Shown here: piece by piece, positions 1-64,000 of the stretch
How the letters are laid out: the number at the start of each line of letters is the position of its first letter
Position numbering within the stretch: position 1 is the first letter of the stretch
Source: Escherichia coli
GTDB lineage: Bacteria > Pseudomonadota > Gammaproteobacteria > Enterobacterales > Enterobacteriaceae
Length of the DNA stretch: 64,000 nucleotides
Assembly: GCF_003334335.1 (NCBI RefSeq)
Contig: NZ_QOWQ01000020.1
Direction: 5' to 3' (one strand)
Notes under the pieces: model-generated
Told to the model about the DNA's origin: nothing
Databases searched by the model: none
Seen by the model: the letters and a program-made list of their open reading frames with translations, nothing else
Position numbers and translations under genes: made by a program

Positions 1-62
1 AGTGGTGGCGCATTATAGGGAGTTATTCCGGCCTGACAAGAGGAAATTTAAAATAATTTTCT
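1..62 (-). promoter_or_regulatory. rRNA P1-type promoter with UP element (inferred rrnA P1); transcribes leftwards out of the window
   Basis: Reverse complement of nt 1-62 gives an A/T-rich UP-like tract, TTGTCA (-35, about nt 34-39), 16-nt spacer, TATAAT (-10, about nt 12-17), GC-rich discriminator GCGCCACC and a start near nt 3. This is the signature of E. coli rrn P1 promoters; the rrnA assignment is by synteny with hemG. Confidence 0.7.
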
Positions 63-88
63 GACCGCGCATTTTTTATTCTTTATGC

Positions 89-634
89 TTATTTCAGCGT
101 CGGTTTGTCGGTTAAATGGGCGATTTCTCGGGCGAAATTCGCCACCTGCTCCCAATCGGTATAGACAACTTCTTTGCGCGTATCCGTTTCACCGCCTGAC
201 ATCTTCATAATCAGCTTGATCATAAAACGGTCGTACCAGCGATAACGTGGGTAACGCAGCGCCCCGGCAATGACCGCGCAGCGATCGGGACGCCATTGCG
301 AGTTCATCAGAAACTTGCGCGCGTAGCTGTTGGTCTGTGGAGTACGCTTCTCCGGTTTGCGCGCCACCAGATTCACGGAGTAAAAGGCGCTCGGCATCGA
401 ATTCAGCCGCGTCGCATGTTTTTTGACAAATTCCTGGAACGCTGAATGGTAGTGACCATAGCGAATAGAAGCACCAATGACCACACGGTCATAGTTTTCC
501 CACTGTGGTTCTTCAATGCGGTGCACATTGGCGACATCCGCCTGGATCCCCAGTTCTTTCAGTTCCGAAGCCAGGTAGGAGGCAATCTCGCGCGTTTGTC
601 CGTCCCTTGTTGAGAAAAGAATTAATGTTTTCAC
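89..634 (-). CDS. hemG: protoporphyrinogen IX dehydrogenase, flavodoxin-like (HemG)
   Basis: 181-aa ORF; translation [18 protein letters not shown]... recognised as HemG; synteny with trkH. Confidence 0.9.
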
Positions 635-645
635 GTATTACTCCA

Positions 646-2097
646 TCATTCACGCCAGAAAGTCGGGGTAAAGAGCACCAGCAATGTAAAGACCTCGAGA
701 CGACCAAACAGCATGTTGGCAATCAGGATCCATTTAGCCACCGGGTTCATACTGGTAAAGTTATCAGCAACCACGCCAAGCCCTGGCCCCAGGTTATTCA
801 ATGTCGCAACAACCGACGCAAAGGCAGAAAAGTCATCCACGCCCGTGGCGATAATCGCCAGCATACTGACAATAAACACCAATGCATAGGCGGAGAAAAA
901 TCCCCAAACGGCTTCGAGGATACGTTCCGGCAGTGCGCGATTCCCCAGCTTAATGCTATAGACGGCGTTCGGATGCACCAGTCGTTTCAGCTCACGGTTC
1001 CCCTGCTTAAACAGCAGCAGGATGCGGATCACCTTCAGGCCACCGCCCGTTGACCCGGCGCAACCGCCGATAAAGGCTGAACATAAAAGCAGTACCGGCA
1101 AAAAGAGCGGCCAGCGGGCAATGCTGTCAGTTGTAAACCCGGCGGTTGTCGCCATCGACACCACCTGGAAAAACGCCTGGTTAATTGTCATCAGCGCCGA
1201 ACTGTAGACATTATGAAACCACAGTACGAGGGTACAAATAACCACCAGCGTAAACTGTACGCCGATAAACATGCGAAATTCCGGATCGCGCCAATAAACC
1301 TTCAGACTACGCCCACTTAACAGTGAAAAGTGCAGACCGTAGTTACAGCCGGAGATCAGCAGGAAGATAGCAATGATAGTGTTAATAGTCGGGCTATCGA
1401 AATAACCGATACTGGCATCATGTGTCGAGAAGCCGCCAATAGCGATAGTCGCAAAGCTATGGCCGATGGCATCAAAGGCATCCATTCCGGCAAACCACAA
1501 CGCCAGCGCACAGGCGACGGTCAGCAAGACATAAATCAACCACAGGGTTTTCGCCGTTTCCGCAATTCGCGGGCGCATTTTGTTATCTTTCAGCGGGCCG
1601 GGCATTTCTGCGCGATAGAGCTGCATCCCACCCACGCCGAGGATAGGCAGTATCGCAACCGCCAACACGATGATCCCCATCCCGCCAAACCATTGCAGCA
1701 TCTGGCGATAAAAGAGGATGGCGTGAGGGAGCGAATCCAGCCCCACCAGCGTAGTGGCTCCCGTAGTGGTCAGGCCAGAGAAAGATTCAAAAAACGCATC
1801 GGTAATCGTGAGGTTCGGGCTTTCCGAGAAGATAAAAGGGAGCGCACCGACGCTACCCAGCACGGTCCAGAACAGCACCACTATCAGAAACCCCTCACGG
1901 GATTTAAGTTCGCCTTTCTCTTTGCGGTTCGGCCACCACAGCATAGAGCCAATGGCGAGGGCGACAAAAAAGGTCTGGGTAAAAGCGCGGCCCGCTCCAT
2001 CCCGGTAGATGAGTGCTACCAGCCCAGGGATAATCATGGTCCCTGAAAATAAGATGACCAGTAGTCCAACGATTCGGGTAATGGCGCGAAAATGCAT
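646..2097 (-). CDS. trkH: potassium uptake protein TrkH
   Basis: 483-aa polytopic membrane ORF recognised as TrkH; 11-nt gap to hemG. Confidence 0.9.
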   Translation of the reverse strand: MHFRAITRIVGLLVILFSGTMIIPGLVALIYRDGAGRAFTQTFFVALAIGSMLWWPNRKEKGELKSREGFLIVVLFWTVLGSVGALPFIFSESPNLTITDAFFESFSGLTTTGATTLVGLDSLPHAILFYRQMLQWFGGMGIIVLAVAILPILGVGGMQLYRAEMPGPLKDNKMRPRIAETAKTLWLIYVLLTVACALALWFAGMDAFDAIGHSFATIAIGGFSTHDASIGYFDSPTINTIIAIFLLISGCNYGLHFSLLSGRSLKVYWRDPEFRMFIGVQFTLVVICTLVLWFHNVYSSALMTINQAFFQVVSMATTAGFTTDSIARWPLFLPVLLLCSAFIGGCAGSTGGGLKVIRILLLFKQGNRELKRLVHPNAVYSIKLGNRALPERILEAVWGFFSAYALVFIVSMLAIIATGVDDFSAFASVVATLNNLGPGLGVVADNFTSMNPVAKWILIANMLFGRLEVFTLLVLFTPTFWRE

Positions 2098-2135
2098 CTC
2101 TGCCGCTTCCTTAGTTCTGCAAAACGAAGTGGGGA

Positions 2136-2750
2136 TTATTCTTCAATCGCTAACAATTGCAATGAACCACGGCTAAAATCCGCCAGCTTTGCGGAAAATT
2201 CAGCCACTTTCGCCGCCGGAAGCGCCACCCGCAGCAGAACGAATGCCTGATAATCACTGTTGATAATTTTGCCGTCACACTGCCCCAGCAACGCTTCAAT
2301 GCCGGTTAACTGATGATATTCACATTGCAAAGTATATTCGGTTAATGGCGTCTTGCGTTGGGTCGTTAGCTGGCGCAGCGCCTGATTCACGCCGCCGCCA
2401 TACGCTTTCACTAACCCACCGGTGCCAAGCAATATGCCGCCGTAGTAGCGCACTACCACAGCGGTAATTTCCCCGACGCCGCTGCCCATTAGCTGGGCGA
2501 GCATCGGTTTACCTGCCGTTCCCGCCGGCTCCCCGTCGTCAGAGAAACCCAGCTGTTGAGAATCATCCGGCGCACCCGCGACCCACGCCACGCAATGGTG
2601 CCGGGCATCGGGGTGTTCTGCCCGCACCGATTCAACAAACGCTTTCGCCGCCTCAACGCCATCGGTATGCGCCAACATCGTTATGAAGCGGCTCTTTTTG
2701 ATCTCTTCAACGACCGTGACCGGTGCCGCAGGAATTAACCAGCTTTCCAT
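2136..2750 (-). CDS. yigZ: IMPACT-family protein YigZ
   Basis: 204 aa from the second ATG of the track ORF ([11 protein letters not shown]...); start overlaps the pepQ stop. Confidence 0.85.
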   Translation of the reverse strand: MESWLIPAAPVTVVEEIKKSRFITMLAHTDGVEAAKAFVESVRAEHPDARHHCVAWVAGAPDDSQQLGFSDDGEPAGTAGKPMLAQLMGSGVGEITAVVVRYYGGILLGTGGLVKAYGGGVNQALRQLTTQRKTPLTEYTLQCEYHQLTGIEALLGQCDGKIINSDYQAFVLLRVALPAAKVAEFSAKLADFSRGSLQLLAIEE

Positions 2751-4081
2751 CACGCCAGTTTCAGATCCCGGGTCATGTTTTCCACGTTGTTTTCGTGGAT
2801 CACCACGTTGTCTTCGATACGAATGCCGCCGAACGGTTTCAGTGCTTCAATTTTCTGCCAGTTGAAGTGCTTGCTGAACTGCCCTTCACGCCACGGTGCC
2901 AGTAGCGATTCGATGAAGTAGATACCCGGTTCGATGGTTAACACCATGCCCGGCTGGAGAATACGGGTGCAGCGCAGGTACGGATATTTTGCCGGTGCCG
3001 CGAGGTGCGTACCGCTATCATCCTGCATAAAACCAGCGACGTCATGCACCTGCAGGCCCAGCGGATGGCCGATACCATGCGGCATAAACGGCCCGGTAAG
3101 ATCGTTTTCGACCATCGCTTCTTCACTCATATCGGTGATGATTTGATGTTTACGCAGCAGTTTGGCGATGCGCTGATGGAACTGGATGTGGTAATCCACA
3201 TAGCTGACGCCTGCTTTCATGGTGGCGATCAGCGCCAGTTGTTCATCATTAACGTCCTTCACCAGCTGCGCGTAGTCGTTGTCACTTTTTGCCGACCAGG
3301 TACGGGTCAGGTCAGCCGCATAGCCGTTATATTCTGCCCCGGCATCCAGCAGGAAGCTGCGCATCTCTTCCGGTGCCTGATGGTCCAGTTTGGTGTAATG
3401 CAGTACCGCAGCGTGTTCGTTAAGCGCCACAATGTTGCTGTAAGGTACGTCGGTATCACGATGACCGGTCGCGGTCAGATAGGCAATGTTGATATCGAAC
3501 TCGCTCATGCCAGAACGGAACGCTTCTTCTGCCGCGCGGTGACCGTTGACCGCCATTTTCTGCGCTTCACGCATACAGGCCAGTTCGTACTCAGTTTTGA
3601 AGGAGCGATAGTAATGCAGGTAGTCGATAACCCCTTTCGGGTTGATGTTGCTGGCCTCAATACCCAGTTGCAGCGCACGTTCCGGCACCGGACCGATATA
3701 ACCGATATTGCCGCGCGCAGCAGGCAGCAGGCTACCAATGCCATCGGCTTTCGGCAGCGCGATCACTTCCACATCTTCAGTCCAGAAAGAGGTCGGCAGC
3801 GGTTCGACGTTGTGCCAGTAATCAACCGGCAGATAGAACCACAGTTTCGGCTTGTTCACGCCATCCACCAGCAACCAGCAGTTTGGCACCTGAGTTACCG
3901 GCACCCACGCTTTGAATTGCGGGTTCACTTTAAACGGATAGGGATGATCGTCGAGAAAAACATTGAACAGCTCGCCGGAGTGAATAAGTAACGCATCCAG
4001 CTTGAAGCGCGCCAGCGCATCGCGAGTCCGTTCTTGTAAGGTAGCTATATGATTTTTATAGAGCGAGGCCAGTGATTCCAT
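2750..4081 (-). CDS. pepQ: Xaa-Pro dipeptidase (prolidase) PepQ
   Basis: 443-aa ORF, M24 metallopeptidase-like C-terminal half, recognised as PepQ; divergent from fadB. Confidence 0.9.
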
Positions 4082-4228
4082 TTTTTACCCTTCTGTTTTT
4101 TTGACCTTAAGTCTCCGCATCTTAGCACATCGTTCATCCAGAGCGTGATTTCTGCCGAGCGTGATCAGATCGGCATTTCTTTAATCTTTTGTTTGCATAT
4201 TTTTAACACAAAATACACACTTCGACTC

Positions 4229-4245
4229 ATCTGGTACGACCAGAT
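4229..4245. promoter_or_regulatory. FadR operator palindrome in the fadB promoter
   Basis: Perfect palindrome ATCTGGTACGACCAGAT about 26 nt upstream of the fadB ATG, matching the FadR operator type. Confidence 0.75.
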
Positions 4246-4270
4246 CACCTTGCGGATTCAGGAGACTGAC

Positions 4271-6460
4271 ATGCTTTACAAAGGCGACACCCTGTACCTT
4301 GACTGGCTGGAAGATGGCATTGCCGAACTGGTATTTGATGCCCCAGGTTCAGTTAATAAACTCGACACTGCGACCGTCGCCAGCCTCGGCGAGGCCATCG
4401 GCGTGCTGGAACAGCAATCAGATCTAAAAGGGCTGCTGCTGCGTTCGAACAAAGCAGCCTTTATCGTCGGTGCTGATATCACCGAATTTTTGTCCCTGTT
4501 CCTCGTTCCTGAAGAACAGTTAAGTCAGTGGCTGCACTTTGCCAATAGCGTGTTTAATCGCCTGGAAGATCTGCCGGTGCCGACCATTGCTGCCGTCAAT
4601 GGCTATGCGCTGGGCGGTGGCTGCGAATGCGTGCTGGCGACCGATTATCGTCTGGCGACGCCGGATCTGCGCATCGGTCTGCCGGAAACCAAACTGGGCA
4701 TCATGCCTGGCTTTGGCGGTTCTGTACGTATGCCACGTATGCTGGGCGCTGACAGTGCGCTGGAAATCATTGCCGCCGGTAAAGATGTCGGCGCGGATCA
4801 GGCGCTGAAAATCGGTCTGGTGGATGGCGTAGTCAAAGCAGAAAAACTGGTTGAAGGCGCAAAGGCGGTTTTACGCCAGGCCATTAACGGCGACCTCGAC
4901 TGGAAAGCAAAACGTCAGCCGAAGCTGGAACCACTAAAACTGAGCAAGATTGAAGCCACCATGAGCTTCACCATCGCTAAAGGGATGGTCGCACAAACAG
5001 CGGGGAAACATTATCCGGCCCCCATCACCGCAGTAAAAACCATTGAAGCTGCGGCCCGTTTTGGTCGTGAAGAAGCCTTAAACCTGGAAAACAAAAGTTT
5101 TGTCCCGCTGGCGCATACCAACGAAGCCCGCGCACTGGTCGGCATTTTCCTTAACGATCAATATGTAAAAGGCAAAGCGAAGAAACTCACCAAAGACGTT
5201 GAAACCCCGAAACAGGCCGCGGTGCTGGGTGCAGGCATTATGGGCGGCGGCATCGCTTACCAGTCTGCGTGGAAAGGCGTGCCGGTTGTCATGAAAGATA
5301 TCAACGACAAGTCGTTAACCCTCGGCATGACCGAAGCCGCGAAACTGCTGAACAAGCAGCTTGAGCGCGGCAAGATCGATGGTCTGAAACTGGCTGGCGT
5401 GATCTCCACAATCCACCCAACGCTCGACTACGCCGGATTTGACCGCGTGGATATTGTGGTAGAAGCGGTTGTTGAAAACCCGAAAGTGAAAAAAGCCGTA
5501 CTGGCAGAAACCGAACAAAAAGTACGCCAGGATACCGTGCTGGCGTCTAACACTTCAACCATTCCTATCAGCGAACTGGCCAACGCGCTGGAACGCCCGG
5601 AAAACTTCTGCGGGATGCACTTCTTTAACCCGGTCCACCGAATGCCGTTGGTAGAAATTATTCGCGGCGAGAAAAGCTCCGACGAAACCATCGCGAAAGT
5701 TGTCGTCTGGGCGAGCAAGATGGGCAAGACGCCGATTGTGGTTAACGACTGCCCCGGCTTCTTTGTTAACCGCGTGCTGTTCCCGTATTTCGCCGGTTTC
5801 AGCCAGCTGCTGCGCGACGGCGCGGATTTCCGCAAGATCGACAAAGTGATGGAAAAACAGTTTGGCTGGCCGATGGGCCCGGCATATCTGCTGGACGTTG
5901 TGGGCATTGATACCGCGCATCACGCTCAGGCTGTCATGGCAGCAGGCTTCCCGCAGCGGATGCAGAAAGATTACCGCGATGCCATCGACGCGCTGTTTGA
6001 TGCCAACCGCTTTGGTCAGAAGAACGGCCTCGGTTTCTGGCGTTATAAAGAAGACAGCAAAGGTAAGCCGAAGAAAGAAGAAGACGCCGCCGTTGAAGAC
6101 CTGCTGGCAGAAGTGAGCCAGCCGAAGCGCGATTTCAGCGAAGAAGAGATTATCGCCCGCATGATGATCCCGATGGTCAACGAAGTGGTGCGCTGTCTGG
6201 AGGAAGGCATTATCGCCACTCCGGCGGAAGCGGATATGGCGCTGGTCTACGGCCTGGGCTTCCCTCCGTTCCACGGCGGCGCGTTCCGCTGGCTGGACAC
6301 CCTCGGTAGCGCAAAATACCTCGATATGGCACAGCAATATCAGCACCTCGGCCCGCTGTATGAAGTGCCGGAAGGTCTGCGTAATAAAGCGCGTCATAAC
6401 GAACCGTACTATCCTCCGGTTGAGCCAGCCCGTCCGGTTGGCGACCTGAAAACGGCTTAA
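4271..6460 (+). CDS. fadB: fatty acid oxidation complex alpha subunit (enoyl-CoA hydratase / 3-hydroxyacyl-CoA dehydrogenase) FadB
   Basis: 729 aa from [16 protein letters not shown] (track ORF 4145-6460 carries a spurious N-terminal extension); GGAG RBS upstream. Confidence 0.92.
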
Positions 6461-7633
<1,173 letters not shown>

Positions 7634-7639
7634 CCACTT

Positions 7640-7832
<193 letters not shown>

Positions 7833-7884
7833 AGATACGTCATAGATCTAAATGCCACTGAATAACAGTTTAGTTGCCGTTCTT

Positions 7885-7910
7885 CCCGCCTGTCAGGGGC
7901 GGGTTTTTTT
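7885..7910 (+). terminator. intrinsic terminator downstream of fadBA
   Basis: GC stem CCCGCC / GGCGGG with a short loop followed by T7. Confidence 0.6.
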
Positions 7911-7915
7911 ATATC

Positions 7916-8617
7916 TCAGATAAATGCAAACGCATCGCCAAACAGGCGATCTTCCCGCGCATTACGCTCACTGCAAAACAGATCGCGGGCAATTTTCGCC
8001 ATCTCAAAACGTCCGGCAATATAGATATCATGCTCTGCCAGCGTACCGTGATCCTGCAATACCGCCGTTAACACGGTGCCAGTACGCCCACGCCAGCCCG
8101 CTTCCGGTTGTTCAACCACCGGCACCACTTGCAGACCAGGATGCTTCAACGAAAGCGCCTCAAGCTCGCAGAGATCATACAGATGCTGCTCTTCACGCCC
8201 GCCCCAGTAAATGGTGATATCACGGTTTGGGTTACGCGCCAACGCTGTCAGCAAAATCGAGCGGGCATAAGAGAACCCGGTGCCGCCAGCAATCAAAATC
8301 ATCGGACGCTCTTCATCATCGCGCAGCCACGCTTCTCCGTGGGGAATGTCGACCACGATTTGATGATCTTTGAGGATGCGGTCCATGACTGCTTTCGCGT
8401 AAAGGTTGATTTCAGAAGCGCCAATATGCAGCTCGATAAACCCTTTTTCATCCGGCGTCGAAGCCATTGAGAACGGACGTTTGTCGCGCTCATCCATCAC
8501 TACCATCAAATACTGACCAGCACGAAAAGAAAAGGCCGCGTCTGGCACGATGCGGACACGATATACGGTATCCGTGATAGCTTCTACCGAGGTCACTTTA
8601 CAGCTTAAGGTTGTCAT
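7916..8617 (-). CDS. fre: NAD(P)H-flavin reductase Fre
   Basis: 233 aa from [14 protein letters not shown] (track ORF extends 11 codons upstream). Confidence 0.88.
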
Positions 8618-8662
8618 GCGCTTTCTCTGTCGGATCGATAAATAGGGCAAAACAAACGCGCA

Positions 8663-10156
8663 TCAGGCGCTTTTACTGTTGTTAAAAATAGCCAGTTCAT
8701 CCCAGATGGCGTCAATATGCGCGACAACATCTGGATCTTTTTTGATGGGACGTCCCCATTCACGCTGGGTTTCCCCCGGCCATTTATTCGTGGCATCCAG
8801 CCCCATTTTTGAACCCAGCCCGGAGACAGGCGAGGCAAAATCCAGATAATCAATAGGCGTATTTTCTACCAGAACAGTATCCCGCGCCGGGTCCATACGG
8901 GTGGTAATCGCCCAAATCACATCGTTCCAGTCGCGTGCGTTAACGTCATCATCGCAAACGATCACAAATTTAGTGTACATAAACTGGCGTAAGAACGACC
9001 AGACGCCCATCATGACGCGCTTCGCGTGTCCGGCGTACTGTTTTTTGATTGTCACTACCGCCAGGCGATAAGAGCAGCCTTCCGGCGGCAGGTAAAAATC
9101 GACAATTTCCGGGAACTGTTTTTGCAGAATCGGCACAAACACTTCGTTCAGTGCGACACCCAGCACCGCGGGCTCATCTGGCGGACGCCCGGTATAGGTG
9201 GAATGGTAAATCGCATCTTCACGCTGGGTAATATGCGTCACGGTAAATACCGGGAAACTATCGACTTCATTATAGTAACCGGTGTGGTCGCCATACGGCC
9301 CTTCCGGCGCAGTTTCGCCTTGTTCGATATACCCTTCCAGCACAATCTCCGCACTGGCGGGCACTTCAAGATCATTGGAGATACACTTCACCACTTCGGT
9401 CTTGGTGCCACGTAGCAATCCGGCAAACGCATACTCTGAAAGCGTATCCGGAACGGGAGTGACTGCACCGAGAATCGTGGCGGGATCGGCACCCAGCGCC
9501 ACAGAAACCGGGAAACGTTCGCCCGGATGCGCCGCACACCACTCCTGATAATCCAGCGCGCCGCCGCGATGCGACAGCCAGCGCATAATCAGTTTGTTTT
9601 TACCAATCAGCTGCTGGCGATAAATGCCCAGATTCTGCCGCTCTTTATGTGGGCCGCGCGTCACTGTCAGCCCCCAGGTAATCAGCGGCGCGGCATCTTC
9701 CGGCCAGCAGGTCATAATGGGAATGCGATTGAGATCGACGTCATCGCCAGAGACGATTTTTTGTTGGCAGGGCGCACCACGCAGCCGCTTTGTCGGCATG
9801 TTCAATACTTGCTTAAACTGCGGCAGTTTATCAAACAGGTCGCGGAAACCTTTTGGCGGCTCCGGCTCTTTCAGAAACGCCAATAATTTACCAACTTCAC
9901 GCAGCGCCGAAACATCTTCCTGCCCCATGCCCATCGCCACGCGCTTTGGCGTACCGAACAGGTTGCACAGCACCGGCATTGAGTAGCCTTTAGGGTTTTC
10001 GAACAACAGCGCAGGCCCACCGGCACGCAAAGTGCGGTCAGCAATTTCAGTGATTTCCAGATGCGGATCCACCGGGAGCGTGATACGTTTTAGCTCACCC
10101 TGCTGTTCAAGCAGCGTCAAGAAGTCGCGTAAATCGTTATATTTCATGGCGTCCAT
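8663..10156 (-). CDS. ubiD: 3-octaprenyl-4-hydroxybenzoate decarboxylase UbiD
   Basis: 497-aa ORF, N-terminus [24 protein letters not shown], recognised as UbiD. Confidence 0.9.
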
Positions 10157-10277
10157 TGTAGCCTCTTAATCTGCGCCCATTATACGGCGTTCATCTTTGC
10201 GATGCTGTAAATTTGTTAAATTAGCGTGAACTCTGACGGTATAACGCAAACCGGGGAATATAATTAACTTAGCGTAA

Positions 10278-11590
<1,313 letters not shown>

Positions 11591-11631
11591 CCTGTACTCC
11601 ATATGACAACCGCCCTGACGGGCGGTTGAAT

Positions 11632-12408
11632 TTATTCTTCAGTTTTTTCGCTTTCTGCTTCAGCGTCGTTTTCCTCTTCCCGATTTCGCCCTTTACCAAC
11701 GTAAAAGCGTGAGAAGAAGACACCGATTTCAAACAGACAGTACATCGGGATCGCCAACAGCGTTTGCGAGAAGACATCCGGCGGCGTCAGCAACATCCCG
11801 ACAACGAATGCACCAACCAGCACATACGGGCGTTTTTTGCGTAAGTCTTCTGGCGAGGTAATCCCCATCCAGCACAGCAGCACAATTGCTACCGGCACTT
11901 CAAAGGAGACACCAAACGCCATAAACAGCGCCATAACGAAGCTTAAATAGCTGGCGATGTCGGTGGATACCTGCACCCCTTCCGGCGCGGTATTGGCAAG
12001 GAAGCCAAATGCCAGCGGAAAGACCACAAAGTAGGCGAATGCCATGCCGATATAAAACAGCAGAGAGCTGGAAACCAGCAGCGGCACCACCAGGCGACGT
12101 TCATGCTTATACAGCGCTGGGGCGATAAATGCCCACACCTGATAGAGAATCACCGGCGCTGACAGAATCAGCGACACCATAAAGGTCAGCTTGATCGGCG
12201 TAAAGAACGGCGAGGCCACGTCGGTGGCGATCATCGTTGAACCTTGCGGCAACTGCTTGATCAATGGCGCGGATACCAGGTGATAGATGTCATTGGCGAA
12301 ATAGACCAGACACAGGAATATCACGATCACCGCGATAATGCAGTTCAGCAGACGCTTACGCAGCTCAATCAGATGCGTGATAAGCGGTTGAGTATCTTCT
12401 ACAGACAT
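11632..12408 (-). CDS. tatC: twin-arginine translocase subunit TatC
   Basis: 258-aa six-TM ORF recognised as TatC. Confidence 0.92.
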
Positions 12409-12410
12409 GT

Positions 12411-12926
12411 TTACGGTTTATCACTCGACGAAGGGGAAGGTGCAGCGGTTTTCGGTTCAGCGTCCGCAGCAGGTTTTACCACCGGCTCTGGCGTGGTTTC
12501 TGGCTTCTGTTCCGGCGAACTGGCCTGCGTTTGTGCAGCGGCAGGCGTTACGCCCTCATGCGCAGCTTCATTATCTTTCACCACCGGGTTATGGATGGTG
12601 TGCGCTTCATCGCTCGCCTTTTCAGGATCGTTTGCAACGTAGGAACGCTTCATCGACTCCGCGGCCTGGCGTAGTTCATCCATCGACGCTTTCAGTTCGG
12701 GCGTCAGGTTAGTGAGGCTCGCCTTTTCAACCTTTTTCAGACTGTCCTGAAACTCCTGGAGTTTTAACTCCTGGGTCAGTTCGTTCTGCACCGTTGTCGC
12801 CAGTGAACGCAACGCGCGAATCCAGCCCGCTACCGTTTTTACCGCCACAGGCAGTCGTTGCGGCCCCAGAACGACGAGGCCGATGATGAACACCAATAGC
12901 AGTTCGCTAAAACCGATATCAAACAC
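12411..12926 (-). CDS. tatB: twin-arginine translocase subunit TatB
   Basis: 171 aa, [27 protein letters not shown]-terminal TM plus amphipathic helix. Confidence 0.92.
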
Positions 12927-12929
12927 GGA

Positions 12930-13199
12930 TTACACCTGCTCTTTATCGTGGCGCTTCGCGTCTTCTGTTTTAGCCTGTTCCTGATTCGTATCCGCCTGCT
13001 TATCGGCGATAGTTTTCGCAGTAAAATCAGCATCCTGACTGGTTTTATCCTGCTTTGGTTCATCATCGCTCATTGCTTTTTTAAAGCCTTTGATCGACGC
13101 ACCAAGATCGGAACCGATGGAGCCGAGCTTTTTGGTGCCAAAAAGCAGTACAACGATGACGGCAATAATCAATAACTGCCAAATACTGATACCACCCAT
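12930..13199 (-). CDS. tatA: twin-arginine translocase subunit TatA
   Basis: 89 aa from [27 protein letters not shown] (track ORF has a 14-codon extension). Confidence 0.9.
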
Positions 13200-13277
13200 A
13201 CATGTTCCTCTGTGGTAGATGATGATTAAACAAAGCCGCATTATACGTTACACGGCCCGCCTTGAGCGATGAAAAAA

Positions 13278-15520
<2,243 letters not shown>

Positions 15521-15533
15521 TTCCGGTCTCCTG

Positions 15534-16289
15534 TCAGAACTTATAACCACGATGCAGCGCCACAACCCCTGCCGTCAGATTGTAGTAGTCGACACTTTCG
15601 AATCCGGCATCCTGCATCATGGCTTTCAGGGTATCCTGATCGGGATGCATACGGATGGATTCTGCCAGATAACGGTAGCTGTCGGCGTCGTTCGCGACCA
15701 GTGAGCCAATACGCGGCAGCACATGGAAGGAGTATGCATCATAGGCTTTGCTCAGCGGCTCGATAATTGGCTTCGAGAACTCAAGCACCAGCAGGCGGCC
15801 GCCGGGTTTCAGCACGCGATACATTGAACGCAGTGCTTTATCTTTGTCGGTGACGTTACGCAGACCAAACGAAATGGTGATGCAATCAAAGGTGTTATCC
15901 GGGAACGGCAGCGCCTCAGCGTTCGCCTGAACATACTCAACGTTGCCAATCACACCGATATTACGCAGCTTCTCGCGGCCCATTTTGAGCATGGATTCAT
16001 TGATATCAGCAAGGACCACTTTGCCAGTTTCTCCGACCAGGCGGGAGAATTTCGCTGTCAGGTCACCGGTGCCACCAGCCAGATCCAGCACGGTCTGCCC
16101 ACGGCGTACGCCGCTGCAATCAATCGTGAATCGCTTCCACAAACGATGAATACCAAATGACATCAAATCATTCATGACATCGTATTTTGATGCCACGGAA
16201 TGGAAAACGTGGGCGACCATATCCGCTTTTTGTTCCTTCGCGACGGTCTGAAAACCAAAGTGCGTCGTTTCTTGTAACTTATCCACCAT
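15534..16289 (-). CDS. ubiE: ubiquinone/menaquinone C-methyltransferase UbiE
   Basis: 251-aa ORF with SAM-binding motif [11 protein letters not shown]. Confidence 0.92.
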
Positions 16290-16383
16290 CTCAATGCCTG
16301 CTCATCAAAAAATTGTTCCAGAAGTGTAACAGATTGGGCGTCGATGCCCTAGATTTCTACCCGGCTTAACTACTCCCAATGGG

Positions 16384-17811
16384 CTAGCGCGACTGCTGAT
16401 TATATTCATCATCGCGTTGATAAGCTTCATCATTCGGCTGCTCCGGAACCGACCGAAGTCGATACTCTTCATCCTGGCTCACCGCCTGTTCAGCCAAATC
16501 CGGATTAATCTCGCGTTTAATTTCTACTCCTAAACCGCGAAACGCTTCTGCCTGCGCCAGCACATTTCCGCGCCCTGAAGAGAGTTTTTTCATTGCCTGC
16601 CGATAATTATCCTGCGCTTTGTCGAGACTTTGACCAATCGCGGACATGTCATCGATGAACAAACGCATCTTGTCGTACAGCTTGCTGGCACGATCGGCGA
16701 TTTGCTGGGCGTTGCGGCTTTGATGCTCATAACGCCACAGGTTGGCGATAGTGCGCAGCGCCACCAGCAGCGTAGTCGGGCTAACCAGCATGATGTTGTT
16801 TTTCAACGCTTCGGTGATCAGCTCCGGCTGGCGGTCAAGCGCCAGTAAAAAAGCGGGTTCAACGGGAATAAACATCAGCACGTAATCCAGAGTTCGCAGC
16901 CCCGACAGCTGTTGATAATCTTTGCGTCCCAGCAAACGGATATGGTTACGCACCGACGCGATATGTTCCTGTAGCGCGCTTTCGCGGGTGTAGTCGTCTT
17001 CGGCGTTAAAATAGCGTTCATAGGCGACCAGCGTCATTTTGGCGTCGATCACCACATCTTTTCCCTGCGGCAGGCGCACGATGACATCCGGCTGCATCCG
17101 CGAGCGGGCGTCATTTTCGATGCTGACCTGGGTTTCATATTCATACCCTTCACGCAGACCGGAAGCCTCCAGCACCCGCGTCAATACTACCTCGCCCCAG
17201 TTGCCCTGGGTTTTATTGTCGCCTTTCAGCGCGCGCGTCAGGTTGATCGCTTCCTGGGCCATTTGCGCGTTGAGTTGCTGGAGATTGCGAATTTCGTGGG
17301 TCAGGGTATGGCGTTCTTGTGCTTCTTTACCGAAGCTGTCCTGAACCTGACGGCGGAAACCGTCCAGTTGTTCACGTAGCGGCGACAACAGGCTGTTCAG
17401 ACTCTGACGGTTTTGCTCATCAACCCGGCGATTGCTGTGCTCAAAAATACGGTTGGCGAGGTTTTCAAACTGCTCACTGAGGCGCTGCTCGCTGTTAATC
17501 ATCTGGCGAATTTTATCGTCAGCATGTTGCTGTGCGGCTTCCATCCGCGTGGTTACTTCACGCAGATCGGCCTCCAGAGAGGTGTTAATACTTTGCAGGC
17601 TGCGCACTTCGTTATTGAGTAACTCGCACTCTGCACGCCAGTGCTCGCTTTGGGTAATTTGTTGTTTTGCCGCGCTTAACTCCGCGACCATCTCTTCACG
17701 TTCAGCTAATTGCTCGGCTTTTTGCTGCGCATGTTGATAACTGGCAAACAGCCAGCCAATTGCCACACCCACCAACGCAATAACTGCGTAAACCATGATT
17801 GAGAAATCCAC
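16384..17811 (-). CDS. rmuC: DNA recombination protein RmuC
   Basis: 475-aa ORF with N-terminal TM and long coiled-coil region, recognised as RmuC. Confidence 0.88.
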   Translation of the reverse strand: MDFSIMVYAVIALVGVAIGWLFASYQHAQQKAEQLAEREEMVAELSAAKQQITQSEHWRAECELLNNEVRSLQSINTSLEADLREVTTRMEAAQQHADDKIRQMINSEQRLSEQFENLANRIFEHSNRRVDEQNRQSLNSLLSPLREQLDGFRRQVQDSFGKEAQERHTLTHEIRNLQQLNAQMAQEAINLTRALKGDNKTQGNWGEVVLTRVLEASGLREGYEYETQVSIENDARSRMQPDVIVRLPQGKDVVIDAKMTLVAYERYFNAEDDYTRESALQEHIASVRNHIRLLGRKDYQQLSGLRTLDYVLMFIPVEPAFLLALDRQPELITEALKNNIMLVSPTTLLVALRTIANLWRYEHQSRNAQQIADRASKLYDKMRLFIDDMSAIGQSLDKAQDNYRQAMKKLSSGRGNVLAQAEAFRGLGVEIKREINPDLAEQAVSQDEEYRLRSVPEQPNDEAYQRDDEYNQQSR

Positions 17812-17902
17812 AACGCCTCCTGACGCAACAACTTACCCGCACAAAATAGAATTGTGCTGTACAAACGTCCAGTTGGAAAGGCATTTCCTGCGAGGCGCTA
17901 CG

Positions 17903-17934
17903 CAAAAATACAAAAGGCCGAACGCGTCGGCCTT
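17903..17934 (-). terminator. intrinsic terminator downstream of udp
   Basis: 8-bp stem AAGGCCGA/TCGGCCTT with a 5-nt loop followed by a T-run on the minus strand. Confidence 0.6.
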
Positions 17935-17951
17935 CAGACAGGAGAAGAGAA

Positions 17952-18713
17952 TTACAGCAGACGACGCGCCGCTTCCACCACGATTTTCACCGCATGGCTT
18001 TCGGTTTGTTTCATCGTCTCAGCATTCGGGATCTCTTGCTGGGTGCGGTTAACGATAACACCCGCTACCATACCGGCACGCAGGCCCTGACTTGCACACA
18101 TGGTCAGCAGGGTTGCAGATTCCATTTCATAGTTCATTACGCCCATCGCCTGCCACTCTTCCATAGAACCTTTAAAGTGACGAACTACGCGACCAGAGTA
18201 AGTATCGTAACGTTCCTGACCTGGGTAGAAGGTATCAGAAGAAGCTGTCACGCCAACGTGAGTTGTCGCGCCAATGGATTTCGCAGCTTCAACCAGCGCA
18301 GTCGTACATTCGAAATCAGCGACAGCCGGGAATTCCAGCGGTGCGAAGTGCAGGCTCGCGCCATCCAGACGGACAGACGCCGTGGTAACCAGGACATCAC
18401 CCACATTAATATGCGGCTGAATAGCGCCCGTTGTACCGATACGCAGGAAGGTGCGAATGCCCAGCTGTGCCAGCTCTTCAACAGCAATAGAGGTAGACGG
18501 GCCGCCGATACCGGTAGAGCAGACGATAACAGGTTTACCATCCAGCTCTGCACGCCAGGTAGTGAATTCGCGGTGAGATGCCAGCTTAACCGGCTTATCC
18601 ATCAGCGCGGCGATCTTTTCCACACGATCCGGGTCGCCAGGGACGATGGCAAGCGTAGCCCCTTGTAAATCGTTTTTAGTGAGGCCGAGATGAAAAACAT
18701 CAGACTTGGACAT
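17952..18713 (-). CDS. udp: uridine phosphorylase
   Basis: 253 aa from [19 protein letters not shown]. Confidence 0.9.
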
Positions 18714-18784
18714 ATACAACTCCTCTGTGAATCGGTTTAGTCAGAAGAAGCAAAAAGACACTTTACCGAAGGGTTTAACATTTT

Positions 18785-18858
18785 TTCGTGATACTCATCA
18801 CCATGACGCAAATGCGTTGCATAAATTTACCCACCAAAAGTGATGCAAATCACATAAA
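18785..18858 (-). promoter_or_regulatory. udp promoter region with two CRP-like sites about 52 bp apart
   Basis: GTGA-N6-TCAC (about 18788-18803) and GTGA-N6-TCACA (about 18838-18855) upstream of udp; the spacing matches the CRP/CytR-type promoter architecture; coordinates approximate. Confidence 0.5.
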
Positions 18859-18974
18859 TCACCCTTCATTCTGCAGGACTGCATAAAAGATGAGCCGATT
18901 CAGGCAATGTGATTTGTTGCATGCTGACTATAGTTAACATTGCGCAACATTTTTATAAGGGTACGGAGAATACC

Positions 18975-19790
18975 ATGGCAACAACACAACAATCTGGATT
19001 TGTACCTGCTGCATCGCCTCTCGCTTCGACCATCGTTCAGACCCCGGACGACGCGATTGTGGCGGGCTTCACCTCTATCCCTTCACAAGGGGATAACATG
19101 CCTGCTTACCATGCCAGACCAAAGCAAAGCGATGGCCCACTGCCAGTGGTCATTGTAGTGCAGGAAATTTTTGGCGTGCATGAACATATCCGCGACATTT
19201 GTCGCCGTCTGGCGCTGGAGGGGTATCTGGCTATCGCACCTGAACTTTACTTCCGCGAAGGCGATCCGAATGATTTTGCCGATATCCCCACGTTGCTTAG
19301 CGGTCTGGTAGCAAAAGTGCCTGACTCGCAGGTGCTGGCCGATCTCGATCATGTCGCCAGTTGGGCTTCCCGCAACGGCGGCGATGTTCATCGTTTAATG
19401 ATCACCGGATTCTGCTGGGGTGGACGTATCACCTGGCTGTATGCCGCGCATAATCCACAGCTAAAAGCCGCAGTGGCGTGGTACGGCAAACTGACGGGCG
19501 ACAAGTCGCTGAATTCACCGAAACAACCTGTTGATATCGCAACCGATCTTAACGCGCCGATTCTCGGCTTATATGGTGGTCAGGATAACAGCATTCCGCA
19601 GGAGAGCGTTGAAACCATGCGCCAGGCGCTGCGGGCTGCTAATGCGAAAGCAGAGATTATCGTGTACCCGGACGCCGGGCATGCATTCAACGCTGATTAT
19701 CGCCCGAGCTATCATGCCGCATCTGCAGAAGATGGCTGGCAGCGTATGCTGGAATGGTTTAAGCAGTATGGTGGGAAGAAGTCGCTGTAA
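18975..19790 (+). CDS. ysgA: dienelactone hydrolase family protein
   Basis: 271 aa from [11 protein letters not shown]; GGAG RBS; track ORF extends upstream from a GTG. Confidence 0.8.
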
Positions 19791-19794
19791 TGAG

Positions 19795-19830
19795 AAAAGA
19801 CCGGGTGGTATTACCACCCGGTTTGGATTT
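19795..19830. terminator. bidirectional intrinsic terminator between convergent ysgA and metE
   Basis: Hairpin CCGGGTGG-TATTA-CCACCCGG flanked by an A-rich tract upstream and a T-rich tract downstream. Confidence 0.6.
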
Positions 19831-22091
19831 TACCCCCGACGCAAGTTCTGCGCCGCCTGCACCATGTTCGCCAGTGCCGCGCGGGTTTCTGGCCAGCCGC
19901 GCGTTTTCAGGCCACAGTCCGGGTTGACCCACAGGCGCTCTGCCGGAATGCGTTTTGCCGCTTTCTTCAGCAAGGCTTCAATCCATTCCACGCTCGGTAC
20001 GTTTGGCGAGTGAATGTCATAGACGCCAGGACCGATTTCATTTGGATAATCAAACTCTTCAAACGACTCCAGCAACTCCATGTCGGAACGCGAGGTTTCG
20101 ATGGTGATGACGTCTGCGTCCAGCGCCGCAATCGAATCCATGATGTCGTTGAACTCGCAATAACACATGTGAGTGTGGATTTGTGTGTCATCTTTCGCCA
20201 CGGCGGCGTTGATACGGAAGGCCTCTACGCCCCACTGGAGATACGCATCCCAGTCGCTACGACGCAGCGGTAAACCTTCGCGCAGCGCCGGTTCGTCAAT
20301 CTGGATGATGCCAATTCCAGCGGCTTCCAGATCGGCCACTTCATCACGCAGCGCCAGCGCAATCTGTTTGGCGATGGTTTCACGGCTGACATCTTCACGC
20401 GGGAACGACCAGCAGAGTATGGTCACCGGCCCCGTCAGCATCCCTTTCACCGGTTTGTCGGTCAGCGATTGCGCATACTTCGCCCACTCCACGGTAATCG
20501 GTGCCGGGCGGCTAATGTCACCAATGACAATCGGTGGCTTCACGCAGCGGGAACCGTAGCTCTGTACCCAACCGTTTTGCGTAAAGACAAATCCGTCGAG
20601 GTGCTCGCCAAAGTATTCCACCATGTCATTACGCTCGGCCTCGCCATGTACCAGCACATCCAGTCCCAAACGTTCCTGCTCAACAATGGCCTGCTTGATA
20701 TGTTCCGCAATGCCCGTGCGGTAGTTGTTGGCGTCGAGATTGCCCTTTTTGAAATCCAGACGCAGGGTACGAATTTCCGTGGTTTGCGGGAAGGAACCAA
20801 TCGTGGTGGTCGGCCACGCTGGCAGTTTAAAACGCGCACGCTGGGCTTCAGCACGCACTTCATAGACATTCGCACGCTGGCTGTCCTGGGCGGTGATCGC
20901 CGCCAGACGCTTTTCTACCGCCGGATTATGTACGCGGGTAGAGTGACGACGTGCCTGAATCGGGGCGCTCCACTCTGCCAGAGCTGCCGTGTCACCACTG
21001 TTCAGCGCATCGCGCAGCAGTGCCAGTTCATGGCATTTTTGTAGGGCGAAGGCAAACCAGCTTTTCACTTCTGCATCAAGACGCGTTTCCACGCTCAGGT
21101 CGATGGGGCTGTGCAGCAACGAGCAGGAAGATGCCACCCACAAATCACGTTTGCCGACAATGTCCTTAATTTGCGCATATTTCTCGGTAAGATCGGCGCG
21201 CCAGACGTTACGACCATTGATCAGACCCGCAGACAGCAACCAGTCAGAAGGCAGGCGCTTGTGCAGTTCAGCAACGTCATCTTTACCATGTACGAGGTCA
21301 ACATGCAGACCCTGAACAGGCAGCGCAGTAATCGTGTCGAGATTTGGCGTTACGCCTTCAAAATAGGTGGTCAGCAGCAGTTTCACCTGTCCCTGGAGCG
21401 CGTCGTAAGCGGGTTTGTATGCGTCCAGCCACGCCTGTGGTAGTTCCAGTACCAGCGCGGGTTCATCAATCTGTACCCACTCGATGCCGCGTTTCGCCAG
21501 TTCTGCCAGCACTTGCTGATAAACCGGCAGAATGTCGTTCAGCAGGCTCAGGCGGTCAAATTGTTCACCTTTCACTTTCCCCAGCCACAGCCAGGTAACC
21601 GGCCCCAGCAGCACAGGTTTCACCTTGTGGCCCAGCGCCAGCGCCTCGTCCACTTCGTCCAGCAGCTGCGTCCAGGTCAGTTTGAACTGTTGGCCTTTAA
21701 CGAACTCCGGCACCATGTAGTGATAGTTGGTGTTAAACCATTTGGTCATTTCCGCTGCCGCCGCAGGTTCGCCAGTCGGCGCACGTCCACGACCAATACG
21801 GAACAGGGTGTCGATATCTACCGAACCATCTTTGTTCTGATGACGCGCCGGAACGTTACCCAGCAGCAGACTGGTGGTCAGTACATGATCGTACCAGGCA
21901 AAATCGCCCACCGGCAGCAGGTCGATACCCGCTTGCTTTTGTTGATCCCAGTGACGAGCACGCAATTCACGCCCTACCGCCAGCAGTTCTTCACGCGTGG
22001 AGTTCCCCGCCCAATAACTTTCTTGCGCTTTTTTCAGCTCGCGACGCAGGCCAACGCGAGGGAAACCGAGGGTGTGATTCAATATTGTCAT
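19830..22091 (-). CDS. metE: cobalamin-independent methionine synthase
   Basis: 753-aa ORF, N-terminus [29 protein letters not shown]. Confidence 0.93.
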
Positions 22092-22327
22092 TTTTTCTTC
22101 CTCTAATTATATGTAAATCCTATGGATTTTGAATTTAGGGAAGGCGGCAAGTTTATTCATCCCCGGGAGCTTACTGAAGTAAGTGACCGGGGTGGAGAAA
22201 CGCAGCCAACGCACCATAAATTTAAAAGACGAAGGATTTTAGCCGTCCAGATGTTTACACATCCATAATTGGCGGTTACTGTATATTCCTCAAGCGCAAA
22301 TTATTCATGCCGAAGTGAAGGACTTTC
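22092..22327. promoter_or_regulatory. metE-metR divergent promoter/operator region
   Basis: 236-bp divergent intergenic region; contains a near-consensus MetR-type site (TGAATAAACTTGC on the complement, about 22149-22161) and met-box-like octamers (AGATGTTT ACACATCC, about 22249-22264); motif calls are tentative. Confidence 0.5.
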
Positions 22328-23281
22328 ATGATCGAAGTAAAACACCTGAAAACGCTACAAGCGTTGCGGAACTGCGGCTCGCTCGCAGCCGCTGCGGCGA
22401 CGTTGCATCAGACGCAATCCGCCCTGTCTCACCAGTTTAGCGATCTGGAACAACGCCTTGGCTTCCGGCTATTTGTGCGTAAGAGCCAGCCGCTACGCTT
22501 TACACCGCAGGGAGAAATCCTGTTGCAACTGGCAAACCAGGTACTGCCGCAAATTAGCCAGGCCCTGCAAGCCTGCAATGAACCGCAGCAGACGCGTCTG
22601 CGCATTGCCATTGAGTGCCATAGCTGTATTCAGTGGCTGACACCCGCGTTAGAAAATTTCCATAAGAACTGGCCGCAGGTAGAGATGGATTTTAAATCGG
22701 GCGTGACATTTGACCCGCAGCCCGCCTTGCAACAGGGAGAGCTGGATCTGGTAATGACGTCCGATATTCTGCCGCGCAGTGGCCTGCATTATTCGCCGAT
22801 GTTCGACTATGAAGTGCGTCTGGTGTTAGCACCTGACCATCCACTGGCGGCGAAAACGCGAATTACACCGGAAGATCTCGCCAGCGAGACGCTATTAATT
22901 TATCCGGTGCAGCGTAGTCGACTGGATGTCTGGCGGCATTTTCTTCAGCCGGCAGGCGTCAGCCCGTCACTGAAAAGCGTCGATAACACCTTATTGTTGA
23001 TTCAGATGGTTGCCGCGCGGATGGGTATTGCCGCGCTACCGCATTGGGTAGTAGAGAGTTTTGAGCGCCAGGGTCTGGTGGTGACCAAAACCCTGGGCGA
23101 AGGCTTGTGGAGCCGACTGTACGCCGCCGTGCGCGATGGCGAGCAGCGTCAGCCAGTTACGGAAGCGTTTATTCGCTCAGCGCGCAATCACGCCTGCGAT
23201 CATCTGCCGTTTGTGAAGAGCGCGGAGCGACCCACTTACGATGCACCCACAGTGAGGCCAGGATCACCAGCGCGCCTGTAA
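22328..23281 (+). CDS. metR: LysR-family transcriptional activator MetR
   Basis: 317-aa ORF with N-terminal HTH ([36 protein letters not shown]). Confidence 0.92.
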
Positions 23282-24068
23282 TAAACGTTGGCCAGTGCGG
23301 CTGTTGGTGCCAGATAGCCAGGTTTACCAGCAGCCCTGCCGGAACGTGCATATTATTCATAATGCCCAGCGTTCCGGCGTCCACCTGCGTCGCGCCGTAG
23401 TTCCACATAAAGTAGCCAATCCCGGAAGCCACCACGCCAAGAAACACCAGAATGCCCCATTGCAGCGTGGTTTGCGGCATTTTCTGCGCATTTCCCAGCA
23501 AGAACCATGCAATCACTGCCACCAGAAACGCGCCAAGATAGAACCACGCAAAGGCGTTATGCTGTGGCATCGGGCGAGTTTCCATCAGGCGTTTGTAACC
23601 CACCATGCCAATGGCAAAAGTGATATTGGAGAGTTGCACCAGCAGCAAGCCAGTCCAGAAATGGTCGGTGACCTGATCATAGCGAATAATCCCGGCACCA
23701 ATCACCGCCAGCAAGGCGCTAAAGGCATAGCCCCAGCGCAGACGGCGCTTACTCATGATGTCATAAATCAGCGTGATGTAGAGCGGCGTCAGCACGGTGA
23801 ACAGCAGCAGCTCGGAAACCGTCAGGTAGAGATAAGCGCGGAAACTCAGCATATACATCACGCCAAGCTGCATCGCGCCCACCAGCATATACAGGCCGAC
23901 CGTTTTCAGGCTATTGCCACGGGTACGCAGAAACGGCAGAAAAACGAGTGCCGCCAGGCCAACGCGCACCAGCACCGCAAAATAGCTATCGACGTGCCCC
24001 GCAAGGTACTCGCCATAAAAGCTAAAGGAGAAGGCCCACAGAATCGTGGTGATGATAAGTAGCGCCAC
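23169..24068 (-). CDS. yigM: EamA/DMT-family inner membrane transporter YigM (biotin transporter BioP)
   Basis: 299-aa ten-TM ORF; its 3' end overlaps the metR 3' end by 113 nt on the opposite strand. Confidence 0.8.
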
Positions 24069-24143
24069 AATGGAAAACTCTTTGATTAACGGGTATCCAT
24101 TGTAGCGAAGTATCAGGTTGACAACTGACCAAATAAAGAACGA

Positions 24144-24944
24144 TTACGATAAATAGAGTTTACGCAGATAATGCGGCACCGCGTCGTCGGCATTAGTACC
24201 AATCACTTCCAGCTCGGGATGAAGGTCTTTCAGACGCTGGTGCGCACTGCCCATAATGCAGCCTTTCCCCGCCATCGACAGCATTTCGGCGTCGTTCATC
24301 CCGTCACCAAACGCAATACAATCCTTCAGGCTGTAGCCCAGTTTCTTCGCCACCGCTTCCAGCGCATGGCCTTTTGAAACGCCGCCCGCCATCACTTCCA
24401 GACAGGTTAAGGTAGAGAAACTGACGTTGACGCGATCGCCCCAACGAGCGTTAATCGCCAGCTCCAGCGGCAGCAGTTGTTCATGGGAATCGCAGGTGAA
24501 GAACACTTTGCTGACGCCTTCCGGCTCCAGTAATCCAGGCTCATACAGCGCATATTGGAACACCGCTTCTTTAAAAAAGCGCATCTCTTCCGGGCGATGG
24601 CGATTCATAAACCATTCGTCGTCGCGATAAACGTTAGTAATGATGTCCGGATTGTCGTTGACTACGCCAAACAGATCGCTGGCAATGTCGCGATCCAGGT
24701 TATGAGCAAAAATCAGATTACCATCCAGATCGTGAACGCGCGCACCATTGGAGGTAATCATGTAAGACTTAATCTCCAGATTATCGCGAATTTGCCCCAC
24801 ATCAACGTGGTGACGACCGGTCGCAAACACAAAGTTGATGCCGCGCGCGGTGAGCAGCTTCAGAGTTTCTTTGGCGTAAGGGGATAACGTATGGTCGGGA
24901 GAAAGTAACGTGCCATCTAAATCAGACGCAACAACCTGGTACAT
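24144..24944 (-). CDS. yigL: HAD-family sugar/pyridoxal phosphatase YigL
   Basis: 266 aa from MYQVVASDLDGTLL (HAD motif I DxDGT); track ORF carries a 42-codon extension. Confidence 0.85.
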   Translation of the reverse strand: MYQVVASDLDGTLLSPDHTLSPYAKETLKLLTARGINFVFATGRHHVDVGQIRDNLEIKSYMITSNGARVHDLDGNLIFAHNLDRDIASDLFGVVNDNPDIITNVYRDDEWFMNRHRPEEMRFFKEAVFQYALYEPGLLEPEGVSKVFFTCDSHEQLLPLELAINARWGDRVNVSFSTLTCLEVMAGGVSKGHALEAVAKKLGYSLKDCIAFGDGMNDAEMLSMAGKGCIMGSAHQRLKDLHPELEVIGTNADDAVPHYLRKLYLS

Positions 24945-24951
24945 AAGAAAT

Positions 24952-25974
24952 TTAAACCTCTGTAGAGCGGTTTCCGCTGGGTGAGTTATGCCTGTTGAAA
25001 AAATCAACGATGGCGTGGAGCGCGACTGAGCGCATTGCGTCCTTTTCAAAAAGGATCTCATGGTAAGCACCTTTAATTACCAACGGCCGTCCTCCTTCGA
25101 CAGGATGGCCCGCGGCGGTGCGGAGTTCACAAAAACGGTCATGCATGCGGTTATCCACCACGCGTTCCTCTTCAGCCTGCAAGAGAAGCGTTGGCGTGGC
25201 GTCATCACCCGCACCGGCTAACACCTGTTCGCCAGCCAGAATACTTTCGCGTACCCAATGGTAGGTCGGCCCACCGACGCGAATCGTTGGGTCATCAGCA
25301 TAGAAGCGTAAGTTACGTCGATATCGCTGTCTGCTGTGGGTCAGTACGTTGATAGCAAACGGCAACGCGCGCCAGCGCCCGGTGCCTATTGCATAGCCAT
25401 CACGGAAACGTGGATGCGCTTCGGCCCAGTTGAGGATCTGCCGTGCCATAAATGACGGCATACGAATCACGATCCCAAACATTGGCGCAGTTAGCGCAAT
25501 GGCGTCACATACACCTGGATGGCGTTGCAGAAATAATGTGGAGATCGCACCGCCCATCGAATGTGCCAGTATATAGCGTTTACGCCACGGACCGGGCTGA
25601 ACCTCCTGCTGCCAGAATGCCGCCAGATCATCAACATAATCATTAAAGCGATTAACATGCCCGAGATGCGGATCGGCTAACAGGCGACCGGAACGTCCCT
25701 GCCCGCGATGGTCGATGATTAAGACATCAAACCCCAAATGGAACAGGTCATAGGCCAGTTCCGCATATTTTACGTAGCTCTCAATACGCCCCGGGCAGAT
25801 GACTACCACCCGGTCATGGTGCTGTGCGCGAAAACGGACAAAGCGCACCGGAATGTCATCCACACCAGTAAACTCTGCTTCATCACGCTGACGCCAGAAA
25901 TCAGTCAGCGGTCCCATGGTAAAAGCAGCAAACGCGTTTTCTCTTGTTTCCCAGTCTTTTTGCTGCTGAAACAT
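24952..25974 (-). CDS. pldB: lysophospholipase L2
   Basis: 340-aa alpha/beta hydrolase ORF (GHSMGG nucleophile elbow). Confidence 0.88.
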   Translation of the reverse strand: MFQQQKDWETRENAFAAFTMGPLTDFWRQRDEAEFTGVDDIPVRFVRFRAQHHDRVVVICPGRIESYVKYAELAYDLFHLGFDVLIIDHRGQGRSGRLLADPHLGHVNRFNDYVDDLAAFWQQEVQPGPWRKRYILAHSMGGAISTLFLQRHPGVCDAIALTAPMFGIVIRMPSFMARQILNWAEAHPRFRDGYAIGTGRWRALPFAINVLTHSRQRYRRNLRFYADDPTIRVGGPTYHWVRESILAGEQVLAGAGDDATPTLLLQAEEERVVDNRMHDRFCELRTAAGHPVEGGRPLVIKGAYHEILFEKDAMRSVALHAIVDFFNRHNSPSGNRSTEV

Positions 25975-26084
25975 CGGGTAATCTGCCTCTTAAACCACGT
26001 AAAATCGTTTTTTTTAGCGTGCCTGACACAACGCTGCGACAGTAGCGTATTGTGGCACAAAAATAGACACACCGGGAGTTCATC

Positions 26085-26705
26085 ATGACCTTAGAATGGT
26101 GGTTTGCCTACCTGCTGACATCGATCATTTTAAGCCTGTCGCCAGGCTCTGGTGCAATCAACACTATGACCACCTCGCTCAACCACGGTTATCGCGGCGC
26201 GGTGGCGTCTATTGCTGGGCTTCAGACCGGACTGGCGATTCATATTGTGCTGGTTGGCGTGGGGTTGGGGACGCTATTTTCCCGCTCAGTGATTGCGTTT
26301 GAAGTGTTGAAGTGGGCAGGCGCGGCTTACTTGATTTGGCTGGGAATCCAGCAGTGGCGCGCCGCTGGTGCAATTGACCTTAAATCGCTGGCCTCTACTC
26401 AATCGCGTCGACATTTGTTCCAGCGCGCAGTTTTTGTGAATCTCACCAATCCCAAAAGTATTGTGTTTCTGGCGGCGCTATTTCCGCAATTCATCATGCC
26501 GCAACAGCCGCAACTGATGCAGTATATCGTGCTCGGCGTCACCACTATTGTGGTCGATATTATTGTGATGATCGGTTACGCCACCCTTGCTCAACGGATT
26601 GCTCTATGGATTAAAGGACCAAAGCAGATGAAGGCGCTGAATAAGATTTTCGGCTCGTTGTTTATGCTGGTGGGAGCGCTGTTAGCATCGGCGAGGCATG
26701 CGTGA
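26085..26705 (+). CDS. rhtB: LysE-family homoserine/homoserine lactone exporter RhtB
   Basis: 206-aa membrane ORF. Confidence 0.9.
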
Positions 26706-26713
26706 AAAATAAT

Positions 26714-26743
26714 GTCGGATGCGGCGTAAACGCCTTATCCGAC
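26714..26743. repeat. single REP palindromic unit
   Basis: GTCGGATGCGGCGTAAACGCCTTATCCGAC between convergent rhtB and rhtC. Confidence 0.65.
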
Positions 26744-26766
26744 TTACTCTGAAGACGCGTCTGGCA

Positions 26767-27387
26767 TCACCGCGAAATAATCAAATGAATGCCAAATCCG
26801 GCAAATAACGCCCCGGCAAAACCATCAATCCACTTCGCCAGACGTTGATAACCACGGCGCATTTGCGGCAGGGCAAACAGGCTGGCAACGACGGTAAACC
26901 ACGCCAGCGTTTCGACAATGATCAGCGCAAAAATGCCCCAGCGCGCGGTAGTGCCAACGTTATCACCGACAAACAATGAGAACACCGAGCCAAAGTAGAT
27001 AATCGCTTTCGGATTAGCGAGATTGGTCAGTAAACCTTTCAGGAAACTGCGCCCACTTTTCGCCAGCTCGACCTGTGGCGCAGGTGCAGAAACCGCCTCT
27101 TTTTTCAGTGCACCACGTAGCATCTGGTAACCCATCCAGCAGAGATACAGGCCACCGCCCACCATAATCAGCGTATGCAGCCAGGCCATTTTTTCGATAA
27201 TCAAATGCAGGCCAAGCAGCGCAATCCCAGCCCAAACCATTACGCCGCAGGTAATGCCCAGCACGCCCATCATCGCTTCTTTACGGGAACGACTGACAGC
27301 GGTCTGAGAGACAAAAAAGAAATCGGGACCGGGGCTCATAAGCGCCACAATGTGCACCATGGCGACGGTGAGAAATAACATCAACAT
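26767..27387 (-). CDS. rhtC: LysE-family threonine exporter RhtC
   Basis: 206-aa membrane ORF. Confidence 0.9.
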   Translation of the reverse strand: MLMLFLTVAMVHIVALMSPGPDFFFVSQTAVSRSRKEAMMGVLGITCGVMVWAGIALLGLHLIIEKMAWLHTLIMVGGGLYLCWMGYQMLRGALKKEAVSAPAPQVELAKSGRSFLKGLLTNLANPKAIIYFGSVFSLFVGDNVGTTARWGIFALIIVETLAWFTVVASLFALPQMRRGYQRLAKWIDGFAGALFAGFGIHLIISR

Positions 27388-27450
27388 ACATTTGACTCGC
27401 GGGGGAAACGTTTACGGAGTCTTCATACTGGCACTTTTTTATGCTGCTGA

Positions 27451-37961: not shown

Positions 37962-38857
37962 TATTTCCCCCGTTTGGCGCGTGGATGCGCCGCATCGTAC
38001 ACCGAGGCAAGGTGTTGAAAATCAAGATGAGTATAGATTTGCGTGGTGGAGAGGTTGGCATGACCCAGCAGCTCCTGCACACCACGAAGATCGCCGCTCG
38101 ACTCCAGCATATGCGTGGCGAACGAGTGACGTAATTTATGCGGATGAACGTGATTATTCAGCCCTTGTTTTATGCCCCATTCGGCAAAGCGTTTCTGCAC
38201 ATTACGCGCGGAGATACGCTTGCCCAGTTTCGACAGAAAAAGCGCGTCGTCTTCGCTACCAAACAGGTCGCGCAAATCAAGCCAGTGCTCAATCCACGCC
38301 ACAGCGTTGCGACCAATCGGCAGGCGGCGCTCTTTGCAGCCTTTCCCCATAACCCACACTTCACCAGACTCCAGGTCGAGGTGTTTAATATCCAGCCCCA
38401 CCAGCTCAGAAAGACGCAGACCCGCGCCGTACATCACTTCCAGCATTGCACGGTCGCGTACAGCGAGGGGATCATTGATATCAATATCCAGCAGCCGATT
38501 CATATCGTCGACGTCGATGTTTTTCGGCAGATGACGCGGCGCTTTCGGTGCCGAAACACCTTTCGCCGGGTTAGCTTTGAGTTCGTTCTGGCTGACCAGC
38601 CAGTCAAAAAAGCTACGTAGCGCAGAAAGCCGTAACGCCAGACTTGCTGCTCCCAGCCCTTTACGGCGACTGCGTACAGCAAAATTGCGCACCATCGTCA
38701 CATCACATTGCTGCCAGCTTTGCAGGCCGTTTTCGCTGGCAAAATTGATGATCGCCTCAAGCTGACGCTGGTAGTTAAGCAGGGTTATCGGGCTAAGCTG
38801 GCGCTCCACGCTCAGATAACGTAGGTAGCGTTCTACATCGGTGTGTAAATCGGTCAT
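37961..38857 (-). CDS. xerC: tyrosine site-specific recombinase XerC (chromosome dimer resolution)
   Basis: 298-aa ORF with C-terminal R..HxxR..Y catalytic region ([14 protein letters not shown]). Confidence 0.92.
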
Positions 38858-39561
38858 ACGCGTTCAATCCAACGCTCCAGAAGCTCCGGCAACATCAGCG
38901 CAATTTCATGAAGTAACTGCGTTCCTTGCCCTTGTTGATAGTGACTGGCATCGCGACTGGTAAACAGCACGACACCCAAATCAGCATCGCTTCCCAGCAT
39001 CGACATCGCCACCGATCCCACCGCTTTCGCTTCCGGTAGCACCACCAGCAGCTCTGGTCCGTTAAGCGGCCCAAGATAGTGCTGTTCCTGCCCCAAACGC
39101 TGAATACGCAGCGGTTCGAAAGACTGACGGCTTAATGCCAGATGAGTGTGGTTCGACGGCGCACCTAAGCGCCAGCGATCCGGAAACAGGCGCAGACTCG
39201 CACCTGCCAGGCCGAGATCGCGCGCCCAGCGGTGAAAGCGCATCAGCATATCGTCGAGACTGCTGGCGGCGGTGAGACTGCGCTGCAGGTAGAGTAGGCG
39301 ATAAAACAGGCCTTCGTTGGCGATAGCCTGTTCCATCAACAGCGCCATGTTCTCTTCCAGAACATGAATATGATTACGTGCGCGGGCCATGTGCCACTCG
39401 ACCAACGAAACGGTGCCGCGTACCGGATGCGGCACACGTATCGCTTCTACTGCGCGCGCATTACGGATAAAAAACTCAGGATTTTTAATCAGATAATCGA
39501 CAACCGCCCGGTCATCAAGCTCCGTGAGTGTTTCCTGCAGTTCTTCCCCTGGTTGCTTCAT
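38854..39561 (-). CDS. yigA: DUF484-family protein YigA
   Basis: 235-aa ORF; start and stop overlap dapF and xerC. Confidence 0.8.
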
Positions 39562-40382
39562 AGATGAATAAATCCGTCGTAGACATGTACCGCCGGGCCA
39601 GTCATATATAACGGGTGACCCGGACCTTTCCAGGCGATATCAAGACGACCGCCGGGGAGTTCCACGCGTACTTCTTCGGCCAGCAAACCTTGCTGAATCC
39701 CTACTGCAACCGCCGCACACGCGCCGCTGCCGCAGGCCTGGGTTTCTCCTGCCCCACGCTCATAAACGCGTAAACGAATATGCTCGCGCTTAACCACTTG
39801 CATAAAACCGATATTGGCGCGCTCCGGAAAACGCTCGTGGCTTTCCAGAACAGGACCAAGCGTTTCTACCGCCGCGGTATCGACATCATCGACCTGAATC
39901 ACGCAATGCGGATTTCCCATCGACACCACGCCGCATAAGATTGTCTGCTCGGCGGCGCGCATAATATAGGTCTTTTCCGCTTTGTTAGCGCGAAACGGCA
40001 CGGCGGAAGGTTCGAAGTTGGGTTCGCCCATATTTACGCGGACCAGATCATCATCGGTGACGGTCAGAACCATCCGCCCGTTGGCGGTGCTGACGCGGAT
40101 ATCACGCTTATTGGTCAGTCCTTTCAGACGCACAAAACGGGCAAAGCAGCGCGCACCGTTGCCGCACTGCGCCACTTCACTGCCATCAGCATTGAAAATG
40201 CGATAGTGAAAATCCAGTTCAGGATCATACGGCGGCTCAACCACCAGCAGTTGGTCAAACCCTACCCCCAGGTGCCGATCAGCCAGGCGACGAATCAGCT
40301 CCGGTGAAAAAAAGACATTCTGCGTTACCGCGTCGACGACCATAAAATCGTTGCCAAGGCCATGCATTTTCGAGAACTGCAT
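39558..40382 (-). CDS. dapF: diaminopimelate epimerase
   Basis: 274 aa from [17 protein letters not shown] (track ORF starts one ATG upstream). Confidence 0.92.
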
Positions 40383-40418
40383 CATTTACTCCAATCACGC
40401 GGGTACAGAAACTGACTT

Positions 40419-40622
40419 TTAGTAATTCACCTGGGATGGACCATCGCCAGTGGCGCGATCGTTTTTATCCGGCACCGTGGATTGCGTTTGCGTCTCTACC
40501 GGTTTGGTCGGCGGCGGTGCGTTTTTATCTGCAGGCGGGAAATAGAGCGGACCTTTCAGACCGCAGCCCGTCAGGCTGAAGAGAGTAAGTAATACAGTGA
40601 GTGCCTTAAACACGTTTTTCAT
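40419..40622 (-). CDS. yifL: small lipoprotein YifL
   Basis: 67-aa ORF with lipobox LTGC in MKNVFKALTVLLTLFSLTGCGLKGPLYFPP. Confidence 0.75.
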   Translation of the reverse strand: MKNVFKALTVLLTLFSLTGCGLKGPLYFPPADKNAPPPTKPVETQTQSTVPDKNDRATGDGPSQVNY

Positions 40623-41084
40623 TATGGATTGCCTGTAAAGTTCATCGCTTTCTGCTTTCTATCATCGCAGGAGAAGACGTAAAAGCAAGCGTTTAGCGAC
40701 TCTTTATGAAGTCTGAAAAGTGAGGAAATGCTGCGAGTATAACGCTTACTCGTGGGGATTTATGTTTTGCTGGTAGTTTCGTGATCGGCACCTCGCGCCA
40801 GGATGGCTTTATGCACTATCGCAATGTGGTTTGTTTGTTGTCTTTTTTAGTTCCGTCAGCGTGAGGATGCTCGCTCGGTAAACCTGATCATAATGTTTAC
40901 CAGAAACAGGGAAAGACGTGGTGTAACTGCGCCCTAATGAAGAGACAAATCTTTCGCTACACAGAGACATCATTATTCCGGTGACGGATGAATCGTGCCG
41001 GAACGCAGCCGCAGAGGTGCAAACTTTGAAGCCCTGACCCCATGCCGCTATACTGCCGCCATCACTTAAAAACAGGATACAACA

Positions 41085-41405
41085 ATGAACGACAGTGAAT
41101 TTCATCGCCTGGCTGATCAACTCTGGCTGACCATTGAAGAACGCCTGGACGACTGGGATGGCGACAGCGATATCGACTGCGAAATCAACGGCGGCGTACT
41201 GACCATTACCTTTGAGAATGGCAGCAAAATCATTATCAACCGCCAGGAGCCGCTGCACCAGGTATGGCTGGCAACCAAACAGGGCGGCTACCATTTTGAC
41301 CTGAAAGGCGATGAGTGGATTTGTGATCGCAGCGGCGAAACCTTCTGGGATTTGCTGGAACAGGCGGCGACGCAGCAGGCGGGTGAAACAGTCAGTTTCC
41401 GCTAA
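41085..41405 (+). CDS. cyaY: frataxin homolog CyaY
   Basis: 106-aa acidic [32 protein letters not shown]. Confidence 0.9.
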
Positions 41406-41444
41406 GATTGCATGCCGGATAAGCCTCGCTTTCCGGCACGTTCA

Positions 41445-43991
41445 TCACGAAAAATATTGCTGTAATAGCGGCGTATCGTGATCCTGATTGGCAGGCGGCA
41501 TGTTACCGATAGATTTTGTGCGGAACGGAATCACCTGTTCACGACCATCAACCTTCACAATCTGATAGAACTGCGGCAGGTTGAAGTTGATGAAGCTTGA
41601 GCCGTAGGTAAAACGGTCATGCGATGACGAGTAGAAGCGACTGACGTCACGTACCAGCTCCTCTTTGCTGCCTTCGCAGTGGTGATATACCTCAACCCGG
41701 TTGCTTTCGTCGAGAATGTAGATATTAAAGCCATTCTCGTCTTGCGTTTCTTCGAAAAAGAACTGGATGATCCCTTCGCTGGCAAAGCCGTCCACCACCG
41801 CCGGTAATTTGACGTGATTGGTTTCAACCTGCACTGACAGGCCGTGCAGTTTGTTATGCGAAATCGCGCCATAAAACTCGATGGCGTTTTCCAGTTTCTG
41901 TACCGATACATTCAGGCGTTCGAAGAACAACCCCCAGGTTTGACCAGAAACGCGCAGCGCCTTGAAACGCCCGGTTTCCTGGCGGGTGCTGGAAAGACGC
42001 AATTCAATACACTCAGAAACCAGTTGCTGCACGCGAGTACGAATTAAGCCGCGCAGATGCTGGCTATAACAGAAGACTTCCACGCTATCTGGCGGTGCGG
42101 CGTCCTGATGCATTTTGCCGAGAATAGTTTTCAGGGCTTCGATCATCGATTGCTCGCCGTTGAAGTGCAGCGTACGCACTTCGTTCCACGAGTTGCGGTA
42201 CAGCAGGTCAACGCTACCTACCAGGCAATTTTGATTCTCGCCAAAGCTGAAGACATCCAGCTTACGGAAATCGAAATGCACCACCTGATTGCGGAACGCC
42301 GCTGTCGGGTCATATTCCAGGTTAACGATAATCGCCAGATGGCGGATCTCACACGGGCTGTAGAGCGCCTTCGGTGTCGGTGCAGGTAAGCGCAGCGGGA
42401 AATGGTGCGACACGTCGGCGACCATCTCCTGTAACTTAGGCAAATCGACAATGCCGTTACCTTTAATATACAAACGGGTGCGCGAGGTCAGCAGGCCGTT
42501 AAACCATGCCCACGCCACCAGTTTATTCAGGTAACGGTTATATTCCAGCGGCTGATGGCTGATGATCGACTCAATATTTGGCGCGCGGTTATACAGATAC
42601 CAACCTGAACGGTTAGCCCGGCCCGGCGGCACATAAATAAAGGTCAGATTCGGTTCCGAGAGATCGGGTGAAATCTGCGGGTTTACCAGCGTCACTTTAC
42701 CTGGTAATGCTTCAAACGCGGCATACAGCTTACGCGTCAGCACGCCGATATCCTGCGGACTGGCGGAGACGCTAAGGTTATTGCGACGCGCAAAGCGGAT
42801 CAGATTACGGTAGCTCTGCATCATCGCGTCGAGCAACTCGTTGTGCGCCTCACGCACCTGATCAATCTTCCAGTTAGCGCGGTTATCGAGCATTGCCAGA
42901 CGAGCTTCGTCCCAACCCCACTCGCTCACTAACTGGCTCAACACTGCGCGACGCCAGCCTACGCAGGCGCGTTCACGGCTGAGCTTTTCGCACACTTTTA
43001 AATAGAAGCAGCGACGTACTAAATCCAGACGGGTAAAATCTTCAATCGCCGTCAGGTATTCAGTAACACGCTCCAGCATCATGCAGTATGGATCGAGACC
43101 AAACGATACAATCTCGCCGTCGTGCAAACGCTGTTTGATATCTTTCGCCAGCAGACGTGGGTTCGGGTATTCCCAGGAATAGGCTTCCAGCAGCAGTGTT
43201 TTCAGTACCGCTTTGTATGGGGAATCGATACTCTTGTAGAGCTGCCAAAGGCTGGCACCAAAGTACTCTTCAGCAGAAAGCGAGCTTAAGCCACCGAGAT
43301 CCAGCCATTCATTTGGCGTCAGCACGCCCTGCGCGTAAAGCGTCATCACATAGTCGTCGTAATGCTCTTCTTCGTCGCACGGCACCATATTCCACAGAAT
43401 ACGCTTACCGGCGAGACGCACGGCGGTACGATAAAATTCGTCAAGCAGCAGTATATGCTGGGTGGAGCCACAATCTTCGCCCCCCAGGCTGCCGCTTTCA
43501 TTATGACGGAAGCGGTTTTCATCAATCAGGAAGAAGCTGACTTCCACACCCAGCGAGGCGGCCCAGTTTTCCAGCAGGCTACATTTACGTTGTAGCAATT
43601 GGCGCTCTTCGCTATCGAGCCAGGATTGATGACAGACCCAGATATCCAGGTCAGAGGAACAACTTTGCCCTACGGACGAGGTGCTGCCCATGGTGTATAC
43701 ACCAGTAATTGGAAGCTCACCTTTCGGCGGATCCTGTACTGACATTCCACGATACAGTTCAAGCTCGTTCAGGTAGTGGCGTTGAGTTTCATCAGGCGTG
43801 TAAAGGCAAATGCCTTTGGGAACGTTACCATCAAGGTAACCCGGCATTAGCGGATGGTGATAGTGCAACAATGTCGGCAGTAGACTGTAGACCTGTTGGA
43901 ATGCAGGCCCCATAGCAGCAAGCGCGCGATCCACACGCAATTGATTTATGGCATCCAGTCTCTGTTTCAGAGTCTCAATATAGAGGTACAA
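41445..43991 (-). CDS. cyaA: class I adenylate cyclase
   Basis: 848-aa ORF beginning at a TTG codon ([17 protein letters not shown] read as M-initiated). Confidence 0.92.
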
Positions 43992-44377
43992 GACGTATCG
44001 CCTGATTTGCTACCCGTCATGACTGTGATTCCGCCAACATCAACGGTAACACGCGGCATTCGGGATATTTCGTATGTCAAAGGTAACCGTTACCACTTTT
44101 CGCGCCTGGTTTTTTTAGTTTCACGACGAAAAAATGGTCTAAAACGTGATCAATTTAACACCTTGCTGATTGACCGTAAAGAAAGATGCGCTACATACAA
44201 GTGTAGCACCGTTTATTCTCTGTAAATTCCTTATTACAACGGCGTGAAACGCCTGTCAGGATCCACTGCCAGACCTCATTTTACGGTTTGCGCAGGCGTC
44301 TACGTTTCACCACAACACTGACATCACTCTGGCAAGGATGTTAGGATGGACCACGGATGATAATGACGGTAACAAGC
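43992..44377. promoter_or_regulatory. cyaA-hemC divergent promoter region
   Basis: 386-bp ORF-free region between divergent starts; specific sites not resolved by eye. Confidence 0.45.
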
Positions 44378-45319
44378 ATGTTAGACAATGTTTTAAGAAT
44401 TGCCACACGCCAAAGCCCACTTGCACTCTGGCAGGCACACTATGTCAAAGACAAGTTGATGGCGAGCCATCCGGGCCTGGTCGTTGAACTGGTACCGATG
44501 GTGACGCGCGGCGATGTGATTCTTGATACGCCGCTGGCGAAAGTAGGCGGAAAAGGCTTATTTGTAAAAGAGCTGGAAGTCGCGCTCCTCGAAAATCGCG
44601 CCGATATCGCCGTACACTCAATGAAAGATGTGCCGGTTGAATTCCCGCAAGGTCTGGGACTGGTCACTATTTGTGAGCGTGAAGATCCTCGCGATGCCTT
44701 TGTGTCCAATAACTATGACAGTCTGGATGCGTTACCGGCAGGCAGTATCGTCGGGACGTCCAGTTTACGTCGCCAGTGCCAACTGGCTGAACGCCGTCCG
44801 GATCTGATTATCCGCTCCCTGCGCGGCAACGTCGGCACTCGCCTGAGCAAACTGGATAACGGCGAATACGATGCCATCATTCTTGCCGTAGCCGGACTAA
44901 AACGTTTAGGTCTGGAGTCACGTATTCGCGCCGCGTTGCCACCCGAGATTTCTCTTCCGGCGGTAGGACAAGGTGCGGTGGGTATTGAATGCCGCCTTGA
45001 TGATTCACGCACTCGCGAGCTGCTTGCCGCGCTGAATCACCACGAAACTGCACTGCGCGTTACCGCAGAACGCGCCATGAATACCCGTCTCGAAGGCGGA
45101 TGTCAGGTGCCAATTGGTAGCTACGCCGAGCTTATTGATGGCGAAATCTGGCTGCGTGCGCTGGTCGGCGCGCCGGACGGTTCGCAGATTATTCGCGGTG
45201 AACGCCGCGGTGCGCCGCAAGATGCCGAACAAATGGGGATTTCGCTGGCAGAAGAGCTACTGAATAACGGCGCGCGCGAGATCCTCGCTGAAGTCTATAA
45301 CGGAGACGCCCCGGCATGA
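44378..45319 (+). CDS. hemC: porphobilinogen deaminase (hydroxymethylbilane synthase)
   Basis: 313 aa from [20 protein letters not shown] (track ORF starts 7 codons upstream). Confidence 0.9.
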
Positions 45320-46056
45320 GTATCCTTGTCACCCGCCCGTCTCCCGCTGGAGAAGAGTTAGTGAGCCGTCTGCGCACACTGGGGCAGGTGGCCTGGCATT
45401 TTCCGCTGATTGAGTTTTCTCCGGGTCAACAATTACCGCAACTTGCTGATCAACTGGCAGCGCTGGGGGAGAGCGATCTGTTGTTTGCCCTCTCGCAACA
45501 CGCGGTTGCTTTTGCCCAATCACAGCTGCATCAGCAAGATCGTAAATGGCCCCGACTACCTGATTATTTCGCCATTGGACGCACCACCGCACTGGCACTA
45601 CATACCGTAAGCGGACAGAAGATTCTCTACCCGCAGGATCGGGAAATCAGCGAAGTCTTGCTACAATTACCTGAATTACAAAATATTGCGGGCAAACGTG
45701 CGCTGATATTACGTGGCAATGGTGGTCGTGAGCTAATTGGGGATACCCTGACGGCGCGCGGTGCTGAGGTCACTTTTTGTGAATGTTATCAACGATGCGC
45801 AATCCATTACGATGGTGCAGAAGAAGCGATGCGCTGGCAAGCCCGCGAGGTGACGATGGTCGTTGTTACCAGCGGTGAAATGTTGCAGCAACTCTGGTCG
45901 CTGATCCCACAATGGTATCGTGAGCACTGGTTACTACACTGTCGACTATTGGTCGTCAGTGAGCGTTTGGCGAAACTCGCCCGGGAACTGGGCTGGCAAG
46001 ACATTAAGGTCGCCGATAACGCTGACAACGATGCGCTTTTACGGGCATTACAATAA
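45316..46056 (+). CDS. hemD: uroporphyrinogen-III synthase
   Basis: 246-aa ORF overlapping the hemC stop by 4 nt. Confidence 0.9.
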
Positions 46057-46077
46057 CTCTCATAACAGGAAGCCATA

Positions 46078-47271
46078 ATGACGGAACAAGAAAAAACCTC
46101 CGCCGTGGTTGAAGAGACCAGGGAGGCCGTGGACACCACGTCACAACCTGTCGCAACAGAAAAAAAGAGTAAGAACAATACCGCATTGATTCTCAGCGCG
46201 GTGGCTATCGCTATTGCTCTGGCGGCGGGCATCGGTTTGTATGGCTGGGGTAAACAACAGGCCGTCAATCAGACCGCCACCAGCGATGCCCTGGCTAACC
46301 AACTGACGGCATTGCAAAAAGCCCAGGAGAGCCAAAAAGCCGAGCTGGAAGGCATTATTAAGCAACAAGCTGCACAACTTAAGCAGGCGAATCGTCAGCA
46401 AGAAACGCTGGCAAAACAGTTGGATGAAGTCCAACAAAAGGTCGCCACCATTTCCGGCAGCGATGCTAAAACCTGGCTGCTGGCTCAGGCCGATTTTCTG
46501 GTGAAACTCGCCGGACGGAAGCTGTGGAGCGATCAGGACGTCACGACCGCTGCAGCGTTGCTGAAAAGTGCAGACGCCAGCCTGGCGGATATGAATGACC
46601 CGAGTCTGATTACCGTTCGTCGGGCAATTACCGATGATATCGCCAGCCTTTCTGCAGTATCGCAGGTGGATTATGACGGCATCATCCTTAAGCTTAATCA
46701 GCTTTCAAATCAGGTAGATAACCTGCGTCTGGCCGATAATGACAGCGATGGTTCGCCGATGGATTCAGACGGTGAAGAGCTTTCCAGTTCCATCAGCGAA
46801 TGGCGTATCAATCTGCAAAAAAGCTGGCAGAACTTTATGGACAACTTCATTACGATTCGCCGTCGTGATGACACCGCCGTACCGCTGTTAGCGCCAAATC
46901 AGGATATCTATCTGCGCGAAAATATTCGCTCTCGCCTGCTGGTCGCAGCACAAGCTGTACCGCGTCACCAGGAAGAGACTTATCGCCAGGCGCTGGAGAA
47001 CGTCTCCACCTGGGTACGTGCTTACTACGATACTGATGATGCCACCACCAAAGCGTTCCTCGACGAGGTGGACCAGTTAAGCCAGCAAAATATCTCGATG
47101 GATCTTCCGGAAACCCTGCAAAGCCAGGCGATGCTGGAAAAACTGATGCAGACTCGCGTGCGTAACCTGCTGGCACAACCGGCAGCGGGGACAACGGAAG
47201 CTAAACCTGCACCTGCACCTGCACCTGCACCGCAAGCTGATACTCCGGCAGCCGCGCCGCAAGGAGAATAA
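46078..47271 (+). CDS. hemX: HemX (membrane-anchored protein with coiled coil)
   Basis: 397-aa ORF with N-terminal TM, Q/A-rich coiled coil and C-terminal Pro-Ala repeat. Confidence 0.88.
47206..47229 (+). repeat. tandem hexanucleotide repeat (CCTGCA)x4 inside hemX
   Basis: Four perfect CCTGCA units followed by CCGCAA, encoding [10 protein letters not shown] near the HemX C-terminus. Confidence 0.85.
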
Positions 47272-47273
47272 CC

Positions 47274-48470
47274 ATGCTAAAAGTGTTATTGCTCTTTGTG
47301 TTGCTGATTGCGGGGATCGTGGTTGGCCCGATGATTGCCGGCCATCAGGGTTATGTGCTGATCCAGACCGACAACTACAATATCGAAACCAGCGTCACGG
47401 GCCTGGCGATCATATTGATTCTGGCGATGGTAGTGCTGTTTGCCATTGAGTGGCTACTGCGGCGGATCTTCCGCACTGGCGCGCACACCCGTGGGTGGTT
47501 TGTCGGACGTAAGCGTCGCCGTGCACGTAAGCAGACCGAACAGGCGCTGCTGAAACTGGCGGAAGGCGATTATCAGCAAGTTGAAAAGCTGATGGCGAAA
47601 AATGCCGATCACGCGGAACAACCGGTGGTGAACTATCTACTGGCTGCCGAAGCCGCGCAACAACGTGGTGATGAAGCACGCGCCAACCAACATCTGGAAC
47701 GCGCAGCGGAGCTGGCCGGCAACGACACCATTCCGGTAGAAATCACCCGCGTACGTCTGCAACTGGCCCGTAATGAAAACCATGCTGCACGCCACGGCGT
47801 GGATAAGCTGCTGGAAGTTACGCCACGCCATCCGGAAGTATTACGTCTGGCGGAACAGGCGTATATCCGCACAGGTGCATGGAGTTCGCTGCTGGATATT
47901 ATCCCATCAATGGCGAAAGCCCATGTTGGTGATGAAGAACATCGTGCAATGCTGGAACAACAGGCATGGATTGGCCTGATGGATCAGGCGCGTGCCGATA
48001 ACGGTAGCGAAGGTTTGCGTAACTGGTGGAAAAACCAAAGCCGGAAAACGCGTCATCAGGTAGCGTTGCAGGTGGCAATGGCGGAACATCTTATTGAATG
48101 TGACGATCATGATACTGCCCAGCAAATTATCATCGATGGCCTGAAACGCCAGTACGACGATCGCCTACTGCTGCCGATTCCTCGACTGAAAACAAACAAT
48201 CCGGAACAGCTGGAAAAAGTGCTGCGCCAGCAAATCAAAAACGTCGGCGATCGCCCGCTGTTGTGGAGCACACTGGGCCAGTCACTGATGAAGCACGGAG
48301 AATGGCAGGAAGCATCGCTCGCCTTCCGCGCAGCGCTGAAACAACGTCCGGACGCCTACGATTACGCATGGCTTGCCGACGCGCTGGACAGACTGCACAA
48401 GCCGGAAGAAGCTGCAGCGATGCGTCGCGACGGTTTGATGTTAACGTTGCAGAATAACCCGCCACAGTAG
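47274..48470 (+). CDS. hemY: HemY (TPR-like inner membrane protein)
   Basis: 398-aa ORF 2 nt after the hemX stop. Confidence 0.9.
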   Translation: MLKVLLLFVLLIAGIVVGPMIAGHQGYVLIQTDNYNIETSVTGLAIILILAMVVLFAIEWLLRRIFRTGAHTRGWFVGRKRRRARKQTEQALLKLAEGDYQQVEKLMAKNADHAEQPVVNYLLAAEAAQQRGDEARANQHLERAAELAGNDTIPVEITRVRLQLARNENHAARHGVDKLLEVTPRHPEVLRLAEQAYIRTGAWSSLLDIIPSMAKAHVGDEEHRAMLEQQAWIGLMDQARADNGSEGLRNWWKNQSRKTRHQVALQVAMAEHLIECDDHDTAQQIIIDGLKRQYDDRLLLPIPRLKTNNPEQLEKVLRQQIKNVGDRPLLWSTLGQSLMKHGEWQEASLAFRAALKQRPDAYDYAWLADALDRLHKPEEAAAMRRDGLMLTLQNNPPQ

Positions 48471-48517
48471 TTCCTTCTCACCCGGAGGCAAGCACCTCCG
48501 GGGCCTTCCTGATACAT

Positions 48518-48724
48518 AAAAAAACGCCTGCTCTTATTACGGAGCAGGCGTTAAAACAGGTCTGTATGACAACAAGTGGGTGCTTCACTCAACGTTGTGT
48601 CCATGGTGTCTGATGAGGCATAAGCGACATCTGTCAGTGGACGATAAGCACCGTAAACGGCTCTGCGTCATTCCGGAGTTTATGAGGCACTAAGGCGAAC
48701 ATAAGAGATGGAATGAGCATCTAC
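48518..48724 (-). ncRNA. glmZ: GlmZ small regulatory RNA (SraJ/RyiA), activator of glmS translation
   Basis: 207-nt minus-strand element beginning GUAGAUGCUCAUUCCAUCUCUUAUGUUCGCC and ending in hairpin AACGCCUGCUCC-GUAAUAA-GAGCAGGCGUU plus U7; matches my recollection of E. coli GlmZ and its hemY-aslA position. Confidence 0.85.
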
Positions 48725-49148
48725 TCGTTTATTATGCCACAGAGAATCGGGAAATAACATCCCTTAACACTTGTTATGAGATAATTCTGTAATCCTCTTT
48801 GCTTCCTGAGTAATAACTTCCTGAGTGAATATTTAACCTGAGCTTGATCCTACACATACTTATTATGAATGATAAAATTCATTCAATTAATAACACATAT
48901 ATTAATTGCCGTTAAAACTAAAAACAGCATCAATAATCAACGCGATATAATAAACCTGCCTTACATATCAACTGCGCCAGAGGTAGGATTGAAAACGCTC
49001 TCCTGATTTTCCAATTCATTTTCTGGATAAATAAATAATTTATTTTTGTCACTATTATTTATGTAATCATCCTGTCAGGGAGAGGGATCTCAATTATCAA
49101 TGCTTAATTACGTCATCATTTTGATGACATGAAACCGGAGCATTTTGC

Positions 49149-50804
49149 ATGGAATTTTCGTTTTCACCCAAACGTCTTGTTGTTGCTGTCGCCGCCGCTC
49201 TTCCTCTCATGGCCAGCGCAGCAGATACCCCGTCAACTGCCACCGCACGCAAAGGCTTTGCCGGATACGATCACCCAAACCAGTATCTGGTTAAACCGGC
49301 GACCACTATTGCCGACAATATGATGCCAGTAATGCAGCATCCGGCGCAGGATAAAGAAACCCAGCAGAAGCTGGCAGAACTTGAGAAAAAAACCGGTAAG
49401 AAACCGAATGTGGTTGTTTTCTTGCTGGACGATGTGGGCTGGATGGACGTCGGTTTTAACGGTGGCGGCGTGGCGGTGGGTAACCCTACACCAGATATCG
49501 ACGCCGTTGCCAGCCAGGGGCTGATTTTAACTTCGGCGTATTCTCAACCAAGCTCTTCCCCAACCCGCGCCACCATTCTCACCGGACAATACTCCATCCA
49601 CCACGGCATTCTGATGCCGCCAATGTACGGGCAACCGGGCGGGCTGCAAGGGTTAACCACGCTGCCGCAGTTGCTGCACGATCAGGGCTACGTCACTCAG
49701 GCCATCGGAAAATGGCATATGGGGGAAAACAAAGAGTCGCAGCCGCAGAACGTTGGCTTTGATGATTTCCGTGGCTTTAACTCGGTGTCTGATATGTACA
49801 CCGAATGGCGCGACGTTCACGTCAATCCGGAAGTGGCCCTGAGTCCGGACCGTTCTGAATACATCAAGCAATTACCGTTCAGCAAAGATGACGTTCATGC
49901 GGTGCGCGGCGGCGAACAACAGGCCATTGCCGACATTACGCCGAAATATATGGAAGATCTGGATCAACGCTGGATGGACTATGGCGTTAAGTTCCTCGAC
50001 AAGATGGCGAAGAGCGATAAACCATTCTTCCTCTACTACGGCACTCGTGGCTGCCACTTCGATAACTACCCAAATGCGAAATATGCGGGTAGCTCTCCGG
50101 CACGCACCTCGTATGGCGACTGCATGGTGGAGATGAACGATGTGTTCGCTAATCTGTATAAAACACTGGAGAAAAACGGTCAGCTTGATAACACGCTGAT
50201 CGTCTTTACCTCCGATAACGGACCGGAAGCCGAAGTACCGCCGCACGGACGCACCCCGTTCCGTGGTGCGAAAGGTTCGACCTGGGAAGGCGGCGTTCGC
50301 GTACCGACTTTCGTTTACTGGAAAGGGATGATCCAACCGCGTAAATCTGACGGTATTGTCGATCTGGCAGATCTCTTCCCTACCGCGCTGGATCTGGCAG
50401 GGCATCCTGGAGCGAAAGTGGCGAATTTAGTGCCGAAAACCACCTTTATCGATGGTGTGGACCAGACATCCTTCTTCCTGGGAACAAATGGTCAGTCTAA
50501 CCGTAAGGCCGAGCACTACTTCCTCAACGGTAAACTCGCTGCTGTGCGTATGGATGAGTTCAAGTATCACGTCCTGATTCAGCAACCTTACGCTTATACC
50601 CAGAGCGGATATCAGGGTGGATTCACCGGCACAGTAATGCAAACGGCGGGATCGTCGGTGTTTAACCTCTACACCGATCCGCAGGAAAGCGACTCCATCG
50701 GCGTGCGCCATATTCCGATGGGTGTACCGCTACAGACCGAAATGCACGCGTATATGGAGATCCTGAAAAAATATCCACCACGCGCGCAGATTAAATCTGA
50801 CTAA
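49149..50804 (+). CDS. aslA: arylsulfatase-family protein AslA (Ser-type signature)
   Basis: 551-aa ORF with signal peptide and sulfatase signature [11 protein letters not shown]. Confidence 0.88.
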
Positions 50805-50842
50805 GCCGGCGCTATCGCTGAGATCTGCCTTTGCCGGATGCG

Positions 50843-50947
<105 letters not shown>

Positions 50948-50962
50948 GGCGGCCGCCGATTT

Positions 50963-52198
50963 CTACTTACTCACCACCAGCAAATGCGCATGCATAATGT
51001 CGCTGGCCGGGCGACCGTGCGCCAGCAAATCAGCCATTGCTTTAAGATATGGCGGTAGATGGCGGAAATAACGCTGATACCCGGCACACAAATAATTCAG
51101 TCCCGGTTTGCCGCTGGCATCGAGCATGAAGCGGTGTTTCGGGCAGCCTCCCCAGCACGCTTTTAACACGTTACAACTGCGACACTGCGCCGGTAACTGC
51201 TTAAATTTATCTTCACCAAACGCCTGCTGTTGCGGGGAATCGATCATTTCTGCAATTGTTTGCTGGTGCATATTCCCCAGCCGATATTGCGGATAAACAT
51301 AGTGATCACAGGCGTAAACGTCGCCGTTGTGCTCAACAATCACCGAGCGCCCACAGGTTGGCTGATGATGGCAAACCGCACCCGGCGCACCGACAAAATT
51401 GGCAAACGCCCATTCGATATTCATCACGAAAATCTTGCCGACGTCGCGTTTGATCCAGTGGTCGAATATCGCCACCAGAAACTCACCGAACTCCTCGGGG
51501 CGCACCGACCATTCCGTTAGCTCACCCTGAATATCACCAGGCGCATGTAACTTAAGTCCATCGCGGGCAGTTGTTTCATCAGCCAGGCGCTCGACCACCG
51601 GAATAAACTGGATGAATTCGACTCCCGCATCGCACAAAAAATCATATACCTGCAACGGTTGCTGCGCGCTGGTGCGATTAACGCAGACCAGCACGTTATA
51701 GTCGACATGATGTTTTTGCAGGAGCGTCAGGGCACGCATCACCAGCTTATGCGTGGGTCTGCCACCTTTAGTCACGCGATATTGATTGTGGATCTCAGGC
51801 GGGCCATCCAGCGATAAACCAACAAGAAAATGATGCTCCGCGAGAAACGCGCACCATTCGTCATCCAGCAGCACGCCGTTAGTCTGGAAGCTGTTACTTA
51901 TCTTCCTGCCAGCACCATATTTCGCCTGTAGCGCTACGGCACGGCGGTAAAACGCCAGCCCGAGTAGCGTTGGTTCGCCGCCCTGCCAGGTAAAAGCCAC
52001 TTCGTTTTGCGGTTCGCTGGCAGCGATATAGTGACGGACATACGCTTCCAGCGTGTCATCGTCCATATGCGTGACTGGCTTTTCGCGGTAAAGGGATTGT
52101 TTTTCGAGATAAAAACAGTAGTCACAGTTCAGATTACAATCGGAACCGCTCGGTTTCGCCATCACATGAAAAGCACGCGTTGGAACCTGTTGCAGCAT
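50963..52198 (-). CDS. aslB: anaerobic sulfatase-maturating enzyme homolog (radical SAM/SPASM)
   Basis: 411 aa from MLQQVPTRAFHVMAKPSGSDCNLNCDYCFY (CX3CX2C radical SAM motif plus C-terminal Cys clusters); track ORF starts 10 codons upstream. Confidence 0.85.
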   Translation of the reverse strand: MLQQVPTRAFHVMAKPSGSDCNLNCDYCFYLEKQSLYREKPVTHMDDDTLEAYVRHYIAASEPQNEVAFTWQGGEPTLLGLAFYRRAVALQAKYGAGRKISNSFQTNGVLLDDEWCAFLAEHHFLVGLSLDGPPEIHNQYRVTKGGRPTHKLVMRALTLLQKHHVDYNVLVCVNRTSAQQPLQVYDFLCDAGVEFIQFIPVVERLADETTARDGLKLHAPGDIQGELTEWSVRPEEFGEFLVAIFDHWIKRDVGKIFVMNIEWAFANFVGAPGAVCHHQPTCGRSVIVEHNGDVYACDHYVYPQYRLGNMHQQTIAEMIDSPQQQAFGEDKFKQLPAQCRSCNVLKACWGGCPKHRFMLDASGKPGLNYLCAGYQRYFRHLPPYLKAMADLLAHGRPASDIMHAHLLVVSK

Positions 52199-52310
52199 GG
52201 TCGCTCCTTGCCTGAAGTCATCCTTCAATACGTTAAGGGCGAAATCATACCGTGGGGCAATGAGTTATTACGGGCGTTTATTGCGAAGGGAGGGTGACGA
52301 AATGCACAGA

Positions 52311-52336
52311 AAACAAAAAACCCCGCCGAAGCGGGG
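52311..52336 (-). terminator. intrinsic terminator of the tRNA operon
   Basis: Minus-strand hairpin CCCCGCTTCGGCGGGG followed by TTTTTTGTTTT, just after proM. Confidence 0.7.
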
Positions 52337-52344
52337 TTCAAAAT

Positions 52345-52421
52345 TGGTCGGCGAGAGAGGATTCGAACCTCCGACCCACTGGTCCCAAACCAGTTGCGCT
52401 ACCAAGCTGCGCTACTCGCCG
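52345..52421 (-). tRNA. proM: tRNA-Pro (UGG)
   Basis: 77-nt reverse-complement sequence CGGCGAGUAGCGCAGCUUGGUAGCGCAACUGGUUUGGGACCAGUGGGUCGGAGGUUCGAAUCCUCUCUCGCCGACCA; cloverleaf and UGG anticodon evident. Confidence 0.93.
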
Positions 52422-52463
52422 AAATACTGCTTTTTGAATTTTTAGTTCAATTCTTTAAAGTCG

Positions 52464-52550
52464 TGGTGCGAGGGGGGGGACTTGAACCCCCACGTCCGTA
52501 AGGACACTAACACCTGAAGCTAGCGCGTCTACCAATTCCGCCACCTTCGC
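52464..52550 (-). tRNA. leuT: tRNA-Leu (CAG), long variable arm
   Basis: 87-nt sequence GCGAAGGUGGCGGAAUUGGUAGACGCGCUAGCUUCAGGUGUUAGUGUCC...CCUCGCACCA. Confidence 0.93.
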
Positions 52551-52570
52551 ATTGTCACAACTTCTAATAA

Positions 52571-52647
52571 TGGGGTGGCTAATGGGATTCGAACCCACGA
52601 CAACTGGAATCACAATCCAGGGCTCTACCAACTGAGCTATAGCCACC
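52571..52647 (-). tRNA. hisR: tRNA-His (GUG) with extra 5' G
   Basis: 77-nt sequence GGUGGCUAUAGCUCAGUUGGUAGAGCCCUGGAUUGUGAUUCCAGUUGUCGUGGGUUCGAAUCCCAUUAGCCACCCCA. Confidence 0.93.
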
Positions 52648-52704
52648 ACTACAAATCTTGTTACGCGGTATTACTACCACCGCAGCTCAAGCGCCGGGAC
52701 TAAA

Positions 52705-52781
<77 letters not shown>

Positions 52782-52802
52782 TTAGCGCCGTTTCGGGGGT
52801 GG

Positions 52803-52831
52803 ATAATACGGACTTCCCACCCCTCTGTCTA
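52803..52831 (-). promoter_or_regulatory. candidate promoter of the argX-hisR-leuT-proM operon
   Basis: Minus strand TAGACA, 17-nt spacer, TATTAT, then GC-rich discriminator CCACCCC about 15 nt before the tRNA-Arg 5' end; A/T-rich tract upstream. Confidence 0.55.
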
Positions 52832-52883
52832 GTCCCTTTTTAAATAAATTGCGCGTTTGGTTACGGTTTGTGCGTTTTGCTGC

Positions 52884-54269
52884 TTATTCCTCCAGTTTAT
52901 GCGCTTTCCCGTGGCGATTAAGGCCAAAAACTTTATAAATCGCCGTCACCGCCAGCATAAAGATGATGCCAACAAACAGCGACATACGCGTATCTTCATT
53001 AAAGTACATGCCGATCAAAACGCAAATCAGGAATGCCATTGTTACGTAATTGGCCCACGGGAACAGGATTGAGCGGAACGGATGGCTGGCAATCGCCGCT
53101 TTATGTGCACGCCGAAAACGCAGCTGGCTTATCAATATCACAAACCATGGCACCATCCCCGGAAGCACGCTGGCACTGTAGACGTAGACAAACACACGCT
53201 GCGGATTGGGAATGATGTAGTTCAGGCATGAGCCAATTAGCAGAATAGCAATAGATACTGCCACACCCGCAACCGGTACGCCGTGACGGGAAACTTTCGC
53301 CATTGCCGCCGGTAACTGACGGTTTTTCGCCAGTGCGTAGAGCATACGTCCGCAACTGTACATGCCGCTGTTACAGCCAGAGAGCGCAGCCGTCAGCACC
53401 ACAAAGTTGATAATGCCCGCCGCTGCGGTAATACCGATTTTGGCAAAAGTCAGTACGAACGGGCTGCCGTTGCTGCCTATTTCATTCCACGGGAAGATGG
53501 TGACGATAACGAAAATCGCGCCTACGTAGAAAATCAGGATCCGCCACAGCACCTTGCCTACGGCACTGCGCAGCGTCACCTGCGGATTCTTCGCTTCACC
53601 GGCAGTAATGCCAATCAGCTCCACGCCCTGGTAGGACGCCACCACAATACACAGAGCGGTCAGGAACCCTTTCCAGCCACCCGCAAAGAAACCGCCATGC
53701 TCTGTGAGATTGCTAAAACCAATCGACTGCCCTCCATTGCCAAAGCCAAAGAAAATCACGCCCAGGCCAATGACAATCATCACGATAATCGTGGTGACTT
53801 TGATCATCGCGAACCAGAACTCGATTTCGCCGTACAACCGCACCGCCGCCAGATTCGCCAACGCCACCAGCGCCACTGCGATCAATGCGGGTATCCACTG
53901 CGCCATCTCCGGGAACCAGAACTGGACATAAACGCCAATGGCGGTGATTTCAGAGATCCCCACCGCCATCCACATAAACCAGTAAGACCAGGCGGTGAGA
54001 TAGCCAAAGAACGGGCTCATATAACGATGCGCATAAACGGCGAACGAACCGGTAACCGGTTCGAGGAACAACATTTCGCCCATTGAACGCATGATGAAAA
54101 AGACGAACAGCCCGGCGATGATATAGGCCAACAATACGGATGGCCCGGCCCATTTCAGGGTACTGGCGGCCCCCATAAACAGGCCGACGCCAATGGTGCC
54201 CCCCAGGGCGATGAGTTCGATATGTCGAGCTTCCAGCCCACGCTGTAGCTCTGGTTTGTTATCTGCCAT
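52884..54269 (-). CDS. yifK: APC-family amino acid permease YifK
   Basis: 461-aa twelve-TM ORF. Confidence 0.88.
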
Positions 54270-54402
54270 AAATCCTCGTGTTGTGTTTGCATGCTTTCCG
54301 GTGTTACCGGTTATCGTTATGGGTACATCGAGTGTTGCAAATGTTTTCGTAATTCAGGAGAAATGGCAAATAAAGCATTAAAAATTTGAATGCTTTGTGT
54401 AA

Positions 54403-54441
54403 TAAAAAAGCAGACAGGCGACGGAGTGACCACTCCGTCGC
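54403..54441 (-). terminator. intrinsic terminator at the end of the wec operon
   Basis: Minus-strand hairpin GCGACGGAGTG-GT-CACTCCGTCGC followed within 8 nt by TTTTTTATT. Confidence 0.5.
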
Positions 54442-54459
54442 TTTACAAAGAGAGGAAAA

Positions 54460-55200
54460 TCATAGGTTGCCGGTGTAGTGCCAGCGTAAATAACGCAGCA
54501 AACGAAGCTGACGCTTAATGCGGCTCGGCTGCGAAAGCAGGCGGTAGAGCCACTCCAGCCCCAGCGTTTGCCAGATTTTCGGTGCGCGTTTTACGTGACC
54601 GGTGAAAACATCGTAAGTCCCGCCAACGCCCATATACAGCGCATCTGGATGTACCAGACGGCAGTCGCGCATGATGATCTCCTGCTTTGGCGATCCCATC
54701 GCAACGGTGACGATTTGCGCACCGCTGGCATGAATGCGTTCAAACAGCGCCTGACGCTGCTCGGGTTTAAAATAACCATCCTGACTGCCAACGATATTCA
54801 CATTCCACTGGTTGCGCAGTTTAGCTTCAGTTTGCGCCAGCACTTCAGGTTTACCGCCCACAAGAAATACCGGCGTCCCTTCTTTGCCTGCGCGCGCCAT
54901 CAGCTCTTCCCAGAGATCGGCACCGGCAACGCGGGAAACCTGCGCCTGCGGGTACTTTTTGCGTACTGAACGTACAACGCTGATGCCATCCGCATATTTA
55001 AATTCGGCAGCGTTAATTAACTCCCTGACCTCGGCGTTATCTTCAATAGTCAGCATTTTTTCAGCATTAATGGCAACCAGCGTTCCCTGCTTAAGCTGCC
55101 CGTCAGCAAACAGATAATCGAGGGCGTGCTGCATATCACGCCAACCAATCAACTGTAAGCCACGCAGCGTATAGGTTGGTGCCGTGGTGTTGTTATTCAT
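54460..55200 (-). CDS. wecG: UDP-ManNAcA transferase (ECA lipid II synthesis) WecG
   Basis: 246-aa ORF, last gene of the wec cluster. Confidence 0.88.
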
Positions 55201-55202
55201 TG

Positions 55203-56555
55203 TTATCCTTCAACCTGCGTCCGGAGCGATGATTTTGTACGTTTATGAATGAGTCCGGCGCTTTCAAAAAGCCAGTACAACAGTTTTGCGATCATCAGAC
55301 ATGCGCCGAAGACCACGATAAAAAAGACCACGCGTGAGACAAACGAATCCAGCCCTTCACGCGCCAGCACGATCATATTGAAGATCGCCCCAAAGCAGAA
55401 ACTGTGCAATATCGCAGCTTTATAGCGATTAGGCTCGCGGTTGCCCAGCTCATACAGCCAGTCGAACCATTTGATGATCAGACCAACCACGATCGCCCCG
55501 AGCGGGATGAACAACGCGCCGCCCATCACCACCAGTGAGCCTATAAGCGTAGGCGAGATCGCCAGTCCGGAGTGGTTATTCAGCACTTCCCAGGTAAAGT
55601 AGTTGGCTGAGTTCAGCACCATACTCGGGCGACCCGGCCACAGCCAGGAAGGGATAAAGACATAGAAATCGCGGACAATTGGAGCCAGGCCCTGGAAGTC
55701 GATGTTGTCGTAGTTCTGCAACAGCAACGCCAGATTCTCCCACGGCGAGAAGGTGTCGCGAGTGAGATAGAGAAACGTATAGAACGCTTCATCGCCGCTC
55801 ACATTCATTCCATAGCGTTTTAGTGCCAGCCAGAACATGCCAACAATCCCCAGCACGCCCGCCGCCGCCAGCATCCACAACGAAATCCAGCCGCGAATAA
55901 TGCCAATAAACAGGAAGATAGCGAATGCGATGATGATATTGGCGCGAGTGCCGCCGACAATCATATAAGTCAGCAAGCCAAAGGCGACCGTGCTGACGAG
56001 GAAAAACAGCCACGCTTTGCTGTCCTGGCGCAGAAAGTAGACCACCAGCATCGCCGGGATGAAAAAGTAAAAGAAGCGTTTTAACGCCACGCCGGAGACT
56101 TCACTGGAAAAGATCTGACTGTAGGAGTTAAGCCGGAACAGCAAAAAGCCGTTGTGCATGAAGAAGATGCCGACGCTTACCAGCGCGATACCCATCAGGA
56201 TCACCCACGTAAGATTGGTCTCCACGCGGTTCATGGTAAACAGCGGACGGCGCGGTACATCAGCAACGCGTTTGCGTAGGCGGGTTTTGTAGGTGACATA
56301 GTAAACCGCGTAGAAGCAGCCCGCAGAAAGCAACGCCTGCAACAAGATTTCTGGCGGCGCGACACCAACATCAAAGCGAAATACCAGCACGCTGGTCAGC
56401 GGGAAGCCGAAGAAAAAGGTGAGCAAAAACAGCAATGAAAAGAAGACATTGAAGTTAAAGCGCACACGGCGAAACTCAAACCAGGTCAGCGTGGCAATAA
56501 ACAGCGTGCAGAGCAGCCAGACAACAAACAGGCCACTGAATTGCAGCAGACTCAT
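55203..56555 (-). CDS. wzyE: ECA polymerase WzyE
   Basis: 450-aa polytopic membrane ORF. Confidence 0.88.
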
Positions 56556-57631
56556 GCGACCTCCCCGGCGGCAATCGCCAACGCCCGCTGCCAGCCTTGT
56601 AGATAGTTAGGGCTAAAGAAGGCAATGGTGTTTTTATCCACCGACGCCAACTGGCGCTGCGCTTCACGCACAATATCCTCGTTGAGATCGTCGGTAGTAA
56701 ACAGCACCGGCAAATGTTGTTCCGTCATATCCTGCCAGAACGGATTTTCCCGGTTAAGCACACAAGGAATGCCCGCCTGAATCAGTAAGCACAGCGTACC
56801 AATGCCCTGCTGGCGGGCAAAAATAAAGTAACCAAGATCGCACTGACGAAGTAGCGCCAGATAGGCGTCAAATTCCAGTTTTTCGCTCAGAATTTGTAGA
56901 TTTTCTTCGCTGAATAACTCCAGCCCCGCCTGACGAACTTCCTCAATGTACGCTTCGTTATTAGGCGGATATCCCATCGGCACCACCACTTTTACCGTAT
57001 CGCCAAATTGCTGATGAACGGCGCGCAAGGCAGCAATATGCTCATTGCTGCGGTCGCCGGAGTTCCCCACCAGAATGGTCATTTTCCCTTCACGTTGCCG
57101 ATCGTTCGCCATCGTATTGAGCGAAGGGTCCATCCGCGTCGGGAAGAACAGCAGTTCGCCCCGCACCTTTGGGTGCGTTTTGGCAAAAAAGCTCAAATCG
57201 CCGCGGGTGGCAAATACACAGCCGACTCGCTTTTGCGCCAGGCGACGTAGTGGGTAAAAAAGCTTATATCTCAAGCCACTGGAAAGCTCATACAGGTCTG
57301 CCCCCCAGATATGCCAGAAAAACTGGCTGGGCTTAATGCCACCACTCAGCAGAGCCAGCCACAGTGTGGGATTGAACTGACCGTGGAAGAAAAAACGCTG
57401 CTGACGGTTAGCTTTTGCTTTCGCGATGACCGCTTCCGCCAGCGATTTTTTCCCAGGGAAAAATTGCACAGAAAGCGCCGGACAGCTATCACTTAAGCCG
57501 TCGTCCTTGCCAACAACCATAAACTCGCGCGCGTGCTCGCTCGTCGCGGCCAGCGCGTCATTGAAAAACCGCAAAACGGTTCGGTTATGGTGAGGGATAT
57601 CCGATCCCAGTACGTGAATCAGTACAGTCAT
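56552..57631 (-). CDS. wecF: TDP-Fuc4NAc:lipid II transferase WecF
   Basis: 359-aa ORF; 4-nt overlaps with wzyE and wzxE. Confidence 0.88.
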
Positions 57632-58878
57632 GCCCGCCTACGCCAGAGTAAAAACACGCCACAACAAAGAGAAAAATAGACGATATAAGTTGCCATATAT
57701 GCCTGCGCCGCGCCCAGTGCACCATGCGCAGGGATTAGCCAGTGGGCAAATACCATCAATAAAGTGAACTGGCTGACTTCCGCCAGAATATAAAACCGCA
57801 GTGACGCTTTGGCGATCACCAGATAACCAAAGACATAAGCGCCCACTTTTAACACATCACCCACTAACTGCCAGGCAAAGAGATCGCGCATAGCGGTAAA
57901 TTTATTCGACAACAGCAGCCAGATAGCAAAATCACGCAGCAGCCAGACGGTAAAACTCGCCGCCGCCACTGCCGGTAAGACGAATTTCAGCGATTTAACC
58001 ACTTCCCGGGTGATATCGCGCTTTTCCGTTAGCCGCGACAACGTGGGCAGCAAATATACGCTGAACGATGCCGTAATAAATTGCAGGTAGGCATCGGAAA
58101 TACTGCTCACCCCTTGCCAGATCCCCACCTCATCCCAGCTATACTGCGCCGCCAGCAGTTTACGCATCATGATGTAAGCAACAGGCAAGGTCACCGACGT
58201 AATCAACGCCATGAGCGTAAATTTGCTCAACTGCCCTGCCAGACCGTTATCCCAGCTGGGTTTCAGATAGCTTAACGGGATGACACCACGTTTGATCAAC
58301 ATGATGGCGGCAGGAATTACCACCAGCGCGGGAATCAGCGCCAGACCCAGCAACGCCCCTTCATAACCGCCCAAACGGTAACTGACGTAGTACGCGAGAA
58401 CGCCAATCAAGCTGCCGACAATCAGCGATAACGCATTACCTGCGGCATCGCGAAAGCCTTTCATCAGCGCCAGTAACAGGTTGCCCCAGGCGATCCCCAT
58501 TTGCACCAGCGCCACTAAACGCACCAGCCCCTGATAGTCGGTATTACCAAACAATCCCTGGCTGATTGGCGCAGCTGCCAGCACAAAAACCAGCGCCATC
58601 AGCGTAGAGAAACCAAGTACCATCGCTGATGAAGTGCCGACCACGCGGCGCAGCTGTTGCGGATTATCATGGTACTGGGCAACGTATTTGGTTACACCGT
58701 TAAAGATGCCAGCCCCGGCAAGCACGCCGAGCACGGTAATCAACTGGCGGAAATTTGCCGCCAGCCCAAGCCCCGCCGGACCAAATGACACCGCCAGCAA
58801 CTTACCGACCAGTAACCCGGCACCAATCTTGACCAGTGTACTGGCCGCCGTCCACAAGGACGCTTTTGCCAACGACAT
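57628..58878 (-). CDS. wzxE: ECA lipid III flippase WzxE
   Basis: 416-aa polytopic membrane ORF. Confidence 0.88.
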
Positions 58879-58879
58879 A

Positions 58880-60010
58880 TCAGGAAAAGTAGTTCAACAA
58901 AGTCGCAATTACCGTACGCTGATTGACGGGCGACAGGTTGTAGAACAGCGGCAGGCGCAGCAGGCGCTCGCTCTCTTTGGTGGTGTAGCGATCTTCACCG
59001 TGGAACTCACCAAAGTGTTCCCCCGCAGGGCAACCGTGCAGCGGAATGTAATGAAACACCGCCATGATTTCCGCTTCTTTCAGAAAGTTAATCAACGCGC
59101 TCCGGTCATCAATATCCCGCAGTTTAATGTAGAACATATGCGCGTTCTGCACGCAGCCATCGGGAATCGACGGCAGCTCGATACGCCCGGCTTTCGCCAG
59201 AGGCGCTAACGCATCGTAGTAGTTTTGCCACAGCGCCAGACGTTGCTGGTTGATACGATCCGCTGCTTCCAGTTGCGCCCACAGGTATGCAGCTTGCAGA
59301 TCGGACATCAAATAGCTGGAGCCAATATCGCGCCAGGTATATTTATCGACCTGACCACGGAAGAACTGGCTGCGGTTAGTGCCCTTTTCACGGATGATCT
59401 CGGCTCGTTCGATTAACGCTTTATCGTTAATCAGCGTCGCGCCGCCTTCACCGCCCGCCGTGTAGTTTTTGGTTTCATGGAAGCTAAAGCAGCCAATATG
59501 ACCAATGGTTCCCAGTGCACGCCCTTTGTAAGTGGACATCACGCCCTGAGCGGCATCTTCTACCACAAACAAATTATGCTTTTTCGCCAACGCCATAATG
59601 GTGTCCATTTCGCAGGCCACACCCGCGTAATGGACCGGCACGATAACGCGCGTTTTGTCGGTGATCGCCGCTTCAATCAGCGTTTCGTCGATGTTCATGG
59701 TGTCCGGGCGAACATCCACAAAAACGATTTTTGCGCCACGCAGCACAAAGGCATTGGCGGTGGAGACAAAGGTGTAGCTCGGCATGATCACTTCATCGCC
59801 AGGCTGGATATCGAGCAGCAGCGCCGCCATCTCCAGCGAAGCGGTGCAGGACGGCGTCAGTAACACTTTGGCGCTGCCAAAACGTTGCTCCAGCCACTGC
59901 TGGCAGCGACGGGTAAAACCGCCATCGCCACACAGTTTGCCGCTACCCATTGCCGACTGCATATAGTCGAGTTCGGTTCCCACCACCGGCGGTGCGTTAA
60001 ATGGAATCAT
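58880..60010 (-). CDS. wecE: TDP-4-keto-6-deoxy-D-glucose aminotransferase WecE
   Basis: 376-aa DegT/PLP-dependent aminotransferase-like ORF. Confidence 0.9.
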   Translation of the reverse strand: MIPFNAPPVVGTELDYMQSAMGSGKLCGDGGFTRRCQQWLEQRFGSAKVLLTPSCTASLEMAALLLDIQPGDEVIMPSYTFVSTANAFVLRGAKIVFVDVRPDTMNIDETLIEAAITDKTRVIVPVHYAGVACEMDTIMALAKKHNLFVVEDAAQGVMSTYKGRALGTIGHIGCFSFHETKNYTAGGEGGATLINDKALIERAEIIREKGTNRSQFFRGQVDKYTWRDIGSSYLMSDLQAAYLWAQLEAADRINQQRLALWQNYYDALAPLAKAGRIELPSIPDGCVQNAHMFYIKLRDIDDRSALINFLKEAEIMAVFHYIPLHGCPAGEHFGEFHGEDRYTTKESERLLRLPLFYNLSPVNQRTVIATLLNYFS

Positions 60011-60014
60011 GTGA

Positions 60015-60689
60015 TCACCTGTATAACCAGTACGCGGTGCTTTCTACATTCGCACCACTTTGTATGTATCGTTTAAGCGCGGCGGTGTTGCCCATTTGGG
60101 TCGCCACCCGCAAAGTTGTTTTACCGCGAGCATACGCCCAGTTTAGCGCCGTTTGCATCAGCTCAGCACCTGCACCGCGTCCAGCCAGCAGGCCAATTCG
60201 CGCATCTGTCGCATTGAGTTCCCGTAAAGAGACATAGCCGCGAATATCGCCGGACGCCGCACGTAAAATCAGACATTGATGATCAAAGGTGCCGCGCACG
60301 GCATTTTCAATCCACTGTGCATAAAAGCGACTGCTGGCGTCAGGCGCATACCACGGCGCACGAAAACGGCTTTGCGCAAATGCGGCGCTGGCTAACTGAC
60401 GTAATGCGGGAATATCGGTCTCTTGTGCCACTACAGCACCGCTATCACTGGCATTGTTCACGGGTAGCGCCAAATCAACTTCACCTTCTACCAGGGAGAA
60501 TCCCAGCTGTTGCAGGGCATCCAGTTCACCCGTATTTGATGCCGCAATTTTGGCCTGCACCCGTGACCACGGCGCTAACGCGTCTGGCGTCAGGAGCGGT
60601 GCTTCAGACGTAATGCGCACGATGGCGCTGTTAACACCAAAGAAGGCGTTTTCCCAGGTTAGTGGCTCAATACTGGCGCGGACGGGCAC
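60015..60689 (-). CDS. wecD: TDP-fucosamine acetyltransferase WecD
   Basis: 224-aa ORF with GNAT-like C-terminal half; first 23 nt overlap the rffH 3' end, so the start is somewhat uncertain. Confidence 0.8.
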
Positions 60690-61548
60690 GAAGTAACTCC
60701 AGCAGATATTGGCCGTAGCCAGTTTTCGCTAATGAACTGGCAGCACGCTTCACACCCTCGTCATCGAGCCAGCCGTTACGCCAGGCAATCTCTTCCAGGC
60801 AGGCAATCTTAAAGCCCTGGCGTTTTTCCACCGTCTGTACAAAGGTGCTGGCTTCAATCAGGCTGTCGTGAGTGCCGGTATCCAGCCAGGCAAATCCGCG
60901 CCCGAGCAGTTCAACGGTCAGGTTGCCCGCCTCGAGGTACATCTGGTTGATGGAGGTAATCTCCAGTTCACCACGCTCCGACGGCTTCACCTGCTTTGCG
61001 TACTCCACGACTTTACTGTCGTAGAAATAAAGCCCGGTCACCGCCCAGTTTGACTTCGGCTGTTTTGGCTTTTCTTCCAGCGAGATAGCGCGGAAATTGT
61101 CGTCAAACTCCACCACGCCAAAGCGTTCCGGGTCCATCACCTGATAGCCAAAAACCGTCGCCCCTTCGGTGCGCGCCGCAACATGACGCAGCTTCGGACT
61201 GAAGCCCTGACCGAAGAAGATGTTATCGCCCAGCACCAGACAAGAAGGTTCACCATTAAGGAAGGTTTCACCGATGATAAAGGCCTGCGCCAGACCGTCC
61301 GGGCTGGGCTGTTCGGCATATTCCAGCTGGATACCGAACTCACTACCATCGCCCAGCAGGCGCTGGAAATAACCTTTATCTTCCGGCGTAGTGATGATGA
61401 GAATTTCGCGGATACCGGCCAGCATCAGCACCGACAGCGGATAGTAAATCATTGGCTTATCGTAAATCGGCAACAGTTGCTTCGATACGCCGCGCGTAAT
61501 CGGATGCAATCGGGTGCCGGAACCGCCCGCCAGGATAATACCTTTCAT
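60667..61548 (-). CDS. rffH: glucose-1-phosphate thymidylyltransferase 2
   Basis: 293-aa [40 protein letters not shown]. Confidence 0.92.
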
Positions 61549-61566
61549 GTTTGCCTCCGCTGAAAA

Positions 61567-64000: not shown

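Follow-up and report, generated by a model that had tools for sequence, protein, structure and literature searches.

The rrnA P1 promoter of Escherichia coli and a predicted array of Fis sites partly overlapping the 3' end of hemG

The closest described systems are the rrnB P1 and tyrT promoters of E. coli. At rrnB P1 the footprinted Fis sites are centred at -71, -102 and -143, and the promoter-proximal site I supplies most of the Fis activation. For tyrT, Lazarus and Travers are said to have described in 1993 a helically phased arrangement of three Fis sites, the first two at -71 and -91 and the third at -122, and rrnA itself was reportedly the subject of a footprinting study by Hirvonen et al. 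in 2001. The murI gene contains Fis sites II and III of rrnB, and purU contains a site of tyrT (bioRxiv 10.1101/2024.03.27.586983). Three to five Fis sites are present at every rrn P1 according to Maeda et al. (2015, PMC4696680), whose gel shifts agree with the earlier site count for rrnA; the study gives site numbers and no positions. PMC5179076 holds no information on Fis sites, and a literature search on hemG together with rrsA found nothing relevant. It is already known that rrnA P1 depends on Fis, and the hemG/rrnA overlap is the same arrangement as that of rrnB with murI and of tyrT with purU. The theme, in which compact bacterial genomes write the upstream activating regions of stable-RNA promoters over the 3' ends of neighbouring genes, is equally familiar; the cross-genus data reported here provide a tidy hemG/rrnA example of it, with invariant spacing and position-locked Fis motifs, and leave current understanding unchanged.

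The UP element, -35 hexamer, 16-nt spacer, -10 hexamer, discriminator and +1 A of the rrnA and rrnB P1 promoters are identical, and both have Fis site I with its centre at -71. Like murI, hemG is co-directional with its operon, stops some 80 bp before +1 and has distal Fis sites (predicted ones, for hemG) in its coding sequence. The two loci differ in the upstream gene itself, in the sequence of site I (GAATAAAAAATGCGC in rrnA vs GGTTGAATGTTGCGC in rrnB) and in the distal sites, which are predicted at -91 and -111 in rrnA whereas those of rrnB are at -102 and -143. The rrnC P1 promoter shares its sequence with rrnA P1 through most of Fis site I, but the gene upstream of rrnC, yieP, is divergent, leaving that operon without a same-way coding overlap of its activating region. 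tyrT resembles rrnA P1 in being a stable-RNA promoter with a Fis array, one tyrT site lying within the co-directional purU frame; it differs in serving a tRNA and not an rRNA operon, in its core promoter and in its third site, reportedly at -122 as opposed to -111. By analogy, the predicted distal array of rrnA, at 20-bp spacing, resembles the tyrT upstream activating sequence.

The window, by which we mean the whole 64,000-nt stretch of DNA analysed here, contains in positions 1-63, read on the minus strand, the full set of rrn P1 elements (Table 1). An earlier note made from the sequence had called the reverse complement of the first 62 nt an rrn P1 promoter starting transcription at about nt 3. 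All of the elements that it named were found at the positions it gave, and the A at window 3 corresponds to +1 through its identity with rrnB P1, whose start site we take to be established. The same note had placed the beginning of the window inside the promoter, which is slightly imprecise: the window begins at transcript +3 and includes all recognition elements, and what falls outside it is the transcribed leader with P2 and the operon.

Table 1. Coordinates of rrnA P1, the predicted Fis sites and hemG in the window
Feature	Window position	Strand	Sequence	Remarks
Minus-strand read	63..1	-	AGAAAATTATTTTAAATTTCCTC-TTGTCA-GGCCGGAATAACTCCC-TATAAT-GCGCCACC-ACT	
rrnA P1 +1	3..3	-	A	By identity to rrnB P1/rrnA P1; transcription exits the window leftwards
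Discriminator	4..11	-	GCGCCACC	G+C-rich
-10 hexamer	12..17	-	TATAAT	
Spacer	18..33	-		16 nt
-35 hexamer	34..39	-	TTGTCA	Near-consensus
UP element	about 43..63	-	AGAAAATTATTTTAAATTTCC	A/T-rich, -40 to -60; identical to the rrnB P1 UP element
Predicted Fis site I	67..81	-	GAATAAAAAATGCGC	Centre -71; score 13/13; intergenic
Fis-like site II	87..101	-	GACGCTGAAATAAGC	Centre -91; score 9; over the stop codon (89-91) and codons 178-181
Fis-like site III	107..121	-	GCCCATTTAACCGAC	Centre -111; score 11; hemG codons 172-176 (AHLTD)
hemG, menaquinone-dependent protoporphyrinogen IX dehydrogenase, 181 aa	89..634	-		ORF; co-directional with rrnA

The -10 hexamer is a consensus match, the spacer is 1 nt under the optimum, which is typical of rrn P1 promoters, and the sequence between -10 and +1 belongs to the G+C-rich discriminator class (GCGCCNCC). 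The A/T-rich block of the UP element is unchanged in position in 10 other genera. A consensus scan returned the rrnA P1 site with an 11/12 match and a 16-nt spacer, against an expectation of 1.2 promoter-like sites per kb in shuffles. Such a rate of false positives, general to consensus scans, is what would speak for a chance match without function, a reading to which we assign a negligible probability. In this case, however, the 11/12 hexamer match is combined with an UP element and a discriminator, and the 36-nt P1 core has a single occurrence in the 64 kb window and none in 100 dinucleotide-preserving shuffles. The sequence is moreover identical to that of the most-studied bacterial promoter, rrnB P1, and it is kept in 10 other genera as well as in E. 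coli, where the hemG-P1 junction was present in 5424 of the 5426 complete genomes.

We compared the window with the P1 regions of all seven rrn operons of MG1655. Not a single base differs between rrnA and rrnB from -68 to +290, nor between rrnA and rrnC from -74 to +101. The first 62 nt taken alone thus fit rrnA, rrnB and rrnC equally well, P1 being identical from -68 or -74 to +3, and one could suppose that the promoter belongs to rrnB or rrnC, or that it is an isolated copy of P1. We hold this to be extremely improbable, as farther upstream than -75 rrnA alone matches the window, with hemG in the place where rrnB has murI and rrnC has yieP, and the genomes that are 100% identical over window 1-2500 continue into 16S, tRNA-Ile, tRNA-Ala, 23S, 5S and mobB. 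That 2500-nt segment was found in all 5426 complete E. coli genomes searched and is 100% identical in many E. coli chromosomes including K-12 MG1655; the sequence upstream of rrnA in MG1655 is identical to the window at 417 of 417 nt. An annotated MG1655 record has the 5' end of 16S at +293 of the P1 transcript, 290 bp away from the first nucleotide of the window on its left side, with tRNA-Ile, tRNA-Ala, 23S, 5S, mobB and mobA after it. The leader between P1 and 16S contains P2 (TTGACT...TATTAT) and boxA, in line with the layout expected of an rrn P1: 16S about 290 nt away, P2 some 120 bp downstream and a leader with boxA. Because the 16S-Ile/Ala tRNA-23S-5S-mobB/mobA context is that of rrnA, with trkH-hemG upstream, Ile and Ala spacer tRNAs, and mobB and mobA downstream, we assign the operon to rrnA; NC_000913.3 names the genes at the junction hemG and rrsA. 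The 16S gene of rrnA had been predicted beyond the left edge, and leftward extension in annotated genomes places it there, which excludes a left flank devoid of an rRNA operon; the expected alignment to rrn P1 regions is likewise seen in the identity to the P1 regions of rrnB (-68 to +290) and rrnC (from -74). The sequence-only call was therefore accurate, and the edge promoter fixes the identity and orientation of the window as E. coli, K-12-like, with rrnA directly to the left. We consider it very nearly certain that the minus strand of window 1-63 is rrnA P1, with a putative array of Fis sites lying partly over the 3' end of hemG.

Since rrnA P1 is identical to rrnB P1 from -68 to +290, we infer that the mechanism described for rrnB P1 applies to it as well. 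P1 is a sigma-70 promoter, and its transcription would start from the A at window 3 and proceed leftwards via P2 and the boxB/boxA leader into rrsA. Its UP element would recruit the C-terminal domains of the RNA polymerase alpha subunits (alpha-CTD), and Fis bound at -71 would contact alpha-CTD and thereby activate transcription. The discriminator and the 16-nt spacer would give rise to a short-lived open complex, the instability of which would in turn make the promoter sensitive to ppGpp/DksA and to the concentration of the initiating ATP. Growth-rate, ppGpp/DksA and iNTP control, as well as Fis- and UP-dependent activity, are accordingly to be presumed for rrnA P1 from its sequence. The part of the mechanism specific to rrnA would be the distal Fis-like array at -91 and -111, over the end of hemG.

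The hemG stop codon, TAA, occupies window 91..89 and is separated from the -35 hexamer by 49 bp, in keeping with the distance of about 50 bp that had been noted earlier. Between this stop codon and P1 no intrinsic terminator was found, and folding of the RNA from window 135..1 gave a stability no greater than that of shuffled sequences (z = 0.62). We scanned the region for Fis sites with a score (maximum 13) for the 15-bp core that rewards the flanking G (-7) and C (+7), the A/T richness of the centre and the Y-R steps at +/-(3-4). Applied to the rrnB sites at -71, -102 and -143 the score gave 10, 10 and 13 of 13, and scores of at least 10 arise in the window at a background of 0.48 per 100 bp. 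The motif features behind the score are described in PMC4784862. The predicted rrnA sites at -71, -91 and -111 follow one another at 20-bp intervals, and site I is the only 15-mer with the maximum score in the 64 kb window; it sits in the 25 bp that separate the UP element from the hemG stop codon. A -71 site with further sites upstream is thus present at the motif level, as judged by the motif score and by the positions in 10 genera. The earlier note had expected the Fis sites to overlap the 3' end of hemG. A motif scan did find sites at -71, -91 and -111, and the overlap holds, at the motif level, for the latter two, whereas the strongest site, at -71, is intergenic. A fourth candidate near -134 was dropped, position -7 being T in all taxa and a score of 10 being reached in only 2 of 10 genera.

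A scan of reference genomes with the 29-nt P1 core pattern returned 8 loci, mostly rrnB/murI, with hemG present only at one from Dickeya, and comparators were instead taken from HemG homologues and their contigs. This added nine junctions, from Salmonella, Citrobacter, Lelliottia, Raoultella, Kosakonia, Enterobacter, Klebsiella, Cronobacter and one JGI genome. The comparative set consists of one genome per genus from related taxa, and the counts given below are not independent events. In every junction compared, an rrn P1 -10 hexamer lies 65-84 bp after the hemG stop codon. Measured from the hemG start codon, the -10 hexamer lies at a distance of 617 nt in 10 of 10 Enterobacteriaceae genera, while the position of the stop codon varies among the ten by 18 nt (534-552 nt). 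In Dickeya this distance is 627 nt, the additional 10 nt corresponding to one more helical turn. Dickeya oryzae ZYY5 has four rrn P1 promoters with the exact 29-nt E. coli core CTTGTCAGGCCGGAATAACTCCCTATAAT; all four have the discriminator GCGCCTCC, their upstream regions differ, and one of them follows hemG.

When the Fis scan was anchored on +1 and run from -640 to -63 (578 positions) in the ten genera, only three positions scored at least 10 in at least seven of the ten: -71 (8/10), -91 (9/10) and -111 (7/10). The next best position reached this score in 4 of 10 genera. The G at -7 and the C at +7 of the motif are invariant in 11 taxa at the -71 site and wholly or almost invariant at -91 and -111. 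At -91 the G...A/T5...C frame is kept at a fixed distance from +1 while the remaining bases change, and the DNA in which it lies differs between genera, consisting of coding sequence in some of them (together with the stop codon in E. coli) and of intergenic sequence in Raoultella and Cronobacter. Constraint on the protein cannot explain the conservation of the -91 frame. At -111 the central Leu codon is the rare TTA in 7 of the 8 genera that have Leu there, TTA making up 13% of hemG Leu codons, and the third positions beside this codon vary across genera.

It might be argued that the -91 and -111 matches are by-products of hemG coding constraint and of A/T-rich stop codons, with only the -71 site acting on P1. 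The -111 15-mer encodes a conserved AHLTD or AQLT(N/A) motif, the conserved protein motif EIA(Q/H)LT could largely account for conservation at this position, and an invariant Ala codon begins with the G at -118. In addition, the E. coli -91 site scores only 9 and is weaker than its counterparts in other genera, and in rrnB P1 site I is, by established knowledge, the main activator. Against these points stand the -91 frame, which keeps its distance to +1 whether the underlying DNA is codons, stop codon or intergenic sequence, and the retention of the rare TTA codon in 7 of 8 genera while adjacent third positions vary. The register from hemG to P1 is furthermore without indels over 10 genera, the sites are spaced at 20 bp, and no position in the rest of the 578 nt shows comparable conservation of the motif. 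On balance we regard the by-product explanation as unlikely.

The fixed 617-nt register, the one-turn insertion in Dickeya and the retained TTA codon lead us to favor the reading that the last ~10 codons of hemG and its stop codon are likely under double constraint. This segment would be coding sequence and upstream activating region at once, with Fis presumably occupying the -91 and -111 sites. Two further data sets are supportive rather than decisive, both coming from small and phylogenetically related samples. Synonymous diversity is 0.37 in hemG codons 145-177 vs 0.51 elsewhere in the gene (permutation p = 0.011), and among five divergent E. coli strains the final 112 nt of hemG contain 1 variable site vs 31 in the other 434. 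A constraint acting across the whole of the last 112 nt was considered and rejected, since third positions vary between genera and the reduction is modest. As no terminator separates hemG from P1, the array may also be imagined as a roadblock: Fis bound to it could end trkH-hemG transcription and shield P1 from read-through, which is pure speculation. The joint reading, in which a phased Fis array places the end of hemG under double constraint and perhaps also acts as roadblock or insulator, strikes us as improbable.

Several observations were made on the window as a whole. It is the reverse complement of K-12 ~3,971,156-4,035,241, from wecC to the start of rrnA P1, and is K-12-like without being MG1655 (99.93% identical, with 28 mismatches and 4 gaps). 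The fadA-fre intergenic region (window 7633-7824) contains a REP/BIME array of ~99-bp repeat units, with a match at 7692-7769 to the Rfam family naRNA4 (nucleoid-associated ncRNA 4), and the array is one unit (~99 bp) shorter in the window than in MG1655 NC_000913.3. Known RNAs were recovered as well, namely EsrE (14915-15166), GlmZ (48518-48724) and the argX-hisR-leuT-proM tRNA cluster (52348-52781).

Searches also returned P1 matches in other records. Four matches to the P1 segment were on plasmid-classed records, for example NZ_OZ547001.1, a 267 kb record that matches window 1-71 at 100% identity and has no feature annotated there; such matches would mean either that rrn P1 copies exist on secondary replicons or that the contigs are mis-classed. 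NZ_JAHZMP010000136.1 (504 bp, coverage 0.66), from the assembly of the Firmicute Terrisporobacter mayombei DSM 6539, is E. coli murI-rrnB P1 sequence and almost certainly entered that assembly as an E. coli contaminant. Lastly, hemG-bearing draft contigs span 80-92 kb in many genera. This matches the distance between the end of rrnC and rrnA P1 in E. coli, about 92 kb, and suggests synteny across Enterobacteriaceae for both rrn operons at the ends and for the block that they enclose.

Follow-up and report, generated by a model that had tools for sequence, protein, structure and literature searches.

The overlap between the 3′ ends of bioP (yigM) and metR in E. coli K-12 has already been described by Cote et al. 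(2016, mBio; PMC5120140), who observed synthetic lethality with bioA, and sensitivity to a BioA inhibitor, in the Keio metR deletion. Their conclusion was that the Keio metR deletion disrupts yigM too and that BioP function is abolished (PMC5120140). The K-12 genes (RefSeq/EcoCyc; PMC5120140) are identical to the pair considered here, as are the 113 nt that they share, and genetics based on the Keio collection has already been confounded by this arrangement (PMC5120140). Any deletion or replacement of metR truncates bioP as well, and vice versa, which matters for strain engineering and for the interpretation of Tn-seq data. The Keio design keeps the last six codons and the stop of a gene, and the Keio metR deletion presumably takes out yigM codons ~270 to 299, and with them the conserved end of TM10. 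Since the TM10 end is removed as well, the loss of BioP function in that strain is expected and is uninformative on the 19-residue tail that follows TM10. A literature search for methionine auxotrophy in the Keio yigM deletion gave nothing usable.

Two wider classes of gene arrangement resemble this locus. Like other tail-to-tail pairs in bacteria, metR and bioP are convergent genes whose stops are formed from the antisense of the partner's codons. Most convergent overlaps, however, amount to only a few nucleotides, whereas metR and bioP share 113 nt, an overlap that has remained stable in several families of one order. The pair also resembles the convergent excludons (PMC12288877) in that its two genes have overlapping transcription. 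In typical excludons it is the 3′ UTRs that overlap, with terminators embedded in the neighbouring gene, whereas in bioP-metR the overlap is between coding sequences and no terminator is predicted.

The window analysed here is a stretch of 64,000 nt of E. coli DNA (contig NZ_QOWQ01000020.1 of assembly GCF_003334335.1). An earlier note on this DNA had pointed out a 113-nt convergent overlap of metR and yigM at 23169-23281, with both ORFs intact at 317 and 299 aa. The open reading frames, the raw sequence and the RefSeq annotation all bear out the overlap, and the two ORFs are indeed intact at those lengths, with family matches above the cut-offs. The features of the locus are as follows.

22328..23281, + strand: metR CDS; ATG start, 317 aa, stop TAA at 23279-23281 (from the ORF and the raw sequence).
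23169..24068, - strand: yigM = bioP CDS; GTG start, 299 aa, stop TAA at 23169-23171 (from the ORF and the raw sequence).
23169..23281, both strands: metR/yigM tail-to-tail overlap of 113 nt; MetR 281-317 plus stop and YigM 263-299 plus stop.
23169..23228, both strands: segment A, which evolves in the metR frame; conserved MetR 281-300, opposite the YigM tail 281-299 plus stop.
23229..23281, both strands: segment B, which evolves in the yigM frame; end of YigM TM10 (263-280), opposite the MetR tail 301-317 plus stop.
23169..23171, - strand: yigM stop TAA, opposite MetR F281 (TTT) and I282 (ATT); invariant in 77/77 species.
23279..23284, + strand: metR stop TAA (23279-23281) followed by a second in-frame TAA; opposite YigM F262-I263-T264.
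23213..23218, + strand: MetR V296-K297, the sole site in segment A at which metR can change synonymously (to GTY before an A-initial codon) with a premature yigM stop as the result.
23440 (approximate centre), - strand (bioP strand): published Rho-dependent termination region, MG1655 4011704 on the + strand; resolution hundreds of nt.

metR encodes the LysR-type activator of metE/metH, and the yigM product is a DMT/EamA-family biotin transporter, for which the RefSeq name is 'bioP: biotin transporter'. The two genes form a convergent overlapping protein-coding pair, with intact ORFs on opposite strands, common 3′ ends, and homologues and domains for both products. MetR matches NCBIfam NF011950 over its full length (residues 1-317; 741 bits, cut-off 382) and contains HTH_1 (5-63) and LysR_substrate (86-288) domains; YigM matches TIGR00950 over residues 11-273 (310 bits, cut-off 230) and contains two EamA domains (3-128 and 139-275), in keeping with the 10-TM fold. 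In the overlap, position 1 of the metR codons pairs with position 1 of the yigM codons, metR position 2 with yigM position 3, and metR position 3 with yigM position 2. Because of this phase, a synonymous third-position change in either gene is always a second-position change in its partner.

The RefSeq/PGAP annotations of E. coli EPI300, UPEC-774U and MG1655 carry the identical CDS pair with the identical 113-nt overlap (in MG1655, bioP at 4011076-4011975 on the + strand and metR at 4011863-4012816 on the - strand). The window is K-12-like, and the region matches several E. coli chromosomes at 100% identity. All 5,426 of the 5,426 complete genomes of the species carry it; among its 5,431 matches, one sits on a plasmid and not on a chromosome. 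In E. coli Z135-6 (NZ_CP159632.1) the metR-bioP query finds a match over just 39% of its length, split into two pieces whose annotation reads 'hypothetical protein | LysR family transcriptional regulator | bioP', and metR is apparently interrupted there.

To follow the overlap beyond E. coli we used a MetR-alignment scan with one genome per species, which gave 80 Enterobacterales loci including Enterobacteriaceae, Yersinia, Rahnella, Hafnia, Dickeya, Pectobacterium and Brenneria. yigM is convergent to metR in all 80 of these loci, and the overlap measures 95-116 nt in 77 of them. The span between the two gene starts is exactly 1741 nt in 76 of the 78 complete pairs, which means that neither gene has an indel. 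YigM is 299 aa long almost everywhere in the sample, and MetR is 311, 312, 317 or 318 aa long, these lengths differing only through substitutions that make or remove stops opposite yigM codons 263-270. The positions of the yigM and metR stops are conserved across 77 species. The earlier note had proposed the conservation of the two tails as a check: the overlap itself is retained in 77 of 80 species, but the MetR tail that it quoted is the variable part of the protein, and Serratia and the Erwiniaceae, described below, do without the overlap. The locus of the Enterobacterales bacterium AwEntero (BHES01000022.1) has a 1-nt deletion in the two-gene span, through which the metR frame becomes 373 aa and YigM 267 aa; this frame change is probably gene decay in a symbiont genome.

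To see which frame is under selection in each part of the shared DNA, we placed 77 sequences on a neighbour-joining tree and counted parsimony (Fitch) steps for each site; the species are not phylogenetically independent, and the counts below are corrected for codon bias as far as degeneracy class and no further.

metR outside the overlap: 2.95 / 1.04 / 15.8 steps at codon positions 1/2/3.
yigM outside the overlap: 4.3 / 1.7 / 17.0 steps at codon positions 1/2/3.
metR codons 281-300: 1.8 / 1.6 / 9.15 steps at codon positions 1/2/3.
yigM codons 263-280: 3.5 / 2.4 / 13.2 steps at codon positions 1/2/3.

The two tails behave differently from these segments, with most change at second codon positions in both the YigM tail 281-299 (9.6 steps) and the MetR tail 301-317 (12.9 steps). 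The hand-over of constraint between the two frames falls at 23228/23229, between MetR E300 and R301 and between YigM V280 and A281. The seemingly conserved residues R301, P302 and P307 of the MetR tail (CGA, CCC and CCC) are the antisense of YigM V280, W279 and W274, of which the two tryptophans (TGG) are invariant. Each tail thus appears, as an approximation, to be mostly an evolutionary passenger of the conserved C-terminal segment of its partner.

Independent evidence places the functional ends of the two proteins at the same hand-over point. Family homology stops near it on both sides, with LysR_substrate ending at residue 288 of MetR, and EamA at 275 and TIGR00950 at 273 of YigM, and the alignment of Neisseria MetR (PDB 4AB5) reaches E. 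coli MetR residue 296. Two distant YigM homologues whose genes do not adjoin metR end 1-17 aa past the equivalent of V280, and their tails are unrelated. In the AF2 model of YigM (pLDDT 89.6) the confidence falls from 88 to 61-66 past residue 280; the corresponding model of MetR, built from a 24-sequence alignment, has a mean pLDDT of 42 and is uninformative on disorder of the tail.

The tails nevertheless leave a footprint on the synonymous sites of the opposite gene. When stratified by codon degeneracy, third-position steps number 147 against 251 expected in metR 281-300, a 41% deficit (P<5e-5), and 117 against 160 expected in yigM 263-280 (P=0.017). The third positions of MetR F281 (TTT) and I282 (ATT) show 0 substitutions in 77 species, an invariance found in 0/228 comparable metR codons outside the overlap; on the other strand these two bases occupy the middle position of the yigM TAA stop and of the YigM E299 codon, respectively. 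Among the six loci without the overlap, I282 is ATC in four and GTG in one, and in lineages without the overlap R301 is CGC, CGT or CGG and F295 changes to TTC. Because the I282, R301 and F295 codons change where the overlap is lost, part of the synonymous constraint is tied to the overlap. F281 (at 23168-23173 together with I282) is TTT in the 77 overlapping species and also in all six loci without the overlap, where the yigM stop cannot explain it.

Codon choice on the yigM side points to the same kind of constraint. The rare codon ATA encodes YigM I269 in 38/77 species but accounts for 3.7% of Ile codons in the rest of the two genes, and of the 69 species with Val at position 268, 67 use GTG; the alternatives that are avoided at these two codons would terminate the metR frame at codon 312 or 313. 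At MetR V296-K297, GTY followed by A occurs in 1/26 species and GTY followed by C in 10/51, a difference in the expected direction from a sample too small to convince. Within the YigM tail itself, neither E299 nor the TAA stop varies, and Q286, R291, R293 and A296 are for the most part conserved. The 41% synonymous deficit in metR 281-300 together with the two invariant synonymous sites indicates that the YigM tail is not fully neutral, and weak selection probably holds both tails open and keeps a few residues of the YigM tail (E299, Q286, R291/R293).

Several lineages have shortened the tails or lost the overlap. In Pectobacterium fontis the GTC-AAG sequence at MetR V296-K297 creates a yigM stop, giving a YigM of 284 aa. 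YigM of 284-285 aa is found in two protein clusters, one of which is from Salmonella enterica serovar Gaminara. MetR is 311-312 aa long throughout the Pectobacteriaceae, Rahnella and Hafnia. In Serratia an insertion of ~107 nt lies exactly at the hand-over point and resolves the overlap, with metR then encoding 314-316 aa, yigM 286-287 aa, and a gap of 21-36 nt between the genes. In Pantoea and Erwinia a DUF1456 gene stands between metR and yigM, and MetR is 310 aa and YigM 286-289 aa long. The MetR tails that have become free in Serratia and the Erwiniaceae comprise 8-17 residues, are unalignable, and are of low complexity and rich in Pro/Ala/Gly/Ser. The Serratia metR tail resembles segment B of Yersinia and Rahnella over its first ~25 nt, at ~3.4 SD above shuffles, and its similarity to the yigM-side copy of the same genome is marginal (P=0.03); this is suggestive, but not proof, of the Serratia metR tail being a duplicate of segment B. 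In Serratia rubidaea yigM no longer adjoins metR and a convergent porin gene is found there instead, a rearrangement within Serratia.

GC-rich hairpins occur 3′ of the metR stop in these resolved loci. They are found in Serratia sp. PL17 (at about stop +10) and in S. ficaria (locus L087, 3452-3487), where the hairpin is GGGCCGCC-tgcgcttg-GGCGGCCC, and directly 3′ of the metR stop in both Pantoea and Erwinia, the Erwinia hairpin being GGCGG...CCGCC followed by CCTTTTCT. A simple scan of one region, positions 3300-3700 of the S. ficaria locus, called no terminator. Judged from these natural truncations and resolved lineages, the tails and the overlap are dispensable. Serratia belongs to the Yersiniaceae, and the Erwiniaceae are close to the Enterobacteriaceae. 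Given this phylogeny and the distribution of the overlap, the overlap is most simply ancestral and resolved at least twice, a reading that follows from distribution rather than from a dated tree. The lineages with a resolved overlap reveal which parts are dispensable.

A search of 22000-24400 found 0 terminator-like sites, and a bidirectional intrinsic terminator, with a GC hairpin and A/T tracts at the junction, is not found in the E. coli locus. RNA folding across the overlap gave a z-score of -1.6 on both strands, which is no notable structure, an inverted-repeat search over the overlap returned weak or short pairs only, and an Rfam scan of 21900-24500 found no family in the overlap. In the metE-metR intergenic region (22113-22287, + strand), sub-threshold Rfam matches to Ysr49 (27.7 bits, gathering 95) and V_AS5 (26.7 bits, gathering 96), with E ~0.01, are most likely chance matches in a divergent promoter region. 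Since each mRNA must contain its own stop, the metR and bioP mRNAs should share at least 113 complementary nt. In agreement with this, Table 1 of the ExcludonFinder paper (NAR 2025; PMC12288877) includes bioP-metR among 165 convergent pairs whose transcription overlaps in at least 50% of MG1655 transcriptomes.

The published maps of 3′ ends bear on the bioP strand. Supplementary file 2 of Adams et al. (2021; PMC7815308) contains a Rho termination region on the bioP strand with a best coordinate of 4011704, which corresponds to ~23440 of the window by way of the MG1655 annotation. The reads in the 800 nt upstream and downstream number 98/21 without bicyclomycin and 300/326 with it, for a Rho score of 5.07 (p 1.3e-12) (PMC7815308). 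Rho thus restricts antisense transcription into metR. The earlier note had looked to Term-seq 3′ ends for both genes; the published data give the Rho region as the only entry for yigM and contain no entry for metR (PMC7815308). The p19 dsRNA supplement (PMC7373196), from a method of low sensitivity for weakly expressed genes, has no entry for metR, yigM or bioP, and the SMRT-Cappable-seq supplement has none for metR or yigM; low expression possibly accounts for the absence from both.

Taken together, the observed layout of the locus, its conservation, the way constraint is divided between the frames and the natural resolutions are likely to reflect a tolerated, ancient coding overlap with partitioned constraint and not a special device. 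According to this explanation, the functional C-terminal ends of MetR and YigM would abut without a spacer, and each frame would run on in the antisense of its partner to the first stop, adding 19 residues to BioP/YigM (281-299) and 17 to MetR (301-317). The sequences of the tails would be dictated by purifying selection on the conserved segment of the partner, with the sharp hand-over at 23228/23229. An insertion at that point (Serratia) or an extra gene (Erwiniaceae) would have abolished the overlap, leaving a variable Pro/Ala-rich MetR tail in place and reducing YigM to 286-289 aa. There would be no room for an intrinsic terminator, and transcription of the bioP strand would be ended by Rho. 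In the antisense, the yigM frame meets a stop every ~35 codons on its way through metR, and the metR frame one every ~17 codons on its way through yigM. At these frequencies, run-ons of 19 and 17 codons are unremarkable and close to what chance would give if the ends abut, and so the length of the overlap needs no special explanation. The overlap would persist because an indel or a shift of a stop would damage one conserved end, and not because the overlap is needed. The overlap is therefore real and explained, besides being already annotated and published; what the present analysis adds to the known overlap is the partition of the frames and the resolution in Serratia and the Erwiniaceae.

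Other explanations of the same DNA have to be weighed against a tolerated overlap. Long convergent overlaps are often mis-annotations, and a sequencing error or a mis-called stop could have lengthened one ORF; in the early literature Salmonella MetR was reportedly given as 276 aa. However, the chance that the overlap at this locus is such an artefact is practically nil, since 5,424 E. coli genomes and 77 species have the identical stops, which refutes it, and Salmonella MetR is 317 aa long in current data. The frames of the conserved domains fix both 3′ ends, so no alternative stop can be chosen. For the same reason we rejected the suggestion of the earlier note that one of the tails is not really translated: neither frame offers an earlier stop, the stops are conserved in 77 species, and the footprints on synonymous sites would be hard to understand if one tail were silent. 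On the absence of an earlier stop and on those footprints, both tails are probably translated. It is a further step to suppose that both tails are functional and that the overlap is a true dual-coding region, for example with BioP stabilised by a charged cytoplasmic tail and MetR carrying a Pro-rich one. The lowered synonymous rates on both sides, the invariance of YigM E299 and its TAA together with the conservation of Q286, R291, R293 and A296, the avoidance of stop-creating codons, with the rare ATA at I269 holding the MetR frame open, and the retention of a MetR tail of 8-17 residues even without the overlap are all consistent with such a function. Against it, substitutions fall mostly at the second codon positions of the tails, which is the reverse of what is seen in a selected protein, natural lineages have truncated or replaced the tails, the free MetR tails of Serratia and the Erwiniaceae are unalignable low-complexity P/A/G/S sequence, and distant YigM homologues lack the tail. 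We therefore regard functional tails as quite unlikely.

A regulatory explanation would make the pair a selected convergent excludon, in which transcription of metR, de-repressed at low SAM, and transcription of bioP interfere with each other and couple methionine/SAM status to biotin uptake, either through collision of RNA polymerases or through RNase III cleavage of an RNA duplex of at least 113 bp. Biotin synthesis consumes SAM (BioB, BioA, BioC), and a physiological link is conceivable. The conservation of the overlap over several Enterobacterales families, the lack of a terminator between or within metR and bioP, and the place of bioP-metR among the 165 convergent excludons defined by RNA-seq coverage (PMC12288877) would also fit. 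However, conservation is fully explained by coding constraint on two strands that tolerates no indel, the overlap has been lost at least twice while neither gene was lost, and the predicted direction, in which low SAM gives more metR and hence less bioP, goes against physiological sense. The pair is missing from the p19 dsRNA-capture supplement (PMC7373196), Rho already cuts read-through on the bioP strand ~5-fold (PMC7815308), and the listing in PMC12288877 reflects a coverage criterion and not a functional test. We consider a selected excludon unlikely, and it is very unlikely that the overlap is kept as a reciprocal switch between MetR synthesis (methionine/SAM) and biotin uptake by head-on transcription or an RNA duplex; if true, such a switch would be an excludon made of coding sequence instead of UTRs and conserved across the Enterobacterales. 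The earlier note had proposed that convergent transcription runs through both coding sequences with scope for antisense interference. The read-through is well founded, given the stop that each mRNA must contain, the lack of a terminator and the listing in PMC12288877, but a role in interference finds no backing in the p19 supplement, in the Rho-curtailed bioP strand or in Serratia and the Erwiniaceae, where the overlap is lost. A tolerated coding overlap, which remains our preferred explanation, would carry no dedicated regulatory role.

As an example of DNA shared between two proteins, the locus is a clean textbook case, with constraint handed over at a single point and with P302 and P307 of MetR as antisense shadows of conserved tryptophans; it raises no new biological question. 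Beside this pair, the longest ORF of yigL (24144-25070, - strand, 308 aa, GTG start) extends into the 3′ end of pldB (24952-25974). yigL measures 801 nt (266 aa) according to RefSeq, and the longer ORF is a mechanical maximum only.

Follow-up and report, generated by a model that had tools for sequence, protein, structure and literature searches.

The divergent genes cyaA and hemC raise two questions: at which codon does synthesis of adenylate cyclase begin, and does the DNA between the genes act as one control region or as two? We addressed both in a window of 64,000 nucleotides of Escherichia coli DNA (contig NZ_QOWQ01000020.1). On its minus strand, positions 41445..43991 hold the cyaA coding sequence (848 aa, class I adenylate cyclase), assigned from the list of open reading frames, the RefSeq CDS and the NCBIfam profile NF006977. 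The hemC coding sequence (hydroxymethylbilane synthase, 313 aa) lies on the plus strand at 44378..45319, assigned from the RefSeq CDS, ATG conservation and PDB chains. Over positions 43600 to 44700 the window matches E. coli K-12 MG1655 with 100% identity, and in that identical DNA RefSeq places cyaA at 41445-43991 (minus strand, 848 aa) and begins hemC at ATG 44378. The gap, 43992..44377, measures 386 bp, as the initial annotation had given it, and the RefSeq boundaries agree.

The best explanation of the region, and in our judgement a highly probable one, is that it is the divergent cyaA-hemC control region of E. coli K-12, with a P2 promoter and CRP-type site, a UUG start and a separate hemC promoter. 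The cyaA TTG start and the separate divergent promoters have been known since the 1980s; the fresh material here is confined to a comparison of about 110 Enterobacterales among the matches listed. Within that set, the TTG, the block containing P2 and the CRP-type site, the hemC promoter, a covarying stem-loop in the leader and a block just before the start codon all appear to be conserved order-wide. The sample for the start codon comprised 117 Enterobacterales sequences, found with a search pattern that demanded conserved codons 4-17; the pattern is biased toward Enterobacterales and leaves out lineages with a diverged CyaA N-terminus, and all counts refer to the matches listed.

The cyaA start codon

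We assign the initiation codon of cyaA to the TTG at 43989..43991 (minus strand) on the basis of conservation, codon periodicity and published mutagenesis. An in-frame TAG lies 7 codons 5' of this TTG, with no ATG, GTG or TTG between the two, and 116 of the 117 sequences among the matches listed carry TTG at the start position, the single exception being a TTT in one metagenome-assembled genome. These observations uphold the earlier statement that the 848-aa frame is complete only when read from the TTG. Across the listed matches the upstream in-frame stop lies anywhere from 2 to 89 codons from the TTG, and no conserved start was found upstream of it in the 117 sequences. Importantly, the three-base periodicity of conservation sets in exactly at the TTG codon. 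At codons 18, 19, 22 and 23, four to six synonymous codons each encode one invariant amino acid, and at codon 2 the variation is synonymous in all but one sequence (all among the matches listed). Codons 2-26, 5' of the first in-frame ATG, are therefore under selection at the protein level. At the level of the whole protein, CyaA matches NF006977, an equivalog profile for class I adenylate cyclase, over its full length (residues 1-848 on profile positions 1-848; 2048.3 bits against a curated cut-off of 1761), which places it in that family; with three NCBIfam class I cyclase profiles the alignment to CyaA begins at residue 1. For cyaA, then, the conserved protein cannot be obtained from any other start, and the UUG is where coding constraint sets in.

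The alternative named by the initial annotation was a downstream ATG giving a shorter CyaA. The first in-frame ATG is codon 27 (43913..43911); initiation there would yield an 822-aa protein and make the TTG extension an artefact of annotation. AUG is the usual start codon, and ATG27 is kept in 115 of the 117 sequences among the matches listed, although two species among them lack it. When we examined this alternative by conservation, however, codons 2-26 behaved as coding, as seen from the synonymous variation at codons 2, 18, 19, 22 and 23; moreover, periodicity is already present from the TTG, and the cyclase profiles cover the protein from residue 1. Changing UUG to GUG or AUG also raises expression 2- and 6-fold (PMC5499595). 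We consider initiation at ATG27 exceedingly improbable and effectively refuted.

The assignment of the TTG as the cyaA start codon is thus supported by the sequence comparison together with published mutagenesis: start-codon variants gave cyaA synthesis in the ratio UUG:GUG:AUG = 1:2:6 (Reddy et al. 1985, as cited in PMC5499595), in line with the earlier proposal of a weak start and low cyaA translation. The same source describes the UUG of cyaA as kept in Enterobacterales and other gammaproteobacteria (PMC5499595). Initiation at UUG would hold synthesis of adenylate cyclase low. The correct non-AUG start, moreover, proved recoverable from raw sequence. In the cell, cAMP levels set the state of catabolite repression, and over-production of adenylate cyclase is harmful.

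Two promoters in the gap

The most conserved non-coding block of the region, at -190..-150 from the TTG in the listed matches, coincides with the cyaA promoter P2, which we place on the minus strand at 44152..44180 by sequence and conservation. Its -35 element is TTTACG (44180..44175), separated by a 17-nt spacer from the extended -10 element TGtTAAATT (44160..44152), and about 105 species among the matches listed have a 22-nt block, GGTGTTAAATTGATCACGTTTT, with no more than 4 mismatches. The transcription start, G at 44145 (minus strand), lies 7 nt past the -10 hexamer and coincides with the first base of a published primer: the primer used to clone the cyaA 5' UTR begins at GTTTTAGACC, that is, at G44145 (PMC7815308). 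P2 thus shows the features of a sigma-70 promoter, with hexamers at 17-nt spacing and a 5' end 7 nt after the -10. It is absent from a simple promoter scan because that scan needs 9/12 matches and P2 scores 8/12. Besides P2, the further cyaA promoters P1 and P' have been reported.

Overlapping the -10 and +1 of P2 is a CRP-type site, TGTTA-AATTGA-TCACG (44145..44160, minus strand), recognised from its motif, its conservation and the literature. Against TGTGA-N6-TCACA it carries 2 mismatches, and matches of this quality are not rarer than chance in the window (12 observed versus 24 expected); the motif itself is uninformative, and the putative operator is argued for by conservation, position and the literature. 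CRP is described as a repressor of E. coli cyaA and, in Y. pestis, as occupying the -10 (PMC3050693); cyaA was not among the CRP targets recovered by genomic SELEX (PMC3105977). We propose that sigma-70 P2 transcribes cyaA from G44145 and that RNA polymerase would be blocked by cAMP-CRP bound to this site, which reaches from the -10 hexamer to +1; the pathway's product would in this way exert negative feedback on its own formation. A palindrome, GTGCTACA-CTTG-TATGTAGCGC, with a T-rich flank on both strands, lies at 44188..44209, close upstream of the P2 -35; it was terminator-like in a scan of both strands and is moderately conserved among the matches listed.

On the plus strand, a promoter scan and the conservation footprint predict the hemC promoter at 44318..44347: a -35 element CTGACA (44318-44323), an 18-nt spacer, and TGt preceding the -10 element TAGGAT (44342-44347). 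In 95 species among the matches listed, the 170 nt upstream of hemC contain no conserved blocks other than those on which these hexamers fall, and in spacing, conservation and position before the start codon the candidate has the properties of a sigma-70 promoter. Transcription is predicted to start at about 44354, which would give hemC, transcribed away from cyaA under an extended -10 promoter of its own, a leader of about 24 nt. A longer hemC frame of 320 aa is possible from ATG 44357. We rejected it: ATG 44378 is kept in most of about 105 loci among the matches listed, ATGs 44357 and 44363 are not, and the solved structures (PDB chains 1ah5, 1pda and 1ypn) have 313 residues from MLDNVL, which correspond to residues 8-320 of the long frame.

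The gap was expected from the initial annotation to hold both promoters, and it does so: P2 is identified by its motif, its conservation and a published 5' end, and that of hemC by its motif and conserved blocks. The accompanying description of a shared control region did not hold up. The two core promoters lie about 137 bp apart, and the DNA between them is unconserved; the spacer at 44210..44317, between the promoters and of no assigned strand, scores near 0-3 in profiles anchored on either cyaA or hemC, and the gap measures between 269 and 1005 bp depending on the species (both among the matches listed). The gap thus appears to carry two separate core promoters, with the CRP-type site belonging to cyaA P2. 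Were it instead one co-regulated region, a single bound regulator such as CRP would control both cyaA and hemC. The divergent arrangement is indeed kept in all of the approximately 105 loci with enough flank among the matches listed, and the CRP targets predicted by PhyloScan include both genes, an outcome that follows from the intergenic region being common to them. The CRP-type site, however, lies about 158 bp from the hemC -35, and an unconserved inter-promoter stretch of such variable length argues against a fixed coupling architecture. We regard joint control as very unlikely and retain the reading of two separate promoters.

The gap had also been called free of open reading frames. This is correct insofar as it contains no conserved or annotated frame, but 8 frames of at least 20 aa overlap it. 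One of them, of 109 aa with a TTG start (43896..44225, plus strand), we do not accept as a gene: it runs opposite the cyaA start and leader on the antisense strand, through a stretch with indels, and is unconserved and unannotated. Its lack of conservation follows from a 1-nt indel within it in E. albertii and from a leader length that varies freely between species.

The cyaA leader and the block before the TTG

The P2 leader is 154 nt long in E. coli. Among the matches listed, most species have about 112 nt between the P2 block and the TTG; E. coli has 171 nt. A variable segment of about 60 nt (44011..44071, minus strand), seen in the profile and the leader alignment, is confined to Escherichia, Citrobacter and some other Enterobacteriaceae, and its conservation is near 0 in a profile of 111 species among the matches listed.

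At its 5' end, the leader can fold into a stem-loop (44088..44145, minus strand), proposed from folding and covariation, in which an inner helix, CCAUUUUUUCGUC / GGCG-CGAAAAGUGG, is accompanied by an outer helix, (C)GUU / AAC. In E. coli the stem-loop has a minimum free energy of -15.4 kcal/mol (z = -1.39, not significant alone), and the fold of the whole leader gives z = -0.61. A consensus fold of the whole leader on a plain MAFFT alignment gave nothing usable, because the variable hairpin was misaligned; a more homogeneous subset did give a usable result. In 29 species, compensatory changes occur at 5 of 6 pairs, with 39 double-change cells versus 14.8 in shuffles (0/500), and in 58 species double changes occur at all 7 of the 7 inner pairs, with 85 cells versus 26 in shuffles (0/500). 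The covariation score is 0.353 versus 0.186 in shuffles (0/500), and slid registers reach at most 0.122. One alignment behind these figures, A3, had been fitted to the model, and the shuffle test is inflated by the relatedness of the species. For the outer helix, the same alignments showed no covariation.

Leaders of the Enterobacteriaceae type have the same stem-loop architecture, as judged from folds, inspection and alignment. A covariance model, R1, did not recover E. coli and the other Enterobacteriaceae that carry the CGUUUUAGACC 5' arm at E values up to 0.01; for these species, E. coli included, the structure rests on single-sequence folds and inspection. Rfam gave no match at E up to 1 on either strand of 43850-44480, and a literature search for a cyaA leader or 5' UTR element, whose scope did not extend to the primary papers of 1983-1996, returned nothing relevant. 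Together, these results suggest that the cyaA leader opens with a conserved structured RNA that covaries in at least 58 species and lies outside the Rfam families.

What might this element do? Were it to attenuate transcription, or to make up the bulk of a short leader RNA, its long hairpin and a following U-run would stop most P2 transcripts before cyaA. The leaders of many short-leader species have the look of such a device, with an outer helix CGUUUCC/GGAAACG followed by GG and 6-7 U, but E. coli has just UUU past the helix and the U-run is missing in several Enterobacteriaceae. Furthermore, the cyaA Term-seq entries examined in PMC7815308 show 3' ends inside the ORF and none in the leader, and a fusion carrying only the 5' UTR is described there as lacking a Rho effect. 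We judge attenuation unlikely. The stem-loop can also be compared with the ompA 5' UTR. There, an established 5'-terminal hairpin stabilises the transcript. The cyaA helix likewise begins no more than a few nucleotides into the transcript, and in most Enterobacterales among the matches listed GUUUCC at +1 pairs with GGAAAC. In E. coli, by contrast, given the start at G44145, the outer helix has only 3 bp and about 8 nt are largely unpaired.

A second conserved element abuts the TTG on its 5' side: column conservation revealed a nearly invariant 14-nt block, TCAGGCGAnACGTC (43992..44005, minus strand), with 90-100% conservation per column in 90 distinct sequences among the matches listed. The block contains a degenerate Shine-Dalgarno sequence, AGG, at 44003..44001, 9 nt ahead of the TTG; so weak a site does not by itself account for the invariance. 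One candidate explanation is a small hairpin, AGGCG-AnA-CGUCU, that would mask the Shine-Dalgarno sequence and the first base of the start codon and thus add structural repression to the weak codon. Consistent with such pairing, 98.2% of cells pair in the 90 distinct sequences among the matches listed, pairing survives all 43 one-sided changes with only 8 unpaired cells, the sole variable base falls in the loop, and slid controls pair at 24-62%. Shuffles, however, pair as well (98.4%), because the columns barely vary, and the same 90 sequences contain no compensatory double changes. In addition, the RNAalifold consensus energy is just -0.36 kcal/mol, in a shifted register, and in sequences of the Proteus, Xenorhabdus and Providencia type a 1-nt deletion cuts the helix to 3 bp. 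On balance we find the hairpin doubtful.

Pairing of the start-codon region with codons 9-14 was likewise considered and rejected: RNAalifold gave -1.6 kcal/mol on an alignment of 71 species, and the changes were merely compatible. As a separate observation, synonymous sites in codons 9-14 are unusually conserved, with AGA in 93 of 117 sequences among the matches listed.

Tentatively, the covarying stem-loop of about 55 nt and the 14-nt block before the UUG, neither of them represented in a curated RNA family, may form a post-transcriptional control module for adenylate cyclase, a possibility to which we give less than even weight. If so, the stem-loop would determine how stable the mRNA is or, in some genera, work as a leader attenuator; the 14-nt block, as a site of binding or of structure, would tune initiation at the UUG and hence the access of Rho to the early ORF. 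Both elements offer concrete targets for the study of cyaA post-transcriptional control.

Relation to known systems

Premature Rho termination associated with poor translation initiation has been described by Adams et al. 2021 (PMC7815308), with cyaA among the validated cases. Two published Rho-associated RNA 3' ends, from Term-seq, lie 78 and 193 nt into the cyaA ORF and bound the segment 43798..43913 (minus strand); their positions are 3991231 and 3991346 in the supplements of PMC7815308, mapped here from the entry 'internal 78'. The Rho effect on cyaA is reported to need the ORF and to be lost in the 5'-UTR-only fusion (PMC7815308). We propose that weak ribosome loading at the UUG probably exposes the early ORF to Rho and that the published 3' ends at 78 and 193 nt arise for this reason. 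This link between weak initiation and Rho at cyaA is our own: Adams et al. do not tie the Rho effect to the UUG codon (PMC7815308).

In its start codon, cyaA resembles infC (AUU), spoT (UUG) and hupB (GUG), where conserved non-AUG starts serve to restrict or regulate expression: as in these genes, a regulatory gene sensitive to dosage has kept a weak start codon across its phylogeny (PMC5499595). It differs from infC, whose start codon is the target of IF3 autoregulation. We know of no specific feedback of this kind acting on the cyaA UUG. The combination of a weak UUG start with CRP feedback is nonetheless a textbook example of how a signalling enzyme is held scarce.

The closest comparison is with the cya control region of E. 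coli and Salmonella itself. That region was reportedly the subject of work by Roy, Haziza and Danchin (1983), Aiba et al. (1984-85), Reddy, Peterkofsky and McKenney (1985), Thorner, Fandl and Artz (1990) and Trotot et al. (1996). Primary references for it are given in PMC5499595. The likeness extends to the same locus, the identical sequence, the UUG start with its weak translation, a major promoter P2 repressed by cAMP-CRP, and a divergent hemC; between that system and the present finding there is no difference.

The cyaA start codon

The 848-aa cyaA ORF (41445..43991, minus strand) begins at a TTG codon (43991..43989). In its frame, a TAG lies 7 codons upstream with no ATG, GTG or TTG between, and the first in-frame ATG is codon 27 (TTG being codon 1). 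The ORF is complete from the TTG, as the initial annotation held, and RefSeq agrees: its boundaries for cyaA (class I adenylate cyclase) and hemC are exactly those in the window. CyaA aligns with NCBIfam NF006977 over its full length (2048 bits, cut-off 1761 bits; residues 1-848 on profile 1-848). Positions 43600-44700 are 100% identical to E. coli K-12 MG1655, and the cyaA-hemC region is present in 5426/5426 complete E. coli genomes. Between cyaY and lptM, RefSeq also marks a DKNYY-family pseudogene that is frameshifted and truncated (40781-40959, mapped from L001:182-360).

We scanned one genome per species with a degenerate DNA pattern encoding cyaA codons 4-17, which makes no assumption on the start codon and yields a sample of only those lineages that retain these codons. 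The scan returned at least 120 loci across Enterobacterales, including Photorhabdus, Yersinia, Proteus, Morganella, Edwardsiella, Pantoea, Erwinia, Dickeya and Arsenophonus. Among the matches listed, the E. coli start position was TTG in 116 of 117 usable sequences. The sole non-TTG match listed, a MAG (Enterobacteriaceae bacterium bran_bin.7), carries TTT; the sequence may be misassembled, the gene a pseudogene, or translation may start elsewhere. The nearest in-frame stop 5' of the start lay 2-89 codons off, and no conserved start codon was found upstream of the TTG in the 117 usable sequences (both among the matches listed).

Per-column conservation switches from a non-coding pattern to three-base periodicity exactly at the TTG. 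Codons 18, 19, 22 and 23, which lie outside the search pattern, each encode a single invariant amino acid through 4-6 synonymous codons, and codon 2 is TAC or TAT with one exception among the sequences listed. These sequence comparisons indicate that the residues ahead of M27 are very probably translated. The initial annotation had named a shorter CyaA from a downstream ATG as the finding that would count against it; since the codons before M27 behave as coding, and ATG27 is absent in two of the species listed, initiation at ATG27 is effectively excluded.

Published mutagenesis likewise supports the TTG start: as reported in PMC5499595, citing Reddy et al. 1985, changing UUG to GUG or AUG increased cyclase synthesis (UUG:GUG:AUG = 1:2:6), a ratio that agrees with the earlier reading of the TTG as a weak start. 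The same source, citing Reddy et al. 1985 and Trotot et al. 1996, reports that cyaA keeps the UUG in many Enterobacterales and in other gammaproteobacteria. Separately, synonymous sites at codons 10-13 (43953-43964, minus strand) are unusually fixed: among the matches listed, the rare Arg codon AGA is retained in 93/117 species, CTG in 99/117 and GAT in 109/117, which hints at an RNA-level constraint shortly after the start.

Back-to-back promoters in the cyaA-hemC gap

The two start codons are separated by the 386 bp originally noted (43992..44377). Among the matches listed, every locus with sufficient flanking sequence (~105) has cyaA and hemC side by side and divergent, with gaps of 269 to 1005 bp. 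Outside coding sequence, conservation peaks at -190..-150 relative to the TTG. On the minus strand, this conserved block supplies the sigma-70 promoter P2, with a -35 TTTACG (44180..44175) and, after a 17-nt spacer, an extended -10 TGtTAAATT (44160..44152). The 22-nt P2 core was found in ~105 species among the matches listed, 108-300 nt from the TTG (mode ~112 nt; 171 nt in E. coli). Because the cyaA 5'-UTR primer given by Adams et al. 2021 (PMC7815308) begins GTTTTAGACC, we place the transcript 5' end at G44145, 7 nt past the -10, for a leader of 154 nt.

A CRP-type site, TGTTA-N6-TCACG (44160..44145, minus strand), spans the -10 and the start site, a position that implies repression. CRP is reported to repress cyaA and, in Y. 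pestis, to bind over the -10 (PMC3050693); the cyaA site is not among the CRP targets recovered by genomic SELEX (PMC3105977). Two-mismatch CRP motifs are common by chance (12 observed in the window, 24 expected), and the assignment therefore rests on conservation, position and literature. Directly upstream of the P2 -35, a moderately conserved palindrome with T-rich flanks, GTGCTACA..TGTAGCGC (44188-44209), was picked out as terminator-like in both orientations and may be bound by a regulator or form part of an upstream cyaA promoter.

On the hemC side, a promoter scan identified CTGACA and TAGGAT separated by 18 nt, with an upstream TG (44318-44347, plus strand). In a 95-species alignment, conservation upstream of hemC was confined to both hexamers and the 14 nt immediately 5' of the start codon. 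Of the candidate starts, ATG 44378 is conserved and those at 44357 and 44363 are not, and solved HemC structures have 313 residues beginning MLDNVL; hemC therefore starts at 44378, as had been assumed. The longer mechanical ORF from ATG 44357 would be essentially leaderless, as transcription is predicted to start near 44354; the two in-frame ATGs in 44357-44377 (plus strand), which would lie around +3 of that transcript, would yield the older 320-aa HemC. In addition, a published Term-seq table contains a very abundant 3' end at ~44443 (plus strand; MG1655 3990701, score 51513), 66 nt into hemC; a 3' end within the first 70 nt suggests that hemC transcripts, too, are terminated early or processed.

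The ~137 bp between the two -35 hexamers are unconserved. From alignment, the region is predicted to hold two independent back-to-back promoters rather than a shared operator region: the initial annotation was right, by motif and conservation, to place both promoters in the gap, but not to call the control region shared. Its description of the gap as ORF-free was right in substance, although eight mechanical ORFs, each 20 aa or longer, overlap it. RefSeq annotates none of the eight. The largest (109 aa, 43896..44225, plus strand, antisense to the cyaA start) was rejected as a gene because the DNA it covers is unconserved and rich in indels, one of them a 1-nt indel in E. albertii.

The cyaA leader and early termination

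The first 55-60 nt of the leader fold as a stem-loop (~55 nt; 44088-44145, minus strand), with homologues in the Enterobacterales comparison loci L002-L121 (e.g. L017:1147-1223). The inner helix varies in sequence between genera while complementarity is kept. RNAalifold predicted the stem-loop from 29 species, with compensatory changes in 5/6 pairs; the sequence-only alignment had double-sided changes in 39 cells vs 14.8 in shuffles (0/500), and slid registers scored lower. A covariance model built from this alignment matched 58 species, in which 7/7 inner pairs had double changes (85 cells vs 26 in shuffles, 0/500), in an alignment fitted to the model and with relatedness inflating the shuffle tests. 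The model misses E. coli, which has a different 5' arm. Single-sequence folds of E. coli and other Enterobacteriaceae have the same architecture, with visible A-U/G-C exchanges; on its own, the E. coli fold falls short of significance (z = -1.39). Rfam has no family match in the leader region. Elsewhere in the window, Rfam gathering-score matches are the Erse sRNA family (14915-15166, minus strand, 319 bits), naRNA4 (7692-7769, minus), GlmZ (48518-48724, minus, just downstream of hemY) and four clustered tRNAs (52348-52781, minus).

The RNA 5' end is base-paired in most species, through GUUUCC at +1 and GGAAAC, and our best guess is that the element serves as a 5'-terminal stabilising hairpin, a function we infer entirely. 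A U-run follows the stem-loop in many species, as would suit an attenuator. For E. coli this is less likely, because the Term-seq cyaA entries retrieved from PMC7815308 are ORF-internal 3' ends only and a UTR-only fusion described there lacked a Rho effect. Downstream of this putative stabilising hairpin, E. coli carries an extra ~60 nt (44011-44071, minus strand) confined to Escherichia, Citrobacter and a handful of relatives; it is missing from most other genera, and leaders in most Enterobacterales are ~95-100 nt vs 154 nt in E. coli. A second two-mismatch CRP-like motif inside this segment (44024-44039) is probably a chance match.

The 14-nt block TCAGGCGAnACGTC (44005..43992, minus strand) adjoins the TTG and is 90-100% conserved, almost without variation across Enterobacterales. 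Its sole Shine-Dalgarno candidate is a degenerate AGG 9 nt before the TTG (AGGcGaU vs AGGAGGU by our comparison), and such near-invariance is far beyond what a 3-nt Shine-Dalgarno would need. A 5-bp hairpin that would hide the AGG together with the initial U of the UUG is possible, but shuffles pair equally well (98.4% vs 98.2%), compensatory changes are zero and the consensus energy is -0.36 kcal/mol; we do not consider it demonstrated.

Adams et al. 2021 (PMC7815308) report validated premature Rho-dependent termination of cyaA, with Rho-associated 3' ends 78 and 193 nt into the ORF (43913 and 43798) and an effect that needs the ORF; in their account, Rho termination inside ORFs generally stems from limited translation initiation. 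We suggest that the UUG and weak Shine-Dalgarno could provide this limitation in cyaA.

Overall, the observation of a TTG start is confirmed and its interpretation supported. Both this start and the divergent control have been known for about four decades, to which our comparisons make minor additions: order-wide conservation of the TTG, P2/CRP and the hemC promoter and, with putative function, a stem-loop in the leader that covaries but has no Rfam family, as well as the invariant block just ahead of the UUG.

Follow-up and report, generated by a model that had tools for sequence, protein, structure and literature searches.

A perfect hexanucleotide repeat near the 3′ end of Escherichia coli hemX is the typing locus CVN014 and ranges from 2 to 17 units in sampled genomes

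Results

The hemX–hemY region

The window analyzed here is a 64-kb stretch of DNA from Escherichia coli (contig NZ_QOWQ01000020.1 of assembly GCF_003334335.1), and its hemX gene is a plus-strand coding sequence at 46078–47271 that specifies a protein of 397 amino acids. The protein belongs to the NCBIfam family PRK10920 (NF008173), scoring 719 bits over residues 1–397 against a cut-off of 313, and the Pfam HemX domain (PF04375) covers residues 130–363 with an E-value of 3.7e-108. A single strong hydropathy peak predicts one transmembrane helix at about residues 36–58, with a KKSK cluster just before it. When the positive-inside rule is applied to this peak and its basic cluster, HemX is predicted to be a single-pass inner-membrane protein with a cytoplasmic N terminus and a periplasmic tail. 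The tail, residues 364–397, is rich in proline and alanine (of its 34 residues 12 are Ala and 8 are Pro, and Gln and Thr contribute 3 each) and contains the repeat that is the subject of this report.

RefSeq gives hemX the product name uroporphyrinogen-III C-methyltransferase in almost every E. coli genome. A Pfam scan of HemX found no methyltransferase domain of the tetrapyrrole methylase type seen in CysG and CobA, returning the HemX domain and weak matches of the coiled-coil or membrane type, and the MG1655 record carries the product name “PF04375 family protein HemX”. In view of these two observations, the enzyme name looks like a legacy annotation that has been carried forward. A 2008 review describes HemX as poorly characterized and the methylase role as merely “suggested” (PMC2704936), and a search of the PDB found no sequence relative of HemX among solved structures. 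HemX is not essential, the strain of the Keio collection that lacks the gene being reported as viable, with a somewhat reduced sensitivity to gentamicin (PMC12282077).

Immediately downstream on the same strand lies hemY (47274–48470; 398 amino acids; NCBIfam PRK10747, 830 bits). The junction between the two genes, at 47262–47276, is compact: an AGGAG Shine-Dalgarno sequence at 47262–47266 sits within the last hemX codons (Q-G-E), the hemX TAA stop occupies 47269–47271, and the hemY ATG begins at 47274. The junction is identical in alleles of 2 to 17 repeat units and stands at a fixed distance 3′ of the repeat, so that copy number leaves it unaffected. A scan of positions 46900–47500 found no promoter-like or terminator-like sites. 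Antisense coding across the array was also considered and set aside, since the only nearby minus-strand open reading frame of at least 100 amino acids (46850–47194) stops short of it.

A perfect CCTGCA array encodes a Pro-Ala tract

The array consists of four CCTGCA units with zero mismatches at 47206–47229 on the plus strand, bordered by AAA on the 5′ side and CCGCAAGCT on the 3′ side. Tandem Repeats Finder (TRF) called the slightly larger interval 47205–47231, with a period of 6, 4.5 copies, 100% matches and a score of 54. When the window was shuffled 100 times with its dinucleotides preserved, an 18-nt pattern of three such units never appeared, which places the array beyond chance expectation, and a regular-expression scan for perfect tandem repeats with a unit of 2–12 nt, at least three copies and a length of at least 18 nt returned this array as the only one in the 64 kb. 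Read in frame as CCT-GCA within hemX, the array encodes PAPAPAPAP at residues 377–385, leaving 12 residues between the Pro-Ala tract and the C terminus of the protein. The proline codon is CCT in all four repeat units, as against eight CCG, one CCA and one CCT in the rest of the gene.

A previous sequence-only reading of this DNA had reported four exact CCTGCA units at 47206–47229, had placed them in frame as a Pro-Ala tract near the HemX C terminus, and had regarded them as the sole candidate for repeat-length polymorphism in the window. The sequence, the TRF call and the regular-expression scan bear out this description. Its additional “degenerate fifth” unit holds only in part: extra repeat bases are indeed present after unit 4, but they amount to a partial copy, the leading CC of the Pro codon CCG (47230–47232), which is followed by CAA.

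Elsewhere in the window, TRF reported an imperfect repeat at 7633–7824 with a unit of 98 nt, a copy number of 1.9 and an identity of 85%. The consensus, which includes GCCGGATGCGGCGTAAACGCCTTATCCGGCCTAC, looks like that of E. coli intergenic repeats of the REP/BIME type.

The array is the MLVA locus CVN014

The hemX repeat is CVN014, one of the variable-number tandem repeat (VNTR) loci typed in the generic E. coli MLVA; it is a microsatellite of perfect (CCTGCA)n units situated within the 3′ end of hemX. Using the CVN014 primers and the formula repeats = (product size − 111)/6 given in Table 1 of PMC8143711, we found that both primers match the window exactly and at a unique site. The CVN014-R primer (GCAGCRGGGACAACGGAAGC) lies on the plus strand at 47182–47201, and the CVN014-F primer (TCCCCGCAATCAGCAAMACAAAGA) lies on the minus strand at 47293–47316, within the first codons of hemY. 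The two primers are convergent and flank the array, one on each side. The predicted amplicon, 47182–47316, measures 135 bp, and (135 − 111)/6 gives 4, the number of units read directly, so that both the 6-bp unit and the 111-bp non-repeat offset of the typing locus are found in the window. The primers of the remaining nine loci of the scheme gave no match in the window with up to two mismatches allowed. In primers, unit size, offset and high diversity alike, there is no difference at the DNA level between CVN014 and the array described here.

According to the papers that cite the schemes, CVN014 is one of the seven loci in the generic E. coli MLVA described by Lindstedt et al. (2007) and one of the ten in GECM-10 (Løbersli et al. 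2012) (PMC8143711, PMC3877011, PMC5217547, PMC3407997), and papers on the scheme describe it as the most variable locus of the assay. PCR typing recorded alleles of 2 to 11 inside ST131 (PMC3407997), and the 2–12 repeats reported in PMC5217547 are distributed much like the genome-based counts presented below. Allele numbering in some papers appears to be offset by roughly one unit from one laboratory to another, the ST10 complex being scored as 1 in PMC3407997 versus the two units read by sequence in K-12. The descriptions of CVN014 consulted in the MLVA papers name neither the gene nor the encoded peptide. Our literature searches pairing hemX with VNTR, MLVA or tandem repeat returned nothing relevant, the results including a Salmonella paper on a hemX point mutation.

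Copy number across complete E. coli genomes

A 281-nt query around the repeat showed that the locus is present in all 5,426 complete E. coli genomes, with matched spans that vary by 6-nt steps. The distribution of copy numbers was estimated by systematic (“spread”) sampling of these 5,426: two sets of 60 genomes were taken after ranking with different queries, and copies were calculated from span length. Over the resulting 120 rows the array ranged from 2 to 17 units with a mode of 5–6. Alleles of five and six units accounted for 20 and 19 rows, respectively, and seven, eight, nine and ten units for 13, 10, 6 and 6. On the short side there were 18 rows with two units, 4 with three and 8 with four, the last being the allele of the window, which is thus carried by about 7% of the sampled genomes. 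The long tail of the distribution comprised 1 row with 11 units, 6 with 12, 2 with 13, 1 each with 14 and 15, 2 with 16 and 1 with 17. These frequencies are those of a collection enriched for outbreak clones and for laboratory K-12 derivatives, the latter inflating the two-unit class.

The remaining 2 of the 120 rows represent one and the same irregular genome, strain P276M (NZ_CP044293.1), which ranked last in both samples. Its array reads as seven CCTGCA units followed by CCTGC-TGC-A, CCTGCA, CCA and four more units, the two irregularities being 3-nt insertions that keep the gene in frame. The same record marks hemY as “frameshifted; internal stop”, and because of this the irregular array is probably an assembly error.

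The arrays themselves were read in 15 genomes besides that of the window; P276M is one of these, and the other 14 had perfect (CCTGCA)n runs between identical borders, AAA...CCGCAAG. These 14 carried 2 (two genomes), 3, 5, 6, 7, 8, 9, 10, 12, 13, 15, 16 and 17 units. The hemX gene of MG1655 (b3803; 1182 nt, 393 amino acids) contains two units and is otherwise identical to the window over the stretch that was read, and the K-12-type genome AML003_ev03 likewise has two. The sequence-only reading had given a length of 393 amino acids for the K-12 protein and had remarked that the difference from 397 would fit two repeat units; the MG1655 record confirms the length, and its two units against the four of the window account for the difference. 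That reading had also proposed that the number of units would vary within the species, a proposal to be abandoned if every allele, including that of MG1655, had the same number, and counting units across E. coli instead gave 2 to 17.

Alleles longer than 16 units were sought with a synthetic 22-unit query, whose best 60 matches were led by O157:H7 genomes with 11–16 units. The longest allele among the matches listed, 17 units, came from the second of the two samples only.

Unit counts vary between chromosomes that share the same flanks

We compared the turnover of the array with that of the surrounding sequence using a 6-kb query centered on hemX, run against the complete genomes; all of the figures that follow refer to the matches listed. 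At least 40 genomes were identical to the window over the full 6 kb. Thirteen others gave a bit score of 11055, as a single 6-nt insertion in an otherwise perfect match would (five units), and two gave 11044, as would a single 6-nt deletion (three units). In a further two genomes the flanks were 100.0% identical and the spans were longer by 36 and 54 nt, corresponding to 10 and 13 units. Haplotypes of 6 kb with zero mismatches thus carry 3, 4, 5, 10 or 13 units. Because copy number varies on haplotypes that lack any substitution over 6 kb, the array changes faster than point substitutions accumulate. Alleles of 5, 7, 11, 12, 13, 15 and 16 units occur among complete genomes of O157:H7.

The same comparison revealed a structural variant of the region. 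In genomes Z1323CEC0012, BA92 and Z1323PEC0012 the 6-kb hemC-aslA stretch of the window is matched at 100% and extends over a span of 8,708 bp, an ISCro1 element (IS66 family) having been inserted; the window is without this insertion.

HemX tails in other genera

Every HemX homologue retrieved showed at least 82% identity, those of other genera showing 82–90% overall. The Pro/Ala/Thr/Gln-rich character of the tail is kept in these genera and the repeat is not. The HemX of Salmonella enterica has no PA run at the position of the tract. Among Citrobacter species, there is a single PA pair in C. koseri, against two in C. freundii and four in both C. gillenii and C. rodentium. The C. sedlakii proteins (394, 397 and 400 amino acids) differ at the same position of the tail by one, two or three copies of AAP, which suggests an independent VNTR with a 9-nt unit. 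The extreme C terminus, PAAAPQGE, is similar across Escherichia, Citrobacter and Salmonella; its likeness is no evidence of a motif, because the last codons double as the hemY ribosome-binding site and because overall identity is high.

Several unusual HemX sequences were encountered among the homologues. Salmonella enterica serovar Berta has a HemX of 413 amino acids, compared with the 389 usual for Salmonella, owing to an in-frame tandem duplication of 24 residues that spans the end of the transmembrane helix. An E. coli-type HemX of 485 amino acids from an ENA metagenome, present on a single contig, contains an internal duplication of 88 residues (HQEETYRQ…TEAKPA repeated), and its PA tract is broken by a threonine (PAPAPAPTPAPAPAP); this sequence is probably a misassembly of two strains. 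A Citrobacter-like HemX of 435 amino acids from JGI changes frame just past LLAQPAAAPA and continues for about 70 unrelated residues, in what looks like a frameshift in the low-complexity tail, whether real or a sequencing error.

Discussion

Taken as a whole, the observations are best explained by a known VNTR, CVN014, whose length most likely changes by slippage, in a tail of HemX that appears to tolerate such changes, and we put the probability of this explanation at roughly 90%. The polymorphism itself is already known: it is catalogued and has been in routine typing use since 2007, and the finding of the sequence-only reading, although right, is not new. What the present analysis adds is the hemX and Pro-Ala context of the locus, a genome-based range of 2–17 units, and the copy-number differences among chromosomes with identical 6-kb flanks.

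The perfection of the arrays, the restriction of length differences to whole units between fixed borders, and the uniform use of CCT together indicate that a unit was amplified and contracted, rather than that codons were selected singly. The most likely process is slipped-strand mispairing at replication, in which the nascent and template strands would pair again with an offset of one or more complete 6-nt units, and each such event would add or remove one or more Pro-Ala dipeptides. Unequal recombination would produce the same alleles. Weak hairpins formed by the self-complementary TGCA core of the unit may help to stabilize the slipped intermediates. For (CCTGCA)8 as single-stranded DNA, the predicted structure is an imperfect hairpin with a folding energy of −8.6 kcal/mol (z = −4.0 relative to shuffles). 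The TGCA palindrome in each unit is also predicted to permit register-shifted hairpins of (CCTGCA)n, which might add to the high slippage rate of the locus.

As the unit equals two codons, adding or removing units leaves hemX in frame and alters neither its stop codon nor the ribosome-binding site of hemY 30–40 nt downstream. Length variation is probably near-neutral, with little effect on function, because alleles span an eight-fold range of lengths in a terminal, low-complexity tail and because Salmonella does without the tract. Changes in tail length appear to be tolerated, in which case alleles would be expected to drift freely and quickly, and such free and fast drift would in turn make the locus useful for strain typing.

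Perfect, highly mutable repeats within genes naturally bring to mind contingency loci. In Haemophilus influenzae and Neisseria, such loci, for example those with tetranucleotide repeats, undergo slipped-strand mispairing at rates far above that of point mutation. The hemX array resembles them in being a perfect short tandem repeat, and its position about 45 nt upstream of the start of the next gene might be taken to suggest that changes in repeat number switch the expression of hemX or hemY on and off. The likeness ends with the unit. Contingency loci switch because their unit is not a multiple of three or because the repeat spaces a promoter, whereas the hemX unit is two codons long, the observed alleles are in frame, and there is no promoter-like site near the array (46900–47500). 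Across the 120 sampled rows, lengths differ by multiples of 6 nt with the single exception of P276M, which is still in frame, and the hemX stop and the hemY ribosome-binding site and start remain at a fixed distance downstream. Among the sampled alleles, then, no change in the repeat shifts the frame or alters the spacing of a promoter. Since every observed change is in frame, the repeat is not an on/off switch, and the fixed downstream distances together with the lack of promoter-like or terminator-like sites in the scanned interval give no support to an on/off or expression-tuning role; we assign such a role a negligible probability. The same is true of the suggestion that the length differences are miscalled repeats arising from assembly or sequencing. 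P276M, in which an irregular array coincides with a frameshifted hemY, does hint at an error-prone assembly. Against this, the same alleles recur in many independent complete genomes, the differences are exact multiples of the unit, an array of at most 102 nt lies well inside single reads, and PCR fragment sizing in several laboratories gives the same polymorphism at the locus. The recurrence of alleles, the whole-unit steps and the PCR sizing lead us to reject assembly artefact as the source of the polymorphism.

A further alternative is that the length of the tract matters to the protein. In other proteins, both envelope and multi-enzyme ones, Pro-Ala repeats are known to serve as extended spacers. 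Examples of Pro/Ala-rich segments in E. coli are the hinge of OmpA and the linkers between the domains of the pyruvate dehydrogenase E2 subunit, which connect two folded domains and do not vary in length within a species. The HemX tract shares with them an alternation of Pro and Ala that is expected to be extended and unstructured, and one could imagine a stiff spacer whose length sets the reach of the HemX C terminus (…PAAAPQGE) and is under lineage-specific selection. The similarity of PAAAPQGE in Escherichia, Citrobacter and Salmonella would fit this proposal, as would the recurrence of long alleles of 11–16 units in O157:H7 and O111:H8 genomes. Unlike the hinge and the E2 linkers, however, the tract lies in a terminal tail in which just 12 residues and no folded domain follow it, and it varies eight-fold in length between strains. 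The last three hemX codons overlap the hemY Shine-Dalgarno sequence, and at 87–90% overall identity eight common residues are no evidence of a motif, and Salmonella lacks the tract entirely. The occurrence of 3 to 13 units on identical 6-kb haplotypes, and of 5–16 units within O157:H7, fits drift and not an optimum for each lineage. We regard functional tuning of this kind as very unlikely. Non-neutrality in a broader sense, in which the tract would be a periplasmic spacer that tunes an interaction of HemX, or in which the expansions to 11–17 units in O157:H7, O111:H8 and some poultry strains would result from selection or from a lineage-specific rise in slippage, strikes us as very unlikely. 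If it were true, the marker would, besides typing strains, also report on the physiology of the envelope or of heme.

The hemX repeat can also be compared with other coding VNTRs used to type E. coli O157 and STEC (O157-3, O157-9, O157-17, O157-19, O157-25, O157-34, O157-37 and the EHC loci). Like these, it is a short-unit repeat that varies within a clone, and its 5 to 16 units in O157:H7 represent a comparable range. One of them, EHC-1 of the Japanese STEC MLVA system, has values of 5–12 in O157 clades (PMC10062581). Given the similarity of the O157 ranges (5–12 versus 5–16), EHC-1 and the hemX repeat may be the same locus.

The practical value of these results is small, and they open no fresh biological question. 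They do show that the diversity recorded by PCR is reproduced by in-silico MLVA of complete genomes, and the repeat explains why RefSeq holds many HemX accessions that differ in length alone, from 393 to 423 amino acids. A widely used marker, CVN014, is now tied to the C-terminal tail of HemX, and that tail is flagged as a segment whose length can go up or down with no evident cost, which would be useful for the design of tags or truncations in this poorly understood protein.

Follow-up and report, generated by a model that had tools for sequence, protein, structure and literature searches.

GlmZ, formerly SraJ or RyiA (Rfam family RF00083; b4456 in Escherichia coli K-12), is a small RNA of which 15 residues pair with glmS (PMC4152352), and this pairing is helped by Hfq (PMC4152352, PMC4737144). 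The primary transcript is 207 nt long and the processed form about 151 nt (PMC4152352). Inactivation depends on RapZ, which hands GlmZ to RNase E for cleavage, and the decoy RNA GlmY sequesters RapZ (PMC4152352, PMC4737144). Stem-loop 2 (SL2) of GlmZ is the recognition module to which RapZ binds, the single-stranded region is 26 nt long and is cut by RNase E 6-7 nt after SL2, and the oligo-U is a determinant of Hfq binding (PMC4737144). The gene is convergent with the hemCDXY operon (PMC3045617).

The nearest relative is GlmY (Tke1/SroF; RF00128, clan CL00011), which is homologous to GlmZ at 61% identity, has the same SL1-SL2-terminator plan and likewise binds RapZ via SL2 (PMC4737144). Unlike GlmZ, GlmY has a 12-nt single-stranded region without complementarity to glmS, is not cut by RNase E and shows no specific Hfq binding (PMC4737144). 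It also adjoins glrK-glrR, while the glmZ described here adjoins hemY. In Gram-positive bacteria the glmS ribozyme/riboswitch likewise puts the synthesis of GlmS under feedback by glucosamine-6-phosphate (PMC4152352). That element is a cis-acting, metabolite-dependent, self-cleaving leader, whereas GlmZ is a trans-acting sRNA with a protein adaptor; the two are unrelated, and we neither saw nor expected a relationship between them in sequence or structure.

We analyzed a 64,000-nt stretch of E. coli DNA, hereafter the window, in which positions 48518..48724 on the minus strand are, with a probability of about 0.98, glmZ, the gene for the Hfq-dependent sRNA GlmZ. The locus and K-12 glmZ are identical throughout the hemY-aslA spacer, the 207 nt of the RNA included, and they share the 5' end, the three-stem-loop fold, the glmS-pairing region, the terminator, the sigma-70 promoter and the synteny with hemY. 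They differ in annotation only (172 nt in NC_000913.3, none in PGAP). With a sequence identical to the K-12 copy, the GlmZ element of the window is already known biology, and nothing that we found contradicts the identification. The glmZ genes of the Yersinia and Salmonella type belong to the same RNA family and have the same fold, pairing residues and hemY synteny, but they carry TGGCAC-N5-(T/G)TGC sigma-54 boxes and often TGTCN10GACA GlrR sites, which are missing from the window and the other Escherichia loci.

Identity and boundaries of glmZ

The gene lies in the spacer between hemY and aslA (48471..49148). ORF ends and RefSeq annotation give this spacer the same size, 678 bp, that had been assigned to it in an earlier, sequence-only reading of the window. 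The names hemY and aslA are those in the RefSeq annotation of identical DNA.

47274..48470, plus strand: hemY, the convergent neighbor (ORF list and RefSeq annotation)
48518..48724, minus strand: glmZ full-length primary transcript, 207 nt, with +1 at 48724 and the 3' end in the U-tract 48518-48522 (from RF00083, MG1655 identity and the b4456 5' end)
49149..50804, plus strand: aslA, the divergent upstream neighbor, 424 bp from the glmZ +1 (ORF list and RefSeq annotation)

An Rfam 15 scan of the whole window matched GlmZ_SraJ (RF00083) to 48724..48518 on the minus strand over model positions 1-214 of 214, without truncation, with 218.4 bits (E = 3.4e-56; gathering score 60), and a local permissive Rfam scan gave the same result. 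These are exactly the coordinates at which the sequence-only reading had placed a 207-nt minus-strand element, and the full-length covariance-model match (218.4 versus 60 bits) bears out the name GlmZ that it had given to this element. GlmZ_SraJ was the top-scoring family of clan CL00011, in which the GlmY model scored lower and its overlapping match was suppressed. A permissive scan of the spacer with E values up to 1 returned no other Rfam family, only sub-threshold chance matches.

The 678-bp spacer is 100% identical to that of E. coli K-12 MG1655, C600 and many further strains. Window position 48724 (+1) is the first base of glmZ b4456 (NC_000913.3 3986432), so that alignment to the MG1655 glmZ locus, in agreement with the earlier identification, is exact over the whole spacer and gives the same 5' end as b4456. 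Read from 48724 to 48518, the minus strand starts GUAGAUGCUCAUUCCAUC. Over 6.7 kb, the window and an MG1655 derivative differ by 2 SNPs and a 12-nt indel in hemX (positions 47205-47216, 48419 and 45612); the indel consists of GCAGGT-type repeat units, one SNP is in hemY, and the spacer is without differences. Beyond the full-length covariance-model score and the K-12 identity with the same start, the element has the three stem-loops, the convergent hemY, the glmS-complementary single-stranded region and the Rho-independent terminator with 3' oligo-U that characterize GlmZ.

Public annotation gives a different picture of the gene. NC_000913.3 lists glmZ as 172 nt (3986432..3986603), ending ...CCUGUUUU at what is window position 48553, just before the terminator stem, and PGAP-annotated E. 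coli genomes have no feature at the locus. We consider 207 nt to be the right length, since this is the length in the literature and the Rfam model extends through the terminator. The sizes expected in the earlier reading, a 207-nt transcript processed to about 150 nt, fit the published 207 nt and about 151 nt (PMC4152352, PMC4737144).

The same reading called glmZ the largest functional element of the window that an ORF-only pass would miss. This is correct for a single gene. As a unit, glmZ is exceeded by a 437-bp cluster of four tRNA genes at 52345-52781 on the minus strand (Arg-CCG, His-GUG, Leu-CAG and Pro-UGG), each of which is shorter than glmZ. The window also contains a full-length match to the Erse small RNA (RF02757, 319.5 bits, 14915-15166, minus strand) at the 3' end of a 216-aa ORF (14915..15565, minus strand); this match, of 252 nt, lies inside a CDS. 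A further match, to the REP-derived nucleoid-associated RNA element naRNA4 (RF02564, 92.1 bits), is found at 7692-7769 on the minus strand.

Conservation and distribution

Among 5426 complete E. coli genomes, 5425 match the 207 nt of glmZ at 99% identity or more. The 678-bp spacer is present in all 5426, at 99% identity or more in 2967, at 95-99% in 2284 and at 90-95% in 174. Since at least 99% identity is reached in 5425 genomes by glmZ versus 2967 by the whole spacer, the gene is more constrained than its flanks. The GlmZ RNA is under purifying selection and far more constrained than the surrounding noncoding DNA.

The variation of the spacer among E. coli is partly structural. Some strains have an additional 591-bp ORF, annotated as a hypothetical protein, between the glmZ terminator and hemY, which overlaps glmZ by 2 nt and is not in the window (for example NZ_CP023826.1 4337562..4338152; L126 806-1396). 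Two strains carry an IS1 in the aslA-glmZ interval, close to the end of aslA and well upstream of the glmZ promoter (NZ_CP068041.1, at L005 1602-2299, and NZ_AP027818.1). One of the 5426 genomes has a partial spacer match and no match to the 207 nt of glmZ, which may be a deletion or an assembly problem.

Homologs outside E. coli were collected by a pattern scan of a species-representative genome collection with an 18-nt SL2 motif, which returned 120 loci. A full GlmZ homolog was present in 95 of these (94 distinct sequences) from about 30 genera of Enterobacterales, including Escherichia, Salmonella, Citrobacter, Enterobacter, Kosakonia, Cedecea, Buttiauxella, Serratia, Yersinia, Pectobacterium, Brenneria, Proteus, Providencia, Morganella and others; the remainder were chance matches in unrelated phyla. 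The homologs of Raoultella (L073 2825-3084 and L079 4239-4497) measure about 260 nt from the 5' anchor to the terminator, about 53 nt more than all others.

Synteny downstream of the gene is nearly uniform. Of the 85 homologous loci with at least 500 nt available beyond the glmZ 3' end, 84 have a convergent hemY there, and the gap between the two genes has a median of 82 nt. The window has the same arrangement, as the sequence-only reading had stated, with the hemY stop at 48470 on the plus strand and the glmZ 3' end at 48518 on the minus strand. The upstream neighbor varies among the homologous loci; a permease-like gene is the commonest (42 loci), and aslA is found there only in Escherichia, Superficieibacter and Pseudocitrobacter.

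RNA fold and covariation

The three stem-loops of GlmZ were located as follows.

48660..48724, minus strand: stem-loop 1 (SL1), nt 1-65 (Rfam consensus and RNAalifold)
48579..48652, minus strand: stem-loop 2 region, with helices 5-7 paired in 93.5-100% and compensatory changes at three pairs (e.g., UA:60/CG:33)
48518..48552, minus strand: stem-loop 3, the intrinsic terminator with its oligo-U tail; 11-bp stem 48552..48523 and oligo-U 48522..48518 (terminator scan)

Covariation was tested by projecting the Rfam consensus on a structure-blind MAFFT alignment of 93 sequences, from which the two Raoultella sequences were excluded; as a control, pairing partners were slid by 1-3 columns. Since the homologs had been selected with the SL2 motif, its columns cannot vary and carry no information on structure. 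Standard pairs filled 88.6% of cells versus 35-41% with slid partners, double-sided changes occurred in 171 cells versus 6-39, and the covariation score was 0.139 versus 0.036-0.069. In the basal helix of SL1, pairing holds in 91-100% of the 93 sequences, and two of its pairs show compensatory changes (UA:79/CG:14 and CG:90/UA:3); both helices of SL2 also contain covarying pairs in this alignment. RNAalifold, run without a given structure, arrived at SL1, SL2 and the terminator as well, together with a mini-hairpin of 3 bp in the single-stranded region, and gave 12 compensatory pairs. Between the consensus projection and RNAalifold, 11-12 pairs show compensatory changes.

In apical SL1 the register of Rfam fits poorly (27.7% and 63.4% paired for helices 3 and 4), and the RNAalifold register, which fits 91-93 of the 93 sequences, is better. 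The E. coli GlmZ alone folds at -60.8 kcal/mol (MFE z-score -3.33), and 1 of 200 shuffled sequences was as stable.

The terminator stem has 11 bp, 7 of them G-C, and an 8-nt loop, and is followed by a T run; it is the sole terminator-like site in 48300..49300. A strong intrinsic terminator of a GC stem plus U7 had been described at the end of the element, and the terminator scan indeed finds the 11-bp stem and the U run there, two of the seven consecutive U being the last bases of the stem. Compensatory changes are seen at 8 of the 11 stem pairs among the 93 sequences. The three-stem-loop fold of GlmZ is supported by covariation.

Pairing with the glmS leader

Between SL2 and the terminator lie the single-stranded region and the sites within it.

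48553..48578, minus strand: single-stranded region, 26 nt (nt 147-172), CACUUGUUGUCAUACAGACCUGUUUU, with the glmS-pairing residues and the RNase E cleavage site
48575..48568 and 48562..48556, minus strand: the 15 glmS-pairing residues, nt 150-157 and nt 163-169, respectively
48574..48570, minus strand: RNase E cleavage site, about nt 151-155 (from PMC4737144)

The pairing target was the glmU-glmS intergenic leader from NC_000913.3. In the predicted duplex (-19.2 kcal/mol), nt 150-157 (UUGUUGUC) pair with glmS -29..-22 and nt 163-169 (GACCUGU) with -40..-34, which amounts to 15 residues and matches the published number (PMC4152352). In the predicted fold of the glmS leader itself, -35..-28 pair with -15..-12 and -9..-6, covering the GGA of the ribosome-binding site. 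When the GlmZ-bound residues of glmS are blocked, the Shine-Dalgarno region is open in the predicted fold, in agreement with the published model. RNase E cleavage falls within the first pairing block, which explains why processed GlmZ is inactive. The pairing residues GUUGUC and AGACCUG are near-invariant in the cross-genus alignment.

An accessibility-corrected scan ranked the published site best in GlmZ, at -16.6 kcal/mol net, and gave -7.1 as the best value for GlmY; the GlmZ score was equaled by 1 of 18 shuffles, so that statistical support from energy is weak. Two simpler measures were discarded. RNAduplex on full-length GlmZ and the glmS leader ignores intramolecular structure and returned meaningless whole-molecule duplexes, with GlmY even better than GlmZ. 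Raw duplex energies of sliding 26-nt segments failed to distinguish the true site: GC-rich segments of the terminator scored better, and of 5000 26-mers drawn at random from the window, 305 did equally well.

Promoter and the sigma-54 box

Two promoter elements upstream of +1 were read from the sequence.

48755..48760, minus strand: sigma-70 -35 hexamer ATGTTA (-36..-31), matching TTGACA at 3 of 6 bases, with an 18-bp spacer
48731..48739, minus strand: putative extended -10, TGG-CATAAT, with TG at -15/-14 and the hexamer at -12..-7

A generic sigma-70 scan missed this promoter since only 3 of the 6 bases of its -35 fit the consensus; it was located by hand and with the help of PMC3045617. Mutation of the three consensus-matching bases of the -35 drastically cuts expression, mutation of the -10 abolishes it, and sequence upstream of -40 is dispensable (PMC3045617). 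The reading of the TG as part of an extended -10 comes from the sequence alone and is a suggestion. According to EMSA and lacZ data, glmZ of E. coli depends on neither GlrR nor sigma-54, and GlrR does not bind a glmZ fragment spanning -424..+32 (PMC3045617). The 424 bp of that fragment equal the aslA-glmZ interval measured in the window. Neither the sigma-54 box TGGCAC-N5-xTGC nor, even with one mismatch allowed, the GlrR site TGTCN10GACA occurs in the whole spacer of the window. The promoter of the window is the Escherichia-type single sigma-70 glmZ promoter, group III of PMC3045617, and its activity would be that reported there.

We scored 94 promoter regions, namely those of the window and of the 93 homologous loci with enough upstream sequence. 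A TGGCAC-N5-xTGC box is present directly upstream of glmZ in 82 of them, where it overlaps an AATAAT -10-like element; in other genera the position aligned to the extended -10 reads GTGCAATAAT and overlaps the sigma-54 -12 element. The 12 regions without a box are those of the window, E. coli (two loci), E. albertii, Superficieibacter, Pseudocitrobacter, Phytobacter, two Citrobacter youngae-like genomes, two Raoultella and Kluyvera genomosp. 3. The box-less homologous loci (11 of 93) are L025, L029, L094, L032, L042, L046, L054, L055, L073, L079 and L109. The survey agrees with the published scheme of three groups and adds a little to it.

The sigma-54 box is missing from all 5 loci that have aslA upstream and from 6 of the 88 scorable loci that do not. 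Among the box-less loci without aslA, three keep the common permease-like neighbor and two (Raoultella) have another, some loci being too short to tell. Box-less loci with other neighbors thus exist, and we rejected the aslA neighbor as a full explanation of box loss; the association is partial and phylogenetically shallow, resting on about 2-3 independent lineages. Because Phytobacter, the Citrobacter youngae-like genomes, Raoultella and Kluyvera genomosp. 3 are box-less as well, the distribution suggests that the sigma-54 box was lost several times independently upstream of glmZ.

A second hairpin near hemY

The sequence-only reading had mentioned a second stem-loop without a U-tract at about 48481-48503. 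We located it, within one base of that estimate, between the hemY stop and the glmZ terminator and separate from GlmZ.

48481..48502, no strand assigned: hairpin CCCGGAGG-CAAGCA-CCUCCGGG, 8-9 bp

Its folding energy is -17.4 kcal/mol for the plus-strand RNA and -18.3 for the minus-strand RNA, and it has no U-tract on either strand. The hairpin is conserved in the E. coli lineages, and E. albertii maintains it through compensatory changes (GGT/GCC to GAT/ATC), while in Citrobacter and Salmonella this interval is occupied by other hairpins rich in G+C. This is probably the 3'-end hairpin of the hemCDXY transcript, a function that we infer from these observations. We regard it as a tentative proposal, with the odds somewhat against it, that the hairpin was selected in its own right and that the loss of sigma-54/GlrR control in Escherichia is tied to the gain of aslA-aslB upstream. 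A selected hairpin, if this is true, could define or stabilize the 3' end of the hemCDXY mRNA and insulate the convergent hemY and glmZ units.

Alternative readings of the element

GlmY and GlmZ are 61% identical and sit in one Rfam clan (CL00011), in which a lower-scoring overlapping match is suppressed, so one could ask whether the element is the paralog that acts as the RapZ decoy and not the base-pairing RNA. GlmZ_SraJ, however, scores best in the clan, and MG1655 has its glmY elsewhere, at 2691157..2691340 adjoining glrK. The element also has the 26-nt glmS-complementary region (net -16.6 kcal/mol versus -7.1 for GlmY) where GlmY has 12 single-stranded nt without complementarity (PMC4737144), and its synteny with hemY is typical of glmZ (see also PMC3045617). 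Neither the 12-nt noncomplementary region nor the glrK location of GlmY_tke1 (RF00128) is found here, and the GlmY reading is extremely improbable. Hardly more credible is an explanation in which the 3' hairpin is only a bidirectional terminator of hemCDXY and the upstream 170 nt are an untranscribed dead copy that resembles GlmZ by descent. The hairpin does lie just 48 nt past the hemY stop, on the opposite strand. On the plus strand, though, the stem is followed by UUAAAACAGG and not by a U-tract, which makes it a poor terminator for hemY, and the separate hairpin at 48481..48502 is nearer to the hemY stop. A dead copy would also not account for the conservation of the entire 207 nt at 99% or more in 5425 genomes while the flanks drift, for the intact and experimentally verified promoter at -36..-7 (PMC3045617), or for a sequence identical to that of the functional K-12 gene; we give this explanation next to no weight.

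A protein-coding explanation is very improbable too. The spacer contains several ORFs of 26-45 aa, and conservation could in principle come from a short one such as 48580..48693 on the plus strand (37 aa) or 48720..48634 on the minus strand (28 aa); some RefSeq records also show a hypothetical protein under the BLAST match. That protein is the separate, strain-specific 591-bp ORF downstream of glmZ, with its 2-nt overlap. No spacer ORF of at least 25 aa has a Shine-Dalgarno sequence, those outside glmZ have in-frame stops in E. albertii or divergent E. coli, and those inside glmZ are split or stopped in Superficieibacter. The many 1-2-nt indels and paired compensatory changes of the cross-genus alignment are the pattern of an RNA, not of codons. 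The earlier statement that the spacer has no credible ORF therefore stands, given ORFs that lack a Shine-Dalgarno sequence and are broken in relatives, and we retain GlmZ as the identity of the element.

Function and significance of glmZ

Identity, boundaries, fold, covariation, conservation, synteny, promoter type and complementarity with accessibility were computed here. Hfq dependence, cleavage by RapZ and RNase E, the decoy action of GlmY and promoter activity are carried over from publications on the identical K-12 sequence and would be expected to apply to this copy. The published K-12 work comprises Northern blots, 3' RACE, RapZ/RNase E cleavage in vitro, Hfq binding, dissection of the promoter and glmS reporter assays (PMC4737144, PMC4152352, PMC3045617). 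On this basis, a constitutive sigma-70 promoter (ATGTTA, 18-bp spacer, TGgCATAAT) would start transcription at 48724 and the intrinsic terminator would stop it at about 48518, yielding a 207-nt RNA with three stem-loops. Through 15 residues, the 26-nt stretch between SL2 and the terminator would pair with the glmS leader, at the left arm of the hairpin that hides the glmS ribosome-binding site. Pairing would open this hairpin, so that GlmS (glucosamine-6-phosphate synthase) would be translated and the mRNA stabilized. When glucosamine-6-phosphate is plentiful, the adaptor RapZ would bind SL2 and present GlmZ to RNase E, which would cut within the pairing stretch and leave an inactive product of about 151 nt. 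When it is scarce, the paralogous decoy GlmY would accumulate and sequester RapZ, and full-length GlmZ would survive. The sequence-only reading had GlmZ activating glmS translation together with GlmY and RapZ; the role of GlmZ is right, but the activation is not joint, since RapZ is the cleavage adaptor and GlmY the decoy (PMC4152352, PMC4737144).

GlmZ in this window adds nothing to existing knowledge of the RNA, and the by-products of the analysis are notes on annotation and comparisons of promoter evolution and of the hairpin. As PGAP has no feature at the locus and NC_000913.3 stops at 172 nt, a reading from ORFs or annotation only misses or truncates glmZ. The gene itself is a textbook case of posttranscriptional control: regulated decay, by way of the RNase adaptor RapZ and the decoy GlmY, sets the activity of this base-pairing sRNA, and the step under its control is the first committed one in the synthesis of the cell envelope.
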